NCBI RefSeq assembly: GCF_963506605.1
Contig: NC_083288.1
Location: forward strand, 36,704,001 to 36,768,000
Length of the DNA stretch: 64,000 nucleotides
Direction: 5' to 3'
Origin: Zootoca vivipara
Lineage: Eukaryota
The first letter of the stretch is position 1, and each line of letters starts with the position of its first letter. The translations under genes and the position numbers were made by a program. Under the pieces are notes generated by a model, which worked only from the letters and a program-made list of their open reading frames with translations, did no database searches and was not told the DNA's origin. This document shows positions 1 through 64,000 of this stretch, piece after piece.

Positions 1-132
1 TTTAAGTGCAGCATAAGCTAGGCAACAGTAGGAAAGGAGACTATTTGTGACTATTTTTATTTGGTTTTACATGGTGGAAAATGACAGTTGAAGTCATACT
101 CATTCTGTCTTCCAAAAGTGGTTGGGATTAGA

Positions 133-266
133 AATCATAGAATTGTAGAGTTGGAAGGGACCCTGAGGATCATCTAGGATCATCTAGGAATATGCAGCTG
201 CCCCATATGGGGATCAAACCTGCGACCCTGGTGGTATCAGCACCATACTCTAACCAACAGAGCTAT
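133..266 (-). mobile_element. tRNA-head/CR1-tail SINE, degenerate
   Basis: + strand begins AATCATAGAATTGTAGAGTTGGAAGGGACC (reverse of the CR1 3' tail) and ends with a reversed tRNA-like head (ATCAAACCTGCGACC...CTAACCAACAGAGCTA). Confidence 0.65.
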
Positions 267-652
267 CCAGGCAATTAATTCCTAAGAAAATAAATACTGC
301 GGTTTGCACCTGCTCACAAAATCACCTCCTTTGACACAGAAATCCTGCCAGAAATCCCAAATGTTTGAGACCTAGCTGTGGCTATTCAGGAACACTCTGC
401 CCATGCTCAGAGACACAAGTACTTACAGTATTATGCATATCCCATGGCTAAAGCCTAGTAATAAACTAATGATCTAGTTTGCTTAGTATGGCTGGCTGCT
501 TTTGTTCTTCTACGTATATAAACTCCTATGTTTGTAATAAAAACCTTTAAACCACTTTCACAGATGTCTTACTTATATATATTTTAAATAAATCTGTCAG
601 CAAATAAACTGGCCCTTTGATTGATGACAATGTTCCAGTTATTGCAATATGA

Positions 653-824
653 AGGGCCATAGCTTAGTGCAAGCCAAAGGTCCCTGGTTCGATCTGCAGC
701 ATCTCTAGGTAGAGTTGGGAGACACTCGCCTGAAACCCTGGAGAGCAGCTGCCAGTCAGTGTAGACAATACTGAGCAATATAGACCAATGGTCTCACTCA
801 ACATAAGGCAGTTTCCTATGTTCC
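653..824 (+). mobile_element. Squamate tRNA-derived SINE (Squam3-like)
   Basis: GGGCCATAGCTTAGTG head, GGTTCGATC B-box and body CTGAAACCCTGGAGAGCAGCTGCCAGTCAGTGTAGACAATACTGAG. Related copies at ~38945-39090(-), 42603-42940 and 52993-53170. Confidence 0.65.
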
Positions 825-1098
825 TATCCCAGTAGTCAAAATTGCGCATTTGTGTGCGTTTTAACTAGATAATTAATTCACTGAAAGTGAGGAGAGAACA
901 ACGAGAGGATAGTGATTTTTAAGTGCTGTGAAGTAGAATAATTTATAGAATTACCGCGGCTCGCTTTATGGAGAGAAAAGCAACAGGCGCCTGAAGTGGA
1001 GGATACCACTGAGCCTTTCAGTAGCACTTTAAAAACAAAATTTAAATAAATCAATAGGGCTGCGGTGAATAGTCTGTTGCCATGGTAATGGAACCAAT

Positions 1099-1531
1099 TG
1101 CCCTTTTCTGAAATGGCGCTTCGGGATAGCGCTTTGTGGGGGAAGGGAGTCCTCTGCCCTGTTCCAAGATGTCCTTTGATAAACTTGCCCACACTTAAAA
1201 TGGCCGTTTCGGGAAAAAATCAATAGGTGCATCGGTATGCAGTACACGGCCTCTTTAGAGACAGCGCGGCTGGCGACTGCCCTTTTCTAAGATGGTGGCG
1301 GTCCGGGACGAGTAGCGCCTCTCAAAATGGCGGCAGGCATTCTCTGCCCATACTCAAAATGGCGCTCACCTTTTACCGTGTTTTTAATGACGAATAAAGC
1401 CGCGCAAATAATAAAAACGGGCTACCGCCATTCCATCTTCCCACAACTCAGATTTCTAGCGCTGACTTTCAGAGAGAAACTCTCTAAGACTACATTCATT
1501 TAAAAGAGCAGTTTCCCTTAATAAAGATGGC
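1099..1531. promoter_or_regulatory. CpG-rich array of YY1-type sites (AANATGGC), most preceded by TGCCC at fixed 6-bp spacing; probable first intron/promoter of a minus-strand gene leaving the window
   Basis: Sites at 1099-1118, 1155-1173, 1186-1204, 1278-1296, 1324-1334, 1345-1363 and 1513-1531, all in one orientation. Minus-strand donor-like sites AG|GTGAGC at 1370 and AG|GTAAGA at 1599. Confidence 0.65.
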
Positions 1532-1850
1532 CGCACTCTTCTCTTTTAACAAATGTGACTGGGTGCTAACGCTTAATACGGCTTTTAAACTTTCTTACCT
1601 AAAATATCTTAATTTGAATTCAAAGTGCGGAAGGAAGGCTTTGACCCGCTGAGTTACTATGGGAAGGTTTTGTGAACCCCAACAGAGAGAGGGAGATTGA
1701 CTAACGTTTTCCAATATGGCCACCTGCTCCTTTTTCCTTTTAACTGAATTAGCGTGTCCCTTTTGAGAAACATAGACTAAAAATCCTAGAGAGATCATTC
1801 CAATAGTCAAACACGGGACAATGCTAGTTTTGACGTAATTCCCCCTAGGA

Positions 1851-1985
1851 CAGGCATCCCCAAACTTCGGCCCTCCAGATGTTTTGGACTACAATTCCCA
1901 TCTTCCCTGACCACTGGTCCTGTTAGCTAGGGATCATGGGAGTTGTAGGCCAAAAATCTGGAGGGCCGCAGTTTGGGGATGCCTG
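1851..1985. mobile_element. hAT (Charlie-type) MITE, ~135 bp
   Basis: TIRs CAGGCATCCCCAAACT.../...AGTTTGGGGATGCCTG with a perfect 8-bp TSD CCCTAGGA. Confidence 0.92.
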
Positions 1986-2445
1986 CCCTAGGATGTCGAG
2001 TGAAAGTGATAGCAGCCCATAGGACACAATGTAGAAATTCATGAATATGTAGTGTAGCTATGGTGCCCCAAAGTAGAATCTACCTGAAACGGGGTTTTAT
2101 ACTCTTAAATTCTTGTTTTGTGTGACGAATGTGCATGTCTGCTTGTATAAAGTGTTAAAACATTTGCAAATTGTGCCGCAAATGCAAATAAAATACTCAG
2201 CCTTCTTTTTTTTTTCCTAACGGGTAGGATGGGGCGCTGAAGCTGAATAAATTACAAGAAGTCTGAAATTAAAGTCCAAAGATTTTATATTAAAACATTA
2301 ACGCTACACCGCCTCCAGCCTTTGGCACAACAAGCAGCCTTGTTAAACGGTGTTAACAACTTTATTATTAATTTAATTTATTAATCGCTTCCTATGAAAC
2401 ATCCCAAAGCGATTGATGATTTTTTAAAAAAAGTATAGCTTCTCA

Positions 2446-2910
2446 GGGACAGAACAACCTAAACTGTATAGAAACTTATTCATGTATGCTACTACAGTGG
2501 CAAGAATGTTACTTGCCCCAAAACGGTGGCGTAAGTCCCAGCAAAGAAAGAATGGATACAAGATACAATGGAATATGCCGCAATGGTGAAGCTTACCAGA
2601 AGAATAAGAAATCAAGATAACACAATTTTCATAAAAGAATGGAAATGGTTCATTTAATATTTACAGATAAATTGTAAACAGATAAAAACATTGGCAGGAT
2701 TATTGTAATAACCTGCAGTTTCATAAGAGTATATATGTAAAGATGATGAATAAATGAGCAAATTAAGTTAATTCGGACATGCAGAAGATATTAAAAATAA
2801 ATTTAAGGAACCGTAGAAAGAGGGGGAAGGAAGTCATGTTTTGAAATGTCAAAATGATTGCAAAATTAGTGAAATCTATAAACTTGAAAAGTAATTTTTT
2901 AAAAAGGAAG
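2446..2910 (+). mobile_element. 5'-truncated L1-like LINE 3' fragment
   Basis: A-rich degenerate ORF2-end-like sequence bounded by a 13-bp direct repeat GTATAGCTTCTCA (2433-2445 / 2911-2923). Confidence 0.6.
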
Positions 2911-3241
2911 GTATAGCTTCTCACCCGACGAAGTAATTTTGAAAATTGAAAATCTCCCTTACAAGTTACACCTCAACGGTAGTTAAAGTTTAAATCAATT
3001 TAAAGTGGTCTCTGGAATGCCTTCGCAACTCAAAAGTCAGCGCTTTACATGCAGTGAAGTCATGCTAACGAGCTCTTCAAACAAAAATGTGGACACGATA
3101 AATCGAGGTGCTTGCGTTAGTCTCCCATTTCTGCGTCTATGTTGAGTATACATCGTCGAAGGAGGAAAACGTAAGCAGAAGGTTAGGGATGCCGAGCCCA
3201 TAGTGGGGCGTGGCTAGGGAGAGCAGCTGCCCGCTTTCAAG

Positions 3242-6200
3242 ATGGAGGAGCCCAGCACGTGGGATGAGCCGAGCAGCGGCTCGAGTAGCAGTAATGAGGA
3301 AGATGAGGGCATGGAAATGGAGGAGAAGGAGCAAGAAGAAGAGAAGGGTCGAAAGGGAGCTTACGTGCCAGGACAGGGGGCCCCTCCAGCACCTGGGGAA
3401 GAACTGGTGATGGACGAGGGTGCCTATCGCCTCTATCATCGCGCAGGCACAGGTCAGATCATGTATTGGAAGGAGGGTGGGGGGGTCTGTCTTTTTGGAT
3501 TGGAAAGGAAGGGGACGCTTTCAAAGGTGAACGGGAAAGGATTCCAAGATTGTAGACAGGGAGAAATGCAGGTGGGAATTTGTCAGGTTATACCGGTAGA
3601 TGCATTGGTTCTTAGATGTGGGCCACACAGGGGTTAGTTTGGTTGTACTGTATAGGCGAGCCTGACTCCTAAAGATCTCGGCCACAAATATTACGGGGAT
3701 GTGGCGTGGCCAGAGATCTTTAGGAGTCAGGGGCCAGAAGATATGGTGTGTGCAAGAGCTGTAGCTAAATAGTAAGATTCGAAATAGATTCCACTGCATG
3801 TTTTTGCACAAAGTTAGTACAGTAATTGTGAGTACAGAACTAGGATCTGAGGGCTGTGCCGGACCTCCTGTTGTTCTAGTTATATCAAAAAGGTGAAACA
3901 AATATTAAAAACACCCCAAAGCAATTTCAGCATAAACATTTCCTGCAGAGAGGCCTAAAACTAAATCTGCAATAAATTTACATACCACCATGTAGATGTT
4001 AAGATACAAACAATTATTTGTATACAGCGAGGAAGGTTATGACTGTAAATCAACGTGAAGAAAACTCACAGTAGATATGGGGCAAAGAGGGGAATTGCCA
4101 CAGAAATGAATGCTGATGTCCCTGTGTCTCCTTCGACCCCCTGCAGGTTCCCCTTGTTTGAGCTTTGACATTTTGCGAGATGCCCTTGGAGAAAATCGAA
4201 CCACCTACCCGCTGAGCCTTCTCCTTTGTGCTGGAACTCAGGCTGAAACTGCCAATGCCAACAGGTGAGTTCGCGAGGAGCTTGGCTTCCATCAAGCCAG
4301 CTACACTTGTCCTGCTGAAGCCAGGACAAGAGGGCCTATGGCAGGGATGTGGGACCCCTGGCTTTCCCTAGTTGTCAGGAATGCTGGGAACTGTAGTTAC
4401 CACCATCTGGACTGGAGGCCCAGAGTTTCGCCATCCTTGAAAACACCTCCTTATGTACCATTTAAATGTCTCTCATTTTCTCCCCCGTCCCCCTGCAAAT
4501 AGGCTGATGGTGATGAAGATGCACCACCTCTATGGGACCAAACGCGCTGGCAAGGATTCTTCAGAGTCAGAGAGTAGCAGCGACAGTGAAAGTGATGAAG
4601 ATGAAGAGAAAAAACCCCAGCTGGAACTGGCCATGGTCCCCCATTATGGGGGTATTAACAGAGTTCGGGTACGAACCATATTTCCTGCTGTTCTCTCACT
4701 CTGCTCCGGCAAAGTTCTCTACCTTAATGGTCCGTTGTTGTTTCGATAGGTGACAGAATTAGGTGGATCGCAGGTCGCAGCGGTTTGGTCTGAGAAGGGG
4801 CAAGTGGACATATACGATCTACAGCGCCCCCTTGTGGCCCTGTCCGACTCTCAAGCCATGGCAGCCTTTCTGCGAGAAGAGCAGGCCAAGATCAAACCTA
4901 TCTTCTCATTCGCTGGGCATATGACGGAAGGATTTGCTATGGACTGGTCTCCCAAGAAACCAGGTAATCAGCTGGGATGGAACGGGAATGGGCAGAGCTG
5001 GGAACGTAGGCACAGGAGACCTGGACCGGCAGGACTGCAGTTCATAATAAATTGTGCCTCTCCTATTCCAGGGACTCTTTTGACTGGTGATTGCAACAAG
5101 AACATCCATCTGTGGACACCCAAGGAAGATGGATCATGGCTTGTAGACCAGCGGCCTTTCACAGCCCACACTGCATCAGTGGAAGACCTGCAGTGGTCCC
5201 CAAATGAAGCTACGGTGAGGAAGTGGTTTGATGGGTGCAGCTTGCTTTACATTGAAAATTTCTGTGCTTGGGGAAATGTTAATGTGCTTCCTAATTACCT
5301 GGTATTTAATCAAAGTACTTCAAATCAGCTAAGGCTGCATTTTTTATTTTTTAAAAAGCCAGTTGCCTATTATTTCTCTTGCTTATGCTTGGCCACAAGG
5401 TTGGTTTAATGCAGGCTTCCTCAACCTCGGCCCTCAATATGTTTTTGGCCTACAACTCCCATGATCCCAAGCTAGCAGGACCAGTGGTCAGGGATGATGG
5501 GAATTGTAGTCTCAAAACACCTGGAGGGCCGAGGTTGAGGAAGCCTGGTTTAATGGAATCTTAAATCAGATTGGCCTTGATTTGCATTTTTAAAAAAGAT
5601 ATAGCCGAAGATCAGATCCTGGTGTCAGGTGAAGTTTTCCTTTGCAGGTGAGCTTGAGTTTAAGCTGGTGTTGTAAAGCAAAAATGTTCCTTTGCTCACA
5701 TGGTTTTCCTTTCCTCACATGCTTTGAAATCAAGCATTTTCCTTTATGCTGCCTTTGCAGTTTGAAACCAAATTGTCTGGGCAAAAGAAGCAAGGCTTGT
5801 TCTCAGCTGCAACTGCAAGCTCCACTTTCCATAGGGGTTAGCTCTACTTGAAGTTCCCAAGTGGAACCAATTCCAGTGTAGCTTGCATTTGCCCCTACAT
5901 TTCAGAGGAATTGAATGTAAGCCCCGCTTGTCAAAGAACAACTCTTGATCCCCTGCAGCTGTATTTTTACCTGCACCCAGCTTGATAAGACATTGGGTGG
6001 GGATTTATTTGGGGTTGGGACTGCCTTACAGGGGCCCTATTAAGACCCCTGCCAGGCCTAATGCTATGCTCTGACTCTGCAGTCAGAGGTAGTAAAGCTT
6101 CTGACTACCAGTTGCTGTAAACCACAGGAGGGGAAAGTGCTCTCCATGGGCATCTGATTGGCCACAGGGAGGACAGGAAGCTGGGCTTGATTGGCCTGAT

Positions 6201-8100
6201 CCAGCAGGCTCTTCCTATGGTCTTAATTAAGCCTGCGATACAGAGGTTCTCCACTGCATCACTTTGCATGGCTTTTTCCACATTTCCTTTTAATTGTGTT
6301 CCACCGCACTGGATATCCCTGTGCCTTTTCTCCTTCCTATTCATTGTGGACAAAATCTCAAATTCTGCAGAAGCTTGACACAAACAGCACAAAACGAACA
6401 TTTATTATACGAAGCAAATCAATATACATTTTACTCTTCTTTTTTTACATTTTTTATTTGTATACAGTCTTTCTATTGTACTGTACGATACTTAAGGCTG
6501 TTTACAAGCTGAAGAAACCAAAAATGTACATCTTATAACAATCTAATGCAATACAGAAATGTGATACCAAAACAAAACTTTAAAATAAGCAACCTACATC
6601 AAAAAGTAACATTGAACAATTATTAGAATAGTATAAAATAATAATAATATCAACATATAAAAGTTAAAGAGAAATCCACTTAACAGGTACAATAATTTCT
6701 AAACTATAATCAACAAAACAACAGCAAGCCACAGTACAAAAAAAGAATACAATACAAATTGAGAAGCAGAGACTAGAGCAGGCATCCCCAAACTTCGGCC
6801 CTCCTGATGTTTTGGACTACAATTCCCATCATCCCTGACCACTGGTCCTGTTAGCTAGGGATCATGGGAGTTGTACGCCAAAACATCTGGAGGGCCGCAG
6901 TTTGGGGATGCCTGGACTAGAGGGTGGAGCAAGGCAGGTGCAAGAAGGCCTTGCCTGATGGAGTCTCTCCCCTCACATAGGCACTGCTTTGCCAACCTGA
7001 GCACAAATCGTTAAGCCGATTTGTAATTACCAGGTAACTGGTCCAATTCAGAACATCGATGCACGAGTTGTGATTCTAAACTCCGATGACAGTTCACAGG
7101 GGAAAGGCCGATTTAGACGACTTCATAAGGGCATACTGGAATTTGCGAGAGAAACAAGGCCTGATGCAGGGACGTGAGAGCTCTCCGCTATGTTTAACCA
7201 TAACAATTCTGTGCCCTTGTTCTTGGATCAGGTTTTTGCTTCCTGCTCAGCGGATGCCTCCATCCGCATCTGGGACACACGGGCGCCACCAGGGAAAGCC
7301 TGCATGCTGACTGCCGGCCAGGCGCATGATGCAGACGTCAACGTCATCAGCTGGAATCGAAACGAGCCCTTCATCGTCAGCGGGGGTGATGATGGGATCC
7401 TCAGGATCTGGGACCTCAGGCAGTTCCAGGTTAGAAATCACTTTCAAAATATGTTAGGGCAGGCATCCCCAAACTTCGGCCCTCCAGATGTTTTGGACTA
7501 CAATTCCCATCATCCCTGACCACTGGTCCTGTTAGCTAGGGATCATGGGAATTGTAGGCCAAAACATCTGGAGGGCCGAAGTTTGGGGGTGCCTGTATTA
7601 GGGGAAACCTTTAGATGTTGCTGAACTACAACTCCCATCAGCCCCAGGGAACGTGGCCAGGGATGATGGGAGTTGTCGTTTCGCAACAAGGTTCCCCACA
7701 CCTGTACACATTATTTCCTCTTCAAATCTTCTTCATGAGCAATAGCCCCCAAACTCAACCCTCCTTTTGTCTTCCCCTTTCTCTGCAGAAAGGGTCAGCT
7801 GTTGCCACCTTCAAGCAGCACACAGCACCCATCACGTCTGTCGAATGGCACCCTACAGACAGCGGCGTGTTTGCAGCCTCTGGCGCCGATGACCAGGTGA
7901 CGCAGTGGGACTTGGCTGTGGAGCGAGACGAGGAGGCAGAGGCCAAGGACCCAGCTTTGGCCTCTATCCCACCCCAACTGCTGTTTGTTCACCAGGGAGA
8001 GAACGACATTAAAGAGCTGCATTGGCATCCACAGTGCCCTGGCACCCTCATCACCACAGCCCTATCTGGCTTCAACATCTTCCGGACTATCAGCGTCTGA
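3242..8100 (+). CDS. GRWD1: Glutamate-rich WD repeat-containing protein 1 (Rrb1 homolog), 7 coding exons, 453 aa
   Basis: Exons 3242-3452, 4147-4264, 4503-4668, 4750-4963, 5072-5214, 7232-7429, 7789-8100. All junctions are GT-AG and in frame (1362 nt). Motifs [58 protein letters not shown] and C-terminal FNIFRTISV. Confidence 0.96.
5412..5547. mobile_element. hAT MITE (CAGGCTTCCTCAACC-TIR subfamily)
   Basis: TIRs CAGGCTTCCTCAACCTCGGCCCTC / GAGGGCCGAGGTTGAGGAAGCCTG with TSD GTTTAATG. Confidence 0.9.
6779..6914. mobile_element. hAT MITE
   Basis: Same TIRs as the 1851 copy; TSD GACTAGAG. Confidence 0.92.
7460..7595. mobile_element. hAT MITE, 30 bp downstream of the GRWD1 exon 6 donor
   Basis: Same TIRs as the 1851 copy; TSD TGTTAGGG/TATTAGGG. 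Confidence 0.9.
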
Positions 8101-8654
8101 GGGAGAGCGAGGCTTTCAAAATGGCCGCCTGGGGTTTGTGGACCTGTTGCCGAGGGAGGTGCTAAGCCACCGTAACCTTCGTCGCTTCTTTCGAGATGGC
8201 TGCAATCTCTCCTCCCTGTGGAGGTGAACCTTCTAAAAATGGGTTCTTTTGTTGGTTTAATAACTATCTTTGCTTTTGGAATAGTCTTCACAGCTGCCCC
8301 GATTAAGCTTTGCAGTCTTTTGATGAGGTCATCACCTCTCCGTGTCATTCCGTTAATGAGTGATAATGATTAGAATAGCCTTTGCTCTGCTTTATCTACA
8401 CTCATTCATTCCTCGAACAAATCGGATGATTCAGGTCTCATTTAGATGTTGCCACTCCACTATGGGAAAAATTCAAAACAGACTTAATGGCTTTCTCTGT
8501 GTGTGGAATCATCCAGTTGTCCGGGGGGTCCTTTACCTTTTTACGTACAATGTATAAAACAGTTTGCAAGCATCTGCTTAACTGTTCATCAGAGCCTACC
8601 ACTGATGCTGCAGGGGGCGGAGGGGAAGTTGTTTGTAAAGAATAATGTATTTTA

Positions 8655-8660
8655 AATAAA
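8655..8660 (+). terminator. Probable GRWD1 polyadenylation signal
   Basis: AATAAA ~555 nt after the stop codon, in an AT-rich context. Confidence 0.55.
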
Positions 8661-8744
8661 TATAAATTATTTTCGAGTGAAGGTTAAAACCCCATCTTAA
8701 ATTTTGACAGGCTGAAGATTTGAAGGGGAAATAGTGCGACATAA

Positions 8745-9106
8745 GGGACCCAGGTGGCGCTGTGGGTTAAACCACAGAGACTAGGGCTTGCTGATCAGAA
8801 GGTCGGTGGTTCGAATCCCTGCGACGGGGTGAGCTCCTGTTGCTCGGTCCCAGCTCCTGTCCACCTAGCAGTTCGAAAGCACGTCAAAGTGCAAGTAGAT
8901 AAATGGGGACTGCTCCAGCGGGAAGGTAAACGGCGTTTCTGTGCGCTGCTCTGGTTCGCCAGAAGCAGCTTTGTCAGGCTGGCCACATGACCCAGAAGCT
9001 GTCTGCGGACAAACGCCGGCTCCCTCGGCTTATAGAGCAAGATGAGGGCCACAACCCCAGAGTCGGACACGACTGGACCTGATGGTCAGGGGCCCCTTTA
9101 CCTTTA
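8745..9106 (+). mobile_element. Sauria SINE, full length
   Basis: Head GGGACCCAGGTGGCGCTGTGGGTTAAACC, B-box GGTTCGAATCCC, Bov-B-like 3' end and (ACCTTT)n tail. Flanked by an imperfect direct repeat GTGCGACATA/GTACGACATA. Confidence 0.9.
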
Positions 9107-9395
9107 AGGTACGACATACTAAGCCCACTGTCCTGCAACAGCCATGCACACAGAGCCCAGCAGGGGCTCTCTAAGCCTCATCCATTTGCCACTTACCGAA
9201 AACAGAGAAGAACTGGGGAGCAGCATTACCCTACAATAATTTCTCTGATCATATGTAATACAGACTACACGATAAGTCAGAGCTTTTTAATAATTGTATT
9301 TTTTATGTTGCGAACCACGGGTGATACACAAATTTAATAAAAATTAATTTTTCAAAGTGGAAGCTAGGAATTCCCTTTGCCCCGTGTCGCAAAGT

Positions 9396-9620
9396 GCCAG
9401 TGTGGTGTAGTGTTTGGAGTGTCAGACCAGGACCTGTGAGACCAGGGTTCAAATCCCTACTTGGGCTTGGCGCTCACTGTGGGTGACCCTGAGCCAGTCA
9501 CTGCCTTTCAGCCTAACCTATTGCCAAGGGTTGTTGTGGGGATTAAATGAGGGGGAGAACCATTAACGCCACCTTGAGCTTCCGGGAGAAAACGGTGGGA
9601 TATAAATGCAAGAAACAAAT
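9396..9620 (+). mobile_element. Old tRNA-head SINE with L2/MIR-like tail
   Basis: GCCAGTGTGGTGTAGTG...GGTTCAAATCCC head and GGGATATAAATG tail; a similar copy lies at ~20730-20935. Confidence 0.55.
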
Positions 9621-10286
9621 AGGCCTGTGCCACCCTCAACCTCTCATACCAGAGGGGAGGGTGTCCCTTCTTTCTTTTCTGGCCCTAGGAAATCTGCCTA
9701 GGTCACATACCCATTTCCCTAGGTCAGATCCCATCACCTTCACTCCACACCTTCCTTGTGTGGCTGATGTGTTTTTGAACTGTGGTGCCTCTTGCTCATC
9801 TGCATGGGAAGAGGGGTTTGTAGTTGCAAGCAAAGAGGCCTCCGCCTGAATGTAGCTTTCAATAAATAAAGGAAGACTCACAACTGTTGCTCTGGCCCCA
9901 CCAGTTCACCCCCACAAAGGTTGCCTGTGGGCTGCAAAAGGTTTCCCCTGATAAGGCTCGAACCTCTTCCTGTTATTTTTGAGCAAGCGCAAACCTTGCC
10001 TCCAGGCAGCTGGGAAAAGAAAAATTACACTACTGCAGAAACTCTGCCAAAAATCAGTCCAAGTATTTCTCCTTGGCCATCTTATTTATGTACGCAGAGC
10101 TGCCCTCCATGAGACATGGAGATGTCTGTTGGGAGACTTAACTACACACACCGACAATTGTAATGCGGAGGGTTAACTGTAAACGAGGTAAGAGAACAGC
10201 CGGAGTAGACTGTGCTATAATAGCTGAAGCCCAGCCCCGCACGACTGTTGGAACGGCAACCCTAAATCACCACGGGCAGCCCGTTT

Positions 10287-13200
10287 TCACTGCATCCCAC
10301 TCCACTGCAAGGACGTAAAGACTGCAGTCCCATCCTGGTCCACCGAACACAGCAGCACCGTCTTCTTCACGTTGGTGCCGAGGCGTCCTGCACTGACAAC
10401 ATCACACAGGGAGAGAGGGGTGTCTTTAGAGACACACAGGGCAATGTAATGGGCATGGAAACGCATGGGGTCACCTGTAAGAGGGAGGGAGAAAGGCGGG
10501 GTTAGAAGAGGGAAATAGCCCGTCTTGTTTTTTAAAGAGCTTCCTCCTTAACAATCGCTCTTCATTCTAGAACGAAGCCGTTTTGAATTTTTGCCCTAGC
10601 AAAAAATGTCCTTGAGTCAAGGAAAGGGCAAGTCTTTTTTCCTAAGGGTAGCAGCAACCACTACCTGCCCAGCAAGAACCCTGGGAGGAGTAGCACTGCA
10701 AAAAAAAGCTAAGTGCTTGGGATTTTGTAAGTTTGTGCAGGCAGGCAAAGTCTCTTATACCATCAGACCACAGGGGTGGGGAACTTTTTGGATGTGTGGG
10801 TCAAATCTTTCAGGCATCAAATCCACCTATCACATGACATCATTGTGATGTCACCCACATGTCAAATGCATGGCTTTGTAAGTCTTTCTACTATACTCGA
10901 TTTCGGAAGACTGCTGGCTGGCAGTGGTTCCCTAGGGTTTCAGACAAAATTTCCTGCCTGGAAGGCAAGTGGAATAGCATGGCAAGAACCTTGCGCAGAG
11001 GCATTCAACCCTGCCATAATTTGTTATATACTCCCACTTCAGAATTCTATCTACATACACATTTCATTTCTACACCTCCCTTCATCCCAAGGAGATTTCA
11101 GGACGATGCACAGCAAACCAAGGAAATTTTATTCTGTAGTATTTTATTCTGTAGACATTACTCCTGAAACCATTAGAGCACTCCTCCCTTCCCCATTTTC
11201 AGGAGACCTGTATTCACTATAGAAAGGAAGGCTACTATTCACTGCAAAGCAGAACAGGACTCTGAATCCCTGTGTGCAAGGACAGGGGAAGGCATTTATT
11301 CAAGACGGGGACAGGAATCCTGCCTGCCTCTCACCCTTCCAATAGAGGGCAGGCTAGGCCTTTCAGCAAATATACCATTCACTCCTGGGCTAAGAGGCAA
11401 AAATGCAGGAGAAGATTGCCCAGCTTTTTATTATTCGTATTTGCCTTTTTGACACAGGAACTTTGATATCACACTTTCTGCTTGAGAAGGCTCAGAGGGG
11501 CAAACTCTGAAAACCATAACATTTATCACGCCCCCCCCCCAGCTTGATTCCCCAAGATTCACAAGCCTGCCAGTACCTGGATAAACAAGGAAGTCACCGC
11601 CAAATTTGCTCCCACTAGTGACGTAGTAGCCCCGTTCCCAAAGATTCTGGAAAATGCGGTAACGTATCTCGTGGTCCTCTTGTCCAGCATAAGGCCAGTC
11701 TTGGGATTGGACATGCCAGTCCACCTCTTCTTCTGGGCCTGGATGTACTCGTTCTGTTGGGAGCTGGACCATCATAGATTGTCGAGGAAGCACAAAGCTG
11801 GATTCCGGTTCTGCAGGAGGATCTGGAAATATAATGCAGAGTGGCTTGTAACTGGGCTACCTTAAGGACTACCTTCTTCCACGTATTCCCTCCTGTGGCT
11901 GTGGTCCTTGTCTAGTCATTACCACCAGCAGCCTAAGCTCTAACAGATGGGTACCAGGGCAGGACCTTCTTGGTTGTGGTGCCAAGTTTAAGCAAAGCTC
12001 TCCCCAAGGGAAGCCCACCTAGATCCTTCCTTTCAGTATTTCATTATTCAGCTAAGATGTGGTTAGACATCTAGGTAGTCACTGAGAACAAAATGCTGGA
12101 CTAGAGGAGCTACTGGCCTGATGCAATAGGCTCTTCTTTCGTTGCTTTTTACGGAGACGTTTGGGGAAAGCTGGCTATTGCGCTTTTCTTTGCTGGTGCT
12201 CCAAAAAAGCGATCAGGTTGGTTTTCCCTTGCCGCATCTTGAAAACAGCCCTCCTGGATGAGGCTGAAGGCCTAACTAGTCCAGCATCCTGTTCTCACAG
12301 CAGCCAGCCAGGAAGTGGGAAGCCAATAAGCAGGACCCAAGCATAAGAGCCCTCTCCCCTCCTGCAGTTTCTAGCAACTGACATTCAGAAGCATTGTTGC
12401 CTCCAACTGTGGAGGCAGAGCATAGCTCTTATGACTACAGTAGCTCAGTTGGTAGAGCATGAGACTCTCAATATCAGGGTTGTGGGTTCGAGCCCCACGT
12501 TGGGCAAAAGGTTTCCTGCATTGCAGCGGGTTGGACTATTTATTTTTATTTATTTTATTTTTTATTGAATATATATACCACCCTATACCCAGAGGTCTCA
12601 GGGCAGTTCACAGAACAAAATCAAAATATAAAACCACAATATATAATCAAAATAAAAACAACAACCCAATAACGTCCCCCCTTGGGGTGCCTTCACATTC
12701 CACAATTCTATGACTAGTAGCCACGGGCAGCCTTACTCTCCATGAATTTGTCTAATCCTCTTCTAAAGTCACCCAAAAATCTGTCGTTATTGTGCCCTGA
12801 GTGCCACAACTGAGGAGAAAACATTTTTCTCTGTCCTCCATAGGTTCTGGGACTACCACTCCCATCAGCCCCAACCAACACTGCCAATAGTCAGGGATGA
12901 TGGGAGTGGAGTCCAGGAACATCCGGAAGGCCACTGTTTCCTCACCCCTAACCTATACCAGTCATAGTTTAGTTCTCCTGCAAGGGACGCGGGTGGCGCT
13001 GTCGTCTAAACCACTGAGCCTCTTGGCCTTGCCGACTGGAATGTCGGCAGTTCAAATCCAGCAACGGAGTGAGCTCCCGTTGCTCTGCCCCAGCTCCTGC
13101 CAACCTAGCAGTTCGAAAGCACACCAGCGTGATTAGATAAATAGGTACCACAGCGGTGGGAAGGTAAACAGTGTTTCTGTGCGCTCTGGCACTCGTCACG

Positions 13201-14239
13201 GTGTCCTGTTGCGCCAGAAGCGGTTTAGTCATGCTGGCCACATGTCCCGGAAAGCTGTCTGTAGACAAACGCCGGCTCCCTCGGCCTGAAAGCGAGATGA
13301 GCACTGCAACTCCACAGTCACCTTTGACTGGACTTAACCTTCCAGGAGTCCTCTACCTTACCTCCTGCAGCTTCCTGGGGCACTTCCAAATAAAGCAAAA
13401 TAGTTGCCACATAGCAAACGTTGGTGCTCACCTGCCTCTTCCTGCCGCCGTTTCTTTGCCCGACCCTGGGCTATACGTTCCGCAAGAGTACCCAGCATGG
13501 CTTTCCTCTGTTCAGCCGCCAGCCGAACCTGCTCCTGATAGCTCTTTTCTTGCTCATTTTGGTAGGCGGCCACCTCAAGGGCTGAAGGATCCTGGAGACA
13601 CAGAGAAGCAAGTTCAGCACTGCCTGTTTTCTGACCACATCCACACCATGCATTTAAATCACCCATGGGCACACACATGTCCACAAAGACCTTCCCTGGG
13701 TGCCCACTGGGTCCTCATGCCACCCCAATGAAATTGGGCTTGAAAGTAGTACAGGATTCTGTTTTAGCCAATATAATAAGTTGCAGTGTGCGCACGGTTG
13801 CAGCATGAGTATGGGGCCCACAACAGTGCCTCTGGTTTGCAAATGTGCCCTGGGGTTCAAAAAGGTTGGTGGCCCTTGATCTACACTGCACAATTTGCAG
13901 CAATTAAGCAGAGCATCCTTCACTTTTGCTCCAGGTTTGGTGTTTTTTTTCCTTCTCTAGAGAAGTAGCAACGATTGGTTGAACCATCACCTGGCTTTTA
14001 TCATCTCGAAGGGGTTGGGACGCTGTGTTTTTGAACAAGGCTGCCAACCCCTTTTCTGCCAGTAGCCGGACCTCTTCTGGGAGCAGCTGCAGGGGCAGCC
14101 CCAACCGCACATTCTGCCGCGGCTTCCGAGCTAATGCTCCAACCAGCGTGCCGACAATACGATGCTCCTCCCGCAATCTCCGCACATCAGCAGCATTCCA
14201 CACAAAAGCCTTTCCCTCCAAGATGTGGATTCGGATCAT
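10287..14239 (-). CDS. TSEN34: tRNA-splicing endonuclease subunit Sen34, 4 coding exons, 280 aa
   Basis: Exons 14239-13991, 13591-13432, 11822-11577, 10474-10287 (843 nt, GT-AG, phases consistent). N-terminal GTLVGALARKPRQNVRLGLPL and catalytic Tyr/His/Lys motifs [20 protein letters not shown] and RLGTNVKKTVLLCS. Confidence 0.95.
12441..12714 (+). mobile_element. tRNA-Lys(CTT)-derived SINE with CR1-type tail, interrupted by an L2-like 3' fragment (~12538-12675)
   Basis: TAGCTCAGTTGGTAGAGCATGAGACTCTCAATATCAGGGTTGTGGGTTCGAGCCCCACGTTGGGC followed by CCTGCATTGCAG..GTTGGACTA and an ATTCTATGA tail. Other copies at 18770-18914, 54993-55135 and 30835-30905 (tail only). Confidence 0.75.
12984..13362 (+). 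mobile_element. Sauria SINE
   Basis: Head GGGACGCGGGTGGCGCTG, body homologous to the 8745 copy, ACCTTACC tail and TSD CTCCTGCA. Confidence 0.88.
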
Positions 14240-15214
14240 GCCTCGGCCTGTATCAGTGCTTCCCTGAGAAGATGGGAAAGGAACAACCACAAAAATACTA
14301 TGACATTCACTTAACTTCAAGATTTTTTTGGAGGGTGGTGGGATCCACTCCTTTGAAAGGTTTTGCCAGCAGCCTTTGGGGTAAAGGCAACTGGTTGTCA
14401 GAGGTTCTAATATTAAGCACTGAAATGTCCCTAAAATGGCAGAGGCAGGTTACTTTACAAATCACCTTTAAAAAAAAACAAGTGGGTTGGCTATAATCTG
14501 CTCTCTCCACTATTTAAAAGGTTTGTAATTTATGGAAATAGTTTTTACTGTTTATAAGGGTTCTCTTATGCTGCTTAAAAGAAAGCAGCATAATCTCTCT
14601 TGCTCCCAGAACCCAAAAAGAAATGGTGGCCAATCTCTTCTCTCTCCCTGAACAGAAACATAGCAGCAATACAATGTGCTGTAAGCATTCTGAATAAATT
14701 ATGACTGGTCCAGGGACATAAATATTAATAAAATGGGTGGCAGGGTGGGGGGGTATGCTTGGGGGTGCTTGCAGTGGATTGGCTGGGGGCACCTCTCTGG
14801 AATTAACTGCTTTATGCAAAGGGAAGCAAATATATGCAAATACATGCTTATTGTACCGTAAGTCTGAAACCACACACACACAAACTTAACTAGGCAATAA
14901 GCGTCAAATTTCAGGTAATAAGTTTCAGGCAACAGCGATCATTATGACCAACGGACCTTACGTCTGATCTTCGGATGAAGGGCGTATACAAATTTAAGTA
15001 AATAATAATAATAACAATAACAATAATATACCAGATGAAGAGTAGGCTGCTAGTAAAGGTTGGGACACAGCCTCTTCGCTTCCTGCAACATCACCCCAAA
15101 ATCAAGACCCTTCACCAGCAACCCTCCCCCTTCTTCCTTCCCAGGACCCAGGAGTCCTGTCCCCTCCACTCCTAGCACCCTCCCCACCCCGTTTTAATCC
15201 CATAAACCACTTTC

Positions 15215-15770
15215 ACACCGGATCTCCTTTTGCTTTAAGCCATGAGGTTCCTCTTGCGTGCGAATCTCGGATATATTTTCCTCCCCTTAGTCCCCGCCCC
15301 CTTGCTCTAAATGACCCTCCAATCACTCTTTCGCCACAGCCGAAGCGCTTGGAGTGATGGCTCCGCTGTCCAATGGACGGTCCGAGAAGGTGCCAATGAC
15401 ATGGTCTTGGGAAGACAGAGGCGGTGGAAAGGAGGAGGAGGAGGATGAAAAGGAGGGTGCGGAAGCATGAACACACCGCCTCCCCTTCCATCACGCACAG
15501 CTCATCCTGCAAAGCAAAGGAAACTGTGCAAGAGAGACAGGAAGCGCGCACCTAAGATTGAGAAATTGTTTTGCAAGGCTACTTGGAGGCGAAGGGGGAG
15601 GTGGGGCAGCCCATCTCAGAAATGGATTTTGCAAGGAGCTAAGTTCTTTGCATTGCGTTCCTAGGCTGCCGCTTGTTGCCCTTCCCTCCTTCCCTGCTTC
15701 CTTCAGCCCCGCTCTCGATTCCCCCTTTGGGCAGCAGCACGTGCTGAAAGGGCCCCCCGAAGAGGTGAGT
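15215..15770. promoter_or_regulatory. Bidirectional TSEN34/MBOAT7 promoter with non-coding first exons
   Basis: CpG-enriched, with a GC box at ~15292 and CCAAT boxes at ~15319, 15370 and 15393. Minus-strand donor CG|GTGTGA at ~15218 (TSEN34) and plus-strand donor AG|GTGAGT at 15764 (MBOAT7). The human genes are also head-to-head. Confidence 0.7.
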
Positions 15771-17660
15771 ACCGAGCGGGGTGGTTGATTTGGGAAAACG
15801 AGACTGGGTGGTGCTGGGAAGCCGGACTCCTGGGTTCAATGGGGAAGGATGAAGGGGGTTTAGTGGCTCACCAGTATGAGGCCTAAGGCTAGGAGCCAGG
15901 GCTCCAGGGTTCCCTGGATCGGTGTCAGACATGGATGGGGCAATTTTATTTTATTCTTTGCTCAGGCATAAGATCTAGATGGGGAACAGATGACTTGCCC
16001 AGGCGTACTGCGGGGATCAATAGGAGCCAGCACGTCTAGGTTCTCTATTTTCAGGTATTATACAGTGTAGTTATAGCCTTAATCTCCCTGAACCCTGCTT
16101 TTTATAGATCTTTTCCTCGCAAGGGCTACATCATTGCATTAAGTGTTTGTCTTCCCGTTTTAATCTGGTATATGCGTGCAACACCTACCTGAGGAATGAC
16201 ACTGCTGATTCTTTCCCCCTCTAGTTTCCCAGAGGATTTAAAAAAAATATTCCTCCTTACATTCCTCATCAGATGAAAACCCCACAGAAAACGTTGCCTG
16301 CTACCAAGGATTTTTCTTTCTTTCATTTTGCGGTTGGGGGAGCCCTGGAAGTTGACATGTCGTTGTGTTTTGCTCCTAAGCAGGCAAATGATTGACCCTT
16401 ACCTGTAACCCCAGATCTACTGGGGTTGTTTAGTGCTGTTGACTGGGGGAATGCATTCTGCACATACCCAGAGGCTCTAAATTCAGGGCTGAACATTCTT
16501 CTTGCTCTACTACAGGAATTCCGCTGAAGCTTTTCCACTTTGGGTATCCTAACCCAGCCAGCCTGGTGCCCTTCAGATGTTTGGGACTGCTGCAACTCCC
16601 ATCTGATGGATGGGGAGCTGTATGGAGAGTGGGCAAGGAGGTATTTGGCAGAGGTTAAAGGAACATTGCCGTGATGTTTTCTAGAAAGCCTTCCAAGCAC
16701 AATTATAGCTGTACACAAGGGAGGAAATTAAGTAGGTGGCATTTCTTTTCCCAATGGGAAAAAAATTGGCTCAAGTTGTGCTTTGCTAAGAAATGAACAG
16801 ATCAACTACAACATCCCTGGCATGTGGCTCTTCAGCCTTTGCTGAAGCACCCGCAGCCTACTCCACTGCCCAACAGCCGATACTGTCAGAAAGTTCCTCC
16901 TAATGTTTATCTGCTTCCCTGCAGATTTGGTTCTAGTCTTGCCCCCTGGAGCAACAGGTAACTATTCTGCCCTGTCTTCTGGATGGCAGCCCTTCCATAT
17001 ATGTGAAGACTGCTGTAATGGCTCTGCTTAATCGTCTGTTCTCTAGGTTAGACCTCTTTGGCTCTTATCAAAACAGAAAAATAAAACCTGTAGCTCCACT
17101 CCAAATTCCTCGGACGTATAAGAAACTAGTAATTTCATATCAGATTTTTGCTTTAGGCAAGTTCCTTAGGCAACTCTAACTCAGAGTTGTTTTCTTTTTC
17201 CTTTTAGCCCATGTTAACTCTTTTTAATGTGCACTTCCCTCCGCACCATCAAGTCTCCTTGAACACAGCACTTTCTCACCTGTAGCGGGGCATGTCAAGA
17301 CGTCTGTTCACTCCCTCTCAAAGGATCCTGGGAACTGTAGTTTAACACTCACTGAGCTACAATTCTCAGCCACCTTAACAAACTACAGGTCCCGGAGACC
17401 TTTCAGTGTACGGAGCCTTAGATTCCCTCCCCCTCTTCAGTGTCTCTTCAGCTTATCTACTTCCTATTTTCCTGTCCTTTGCATAACACTCCTGTCTATA
17501 TACCTCCATCTATTCCTCACACAGAAAACCGCCCAACTTTCCAGGGTTCTCTGCACTTCCTCTCTCAATTCCCTCTACTTTTCTTACCTAACAGTCTTTC
17601 TGCACCCTCCCCACTTTAGTCCATGTCTTTGCTCTCAGCAACAATACCTTTTGCCTAGTT

Positions 17661-17774
17661 CAGGCATCCCCAAACTTCGGCCCTCCCATCATCTCTGACC
17701 ACTGGTCCTGTTAGCTAGGGATCATGGGAGTTGTAGGCCAAAACATCTGGAGGGCCGCAGTTTGGGGGTGCCTG
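17661..17774. mobile_element. hAT MITE, internally deleted
   Basis: TIRs as in the 1851 copy; TSD GCCTAGTT. Confidence 0.88.
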
Positions 17775-18769
17775 GCCTAGTTCAACAGTGCACAAGGCTT
17801 TCACTCCCCCAGCAACTCATGTCAATGAAGGAGCCTTTGATGGAGGTGGGCCACAACACTGCAAATTTGCGGGGGGAATTGGAGTCAGCCCCAGCATTTA
17901 CCTCTGAATCCAGCAAAGGGAAGGAGCTGTGTAGGATTCTCTCCTCCCTGCGTCTGATGGGTTTGGGTGGACCTTAGCTGTTCCTCCAAAGGTTTGGGGA
18001 AGGGTTGCAAGTAATGAGTATTTGGAATTCTCTCCCCCCCCCCAAAGGGATGCCAGGCAAAGTGGGATGGGCTGCGTTTGGCCTGCAAAACTATGCATGG
18101 TACAGGCCTGCTGCAAACTCTAGTCTAGTGGCTCACTGGAGGGGAAGTGTGTGTGTGCGTGCTCTCTGTGTGCATCTCGCTGGACTCCTTAGATAGACAC
18201 TTGCTTTTAATCTAGCTGAAGGATTCCTATTTAAATATAGAAAGCATGGGGTGGAGGAGTGAGGCGAGGGATTATAGGGAGACAAAGCAAAGAGGAACGG
18301 GGCAAAAGTGGCAGGGGTGGAAACTGGTCTGGGTGTGTTCAGCTACAGTCGTCCCTAGCGGGGACAGGAGGAAAGGGGGGTTGCATTGCAATCTGTCTTT
18401 GTAAATGAAGCTCAGAATGTGGAAGGCTGGGAGCAAGGTACAAAGAGAGCACCTGTACTTTTCAGAGTTGCACAAAATTGGTTTTCCCCCCTCTTCCCTC
18501 CCTGCCCCTTTCCCATTGTGTGCCAGGTTCCCCCCCCCCCAATATTATTATTGTAAGCCTGCAGACAGGGATTGTCTTGTTTTAACTGATTGTACATAAG
18601 CCACTCTGGGAGCCTTTTGGGCTGAAGAGTGGGGTACAAATGCAATCAAACAATCAATTAAGGGGGGGGGGGTTGCACTCAAGTGTGGCTTTCCTCACCC
18701 AGCATGCCTTCTTGTTTTCTGTGCAACTCTGAAAGATGTGGTAGCCTGCAGCTGACAGTTCTTCCTGCG

Positions 18770-18914
18770 TGTGACTCAGTCGGTGGAGCATGAGACTCCT
18801 AATCTCGGTGTTGTGGGTTTGAGCCCCACGTTGGGCAACAAGATTCTTGCATTGCAGAGGTTGGACTAGATGATCCTTGTGGTCCCTTCCAACTCTACAA
18901 GCCTACGATTCTAT
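18770..18914 (+). mobile_element. tRNA-Lys-derived SINE with CR1 tail
   Basis: GACTCAGTCGGTGGAGCATGAGACTCC...GAGCCCCACGTTGGGC followed by GGTCCCTTCCAACTCTAC..GATTCTA. Confidence 0.75.
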
Positions 18915-18916
18915 TC

Positions 18917-19211
18917 CAGTGGTACCTCGACTTATGAACGACTCAAGAACCGAATTTTTTGAGTTACGAATTGGGGGTAATGGCCGCACGCTTACGAATG
19001 TCTCGATATCCGGAAAAAAAACCATGGCGATTTTAGATAGGGATTTTTCGACTTACGAATTTTTAGATAGGGTTGCTTCGACTTACGAATGTTTCCGTTT
19101 CCAATGCATTCTTATGGGAAATCACGTTTCCAATGGCGTTTTTCAACTTACGAATTTATCGACTTATGGTGCCTTCGGAACAGATTAAATTCGTAAGTCG
19201 AGGCACCACTG
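18917..19211. mobile_element. Tc1/mariner (Tigger/pogo-like) MITE
   Basis: TIRs CAGTGGTACCTCGACTTA / TAAGTCGAGGCACCACTG followed by TA; internal repeats of CGACTTACGAAT. Confidence 0.8.
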
Positions 19212-20988
19212 TACTTGCTCCACTCTCCTTCTTAGAAGAAAGCGAAGAGACCTGGCTCATATCCTAGACCCCTGTTTGGTCCCCACAAGCTGCCCCACCT
19301 TTCAGTAGCCTGGACAATCCATAGGGAAGATGCTTAAGAAAAAGGAGATTTGTGACCTCTTAACACATGTAACATCCCAAGGCCCCATCTGCATGATATG
19401 TATGATATAGCTTTAAATGAATATTGTAGAAGTAGCCTTAGAATGGTATAAAGCTGGACTACTCCACCTGGGATGCTTTGAGTGGGGATTCCAATCCCAA
19501 AATAGAGTGGCCAACTTCCTCCCCCTGGCAGTGCTCCTCTGTGCCTTTAACACAGGGATGGGGAGCCTGTGGCCCTCCAGATGTTGATGGACTACAACTC
19601 TAGGAACTCCTGGCCACTAGCTACATTGGCTAGGAATTGTATTTCAACAACATCTGGAGGGCCACATGTTTCCCACCTAGCAGGCAGAAGTTGAACAGGT
19701 GGTGCCTTTCCTGCCACAGAGATGAAGTGATAGAATAAGCATCAGCTGTTATATTTCTGCTGGCTGGACATCAGTTGAGGCAAGGGTGGCTAACCTGCAG
19801 TTCTTTAGGTGTTGCTGGACTGCAACTCCCAGCATCCCTGACTATTGTTTATGGTGGCTGGGGCTGATGGGAATTGCAGCCTCAACACCTGGAAGGCCAC
19901 AATTTACTCCTGTGTTAAAGGCATAGGAATGCTTTTTTGGGGAGGGCCATGATTAGGGGTGATGAGTTGCACTCCAGTAATTCCACAAGCTCCCCATCCC
20001 TACCATAAGATTTGCAGAAGTACACACACACACACACCTTCAAATAAGAGACCCTAAGATCCTTTCTGGGAACAGGGGATAAAAGAAATTGGGGACGTTA
20101 TTGGGGAAACTGTGATCCTAGACACTAAGTATTTTTGATTATAATTGTTTGAAAGAGGTAATGCTTCTCTTGCTGAGAAAGTTTACTTGCTGGTTGCAAC
20201 CAGACTGGTCATCTCACAAGGCTAGAAGGAAACGTCATATGTTGCTTCAGATGGATGGTATTCAGAAGTGCTTTTTATTGGTGTCTCACAAAAACTTAAC
20301 TCATTACTTAAGACTTCTTTGAAGCCAAGCTGCACCAGAGGACTTTGCGGCAGTCTGGTGGAGGTTTATAATCTGCATAAACAAACCACCACATCCAACT
20401 ATCCTTCTACATTTGAGGTTATTTGGTGGAATTTGCAAACGCTCATCATTAGTTTCCATAAGTTTGTCTCTCCAACAACCTGAAACTTGGGTGGGAATGG
20501 AATGGAGCAGTGTTCTTCAACCTTGGGTCCCCATTTGTTGTTGCACTACGACTCCCACCATCCCTGCCCCTTGGCTAAGCTGACTGGGGTTGGTGGGAGT
20601 TGAATGCCAACAATATCTGGAAGGCCGACTGAGTTAGAGCACTAAGGAGAAGCCCCAAGCTGCACGGGCAAGATTTCCTTCCAGGTCTCATCCTATCATG
20701 ACTGGTAGCCGTCAGCTAATACACTGAGATCCAGCATGGTGTAATGGCTAGAGTGCTGGATTAGGAACTGGCAAATGAGGGTTTGAATCCCCATGCAGCC
20801 ATGAAGCTCCCTGGGTGAGCTTGTGCTAGTCCCTGTTTCCCAGAGTTGTCGTGAGGATAAAACGAGGAGAGCAGAACCATGTAAACTGCCTTGAGCTCCT
20901 TGGAACAAAAGTTGGTCTATAAATGTAATGAATAATGCACCTGCCCTCTCTGAATTCACTTTCTTCCCTAAATTGCATAAATTAATCA

Positions 20989-21122
20989 TTCAGGTGGATA
21001 GCCATGTTGATCTGTCATAGTCATAATAAATAACAAGATGAAAGATGAAAAAAAATGTTTTTTAATAATACCACTGGAATGATTAAAAAAGTTTTTTTTC
21101 ATCTTTCATCTTGTTATTTATT
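20989..21122. mobile_element. Penelope-type foldback insertion
   Basis: 12-bp TSD ATAAATTAATCA and ~42-bp inverted arms (21023-21066 / 21082-21123). It starts with CAGGTGGATAGCCATGTTGATCTG, the same terminal motif as the 32193 element. Confidence 0.6.
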
Positions 21123-21531
21123 ATAAATTAATCAGGCATTGTGTGTGAAGAGGTCCTGCCTTTCCTTTGTCCTGAATATATTGCTCATCCGTTTCATTGG
21201 GTGACTATCCCCTCCCTCTCAATCCCACCCCCCACCTGAGTAGTAGCATTCTGCAAGATTATTGCTTTCTGCCAGCATCTCTTAGGTTTTCCCTCCTTTG
21301 ATACAAGAATCCAGGTGCCTTGACATCCTTGCTTTGACCTTTTGGGATCATATTAATAGGCAGTCCCAAGAATCTGGGCCACTTCCTTCAGAGATGTTCA
21401 CCCGACCTCAAACCAGCTGCTGGACCAGTAGCACAGCTTTCTCCCTGGTTATTTCCAGTATTCCCAGCATAAATCTCTCCGAATCATTCTGCACAGCCTG
21501 TTCTGACTCTCTGCATCTCTTGCCAGCCACA

Positions 21532-21814
21532 ATGTCACCCGATGAAGTCATCTACTTGGCAGTCCTTCTCGTTTCCATCCCCGTCGGCTTCCTCTTCAAG
21601 AAAGGGGGTGAGTGCTAAATCTGGGCGGCCAAAATGAGTTGGACGCCATGTCTACCGGGGGTGGGGGGGTGGGACTGTTGCAGAGTCAGATTTAAGCAAC
21701 CATGCCTTCGGCCCAAGCATTGCCCAAGGACTCCTAAGGCCCTGAGATGAAGTTGTTTCTTTTGATATGTTGCATTTATATAGCTGTCCATCTATGCAAC
21801 GGTGGTCAATGTGT

Positions 21815-21859
<45 letters not shown>

Positions 21860-24800
21860 TTATTCTTTATACCCCGCTCATCTGGCCAGGTCTCCCCTGC
21901 CACTCTGGGCAGCTTCCAGTACACATCAAAATACATTAAAATATCACAGACTAAAAACTTTCCTAAACAGGGCTGCCTCTAGGTATTTTCTAAATGTCAA
22001 GTAGTTGTTTATCTCTCTGATGGGAGGGCGTTCCACAGGGCGGGTGCCACTACCGAGAAGGCCCTCCGCCTGGTTCCCTGTAGATTTGCTTCTTGCAGTG
22101 AGGGAACCGCCAGAAGGCCCTCAGCACTGGATCTCAGTGTCCGGGCTGAACAGTGGGGGTGGAGACACTCCTTCCAGGTATACAGGACCGAGGCCGTGTT
22201 GTTAATGAAGTGATACAGAAATCTTGCTAATTCCCCGGGTAGCAGGCAAACAAAACAGACAAAAGCAATTCTTAAAAATACAAAATATCATGATTAGAAG
22301 TCAACAGTAAAAGGCCATTAAGCATACCAGACCAAATGAAGCAGCCCAGATTTAAAAGCCTGGCATAGTAAGAAAAGATATTTACTTGGTGCTGAACAGA
22401 CCACAGAGAAGACTCCAGGAGAGCCTTTTTGGGGAGAAGATATTGCATGGTCAGGGTGGCACTAGCAAAAATACCCTCTCCTTGGTAGGGACACCTGTCG
22501 CTAGACTTCTGAAGGGGATCTTAAGGTTTGGGTAGGCACCTGTGCAGGGAGGTGATCAGTCAGGTAACCTGCTCCCAAGCTGTTTGGGGCTCTATGGATT
22601 AAAACCAGCACTTTAAACTGGGTCTGGAAATGGACTGGGAGGCAGTGTAGCTGACAAAGCCCTGGCATAATATGATAAAAAATGCCCAGTTGCAAAGAAT
22701 ACAGTATTCTGCTCAGTGTGGATTTTACTATTCCAGGGCTGTAATGACAGGAGAATCCGCAGCCTTAGTAGAATTTTGTGCACCTCACAAAGGTACAAGA
22801 GTCTGCATTGGTTGCTGGTATGTTTCTGCTCTGAATTCAAGCCCTTGTCAGTAACACATAAAGCCCTGAACAACTTGGGATCTAGATGAATTGAAGGAGC
22901 ATCTTTCCTGCATAGTCCTACTGAGGAGTTGAGATCTGCCAGGGAGGCCCTGCTTACCATCCCGCCACTCACCAATATACATGGTGTCAGGAAACAGGGC
23001 CTTTTCTGTGGTGGCACCCTGACTTTGAAATCCCTTGAGATTCTACAAATGTCTGTGTTGATGTTCTCCTGACATCAGCTTAAAAGTATGGCTGTTTGCA
23101 AAGGTGTTTGGGTACTGGGACTGCTTTTTTCATCCTGAACTAGTTTTATACTGAACAGGTCTACTTATCCTGTTTTTAATCGGTGTTGAACGTTATTCAT
23201 TGAGGGTGTAGTGTTCCCTGTCCCAGGGTCCTTGGATTAAGGGTGGGCTCTAAACATTTCAAATAAATAAAATAATTAGGATGAAAGATTCCATTTGGGG
23301 ATTTTTTTCTGGAGGGGAAGTGCAAATTAAAAATTGTTGTTGTTGTTTAGTCGTTTAGTCGTGTCCGACTCTTCGTGACCCCATGGACCATAGCACGCCA
23401 GGCACTCCTGTCTTGCACTGCCTCCCGCAGTTTGGTCAAACTCATGTTCGTAGCTTCGAGAACACTGTCCAACCATCTTGTCCTCTGACGTCCCCTTCTC
23501 CTAGTGCCCTCAATCTTTCCCAACATCAGGGTCTTTTCCAAGGATTCTTCTCTTCTCATGAGGTGGCCAAAGTATTGGAGCCTCAGCTTCACGATCTGTC
23601 CTTCCAGGGAGCACTCAGGGCTGATTTCCTTAAGAATGGATAGGTTTGATCAAAATTAAAAATGGGAACCCCCAAAAGCTGCCTTATACGAGATAAAAGT
23701 ATTTCTCCCTTTAGCCTAATGTTCTTCTCTGGTTAGGAGCAGCTCTCAGGCGTCTTGGGAAGAAGTCTTTCCCATCAGTTATCTGATTTTGAACAGGAAG
23801 AAATGGGAATTGAGTGAATGGTTGTGCTGGGGGGGTGTCCTGTGCATGTAAATATTTTGCCAAGCTCTGGTCTCTCTTTCCCTGCATTCTCCTTTTTGAG
23901 CTGACTTGCAATCCCTAACTCCCGATCCCACTGTGTTGGAACTGTTCGCAATGGGGAAACTTTTTTGATCTGCTTGTTCCCCACAGACCTGAGGATCAAG
24001 CAGTTTGGAGGGGCAGCTGCGGGGCTCGTGCTCACACTGGCCACCTGCCACATCCACACCCTCCACTCGCTTATCACCATCTTGGGGACGTGGCTGATAA
24101 TCAACATCTCACCAAGGTAAAGGAGGGAGCTGGGAGGCAGTGGAACAGGAAAGACGGGGGGCGCTTGTAGTTCTGTGTGGCGGGCCGGGAGGCCTAGTCA
24201 GATGAATGAAGACACCTTGCAAACGTAGTTTGGTTGTTTGCAGGTGGCTACAGTTTAGCAGGCAAGGTTGGGATTTTGGGAATCGGATCTCCCGGAATTT
24301 CTACCTGCAAGGTTTAAAAAGTTGAAGCAATGTGGGGCTTAAGAGCAGGGCAGATAAGCCAGTGGTCCTCCAGAGGTTGTTAGGACTACATCTCCTGTTA
24401 TCTCTAACCATTGGCTATGCTGGCTAAGACTGATAGAAGTGGCCCTCAATTATCACACAGAAGGCCACGGACGCATCTCAGGTTTAGAGAAAAGAAGGTT
24501 TTGTCCCTTTTGATGCAGAGACATAGAGCCCTGAAAATGGGGCAAACGTCTTCCAGATTATTACTTTACTGTCATTGTTGTTGCTATGTTTATTACCTGC
24601 CCTTCAGCCTAAAGTCACAGGGCAGGTTACAAGAATTTAAAATTCAACATTAAAAACACACAGTTGAAAAAAATACAGTCTGGGGAAAGAAATAGGGCAG
24701 GTCTTGAAAATGGATATCTTCAGTAAATTTACAACATTAGGATATTGGTCAGTGAGAATGGAACAGCCAGAGTAGAGTGTGTGGTATGTGTGGATATTAT

Positions 24801-27800
24801 TACCCTGATGTCGCAGGATGAATTACAACAACAAAAGCACAGTGTTAAAAATATACACCTCAAATGTCAAAAGCCAGGGTACAGAAGTGTATCTTTAGCA
24901 TTTGCCGAAAGCTGCATAAAGAAGATACCAGACCCACCTGTGTGGAGAACAATTCATTAAAGAATAATGAATAGTTCATTAATATTTACAGCCTTTTATC
25001 TGCTTCTCCCCTCACACACACCAGGGCCTGTCACTACCTGACACTTGGCTGGACCTTTTCCTACCTGCTCTTTTTCCGTACAATTGGCTACTTTGGCTTC
25101 CCAGAGCCAACACCTTTCACCAATGCCGTGCAGCTCTTACTCACTCTCAAGGTAAGAGGGGCTGCGCTTTGGACCCGGGGTATGGGGAAGGGGCTCCCTA
25201 GGAAGCTCGTTTCCCATGATGCCTTAATCTGTGTCTCCCAGATGGTGAGCTTAGCCAACGAAGTACAAGAACTCACTCGGGCGAAGAAACAGGATGTGAC
25301 ATCATTTGCCAAGGGTCCAGTGATTGGCGTGATCCCTACAATGCCCGGACTGGTGGAGATACTGTGCTACAGTTATTGCTATGTTGGGCTCATGACAGGT
25401 ACCTGAGTTACCTAACAGAAAGCAGTGGTCAAACTGGGTAGGGTGAAATATGTGTACAGCACCAAATTCTAGGGATGGGTTTGTTTGTTTTTTAAATCAT
25501 GGTTACCACAGCTTTAGACTTCACCAAAAATATGAAAATTGATGACAGGAGACAGAGGGTCTGGGGGTTCCCATTTTCTGTTTCAGTTTTATTTTGAAGA
25601 GGGAGCAAGATAAAAGATAAGAAAAGGAAGACATATTTCACCTTTGCCTGTTGCTCTAATCGTCATAGCTGGTTTTGTGGCATGATTGTGTGTGTGTGTG
25701 TGTGTGTGTATCCGTAGAAGCACCAGCATGCCTCTGACTCTTGGTGTTTATGGAAAGAATATGCCTTTCTTCCTCTCTCCATTCATTATCTTTGTGTGAC
25801 TTTCCAGTTCATGTGTGGTAACGTTGATTGTTCTTTCCTTTTCTGCTTTGTGGGAACAGCACAAAAATATCCGAGCACTACCTCTGCGACAGATAATGAG
25901 GGCTAGAAACTTGGAATGAATGCTGAGATCCTGCAGGTTCTGCTTGTGGCACCAGATCCCGTGAGGAGACATAGGGCTAGGCTACTGGACGCATCAAACT
26001 CTTACCCAGCACCCAAGCTACACATCCTCTTAAGACTTAAGTTATTAAGATCTGTGGCTGCATGATAGGCTTTTGTGTGTCTTGGTTTTTCTGAGGAACA
26101 ATTCATTTCTGTCTGCTCATTGATCTCAATTTCTTTTTTCTTTTTCTTTTTTTGCACCTAGGCCCATTTTTTCGCTACCGTACTTACCACGATTGGCTGA
26201 ACCAGCCTAACTCCACAATCATCCCTAGCTGGAAACCGCTGCTTTCGAGAATGAAAATGATCCCCATCTTTGGGGTCTTTTTCCTGGTGGTCTCTCACTT
26301 CTTCCCCCTCCAATATGTCCGCAGCGATGCCTTCTATGAACGGGGACTCCTGTTCCGAATCTTCTACATGGTACCCATCTTCTTCGTCTTCCGCATGCGC
26401 TTCTATGTCGCCTGGCTCTGCGCCGAATGCGCCTGCATTTCTGCTGCCTTCGGTGCCTATCCAACCACCGCCAAATCACGGTCAGGCGGTGGGCCCACTG
26501 TGGAATACGTGCCAATCAGCAGGTTAGTCAAGGAGATGTTCCCTGTCTGCAGTAGAAGATGGGCTAGATTTAGAGAATGGCATGGAAGTGTCCTGCCCCC
26601 AGAAGGCAAGGTGCCATATTCTGACACTAGCTAAATCTTTTATACAGTCTTCAAGGGTAGCCCAATGTAGAGAGCACTGCAGTAGTCAATTCATGAGGGC
26701 ATTAAGATGTTCTTGTTTTGTCTACACTTCTAAAGCAACTCAGATGAAGGGGGAGCGTCCAGCATCACCTATGATTATGAGACAATCAAGAACATTGATC
26801 CACATGGCACTGACTTCTGTGTCAAGGTGAAGGATGGCATGCGCTACTGGAACATGAGTGTCCAATGGTGGTTGGCGCAGTACATTTACAAAAGCGCACC
26901 TGTCCGGTCCTATGTCTTAAGGTGAGCAAAGCACTATCATTGGGGGAAGGGGGTATGGGGGAGATGGCCTGTTGTGGTGGATTGGTGTGAAGGTGGACTC
27001 TGAGGTTCTGAGATGAATTGCAGGGAAGGTTCTTCTGGGAACAGCCAGTAAAGAGGGTTCTGGGATACGTGGTTGTTGGTTGATTTGAAGACAGGTAGAG
27101 TAGAGAAATGCAGGCATGAGGGGGAGTAGCATAAATATGCAGGTGAGAGTTATGTGAGCAAATGTTGAGCCAAAAATATTATTGCGACCTTGGATGGTAG
27201 AGTGGTACCTCCAGTTGCGAACGCGATCTTTTTCCGGAGCTCCGGACGTATCCCAAAGTTTTCGCAACCGGAGAGACCGCTTCTGCACATGTGCTTGGGG
27301 CAGTAGACCGAGGTTAACATAACCCAAGGTTCCACTGTAGATGGAGAAAGCGAGGCAGTTGGCATGAAAGACTATGAAATGGTGGGAGTTGGTATGTTCT
27401 TCCCCACCTGCTCCAGTCGTCACCCGAGTCCCTCCAAGGATTGCCCTCAAGGGCTTAGGGGCCCAGTCACAAGTCTTTCACCCATGTTGTCAACCCAAGA
27501 GGGCAGGGCTGTGGATGCAGCAGGGTCCAAACAAACCAGGGTCAGTGCAGAGAATCCATCTAGGTCCAAACATGAACCAGGGACAAACTCAGGCATGTCC
27601 TAGATCAGCATCACAGGGAGTCAAATTAAAGTACAAGACGGCAAAGCAGTGTTCACCCAATAGACGTTTATGAAATTATGCGTGGCGTGGAGAAAATGGA
27701 TAGGGAAAAGTTTTTCTTTCATGACATTGACATCATGGGTGTCCAAGGAAGCTGAATGTTGGAAGATTCAGGACAGGTAAAGAAAGTCCTTCTTCACACA

Positions 27801-29168
27801 GTGCGTTGTTTTTTACTTTGGCACTTGCTCCCACAGGAGGTAGTGACAGCCAGCAACTTAGATGGCTTTAAAAGAAGATTGGACAGATTCATGGAGGTTA
27901 AGTGCCTATTGTCCACAATGGCTATTCCTCCACGGTTGGAGGCAGTAATGCTTCTAAACAGCAGTTGCTTGAAACCATAGGAGGGGATATTCTTATAGCA
28001 AAGGAAGGAAGCTAGAATCAGTGCCGTTAGCCAGAGACTTGTGCCGTTTCCAGCAGCTAGAAGATTCAAGAGGGAGGCCTTATATACTCTGGCTTTCTAA
28101 ACCACTCCTGAACAGCAGTTGGCATTGAAGGGCCTAAGCATTGACTTCAGGGACCCTGCCAACTCCTCAAGGTCATTGATCTGTGGTGTTTCTGCTTCAT
28201 CCTCTGCAGGTCTGCATAACATGACCTCGGGGTGTGAGGCTGGTGTCAAGTAGCTATAGTTTTTTGTGTGTGGTGGTGCCTATCTTGAGGAATTCCTTGC
28301 AAGTGAGGTCCATCGGGCTCCATCACTATACTTCGTCAGGCGATTGGTGAAAACCTGGCTTTTTGAAAAGGCCATTGGGTTAATTGTGTCATTTCGCTGG
28401 CTCAGTTCTATGTTCCAGAATAGAATTTTTAAAATAAAAAAATTATAATGTATCAGACATAGTATTGTTACTGTTCTTGGCAGAGTATAAATAGCTGGTT
28501 GGCTGTGGGCCAAGAGAGGAAGAGCTGACAGAAGTGTAGGAGATTGGCAACTTGGTTGTAGATAAGCCGAACAAGGAAGGCAACAAAATGTAAACGGAGG
28601 CTTGGCTTGAGAGCTGCAGTGAAGGATTCTGGGATTGACTTGACCAAAGTGTAACAACAGCAATGAAGGAGTCGGGGACTGAGAAGTGGGAAAGTGTGAG
28701 GAGAAATAGTGAAGGGTTCTGGGATATATGCTGGGATTGGCCTGAGGGGAGGATTCTCGGATTGAGAAGGCTCTCTTTCTTCCTAGGAGCGCCTGGACCA
28801 TGCTCATCTCTGCATACTGGCATGGGATTCACCCCGGCTACTACCTCAGCTTCCTTACCATCCCACTCTGCCTAGCAGCTGAGGGGGCGATGGAGAGCGG
28901 CTTCTTGAGGCACCTGACCCCTGCCGGCCGTCTCTATGGCGACTGGGTGCAGTGGTTCCTGAAGATGAGGGCCTATGACTACATGTGCATGGGCTTTGTG
29001 CTGCTCACCTTCGAGGACACCGTCCGCTACTGGAGCTCCATCTATTATTGCGTCCACTTGGGGGCATTGGCCTTCTTCCTGCTGGGGAAAAGGCTGGGGC
29101 TCCAGAGAGCGTGGGCCTCCCAGAAGGACAAAGATGGCGCTTTGGAGAAACCCCAGCGGCAGGAGTGA
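21532..29168 (+). CDS. MBOAT7: Lysophospholipid acyltransferase 7 (LPIAT1), 7 coding exons, 472 aa
   Basis: Exons 21532-21607, 23987-24116, 25025-25151, 25242-25398, 26162-26522, 26736-26921, 28787-29168 (1419 nt). MBOAT motifs GPFFRY, RYWNMSVQWWL (catalytic Asn) and SAYWHGIHPGYY (catalytic His). Confidence 0.96.
21817..22200 (-). mobile_element. L2-like LINE 3' fragment with (AAT)n microsatellite tail
   Basis: (AAT)n at 21817-21858, then TTTATACCCCGC..CACTCTGGGCAGCTTCC. The same 3' end occurs on + at ~40080-40259 with an (ATT)n tail. Confidence 0.65.
23335..23652 (-). mobile_element. Bov-B (RTE) LINE 3' fragment
   Basis: Translates as KLRLQYFGHLMRREESLEKTLMLGKIEGTRRRGRQRTRWLD (RTE ORF C-terminus), with a (CAA)n tail and TSD AAATTAAAAAT. 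Confidence 0.9.
25687..25709. repeat. (TG)n microsatellite
   Basis: Read directly. Others at 63282-63304 (TG), 20022-20037 (CA) and 59464-59492 (GGAA). Confidence 0.9.
27200..27337. mobile_element. Tc1/mariner (Tigger-like) MITE, degenerate
   Basis: TA|GAGTGGTACCT...GGTTCCACTG|TA termini. Confidence 0.6.
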
Positions 29169-29774
29169 TGGGGCTGAGGCAAGGCCGGCATAAGCCCTTG
29201 ACGTGGAGTGCTTCCGAAAGGCCCTGGAGGCTGAGGGAGCAGATGGGACTCAACATAAGACTTGTTTTTTTAACCTGTGTTTCATCGTTGAAACCACCAT
29301 TGAGGATCTGACTATAAGGAACCAGGAGTTGTGTCTCGAAAACTCAGCTCCTCACTTGTTCTCATACCTGAGGACTTAGGAATACCAACACCCAGTGCCA
29401 TGTCATTTGGCACCAGTATTTCTTTGGGCAGTGTGTGGGGAGGGAACTCCTAGAAATCTAAACTTCTAACACCGTTGACTATTAGATTTTCCTACTGGCT
29501 TTTGTTCACCTTCCAAGAAAGGTCAGAAGTCCTGGCTCCTAGCATCTCTGCAGAACTTGGTTCCTCTTTCTTTTCTATTTTTTTTTAAACCTAAAACACA
29601 CCCATGTTACAGGAAGAGAATCTGGGACTTTGCAAGAATGACCAGAGCTCCATCCCTAGCCTCATTCCCAACCGTTCCCAGATCTCACCTTGGAATAGGG
29701 GTTTACTGCCAGGGGAAAGAGAATATTGCAGATTTGCTACTGGGTGGTGGGTCATCTGAGGATACTAAGGTAAA

Positions 29775-29873
29775 AACACTGGCTCCCTCGGCCTGAAAGC
29801 AAGATGAGCGCCGCAACCCCATAGTCACATTTCACGGGACTTAACCGCCCAGGGGTCCTTTACCTTCACCTTT
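29775..29873 (+). mobile_element. 5'-truncated Sauria SINE in the MBOAT7 3' UTR region
   Basis: GGCTCCCTCGGCCTGAAAGCAAGATGAGCGCCGCAACCCC...CCTTTACC matches the 3' part of the 12984 copy; 12-bp TSD TACTAAGGTAAA. Confidence 0.85.
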
Positions 29874-31706
29874 TACTAAGGTAAATAAAAGCCCCAACTT
29901 CCTTCAAGCAACTCTGCAAAAACCTGTGAGGCTGTTGCTGAGCCCCGAGTCAGTGATTTCTACCACCCCCACCGTGGAAAAAAATAGGGGTGAGATTCTT
30001 GGAGGTGTCAGGACACCTCTGTATCGAGGAGTTTAGCTCAGTAAGGCTAATGCTTTAAGTACTGTACTGTGGAATGGGAGAAGCCGAAACTAAGAAGCAA
30101 AATGAAAAATTTGCATGCCACGTCAGCCACATTTTAAAATGTATCGGTGGTGATCTTCAGTTATAGGGAGCTGATTCAAGTGCAGCAAATTTAAGCCTGT
30201 GGCTTGCAGAATTTGCTTTAGGACACACAAATTATTATCTCAAGGTTCTAAAACTTTTTTTTATGTATGTTGGGTTGGGAGCCCTGTGGGTTTTACACTG
30301 CAGAACCCATGACTTGTCTGTACTTTTTGCCTGCCTCATGGATAACGTCTTTGCATTCTGAAGAAAGTAAGATGTAAAACAGCTCATCTCTATAAACATT
30401 GTGACCCAGGTCCGATGCAACTTTATTGGAAGCCTGAATGGGAAATAAAAACCTTTTTTTAAAAAACAACAACGAAACATCTCTTATTTATTCAGCTCCT
30501 TGCTTATCCTCAAGAGGGCAGTAAATGACAATCCCCAAGCCTTGAAAATAGTTATTGCTGTTGCAAATAATTGGATTTCAGCAGTTCCCAGCATAGAAAT
30601 AATTGCTACATGTCATTTGAAAGTGGACTTATATTACAGTAACTTTACAAGAATCCTTCCCTGCACATAAAAGGCAGCTCTGATTTCCTCCTGCCATCTC
30701 TGATCCAGTGATGGCTGGTGCCTATTTGTGATTGGTAGGATGCAAGGCAAGGAGCCCAAGTGGTAGGTGGAGCCAGAGAACCAGTGTCTGCCAGTGTGTT
30801 TTCTTGTTTTTCTTCCCTGTTATGGATGCTTTGAGATTCCTGCATTGCAGGGGGTTGGACTAGATGACCCTTGGTGTGTGCCTTCCAACTTTACAGTTCT
30901 ATGACTTCTACAAGAGTTAACACTGAGATTAAGGAGGAGGAAGCTGGCAGACAATACTATCCCCTGGTCCAGCCCTCATTGCAGCCAGATCTCACTTTTT
31001 ATATGCATAAGCAGAAGTAATCCCAGAATCCTTTGCTGTTTTGCCTTTCCAGTTCAAATCGGCTCATTGCAAGTACTTGTTCAACCAAATTCACACAAAC
31101 CTCTATCAGTATCAGAAGCCTCTGCAGCTTCACCTTTTCCATGTCAGATGGTGTGGATGTGTGTGCTGTTTTAAAGGACCCTTCTGGTGACTTTACTATT
31201 AAAAGACCAAAAGCTGCTGTACACATTATTTGATTAGACACAAGCCTTAAGATATCTAAAGAGTATATACACACTTTAAGTACGTCACGTGTGAATGTGA
31301 CAAAACAGCAAACAGATGTATTGCAAACACATGCTTGTCAACTTCCTGTTGAGTGGTATACCTAGGTTTGAGACTGCATAGCACCTCAAATGGCTCAATT
31401 TCTATTTGGATCAAAAAACTAAATAAATAAAATGTGTTTCCAAAGGGTCAACATACACACACTATTCCAGAGGCAGCTATACCACTTTTAAAAGGTCTTG
31501 TAGTAAAGATAAACATCTCTTTGCCACTGCTACTGCTTCTAGGCCTCAGGTCTGTTTGTTGCCAAGTTACTGCCTTTGTTCATGGGACAAGCAATCCGGA
31601 GAAATCATTAATCCATGCCCAGCCTTGTCTTAGTTCCTTGTTCCTTGTACTGGCAAGAGTAAAGTGCACTGAAAGGAAACTAGACAGAGAAATACAACCT
31701 GCAGCC

Positions 31707-34700
31707 ATGGGCGATGGCCAGGAAAGCAATTATGAGAGGAGAGAAGACAAAGCAGGTATGTGGTGGTCTTTTCTCCCTATAGATTGCTGGTTTGATCTGG
31801 GTCACAAAAATCCTCTAGCTTTTGAAATCTGTTGTTACTCTGCTACTGTCGCTGCCTAATCTGGAAGTATTGTGTGCTTCTGCAAACAGAATGCCGGAAG
31901 TGGGTTGGAATGCAATTGAATTGAAAGTGTATCTGAAAGTGGGAGAAAGGAATCAGCTTCCATTTGCAGGGCCACTTAAAAAAAAGACTTAGAGGAAAAC
32001 TCATCAGCAGTTGGGGAACCTCTAGTTCATTATGATCGACTATTCGGGGAGGGGATGGTATAAACATATCAGGCCTCTTAAGGAGAGATGCTGTGGAACT
32101 TGACAACGAGCATATAGATAGAATCTGGGACCTTCTGGTGAAGGGCACGTAATAGTAATAATAACAGCCCCAGAGCTACAATTCCTAGGGTGAAGCAAAA
32201 TAAAAAAATTCCTTCAGCAGCACCTTAAAGACCAACTAAGTTTTTATTTTGGTATGAGCTTTCGTGTGCATGCACACTTCTTCAGATACATGCACACGAA
32301 AGCTCATACCAAAATAAAAACTTAGTTGGTCTTAAAGGTGCTACTGAAGGATTTTTTTAATTTTGCTTCGACTCAGACCAACACAGCTACCTACCTGTAA
32401 TTCCTAGGGTGGTTTCTATATGCATGCATTGATATCTGGTGCAGGGTGAATTGAAAATGGGCTGCTTCTCCCTGAGCCATGAATGCCTCTCTCCTTACTC
32501 TGCTTCCTCTCTTCCAGGGTCCAGCTGGGGTCGCCATGGTCCGCCATCTCTCTATCTCCAGCTGCCAAGCAACCAGACACTACGTTTCCGTGGCAACAAG
32601 GCAGCGGCCTGGGGAGCCACTTGGGAGGGGGCATCTGAACCTAAGGTTGACCCTCAGGAATTTGTCCCGGAATTTGTAGGAGGGGAGGAAGAGGAAGACA
32701 GCAAGCCACTGAAAGAGCTGCCCCTCTGCCTTGAGGAGAAACGGAAGCTCAGGTAGTGCCAGGACGCCTGGGTCCTTGAGAAGGGGGTGAGGATTGATAC
32801 TCAGAAAACCCAAGGTGCTGCAGGCTTGGGCAACCTGTAGCCCGAGGGCACATGCAACCCTCAACTTAATTTAATGTAGATGTTGACCTTATCTGCATAC
32901 ACACCATAACATTTAAAGCACATTCCCCTCCCCAAAGAACCATGGGAACTGTAGTCTACCCCCTCACAGAGCTACAATTCCCAGCACCCTGAACATCAAA
33001 TGGGGGGGTGACAGAAAAAAGGAGATGACCTGTGGTTCTGACCAAACCTTTTGTCTCTGGCCCTTCCCCACGCCAGTACGCAGCCCCAACAGGAAAAGAA
33101 GACCCCAGGTTCTCCAAACATTCTCATGGGGTAGAGAAAAGGGAAGCAAGAACATCTGGGAATGAGAATAAGGATCTGATGAATTTCTTCTAAAAGAGAG
33201 GTGTGCCCGGCTGGGGAGGGACACGGGTTGCAAGGGGAGAGGCGTGTCTTGACTGGAGGGTGCTGCACAGCAACGAACTCTTAATCTATACAGTAGGTCA
33301 CAGCCACAACATCCACTTGAAGCACACGGCTTCCTCCAAATAACCCTGCAAACTGCACTTTGTTCAGGGTGCTGGGAAATGTTAAGAACTGCTTTGTGGA
33401 GGAAACTACAGTTCCCAGGGTCCCTTTAGGAGAAGCCATTTGCTGTGTGGATGTGGCTTCCGTGACATGTTTGTATGGAAAATTAATTAACATGTAGAGA
33501 AGCTGAGGGGCAGCATTTTATAGCATTTTGAGATATGGTGCTGTATTAGTTCATGTCAACGCTCTGAGGTTCCCAATAAGCCACCTGGGCTCTTTTCCTC
33601 CTCCCTGATCCCCCACCCCTTTTCAAGAGTTCTGCAGGAGCAAGCAGCCAGCAGGCTGAGTGGTTGGGAGCTCTGGCATGTGTGGAAGCGGAGGACGCTC
33701 CGGCGTGTGAGGAGCCAAGCCAGCTCAGTGGTTGCCTATGGGGAGATGTGGAGGAGCACGCTTCGCCACATTGGAGGTATGGGGAAGTTTAGTGGAGAGG
33801 GGGACAGAGTAGGACATGTTTTGTGTTTCATGGGCTCCGACTTGTCATCTTCTCTCTGCGCAGGCCAGTTTGGAACAGGGATCCAGTCCTACTTTAACTT
33901 TCTCCGTTTTTTGGTCTTGATGAATTTTGTTGCCTCCCTGCTGGTGGCAGGGTTTGTGATTGCTCCGAATGCGGCCTTTGAAGCCTTGTCACTCAATCGG
34001 ACAAGTCACCAGAACAGCAGTTTAGGTAAGCCATCGGGTAAGGAGGGATCCTGATTAAGGTAAGGAGTTATTTAAGTCTTCAGCAGGAGCTGGACTTCCA
34101 AGTTTTATCGAGGCATGACATTTCTCTTTGAACAGGACTCCTGTGCCTTGGACAGCTGTGTAGGAGGCAGAAGTTAAACAGGTGTAGCTTCTCCATCACT
34201 GCATTTCTGTGGTGTGTGACCTGGTGTATTTCTAAGCCTGTCATGCAGACATTAAAAGCTTGTCCAAAAAGAAAAAGGAAAAAAAGATGACACCCCACTG
34301 GGAAGGGGAATGGAGCTAAGAGGGTTGAATCGCGGACTCCAGCAACCAATTCTGTAGAAGGGAAGGAAACAAATTTTATTAGAAAAAGGGTACCACTCAG
34401 ATATTTTGGTCCTGGTCTTGTTATTTTCTTTTTGAGCCCCTAGGCAGGAATGCGTAATGCTGCACTCAAATAAAATTAAAACTCACCCCTCAAACTCTGT
34501 AACAAATACACCTCTTTTTTTGCATTCAAAATATATTATGCAAACGCTAATTATGTTTCCACATAGTTACCATGTTCTCCATTATTTCTTGAGTTTTTCT
34601 GATTTAGATTTGAAATAATGGAAGCAGACATCTGTTGTGTGTGCATCTGTTAAGGTGATGACAGAGAGGGAGAGGAGTAGTAGGAAAGTATGGAAACATC

Positions 34701-37700
34701 TCTGTGACGCTAAGGGCTAGTTCAGGCACCCCCAAACTTCGGCCCTCCAGATGTTTTGGACTACAATTCCCATCTTCCCTGACCACTGGTCCTGTTAGCT
34801 AGGGATCATGGGAGTTGTAGGCCAAAACATCTGGAGGGCCGCAGTTTGGGGATGCCTGGGCTAGGCACTTATTTCTAAAAGTTTGAAGCTGAGCTTCTCC
34901 AGATTCTCCATCCCCAGGTATATATGAGAGATATTGAGCTATCTCCCTTTCTACCCAATGGGATCCCAGGACTTTTGGGTTCACCAAGAGATTAACAGGA
35001 TCTAACAATCTAGAGCAGTGTTTCCCAACCAGTGTGCCTCCAGATGTTTTGGGACTACAACTCCCATCATCCCTAGCTAGCAAGACCAGTGGTCAGGAAT
35101 GATGGGAGTTGTAGTCCCAAAACATCTGGAGGCACACTGGTTGGGAAACACTGATCTAGAGAGCAATAGGCTTCAGGACTCCTTGATTCTGAGGGAATGG
35201 GAATGGAACAGGGAGAATGATCTCTTCTCTCTTCCCTTTCAGTGAATGAAGCTTGTCTGACTTACAACCCCTCACCCAGAGGCTTGGTCAGCTTTTTCTC
35301 CTACATAATGGACCTTCTGTCAGGCAAGGTGAGAGACTGTATCCCCAAGAAGAAACTGTGGAAGGCTGCCACAGTGGCCCATTTTCAGTCTTGGTGTTCG
35401 TTTCTCTCCCTGACAGAGTTTCATGGAGCTCACCTATCTCTTCTACGGCTACTACCAAAATTCAGCCGTCAATTTTGTCGGCTTCTCGTACAACTGCCCC
35501 CTGGCATATGTACTGACAGCACTCTTCTACCTCCACTTCTCCCTGACGTGGATTGTACGGAGGTGAGGGCAACTCTAAGCCATCTTCCACACACCCCAGA
35601 CAGAACTACAGCTCCAGGAATCACCTTCCTCTTTCTCTCCTACCCACCTTCCGTAGATCAGTCTATTGCCTCAAACGCAGCCTGGTTAGTGAAGATGCTT
35701 CCCTCGGATCCTACAGCAACAAAGTCTTTGCCGGCTGGGATTTTGGCCTGGTGGAGCACAGGGCAGCGCAATTAAAGCACAATAGTATTCGCTACGAACT
35801 GCGGGTAAGACAAAGCAAGCAAGCTAGGAAAAGAGCTTGAGGCATGCTAGTTGGCACTTAGGATTTGATTTCAGGGGTCTACCCATGGCTTCAGGCAAAG
35901 ATGTAGACCAGGCATCCCCAAACTGCGGCCCTCCAGATGTTTTGGCCTACAACTCCCATGATCCCTAGCTAACAGGACCAGTGGTCAGGGATGATGGGAA
36001 TTGTAGTCCAAAACACCTGGAGGGCCGAAGTTTGGGGATGCCTGATGTAGACAAGGATGGGGAACTGGATCTGGCCGTCAGGATAGATCAGGCATAGGCA
36101 AACTCGGCCCTCCAGATGTTTTGGGACTACAACTCGCATCATCCCTAGCGAACAGGACCAGTGATCAGGGATGATGGGAGTTGTAGTCTAGTCCCAAAAC
36201 ATCTGGAGGGCCGAGTTTGCCTATGCCTGGGATAGATCATCATCTCCTCCACCCACTGTGGACCAACTTTGACAGTTGAGCAGCAGCACCCATCTGTCAG
36301 TCACCTGTCATCGCTGTGATGTCACACGTGATGTCAGACATATGGCAAGTAGGTGTGGCTTGGTTGAAACTGCCTGGTGGGCCAAATGGGGAATCTTTAA
36401 TTAGGCCTTTGGCTTAGATCCTCCCTCACCTGCTTCGCTCCAACCCTAACGGGAGGAAACCCAAAGCTCATCTCTCATAATTCCCATGTCACATGTAGCT
36501 TGATCCTATCTCTTCCTGATTCCAGTGACAAACTGTTCTCTGTCTGTCACCTTTCCTGAAGTCTTTCCTGAAGTCTCTCTGTGCCACCACCTCCGTTTTG
36601 TTGGATTCCAACTCCTGTCAGCCCTAGCCAGCATGAACAGTGGCCATTGCTGACGGGAACTGGGGTCCATTGACATCTGGCGGGCCAAAGGCTCCTCATT
36701 CCTGGTCTAATGGGTGCCTCCCCGACAACTGGAGAGAGATTCCTGCCAGTCACTCGAGCTGATGGAACAGCTTCTGTTCCTTCTGGGGTTATTTGCTTAA
36801 CAAAGCTGGTAAGTAGCCACCAACTTTGTTAGGCAAATAACCCCAGTACTAGAGTAATTTGGTGACTAAAAATGGCAGCTAGGGTTGCCATCTCCCACCC
36901 CACATCCCCTCAAGCTCCAGTGCTTTTCAGCAGCTCTGTCAAGAGGGTGAAATTCAACAGGTGCAGTTTTCTACCCAGTTCTACTTTGCATGCTGCACAC
37001 TATGCTTGTTGAAATTTCTGCCTAGCTTGCTGTTGTTTAAAAGCTACCAGAGCTTTACCAAAAAGGTGGCAACGTTAAGTACATTTGCCTTCTTAACTCC
37101 CCATCAAAGCACTGCTTTTTAGCAATTGCATGGCAGGCAGAAATTCAACAGGCACCTATCTTCTTCAATTGCATCCAGCTTTGTTGGATTTCAGCCTGCT
37201 TCCCTTCTCCCCCCCCCCCCCAGTGCTGCGGGTTGGGACAGCTGAAAACTGCTAATTGCATTTCAGCTTTTGACAGGACTTGCTAGCAACACAGAGAACA
37301 AGCACTTTGATGCCTTTTTTTGTCCCTGGAGTTAACTAATATGCAGAACAAATGAAGATTTGGATAGGAATAATCTCACAGGAGATGCACACTGCTTATC
37401 CCCGCCCCACCCAACACCCCAGGGTGCTCAAGGGTCTCTTTCTCACCTCTTCCTCCCCACCTCCAGATGGATCTAGAAGAGGAGGCAGTTCGCAGGCGCC
37501 AGGCAGAGATGACCACGGCACAGCGCGTCAGGCTCTATGTCCTGCGGGGGGTGCTCAACATTCTGGTTTTGGGGCTTCTAGGAGGATCTTTCTACTGCAT
37601 CTACCGGGCAGCGACATATTCCCAGTCACTGCTGGGAGGGGTAAGGAAAGGGCTCTCACTTCACACGCAGGAGGCAGTGATGGTCACTAACTTGGATGCC

Positions 37701-40213
37701 TCTAAAAGAGGATTAGGCAAATTAATGGAGGAGAGGCTATTGATGGCTATTAGCCATTATGGCCATGCTCTGTCTCCATGGTCAGAAGCAGAAATGCTTC
37801 TGGATACTAGTTGCTTTAAATCACAGAAGGGAAGACACTCTTGTGCTCAAATCCTGCTTGCTACTTTTCCACAGGCTACTGTGAGAACAAGATGCTGAAC
37901 TAGGTGGGCCATTGAACTGGTCCAGCAGACTCTTCTTGTGTTCTTAAGCTGAGGCAGGTGGGTGGTATTCCTGGGTTGACACAACATTCATCCCATTGCC
38001 CAGATGAGCAGTCCAAGTACTGGGGGGGGGAGGGGAATGGACTGAGATTCTGCTTGCAATGGCTCTGTGTCTTTAATAGGTGCACAGCAAGCAGAAATTC
38101 AGCCACCATAGCTCTGCCCATCGGTGCCTCACTACGGGCCTGTGGAAGTTCTGCATGTATGAAGCCCGGTTTCTCACTCTTGGAGAAGGCAGATACAAAC
38201 CTTGTTCCACTTCTCACTACAGCCATCTTGCCCCCAGATCAACCTCTCTCTTTCTCTCTTGTTCTGCAGACAGACTCCCCAGTCAAAGACCAATTTGTCC
38301 TGGAGCTTCTGGTGGCTTACCTCCCATCGGTTGTCATCACAGCTGCCAACCTCATTGTCCCAATGATCTTTGAGGTCATTGTTCAGCTAGAGAAATACCC
38401 ACTCAGCTTCCAAATCAAAATCACGCTTCTCAGGTACAGGAAGCGCTCTGGCCCCCTCTTGTAGAGGCACCTGTAGCTTTTACCTCTGAGTGACAGACAG
38501 GACTGGAATGAGCATCATGCTAATCAAGCCACAGGGTGGGAGCCAAGGCCATCAGTTCCCCTTCGTGAACAGTAGGGAGCCTGTCTGGATCACAGTAGCG
38601 TAGCCCCTGAATTATTTTCAGCTCTGTTCTGAATCATAGCCTGGGCCAGATTAACAATCATGCTAAGTAAGTGGCAGAATGGGTGCCATTTACAATGTTT
38701 CTGTGAGATCTCCATTGTCAACCATTGCTTCCTGCTGTTTCTGAATTCTCTTTGCAGGAACTGTACCATCATAGCCTAGGGATCATGCGTGGCTAGTGGA
38801 GTCAGGCACTAGTTGAGGGCCGGGCTGGCTTAGGAGGCCTGAGACTAGGCCCTGAGTGGGGCAGACGGTCAGTTCATGCTCTCATTTTGCATCAGGCTCA
38901 TCCAGGCTGCAGGCAGCAAGGGCCAACAGAGCTGGAACAGAACAAAATTGCTTCATACTGTGAGTCTGACCATGGGTCCATCCAGCTCAGTGCTGTCTAC
39001 ACAGACTGGCAGCAGCTCTCCAGGGTTTCTGATGGAACTCTTGCAGCTTTACCTAGATTTGCCAGGGACTTTAACTTTAGAAGACCAAGAACAGGCCATC
39101 TCTCCCCCACCCCCACTTTTCCTGGTCAGTTGGCAAACCTACATGTCAATTTTTCTGTCCGATAGGAGTGTCTTCCTCCGTCTTGCAAGCCTGGTGGTTC
39201 TTCTCATCTCTCTCTGGAGCCAGATCACGTGTGGTGGAGATCCACAAAACCCTGTGTGTCAGAAATGTGGCTATAACAATCATCTCCATCCGGTGAGGTT
39301 AGAGGGAGATGAGAGGCTTGGAGCCAAGACTCCTGGGTTCTCTGGGTGGAGAATGAGTGGGCTAGAAATCGTGATGCCTTAGTTCCATAAGTGGAGCTAG
39401 AATTCAGCTGGCAACTGCAAGAGGTGGTCCTTCCCTTGCTGGGGCAGAATTTTGTCCAGCAGGGTAGGGATCAGGAACCATGACATTAAAGTTTAGGTAG
39501 CTTAGAGAAAGGACTGTTCTCAACTATGATTCCTCAATTATATGGGAGAGAAATTGTGGGGCTCTTTGAATGGAGCAGAGGGGAAATGACAGATAGTTAT
39601 AAAATAAAATAAAATCATTGAGGTGTTTTGTCCCCTCCAGTGCTGGGAGACCTCCGTGGGGCAGGAAATGTACCGGCTGATGATCTTTGACTTGCTTGTC
39701 ATGCTGCTTGTCATGCTGTTTGTGGCGTTTCCAAGAAAGTAAGTGTTTGATACCCCCCATGTTAAGTTTACTTGCTTTCTTATATCCCACCTTTGACTAG
39801 AGTGCTCAAAACGACTCCCAGTGTTTATAAAAATACAGTTGACACACCATGGACCATATGCTAAAAAAAACTACAACCAGCCCCAATGGAAAAAGTGCCT
39901 CCCCATCTAATGTGCTTTAAATCCCCAGCATTAAATCACTTGGTTTGGAGATTTGTTTAATTTGGTGGTGGGGCTTATAATGGGGGACAGCTTTTGTGTT
40001 TTCCCTTCCTTCCTATGTATGTGTTTAGTTTGGCCTGCCAGCTGAGAACAGATTGTTTCCACACCAAGAATTCCCATACTTTTAGAGGACATCTGAAGGC
40101 AGCCCTGTTTAGGGAAGCTTTTAATCTTTAAGAAATTAGTGTATTCTAATATTTCTGTTGGAAGCTGCCCAGAGTGGCTGGGGAAACCCAGCCAGATGGG
40201 CGGGGTATAAATA

Positions 40214-40260
<47 letters not shown>

Positions 40261-42273
40261 TGTCTATTATTCCCTCACTTGAATCCAGTGGATTCACTCT
40301 GTGGAATCAAGTCAACATTGTTGCCCTCTGACTGTATTCCATTGCTTTTGTGTTGTTCTCCTATCTTTCTTCAAACCTGCTTTCTCTGTCTTTCTTTCAT
40401 TTAAAATGCAGTTACAGCACCAACCTGTTCTATGCCGACTAACAAAATGCTATTGAAGCTCTTAAGGGTTACTGTGGCTTTAAGTAGCAACTTCCTCCTT
40501 GCTCCCCCTTTCCTATTCAGCATGGTAATAGTATTGCTGATGACAGCTTTTTAATTGCTTCCTAATTATAAGGGGAGAAGTGGGGGAGCTTCCATTACTG
40601 ATTTTCCCTCATTTTTATTTTCTTTTCATGTTTAAATTATGAGATAGAGCTCTGTTGAAATAAAACTAGCAATAATAAAGTCTGCTACATCCCAAGACAG
40701 GAGTCAGAATGCACCATCAGACTTGATGGTCATCCCTGGGTTTAGTTTGTCATGTAATAAATTACTTTGGCTGCTTCCTATACCCTTACTGGGAGTAAGC
40801 CCTACAAAACTCAGAGGGACTTGCCTTTTGAACACATGCATTTAGGATGGTGTGGTTTTCCACACAGAGTAATTAAAACCAATAATGTCTGTTTGTTTTT
40901 GTTTCTTCTTCCCACTCCCCACATCTGTTATGCTGATGTTTAGGCCCTTCTATCCCACACTAACCTCATTCACTCAGGCTCTGAAAATCTGAAGCAAGAC
41001 AGGCTCAACAGCACTTTCAGTGTTTTGGTGTGGAAATGGCCTTTTCCTGGCATTACATCCCTGCCTCGGTTCCTGTACCCGCCAATGCTGTTTTAAAATT
41101 TGTACAGTATACATTTCAGAATAATTGGCATGCTATATAATAAAACCATTCCCCACCACCACCCTGGGGAAGATGCCACCCTAGCTGAGTGTATAGCAAC
41201 CAAGGGTGCCAACTTGAATAAAATATTTGGGAGGATCACCTCGCATAATCGATCACAATATGCTGTGTGCGTACATCCTTTGAATGGTACTGCCCATCAA
41301 CTTTGCAGGAGCTCTGCCCCCTCAATTCTTTGGGGGGGGGGGCGGGGGGGTCAGAGTGAACTTGGCCCCTAGGAGTTGGCTCCTATGATAGCAACAGAGT
41401 CCTGGGCACCAATGGAGTAGCAGGTNNNNNNNNNNNNNNNNNNNNNNNNNNNNNNNNNNNNNNNNNNNNNNNNNNNNNNNNNNNNNNNNNNNNNNNNNNN
41501 NNNNNNNNNNNNNNNNNNNNNNNNNNNNNNNNNNNNNNNNNNNNNNNNNNNNNNNNNNNNNNNNNNNNNNNNNNNNNNNNNNNNNNNNNNNNNNNNNNNN
41601 NNNNNNNNNNNNNNNNNNNNNNNNNTAGATCAGAGGTGAAAAATATCTGTCAAATGCAGCCCTTCAGGCCTCTTTCTGGCCCTCAAGTCTCTTCCCCAGG
41701 CCATGCTCCTCACTGGTCCTCTTCTACAACCACCGCACACACTTACCCTGGCTTTTGACACTTGAGGTGTATGTTTTTAGGACTCACCTTACTGTCTTCT
41801 GCCACCCGATCAGGAGGAAACCTCTGCTGCCAGCCACAATAACCAGTGTGATGCTAGAATAATCTAACTTGCTATTCAGCAGTTTCCTTTAAGATATCCC
41901 GTCACTATCCTGGTTATGTGTTGAGGGGGCGGGGGAGGAGAGATGGGGGTGTGAGAGAGAGATTGTGGTAGGTGAACTCCATCCAAAATGGAGGCAGGGG
42001 GGAAAAGAAACCTAGTAGCATCCTCTCACCACCATTTCCAAAGTTGAGGGAGGAATTTTATTTCTTCTCCCTTAGAAGAAAGGCAGATTTTTTTAAATAA
42101 AAAAGAAGATCAAATACTGAAAAATGTTAGTGATTATATGGGCTCCTTCACTCAGTGCAGTATAGGAGAGATGTTGAGATAAATGCCATTGTTTTTAATT
42201 TTCTCTTTCTGCCCCTCAGGAGGGTCAGGACAAACTTTTCCTGGTGAAACAGATCTCTGAGCTGAGCCAGTGA
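31707..42273 (+). CDS. TMC4: Transmembrane channel-like protein 4 (incomplete: internal exons fall in an assembly gap)
   Basis: Exons 31707-31755, 32518-32752, 33628-33776, 33864-34025, 35243-35328, 35417-35562, 35657-35804, 37467-37640, 38270-38433, 39166-39292, 39641-39738, [gap], 42220-42273. Motifs [45 protein letters not shown] and terminal [12 protein letters not shown]. Position between MBOAT7 and LENG1 supports the TMC4 paralog. The first exon is least certain. Confidence 0.9.
32193..32398. mobile_element. Penelope-like element remnant (inverted pLTR ends)
   Basis: 13-bp TSD AATTCCTAGGGTG (32180-32192 / 32399-32411) and ~80-bp near-perfect inverted arms around 32280. Confidence 0.8.
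32251..32290 (-). ncRNA. Minimal type I hammerhead ribozyme motif (Penelope-associated)
   Basis: Minus strand reads GUAU-CUGAAGA-A-GUGUGC(AU)GCACAC-GAAA-GCUC-AUAC: complete core, stem II hairpin, 4-bp stem I and palindromic AGCU stem III. Confidence 0.75.
34723..34858. mobile_element. hAT MITE
   Basis: TIRs as in the 1851 copy; TSD GGCTAGTT/GGCTAGGC. Confidence 0.88.
35016..35153. mobile_element. hAT MITE (CAGTGTTTCCCAACC-TIR subfamily)
   Basis: Long palindrome with TSD ATCTAGAG. Confidence 0.9.
35909..36044. mobile_element. hAT MITE
   Basis: TIRs CAGGCATCCCCAAACT; TSD ATGTAGAC. Confidence 0.92.
36089..36229. mobile_element. hAT MITE (CAGGCATAGGCAAACT-TIR subfamily)
   Basis: Inverted termini with TSD GGATAGAT. 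Confidence 0.9.
40080..40259 (+). mobile_element. L2-like LINE 3' fragment with (ATT)n tail
   Basis: GGAAGCTGCCCAGAGTGGCTGGGGAAACCCAGCCAGATGGGCGGGGTATAAAT(ATT)n; reverse complement of the 21817 element end. Confidence 0.7.
41201..41387. mobile_element. hAT non-autonomous element
   Basis: Termini CAAGGGTGCCAACT / AGTTGGCTCCTATG with a perfect 8-bp TSD ATAGCAAC. Confidence 0.75.
41426..41625. other. Assembly gap (200 N)
   Basis: Run of N read directly. Confidence 0.99.
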
Positions 42274-42781
42274 AGCAAATGGATGCATAATGAGAGATCT
42301 CTTCTTCTCATCAGAACGAATGTTAGGATATCACTTATTTTGGCAGTATTGATTCTGCAGATTCCATCAGCTCTGTTCTTTGATGCTGGATCCCCTGGCT
42401 TTTTCACCATTCTTCATAGACAAGACTCTGACCAATTTTGCTTTACGACAAATGTATCGTTATGTTTTATGGGTGCCAGAATGGTCCCATGTACACAGAT
42501 CCTTGACCCAGCTTTGAAGTGAAATGCTGCTAGATATGTAACTGAAAAAAGAAACAAACACCTGTTGGGAATTAGACTTCAATGCTGCAATGAACCAGAG
42601 AACCATAGCTCAGTTGTAGAGCACCTGCTTTCCATGCAAAATACCTGAGGTTCAACCCCTGGCATCTCTGGGTAGGACTGGGGTAGAGCCTAGTCTTAAA
42701 ACCTGGAAAGCAACTACCAGACAGTGCAGACATTACTGGGTAGATGGATCAATGGTGTGATCTTGCCTTAAATCCTGGAAA

Positions 42782-42856
42782 TAGGGTTGCCATATTTCAA
42801 ACAGTGAAAATTCAGACGGAAAAGTTGGCAAAGTTGTTGGGCATATGGCAACCCTA
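42782..42856. mobile_element. Short hAT MITE (TAGGGTTGCCA TIR) nested in a SINE
   Basis: TIRs TAGGGTTGCCATAT / ATATGGCAACCCTA; TSD CCTGGAAA/CCTGAAAA. Confidence 0.8.
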
Positions 42857-43599
42857 CCTGAAAAGCTACTGTCAGTCAGCACAGACTCAGTAGACTAACT
42901 TAAGAGTCTGACTTGGAAGGAGGCAGCTTCCTGTGTCCCTAATATCTAAAAAATATGTGTCCCCCTCCCCTTGAAACAATTTTTCATTATATGTAAATGT
43001 TATGCATATTCAATAAAAATTTATGCAGATTTCTTAATTGGGTGACAGCCTACTAACAATGGAGACCATGCACATTAGTTCAGGAAGAGTTGGGACATAC
43101 TGAAGTTTATTTGTTTACCATTATGTAGTAGTTATGGGTTCACCTGTGTTTTCTTAATGTATTTGATGAATGGTGAGTGGCTTTGGAGTACCGGTGCTGA
43201 GGACACAACTGTGGCTGAAGTAGGGGAACTATCTGCTCGGAAGTTACACCCACCTTGTGGGACGCCCTCTTATCAGACATCAAAGCGTTAAATAATTACA
43301 TGAATTTTTGTAGACACCTGAAAGCAGCCGTGTTTCTGGAAGTTTTTAATGTCTGATGTTTGGTTTTGTCCCTTTATATTTTGTTGGAAGCTGCTCTTGG
43401 CCAGTCAGATGGGCAGAGTATAAGAAATAAATTACTCCTACAACAACTACACATGCAATTGATGGATTCAAGTACAGTATAACACATACAGTAATTGAAA
43501 ACATTTCAAAAAGTATAGCTTTATGCAATGTGTGTTGAGGCATGAGGGACATGACTGTTTCGAATATATGAAGACTACTACTGATAATAAGCGGCAGTC

Positions 43600-44270
43600 G
43601 GTTTATGGCGCAGACTAAAACGGGGGTCATTTTCCGTTTCTGGTGTAATCTGGGCACACGTGTAATAGAAGACGAACCGGAGATAACGATGTTTCGCAAA
43701 AACCGAGCACCCCCCGGGAAATCGGGGGTTTGATTTAGATGCAGTGACACAGAGCCTAATAAATTCTCACGCGCCGTCACTGTAACGAACGTTTGTGACT
43801 GCACCAATCAAACCGCGGGACGAAAGGAGCACGAGCCAATCAGAACAAAGTACGAACTAAACATTCCGTCAGATTGTAAAAGCGGCGCGAGATGACGCAA
43901 GGGGCACGTACAGAGACGGCGCGGGCACCCGACCAAACAAAAGCAGAGGGCGGGCCTATTTCCCCAACCGGAAAATAGACTGACACCGGAAACGGAAACT
44001 GAGAGGGAGGAAGGAGGAAGCTTCGGAAAGAAACAGCAAGAGCCAAGATGAACATTCTTCCCAAGAAGTCATGGCACGTGAGGAACAAAGACAACGTGGC
44101 CAAGGTGCGGCGGGACGAGGCGGAGGCCGAAGCGCAGCGGCAGAAGAAGGAGGCCCGAGCTCTACTTGCTGAACAGGAGGTACGTTGTTGTCAAGGCGCA
44201 TGCGCGAAGATTTGAGCGTGCGCAGTTTTCTAGTCTGCGCGACGTATCCACTGCGCATGCGCGTGCTTTA
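43600..44270 (+). promoter_or_regulatory. LENG1 CpG-island promoter
   Basis: Dense CpG, CCAAT at ~43804 and 43837, CRE-like TGACGCA at ~43893, ETS CCGGAA at ~43968 and 43986, and NRF1 GCGCATGCGC at ~44196 and 44253. Confidence 0.75.
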
Positions 44271-47200
44271 GGCACATGCTCTGCCAGTTAAAATTGATTT
44301 AAAAAGGCAAACATATGAGGATGCTGATTGGGCGAGTGGAACATGGCGGAGAAAAGCCAGGCGAAGCGCTTACGGGAGGGAGAAGACAGGAAAATGGACT
44401 GCCGCAAATGGAAGCAGGAAAAGGAGAAGAAGAAATGGAAGGAGCTGAAGCTGTTGAGGAAACTGGATAAGATGATGATGCAGGAAGTGGCCGAGAAACA
44501 GAAAGAGGAATCATAGAGTTGGAAGAGAGACCACAAGGGCCATCCAGTCCAACCCCCTGCCAAGCAGGAAACACCATCAAAGCATTCTTGACATATGGCT
44601 GTCAAGCCTCTGCTGAAAGACCTCCAAAGAAGGAGACTCCACCACACTCCTTGGTAGCAAATTTCACTGCCGAACAGCTCTTACTGTCAGGAAGTTCTTC
44701 CTAATGTTTAGGTGGAATCTTCTTTCTTGTAGTTTGAATCCATTGCTCCGTGTCCGCTTCACTGGAGCAGCAGAAAACAACCTTTCTCCCTCCTCTATAT
44801 GACATCCTTTTATATATTTGAACATGGCTATCATATCACCCCTTAACCTTCTCTTCTCCAGGCTAAACATACCCAGCTCCCTAAGCCGTTCCTCATAAGG
44901 CATTGTTTCCAAGCCTTTGACCATTTTGGTTGCCCTCTTCTGGACACGTTCCAGCTTGTCAGTATCCTTCTTGAACTGTGGTGCCCAGAACTGGACACAG
45001 TACTCCAGGTGAGGTCTGACCAGAGCAGAATACAGTGGTACTATTATTTCCCTTGATCTAGACGCTATACTCCTATTGATGCAGCCCAGAATTGCATTGG
45101 CTTTTTTAGCTGCTGCATCACACTGTTGACTCATGTCAAGTTCGAAGATAAAGGATGCAACTACTGTACACAGTCAGCGTCGCCCTTCTGGGCTCCATAC
45201 TCAGCAATGCCCAGTCAGCAGAGTTGCGGACTTACCTTGCCGGGCAGATCGCCAGGGTCTGCGTCATCTTCTGCCCGAACGAGATTGTGGTGTTTGATGA
45301 GCAAAGGGAGGATTCAAAGACTGTGGAAGGTGAATTTGAAGGGATCAAGAAGAGAGGTCAGGCCTGTGTGCAGCTGGCCTGGATTCTGCAGTACCTGGAA
45401 TGTCCCCAATACCTTAGGAAGTCTCCCCCCCCCAAAAAAAACACCAGGACCTCCAGTTTGCAGGGCTCTTAAACCCCTTAGGCAGCCCCCACCATGTGCG
45501 CATAGGTGAGGAATTGGAGTATCGGGAAGGAGTGGTTTTGTCACGGGCCACCAAGCCTGGCCGGGGATCCTTTGTGAACTGTGGAATGCAAAAGGTACAG
45601 ATTGATAAGCAGCTGGAGGCAGGCCTTTGTGTTACAGTGTGTCTCAACCCACACTAAAATCCAGAGAGCAAAACACAGAGGGGGGTGGTCATTTCATCAC
45701 ACCAGCCTCGAACTGCTTCTGGGCAGGAGTGCCCGAGTTTGTATAGAATATGCCATTGTAGTGATTTCCTAAATTCTAACATGCTTGTTTTGAAGGTGCA
45801 GGACTCGTTCAAGGTGCAGAAAGCGTTCAAATCTGTGATCTTCCCCACCAGGTGCCTGAAGTGGCAGAATCCAAAAAATATTCCATGCTTGGATCTGTTA
45901 AATGAAATAATAAACTGAACAAAAAATTAAAGGTTGAAATTGCTAAACTTAATCTTTTAGCAAATTTTGAGTCTGCCCATTGGGCTCAATCAATAACCAA
46001 GGCCTTTTCTCCCACTGCTATGTTAACCACCAGTTACCATTGTTGTGAATGTCGCTGTGCTTGATCCTGTATACATTCGAGCATTGAACAGAAGTGTTCC
46101 AGACATAAAATACCTCTTGCATTTCATAGAATATTATATATATATTTCTTTACTCAGGAGTGTGTACATAGATGCTACTCTGCCAACTATGGACAACATT
46201 TCATACATCAGATTAAATGGGCCATAGTCCACAGAAATGTGTGTCACAATAAACCTGATAGTCTTAAAATACCACAAGAATTTGCGTTGCTGCTCTTGTG
46301 TTCAGATTGCATATATACCATGTTGCTGCTTTTTTGTTTATAACACCTGCTCTTGACTTCTGTCAACCCAGTTCTTTGTGAAAATACATGAATTTAAAAG
46401 TGGTGAGCTTAGTGGTTCCCCAATACATGCACACACTTAACATTTTTGCTTTCCCCCAGTCTTAACTCCTGTCTCCAGAAATAGAACATTTCTTATTAAT
46501 TTGACTGCAAAATGGCTACCTTGCAATGAGCCACAGGCTTTTAGAGAATAATGTAAGAGACTGGGAAGGAGAAGGCAGGTTGGCTATCGTAGCAGAGAAA
46601 TGTGCCACAGAAAGGTAACTATGCAGGCTAGAAGGTGGTAAGGGCAGGAAATTGCACCTTGGACAAATTCTTCTCCTTTGATCCTAGGCCCGGACTGAAT
46701 TCCTACGCAAGAAAGCACGCCTGTCAGCTCCAGGAGGTAATGACAGCAACTCGGATGCCCTCGCTTTAGGCACAGAAAGGCCCTCGCGCCATCTAAATCT
46801 CTTTCAAGAGTCGGAAGAAAGTAGCAACAAAGAATATGAGGAGGAGAAGAGGCAAGAGAAGGTAATGGGAGGAGGGGAGCTTGTTGTGGAGGCTTTCTTT
46901 TCTCCAGCGTGGTGGTCTAAACGCTCCAACCCAGCCAGGATGCAACATGAACTCCTTTGCCCCACTTGCAGAAAATAAGTCTGGCAGAGTTGGTGTGGGG
47001 TGGTTTGGGTTCTTGCTACCCTCTGGCTGTGCAAGGGCAAAATGTGGAGGGCTAGTAGCATAAATCTTCAGGGATTCATTTATCTGGCAAAGAAGTTAAT
47101 TTTTAGAGTATCTGTTCCCATATATATATAGCCCTGGTTTGCCAGGTCCTTTGTGCTTCCTCTTCCAGAAAAAAATAGGCTTCCTGCTTCCACCCTTCAT

Positions 47201-49335
47201 TGGTTAGCCTTCATTGTAATCTCTTACTGCCTGGTGAGTACTCACTGGAAGGAAAAGAATATACCGCAGTGAGGGCCAGTGAATGGTCTGGGAGCATCCA
47301 GTGTGGTAACATTGTTGAAACTAAGTGGATAGAAGGGACCTGAGCAGTACCTGGGTCAGGGATAGCCAATACAACCCCCTCCATATGTTGTTGGGACTCC
47401 AACTCCCATCAGCCTCAGTCAGCATGGCCAGTGGTAGTGAGTGAAGGGAGTTCTAGTCAAGCAGCACCTTTGGCTCCCCCAATATAGATGGTCTGAGTTT
47501 TGTTAAAGGGGGAATAGGGATGTTAAGTTGACAGTCCATGGAGCAATCTCACACAGGCAGCATTAACAGTGTTTCAAGTAACAGTGCTTTGGGTTATTTC
47601 ACTCCTCCCAGGAACGTCGGGAAAAAGCTCTGGGTATCCTCACATACTTGGGCCAGAGTTCAGCAGAGGCCCAGACGAGTCGTCCCTGGTACCAGGAGCT
47701 GCCAGAACGAAGTGAGGCCGTCGCCAAAGATGAGAAGCTGAAAGGGAAGCTGGATCCCCTAGTGGAGATGGATGGGCACTTGCGGAAGAAGAAGGGATCC
47801 CACAAGAAAGATGGGAAGAAAGACAAGCGGGAGCAAAAAGGAAGTGGAGGAACTCTGGCTTTCGGGTGCGTTCCTTTAGCAGCCTAGGCCACAGCACAGG
47901 ACACTGCTGCTCCGTCCTTCCTGCTGGCTGAGACTGGACAGCCCAGGCAACAAACACCCACCCTTAGGAGGGGGAGGGAAAGGGAAGCCACACATGTGGG
48001 AAATGCAACTTGGGCATTTCAGGTAGCACCTCCCATCTGTAGGTGGCTGCTCTGAAAAGAGGAAAATGCTCTTTTGTATAAAGGGGAGATTTACAGAGCA
48101 GCAGTTACAGCCAAGTCTTAAGAAATAGGTCAATGAGAGTGAGGGGTTGTTTGCCTGTTTCTGTGCTGCTTCAAAGAATCCAGCTTTCAGAGATAAAGAC
48201 TTAACAGTAATTTGTCAAAATAATAAAATTGGCTCCTGCTCTGTTGCAGGGTGGGATATTGGCCCTGGAAAGGTGGTGGAGGGTTAGGATTGCCAGACTC
48301 CAATAGAGGACAGGACTTCTGTGCCTTTAATTGCCCTGCTCTCTTTTGAGTCTGGAAACCTTAAAGAGAAACCAGCAGACCCTTTGCTTGGAAATTAAAC
48401 AAAGGTTTCCAGACTCAAAAGAGAGCAGGGCAATTAAAGGCACAGAAGTCCTGTCCTCTATTGGAGTCTGGCAACCCTATGGAGGGGGACTGGAAGTTCA
48501 GCCTTTAAGTATTGCCCCCTACTAGTCATGCAGTGCCCTGTTGTCAGGTGTTGAAAGGAGGATATAGGGCCGGTGGGGGGAACCTTTGGCCTGACAGATG
48601 TTGCTGAACCTCAGCTCTACCCCTAAACTTACACCCACCCACCCCCCACATTTTATTGGCAATAGCCTCTGTCACCTCCCAAAACATCAGGACAAGAGCA
48701 CAAAACAAAGGATTCCTGTAGGCAGGATGGTGAGGATTACAGACATTTCCAGTGTCCCATCTACACTTCAGTTTCTAACCCAGGCATGGGGAACCTCAGC
48801 CCCAGGTGTAAACACAGCATTCTGGGGCTCTGTTTGGCTCTTGAGACTCTTTCCAGGCCGCATCCCTCTCACCAGCTCTGCTTTGCACCCTTAAACACTC
48901 ATATTTTTTTGCTGCCTCAGATGGATAGAGGGGGATATGCGGAGGATAGAGGGTGGTATGCAAGTGTAAAGAAGCTAGTCTACTGTGTACAAAGGTAAAA
49001 TTCATAATTTTTGCTTTTGCCTCTGGGCCTGCCTGTCACCAGAATGCCCTCTGCCAATACAGCCTCTGGACTGAAAAGGGCTCCCCACTCCTCTTCATAA
49101 ACCCTTGTGTTTCCTTTTCAGGCCTGCCCCTTCCTTGGCATCGTCGTCATTGGAGCAACTGCGCCAGGAGAGGTTGCGCCGCGAGAAGGCAGAGCGAGCC
49201 CGTGCTGAGAGCCTTCTAGCCCAAAAGGCAGGCACCCTCCCACTCCAGGAGGAGGAAATGGATGAAAGAAAACGGGGCTACAACTCTCAGTTTAACCCGC
49301 AACTGGCAAGAAAGAGGGTCTGGGAACCACAGTGA
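44048..49335 (+). CDS. LENG1: Leukocyte receptor cluster member 1, 4 coding exons, 257 aa
   Basis: Exons 44048-44179, 46688-46861, 47612-47865, 49122-49335 (774 nt). N-terminal [24 protein letters not shown] (Cir_N-like), [23 protein letters not shown] and [17 protein letters not shown] at 49852. Confidence 0.95.
44343..45926 (+). pseudogene. SPOUT1: Processed pseudogene of SPOUT1 (C9orf114/CENP-32), interrupted by CR1, within LENG1 intron 1
   Basis: 44343-44507 encodes MAEK...[21 protein letters not shown]. 45143-45723 encodes, without introns, [30 protein letters not shown]...[39 protein letters not shown] and PRTASG. Frameshifts at ~45160 and ~45430, stop TAA at ~45655, AATAAA at 45909 plus a short A-run. 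Confidence 0.9.
44508..45142 (-). mobile_element. CR1 LINE 3' fragment (RT C-terminus + 3' UTR)
   Basis: ORF 45134-44664 reads [22 protein letters not shown]...[19 protein letters not shown]...[11 protein letters not shown], followed by a CTATGATTC tail. Confidence 0.93.
48285..48479. mobile_element. hAT MITE with ~78-bp near-perfect TIRs
   Basis: TAGGATTGCCAGACTCCAATAGAGGACAGG.../...CCTGTCCTCTATTGGAGTCTGGCAACCCTA; TSD TGGAGGGT/TGGAGGGG. Confidence 0.88.
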
Positions 49336-50309
49336 GGTGTCGTGCAAGTGTGATATTACCAACCACTGCAGTGAGACAATAGCAGTAGGAATGCTGTCAG
49401 AATCAATTTTCTTCAAGAGGAATATGCATAATTTTCTTCTTGCTCAATGCAACATATTATTTATTGAATTCATACCCTAGCCCGGGGTTGTGGACACGTT
49501 CTGGTTAATGTACAGTAATCAGAATTAGGTTGAGGAAGACTTTGGCATGTGGGCTTCAGTAATACACACACTCACCTTATCACTATCGTTTTCTAGATTA
49601 GGGCTAAGCCAGAGGCTGCTCCACTAGCTATGCAATCAATCAGTTGCCTGCCATGGGACCGTTATGTACAATGGCAGCTGGATAAAAAGTTATGCCTATT
49701 TACACCAGCCCTCCCCCCTTGCTTCCAAGACCTCACCTCTCCCTAGTCATCTTTGTTTTCCTCAAGGAAATTGGTTTCGGCCAAAGCCTGTCAGTATCAA
49801 TTGTGCAGGACATGTGTCAGTATCTGCTGTGTTTTGAAATGGTTTCTGGGCAATAAAGGACACACAACACCTGGTGCTTTGTGCTCATGAATCTCCACAG
49901 GAAGTAGTAGCAGTGTCATCCTTCCACCAAAACTGCTCAAGGACCTGGAGGCAGCAACAAGAACGTCCCTCTGCAGGGGAAGACATCTGCATGCATTTTT
50001 TAAAATTAGTCTTTATGCTTTTGTATATGTGTGGAAGTGTGTCCTAGGCAACGCAGGCCAAAGTCTCAGAAAGAAGCCTGAATAAGCAGTTGAATAGAAG
50101 CACCAACTGTCAAGGGGGAAAATGAGAAAAAACCCTCTTGAGTCAGGGTAGCCGTCTGACTACTGGCCAGGGCTACTATGAGTTGTAATTCAGCATCTGG
50201 AGACAGCACTGTTTGCTGCTGAACTCTAGTAGGGGCAGCTAATTTCAGTGTACACATAAACGTACATTCCCTCTTGTCACCCAAGTAGTACTGGGGGAAG
50301 ATCTCTTCT

Positions 50310-50595
50310 GTTGTTTAGTCGTGTCTGACTCTTCGTGACCCCATGGACCAGAGCACGCCAGGCACTCCTGTCTCCCACTGCCTCCCACAGTTTCGTCAAA
50401 CTCATGCTAGTAGCTTCGAGAACACTGTCCAACCATCTTGTCCTCTGTCGTCCCCTTCTCCTTGTGCCCTCAATCTTTCCCAACATCTTTCTCGAGAGTT
50501 TTGACTAAACGTGATCCACCTGGAACAGGAACTGGCAAGCCACTCCAGTATCCCTGCCAAGAAAACTCCATGGACAAAAACAACAGCCATATAAA
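50310..50595 (-). mobile_element. Bov-B (RTE) insertion with an inverted 5' segment
   Basis: 50310-50487 encodes LGKIEGTRRRGRQRTRWLD on the - strand. 50495-50595 is Bov-B 5'-region-like (TGGCAAGCCACTCCAGTATCCCTGCCAAGAAAACTCCATGGAC) on the + strand. 12-bp TSD AAGATCTCTTCT. Confidence 0.8.
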
Positions 50596-50783
50596 AAGAT
50601 CTCTTCTAGGCAGCTTTTAAACATGACACATCCCACGTTAAACACAAAGTCACTGCCCCTTCTGCGAGGCACAAAGAGAAAGCGGGGTTACTGGATTTCT
50701 TCACACCCCTTTGTTCCACAACACACACACCCTTTTATCTCCCCTTTTCTCTACAAGAGAAGAACATCATTCATATAAAACTA

Positions 50784-50789
50784 TTTATT
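50784..50789 (-). terminator. Probable CNOT3 polyadenylation signal
   Basis: AATAAA on the minus strand ~1.2 kb after the stop codon. Confidence 0.55.
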
Positions 50790-52008
50790 CATAAATATTT
50801 TCCAAAACGAAAATAGGCTTACGAAAAAATATCTTAAACAGCGGCATGGGCGGGGTGCTCCAGTTCAGGGGGCTGCATGAGGAGGGAGATGGTGGGACAC
50901 AGCTGTCTTTCCATCTCTCTCTGGGTTTCCCCAAGTCTTTCCCCTCCAATCAGGAATAAATTGCAAGTCATCAAAGGGGAGGGTCTCTCTGTGGGAGGAG
51001 CAGCAGATTAAGATATGAGCTCAGATACCAAATTTAGGGTGGCAACAAAATTTTGGAAAATGGGGTGGGGTGGTGGGGGGTTAGGAGAGAAGCAGAAGTG
51101 GGGTTGGGGATATACTCCCTTAAGTCAAAGTTCCAGTCAGGAAAGAGAGCTTTGGGGATTTTTTCCAAACTGAATTGATGAGGACAGGTGGCGTTTTGTG
51201 TCCCGCAACATCATCACCTGCCAGAAGCAAGTGAAAAAATACGGCAGCCTATAAAATGTTAACAGAAGGTACCAGTCCACAAAATACTTTGTACTGGAAT
51301 CCTTTCTGGCAGCCGGCTGACTGGTTGGTAACAAGTTGACGTCATTTTGCTTTTTTGCCATTTCCAGCAGTGACAACTAGGCAAAGGTTGGAGCAAAGTC
51401 ACCCTGAACTGTTCCCAACACTTCTGACTATTGAGGATATTTATAGAGCCCTGTGCCCTCATCTGTCTCACACACACGGGCATATGATGGCAGCCAAATC
51501 GTGGGTGATGTCTGCACTTGAGAGGTTGGCGAGGAGGGCAAAGGAGGACAGGATGTTGGTGTTTGCTGCAATTGGTGGCGGAAGGGGCATAATAAATTCT
51601 CCAATTTAGAAGACACACAAAAATGTAGATTGGGGGAAAGTCACTCTTTTGGTGGGATTCTCAAATTCTTTTTTAATCTCCACTCTCTCACCCGAATCTG
51701 GTGCACATGAAGAGCATTTCCCCCTTTTTCCCGACCTCTTCGTATGCATTACAGGCAGAAGAGAGCAAGGAAAAGGCAGGGGAGAATCCCGCCACTGCCG
51801 CCCCTCCTCCTCCGTCCCGCGGTCACTTTTAAAACTTGCATGCATTTTTTAAAAAACGTGCAGCTCGCCCCGTTCCCCCACGGTTTTGATGGGGTGGGGA
51901 TGGGGGGTGTGATGTGGTGTATTGGTTGGTCTTCCTTTGCTGCTGCCCCAAGCGCACCGCAGTTGTCTCTGGAAGGAAGGCTTGGCACCCCCTGCTGGCC
52001 CCAGGTCA

Positions 52009-62333
<10,325 letters not shown>

Positions 62334-64000
62334 CTAGCTGAGCTAAGGGCCGCTGAGAAATCCAAGCTATCAGCATATATTCCCCGCTCAGGCGCAGCAA
62401 AGAAGATAAATTGCAAAATAAATAAATAAATCTAGATTAATTGCTCCCAAGCATGTTTCAGCCACAGTTTCCAATCTTCAATCAGGGTGGGGAAAGGGTA
62501 ACTCTTCCCAGGATTTTGAACATTGGTGGACTGAGAATTCTACCTGCAGTAGGCATTTAAAGGATACAAAATGGGACCTTACTTTGTTAAAAGGGACCAT
62601 TCAATCACACAATTCTCCCACCTAAATCCTGAAGCGAACCCCAAAGGGGAACTGTACTAAAGTTACTTTTGCTGAACATGGAGACTGCAGATCCAGCCCA
62701 AGAACCACAGGAAGCAGAATGAGGTGGCAGAACCCTCAGGTGGTAGAATAGACTGTTCTATTTCAGACAGCAGTGGAGGGCTAACTATTTCTAAATCATT
62801 ATTGTGTGTGTGTGTTTTTAAAAAGCCCTCTGCAAGTAAAAAAACCAGCACAGTAGAAAGGATGTGGTTGGATCAGAACCTTTTTACTACTGTGTTGCTT
62901 GTTCCTTAGCAGAGGCATTTATTTTGGTGGGCAGGTTAGGGGTGGAGGTCCTTTAGGGACATTTAAAAACAGCTTTGCCTCATCTGTAGTTTGAAGTGCT
63001 ACCTTACACCCCAAGATCCTACCACCCCAATTCAGCTGCCACGTTTAAACTGGGCCACACAGCTCCATGCCCTAAGGGAGCTTTGCATCCCATCCCCCGA
63101 TAACTAAAGAATCCTGGCTCCCTAACCATTAGTTGGAATTTACCAGGATCCCTTCCTACCCAGGAATCCCAGACTTCAGGCCTATTTTTGTAACTTCACT
63201 GACAGCTTTTTCAACCATCCCAATTTGTTTCTGAAGCTTTCCCTCCCCCCCTTCAAAATAAAAAATGAAAACTTGTGAATAGTGTGTGTGTGTGTGTGTG
63301 TGTGGAACTCAGAAGAAATGGCTCTGCACAGATTACCTTGCAAAATGAGATTTAAGGCTAACCCATAAAAAATGTGTATGTACCAATGCATTTTCAGTCA
63401 CACATCACATCCCAAGAAGCCAGTGTCGGCTGCAAGTACCTACAGCAATAAACATGTAAGCAGCCATTTAATGCACAAAGTTGCTCTCAAGTTTGAATAT
63501 GCAATTTGTGCCCCTGTGAACTGGTCAGTGATCACCCCTTATTTGCCACAGTGAACACACAGTGATGGTTCTGCATTAGAAGATAACGGACAAGAGATTT
63601 ACAGAAGTGCAGAACCGTGCAGAAAAGAAAAGAAAGTTAACATCTGAATATGCATCATGCCAGCCTATGCACATCATCATGGCAAATACAAAACTCTGCT
63701 TGCCCATTGCAAAACAGCTGTCCAAGTGTTAAACTCCTTTCCAAAAGGGCCCAGGAAAGTCTTAGCCCACAGCTCAAAAGACCTTTCCCCTGGGTGTCTG
63801 GAAACCATCTCTAAAACTTTACCATCTATCCCATGTTGTCTCAATCAGAAGACCTGCTCCAAAGGGATCCTGGGCTCTTCACAGAACCCGTTTCTGCAAG
63901 TCTCCCAGTCTATATCTGGACTGTAAAGGCAAGCTGGCTCGCCTTTATGAGGTCACACTACTTACTAGCCAATTGCAACACTGTGGGGGAGGAGCTAAGC

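What the first reader, a model, noticed from the sequence alone, without database searches (positions are those of the whole stretch)
1099..1531. Unidirectional array of fixed-spacing TGCCC-N6-AANATGGC composite sites (THAP1+YY1-like)
Seen: TGCCC-ttttct-GAAATGGC (1099), TGCCC-tgttcc-AAGATGTC (1155), TGCCC-acactt-AAAATGGC (1186), TGCCC-ttttct-AAGATGGT (1278), TGCCC-atactc-AAAATGGC (1345), TTCCC-ttaata-AAGATGGC (1513), plus a bare AAAATGGCGGC (1324). The spacer sequence varies but its length does not, and the DNA between sites is not a tandem repeat, which suggests selection on a two-protein footprint. Established: AANATGGC(G) is the YY1 motif, GGGCA is the THAP1 core, the two factors co-occupy promoters, and same-orientation YY1 arrays occur in first introns of some mammalian loci such as Peg3. 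Inference: this is a clustered THAP1/YY1 module in intron 1 of a minus-strand gene (donors at 1599 and 1370) diverging from GRWD1.
Basis: partly seen in the sequence, partly recalled or inferred. Interest (0 to 1): 0.7.

Follow-up and report, generated by a model that had tools for sequence, protein, structure and literature searches.

The report
Head-to-tail THAP1-YY1 site array at promoter
Six same-direction copies of a two-part DNA motif with a fixed 6-base gap lie between the two first exons of a spliced, likely non-coding RNA that runs away from a neighbouring gene (likely GRWD1); they likely dock the gene regulators THAP1 and YY1 as a pair, and the same motif, often clustered, recurs at many promoter-like places in this vertebrate genome.

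Summary
The array is real: six TGCCC-N6-AANATGG sites on one strand in 433 bp, none with another spacer; 0 of 5000 shuffles gave more than one. The 6-bp rule is genome-wide: 57 of 100 listed TGCCC-N3-9-AAGATGGCG hits have spacer 6, against 13 of 73 with the half-site flipped. These sites are CpG-rich and enriched for the THAP1-box A. Clustering is common: 14 of 43 such loci have extra same-strand copies, and one other has six. Contigs from three probable RNA runs show a minus-strand spliced transcript with two first exons flanking the array (donors 1599 and 955; 1370 not seen used). No Pfam domain or snoRNA was found for it. Best reading: a THAP1-YY1 docking platform that keeps a weak lncRNA promoter active (binding untested). 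Ngaro-like retrotransposon leaders here carry similar YY1 arrays, but descent from them is not shown. The scan noted YY1 arrays before in other genomes. Verdict: new member of a known kind.

The parts
1099..1117 (+). Composite site 1 (TGCCC-TTTTCT-GAAATGGC), preceded by a CCAAT-like word at 1091-1097
1155..1173 (+). Composite site 2 (spacer TGTTCC, weak ATGT core)
1186..1204 (+). Composite site 3 (spacer ACACTT); has the THAP1-box A at position 8
   Evidence: THABS TNNNGGCA from 10.1101/2024.06.11.598406 passages
1278..1296 (+). Composite site 4 (spacer TTTTCT, same as site 1)
1324..1334 (+). Bare YY1-type core AAAATGGCGGC without the TGCCC half
1345..1363 (+). Composite site 5 (spacer ATACTC); has the THAP1-box A
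1513..1531 (+). Composite site 6 (TTCCC half, spacer TTAATA)
1045..1380 (+). Likely decayed tandem duplication of about 170 bp (1045-1213 / 1214-1380), both units opening with AAATCAATAGG
1599..1683 (-). First exon 1a of the spliced minus-strand transcript (5' end at or beyond 1683; GT donor at 1598-1597), joined to exon 2 left of the window (starts at G000:C13:36703555)
   Evidence: contigs of runs X1 and X3; loose end mapped; splice signals
955..1025 (-). Alternative first exon 1b (GT donor at 954-953), joined to the same exon 2; the array is upstream of it
   Evidence: contig of run X2
1001..1600 (.). A+T-rich CpG-island-like stretch (GC 0.46, CpG o/e 0.87)
3215..3452 (+). First exon of the GRWD1-like gene; a seventh composite site at 3228-3246 holds the ATG at 3242 that opens its frame
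   Evidence: contig and joint 3449-4144; site; exon 2 matches Pfam CAF1C_H4-bd weakly (E 0.001, under cut-off); GluN2D gene about 50 kb to the left; the name GRWD1 and its human synteny are recalled

Best explanation
The region is a head-to-tail cluster of six two-part sites with a fixed 6-bp spacer, lying between two first exons of a spliced minus-strand RNA, and it likely works as a docking platform where THAP1 and YY1 bind side by side and keep this likely non-coding RNA's promoter weakly active. Shown: the sites, the 6-bp and orientation rule across the genome, the two spliced first exons, the CpG richness, a THAP1 gene in the genome. Inferred: THAP1 binds GGGCA and holds YY1 on the adjacent CCAT core at a fixed distance; HCF-1 is recruited; several copies add avidity and dosage, as at Peg3; the cluster grew partly by a local ~170-bp duplication, after which the DNA between sites drifted; bound factors keep the island unmethylated.
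For: Spacer 6 in 57 of 100 listed hits (43 after collapsing repeat families) vs 4-11 for each other spacer; 111 hits vs 7 for the reversed control. With the half-site flipped there is no peak: 13 of 73 (Fisher p 2e-7). The unsearched position 8 is A, as in THABS, in 22 of 43 sites (p 6e-4) vs 3 of 13 at other spacers. CpG o/e above 0.6 at 34 of 43 vs 5 of 13. Extra sites within 500 bp: 24 same strand vs 2 opposite; other spacers give 1-4. Spliced contigs in 3 of 4 runs laid. THAP1 exon in the genome, E 1.7e-34 to PDB 2jtg. Literature passages: THAP1 ChIP motifs match YY1, one with added specificity (PMC3950668); YY1 binding falls more than 90% without THAP1 at three promoters (10.1101/2021.08.03.454996); Peg3's six same-orientation intronic YY1 sites activate in an orientation- and dose-dependent way (PMC2615030).
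Against: No binding, methylation or reporter data. Only 2 of 6 sites match the full THABS, and two have a weakened half or core. Raw RNA reads of three runs (about 6% of each read) had zero depth over 883-1764 while GRWD1 exons had only 0-4, so the transcript is rare or tissue-limited; the contig runs are 'RNA?' guesses from one study. Cross-species evidence is weak: 0 changes in 50 motif-plus-spacer letters vs 33 in 619 others in one other organism's contigs (p about 0.06-0.16). Published work notes that most THAP1-bound promoters do not change on THAP1 loss (passages). YY1 sites usually act just downstream of a start on one strand (PMC11160661 passages); by recalled orientation (AAGATGG on the sense strand) that points towards GRWD1, not the lncRNA.
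Confidence: 0.62

Rival explanations
1. The array is the worn, co-opted 5' leader of an old Ngaro-like retrotransposon, whose first exon, donor and antisense YY1 array were kept as a lncRNA promoter. This concerns origin and can coexist with THAP1-YY1 binding.
For: Ngaro-like elements here have the same layout: predicted donor, then 3-12 same-strand YY1 cores antisense to their ORFs. The pair pattern CTCAAAATGGCG-N8-36-CTCAAAATGGC has 83 hits (0 control). 27 of 30 fetched matched Ngaro copies, and 9 of 9 further 10-kb loci, covering the unmatched families, encode RT, recombinase and gag-like frames. Window 1315-1364 aligns with a leader at 79% over 53 bp. Site 3 differs from one leader unit at 1 of 19 letters.
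Against: No gag, RT or recombinase remnant: none at E 1e-3 in the window plus 59 kb to its left; with 58 proteins, only scattered weak hits in 24 kb (best 9e-5 and 0.002, not collinear). With motifs masked, leaders align to the array no better than host promoters (22-36 vs mean 27.5, max 36). No terminal-repeat match. The CACGTG boxes seen in 7 of 9 further leaders are absent from the array. The patterns were drawn from the finding's own letters, so they are post hoc. An unrelated repeat family has a near-identical site too, which points to convergence.
Confidence: 0.15
2. The array mainly serves the plus-strand GRWD1-like gene as an upstream promoter or enhancer, and the lncRNA is a by-product of an open island.
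For: The sites read in the same direction as the composite site that holds this gene's ATG at 3242. The array is 1.7-2.1 kb upstream, and CpG o/e stays 0.49-0.87 from 501 to 3500.
Against: The only spliced contigs next to the array are minus-strand, and no joint links the array to the GRWD1-like exons. The gene has its own site.
Confidence: 0.15
3. The TGCCC half is read by another partner of YY1 (another THAP paralogue or a nuclear-receptor-type factor), or the whole 18-mer by a single zinc-finger protein.
For: The ENCODE authors called the extra part of the THAP1 motif an 'apparent HNF4 motif'. 11 THAP-domain exons were found in this genome. Only 22 of 43 sites have the THABS A.
Against: That motif came from THAP1 ChIP. 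The GGCA core and position-8 A match THAP1's measured preference.
Confidence: 0.12
4. The array is an imprinting-type or allele-specific methylation control element like the Peg3 DMR.
For: Same-orientation YY1 sites in a first intron at a divergent gene pair, as at Peg3/Usp29.
Against: Clusters of this kind are common here (14 of 43). Imprinting is not known in reptiles (recalled). CpG o/e is 0.87.
Confidence: 0.03
5. Chance cluster or neutral decayed repeat.
For: Part of the multiplicity likely comes from one local duplication.
Against: 0 of 5000 shuffles reach two sites; single copy; six sites at the genome-wide preferred spacer while the letters between them have diverged.
Confidence: 0.03

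Closest known systems
THAP1-YY1(-HCF1) co-bound promoter elements (SHLD1, Ech1, Cuedc2, Prepl, PSMB5; 10.1101/2020.07.19.210773, 10.1101/2021.08.03.454996, 10.1101/2024.06.11.598406, PMC3950668; passages read)
   Same: GGCA core next to a YY1 core at a CpG-rich promoter of a weakly expressed transcript. ENCODE THAP1 motifs match YY1, one with an added part.
   Different: The passages read give no fixed 6-bp spacer and no head-to-tail array of composites. That motif databases show a composite THAP1 logo is recalled, not checked (logos are figures; supplement file 1 of PMC3950668 could not be searched). No binding data here.
Peg3-DMR first-intron YY1 array, CSE2 (PMC2615030, passages read)
   Same: Several same-orientation YY1 sites with irregular spacing in a first intron at a divergent gene pair.
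   Different: Here six of seven sites carry a TGCCC half at 6 bp, the span is 0.43 kb rather than 2.5 kb, a second first exon lies on the far side, and nothing points to imprinting.
YY1 intron-1 autoregulatory cluster (PMC2743690, passages read)
   Same: Cluster of YY1 sites just behind a first exon, proposed as a dose sensor.
   Different: That cluster has mixed orientations and deep vertebrate conservation; this one is unidirectional, composite, and its conservation is untested.
Ngaro-like tyrosine-recombinase retrotransposons (structure from PMC9210276, passages read)
   Same: Their leaders in this genome show the same donor-then-antisense-YY1-array layout, and some end in one TGCCC-N6-AAGATGGCG site.
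   Different: The finding has no split direct repeats, no gag/RT/recombinase remnants and no CACGTG boxes; only 24 of 91 leader cores have a TGCCC-like half within 1 mismatch (often TGGCC).

Membership tests
THAP1-YY1 co-bound promoter element | THAP1 core GGCA / THABS TNNNGGCA | tested here: met
   GGCA core in 5 of 6 sites, full THABS in 2 of 6. Position-8 A enriched genome-wide, 22 of 43.
THAP1-YY1 co-bound promoter element | YY1 core (CCAT) adjacent | tested here: met
   ATGG core in 5 of 6 composites plus the bare site; site 2 has ATGT. YY1 consensus as in PMC2615030 and PMC2743690 passages.
THAP1-YY1 co-bound promoter element | Location at a promoter / CpG island near a start | tested here: met
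   Between two first exons; CpG o/e 0.87. Exact starts not mapped; contigs cannot show them.
THAP1-YY1 co-bound promoter element | THAP1 encoded in the genome | tested here: met
   L149 exon matches PDB 2jtg THAP1, E 1.7e-34. YY1 was not searched.
THAP1-YY1 co-bound promoter element | Binding by THAP1, YY1 and HCF-1, and expression that depends on them | not testable with these tools
   No chromatin or perturbation data.
Peg3-type clustered YY1 imprinting control region | Several same-orientation YY1 sites in a first intron | tested here: met
   Seven + strand cores inside intron 1 of isoform 1a.
Peg3-type clustered YY1 imprinting control region | Orientation and presence conserved across species | tested here: inconclusive
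   One other organism's contig covers three sites unchanged, p about 0.06-0.16; no relatives' genomes are held.
Peg3-type clustered YY1 imprinting control region | Allele-specific methylation and parent-of-origin expression | not testable with these tools
   No methylation or allele data.
Ngaro-like retrotransposon (or remnant) | gag, RT/RNase H, tyrosine recombinase frames | tested here: not met
   tblastn negative in the window plus 59 kb to its left; only scattered weak hits with 58 proteins in 24 kb.
Ngaro-like retrotransposon (or remnant) | Split direct repeats A1-B1-A2-B2 | tested here: not met
   No blastn match of 14 elements' repeats near the array.
snoRNA host lncRNA | Intronic snoRNA | tested here: not met
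   Rfam at gathering score found only tRNA-like hits in the window and 60 kb to the left; E-value mode on 14 kb gave nothing near cut-off.

The most novel reading that the evidence does not exclude
A head-to-tail THAP1-YY1/YY1 array behind a first splice donor is a portable 'stay-on' promoter module in this lineage. Three unrelated repeat families carry the 6-bp composite, young Ngaro retrotransposons carry whole arrays, and this locus is an old Ngaro leader tamed into a lncRNA promoter, so transposons recruit the dystonia factor THAP1 and seed host promoters with it.
Probability: 0.15. Interest if true: 0.68.

Novelty: new member of a known kind. Interest (0 to 1): 0.4.

Why it matters
THAP1 (DYT6 dystonia) is known to hold YY1 on promoters, but the papers read do not state the DNA geometry, and it is open why few of its thousands of bound promoters respond to its loss. 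A strict 6-bp, one-orientation rule visible from sequence alone in a non-mammalian genome, plus natural arrays of 1-6 copies, gives a simple test of spacing and copy number. The locus itself controls a weak, unnamed, probably non-coding RNA and is not unique, which caps its interest. The YY1 arrays in Ngaro leaders were not found in print and may be the more surprising by-product.

Tried and rejected
Naming the minus-strand gene: 267 minus-strand frames of 45 aa or more (under 30% repeat) across about 50 kb gave no Pfam hit over cut-off (2 weak hits at E 0.004-0.008); exons under 45 codons would be missed, and exon 2 may end in an ATG, so a small coding gene is not excluded. snoRNA or miRNA host: nothing at gathering score. 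No RNA holder was on record for the stretch, and three raw RNA runs gave zero depth over the array and both first exons; this is not evidence of silence. The donor at 1370 was seen in none of the contigs. Tandem Repeats Finder gave 0 rows. PDB search with GRWD1-like exon 1 gave 0 hits. Descent from the palindromic repeat or the TTACTT repeat family: no match beyond the motif. Start-codon use of the genome-wide sites: frames after the ATG were printed but not identified. In one search the 1155/1186 pair scored high only because their flanks overlap; I ignored it. Literature: no statement of a 6-bp THAP1-YY1 spacer in searches or in passages of PMC3950668, PMC5389469, PMC5933800, PMC5511047, PMC13631171, PMC9358416, PMC12698189 (the last two hold no whole-word THAP1). 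Two primary papers (PMC8985095, PMC5847273) were not held, and motif logos and bioRxiv supplements could not be seen, so the spacer may be in print. Earlier-findings look-ups by place and by sequence gave nothing.

Full report
Observation. The six composite sites and the bare core are in the sequence as described. Within 901-1700, sites with at most one mismatch occur only at spacer 6 and only on the + strand. Shuffles gave at most one site in 5000 trials, and shuffled 64-kb windows never put two in 450 bp. The stretch is single-copy in the 1.44-Gb genome G000 (with the caveat that very common words are skipped) and CpG-rich for its base content (o/e 0.87, GC 0.46).

The motif is a genome-wide rule. 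TGCCC-N3-9-AAGATGGCG has 111 matches against 7 for the reversed pattern. Of the 100 listed, spacers 3-9 number 7, 4, 10, 57, 11, 4, 7. With the half-site flipped the 73 matches number 18, 16, 9, 13, 2, 8, 7, with no peak. I fetched all 57 listed spacer-6 sites and collapsed repeat families to 43; the 13 other-spacer sites among the first 30 served as controls. Spacer-6 sites are more often CpG-rich (34 of 43 vs 5 of 13). At position 8, which was not in the search pattern, 22 of 43 have the A of the THAP1 box TNNNGGCA, against 3 of 13 (box from 10.1101/2024.06.11.598406, passages). A THAP1 exon is in the genome.

Arrays are a habit of this motif. 14 of the 43 loci have further spacer-6 sites on the same strand within 500 bp (24 same-strand vs 2 opposite); spacers 4, 5, 7 and 8 give only 1-4 extra sites. 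Copy numbers were 1 (29 loci), 2 (8), 3 (4), 4 (1) and 6 (1), so the finding is at the top of the range but not alone: L093, about 1 Mb away, has six. Spacers are more alike within clusters than between them (2.6 vs 2.0 of 6 letters), which fits growth by local duplication. In the finding, 1045-1213 and 1214-1380 align better than all 1000 shuffles with motifs fixed, and their shared 18-mer occurs nowhere else in the genome. Against unrelated promoter pairs this is only moderate (p about 0.008; 21 of 903), so the duplication is likely, not certain. The shared AAATCAATAGG could instead be a third binding word.

The transcript. Contigs of runs X1 and X3 cover 1683 or 1675 down to 1597, and a contig of X2 covers 1025 to 953. 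All three continue with the same letters, which map about 450 bp left of the window behind a pyrimidine tract and AG. The GT-AG signals fix the minus strand: exon 1a ends at 1599, exon 1b at 955. The array is thus in intron 1 of one isoform and about 75-500 bp upstream of the other. The donor-like word at 1370 was not seen used. These runs are guessed to be RNA and come from one study; three raw RNA runs showed no depth there. No Pfam domain (267 frames) or snoRNA was found, so a lncRNA is the likely reading; exons beyond exon 2 were not traced. The plus-strand neighbour is GRWD1-like (name recalled), with a GluN2D gene about 50 kb to the left. Its ATG at 3242 sits inside a seventh composite site.

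Conservation. A contig from a second organism covers 1233-1481 with 9 changed letters and a 3-base loss at 1307. None of the 7 listed changes falls in the three sites it covers; 2 lie near its ends and are not listed. Taking 0 of 50 against 33 of 619 elsewhere gives p of 0.06-0.16: a hint only.

Transposons share the motif. Three unrelated repeat families carry TGCCC-N6-AARATGGC with different spacers. One is a palindromic element (626 matches vs 3 control, about 89 of 100 listed with spacer AGTTCC or a one-letter variant by eye; four sites at window 54132-54295). A second has spacer TTACTT (445 matches vs 1; 24 of 30 fetched align with each other). The third is a set of Ngaro-like retrotransposons, with 222- and 400-bp split direct repeats and RT and recombinase frames (structure as in PMC9210276). 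Their leaders hold 3-12 same-strand YY1 cores behind a predicted donor. The finding's 1315-1364 resembles a leader unit pair, and it is one of 83 hits of a pair pattern whose tested hits are otherwise Ngaro. But there is no coding or terminal remnant, no CACGTG box, and no similarity once motifs are masked. I put descent from Ngaro at about 15% and convergence on a good binding site as more likely.

Mechanism. Most likely THAP1 binds each GGGCA half and stabilises YY1 on the CCAT core 6 bp away, with HCF-1, as at mammalian promoters where YY1 binding collapses without THAP1 (passages). Several aligned copies would add up as orientation-dependent activators, as the Peg3 intron sites do, keeping an A+T-rich island open and firing weak starts on both sides. 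The sites, spacing rule, exons and CpG content are shown; protein binding, activation and target gene are inferred.

Comparison and novelty. THAP1-YY1 co-occupancy and extended THAP1/YY1 motifs are known, and so are intronic YY1 clusters. I found no printed statement of the 6-bp rule or of composite arrays, nor of YY1 arrays in Ngaro or DIRS elements (one unrelated paper; none), but logos, two primary papers and some supplements were out of reach. All papers were seen as passages or listings only. The scan has noted YY1 arrays in other genomes. Verdict: a real, well-formed example of a known kind of promoter element; interest 0.4.

Noticed in passing
L105-L109, L154-L162 (e.g. L105:7768-7955): Young Ngaro-like retrotransposons (split direct repeats 99-100% identical in most, RT and recombinase frames) carry 3-12 same-strand YY1 cores, often with CACGTG boxes, in their 5' leader behind a predicted splice donor; some end in one TGCCC-N6-AAGATGGCG site. 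Not found in print.
   Followed up: partly
window 54132-54295: A palindromic dispersed repeat next to exons of a NOT2/3/5-domain gene (likely CNOT3) holds four composite-like sites in alternating orientation; hundreds of copies genome-wide, CpG o/e about 0.4-0.5.
   Followed up: partly
L163-L191, position 1501: A further repeat family with one perfect composite site (spacer TTACTT, with the THAP1-box A); it makes up most of 445 matches and is not classified.
   Followed up: partly
L110:4643-5060 (G000:C13, about 37.688 Mb): A second six-site same-strand composite array, between a sacsin-like DnaJ/HEPN frame and a C2H2 zinc-finger gene.
   Followed up: partly
window 3228-3246: The composite site holds the ATG that opens the GRWD1-like frame, 13 bases inside the 5' end of the longest contig.
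   Followed up: partly
window 1630-1642: A pyrimidine run (CCTTCCTTCC on the minus strand) inside exon 1a looks like a TCT/TOP-type start (recalled consensus), but contigs extend upstream of it.
   Followed up: no
window 1844-1992: A palindromic MITE-like repeat with thousands of reads from other copies sits between exon 1a and the GRWD1-like promoter.
   Followed up: no
L056 and L095, central site: At two other promoters a donor-like GGTRAG on the opposite strand overlaps the TGCCC half and spacer.
   Followed up: no
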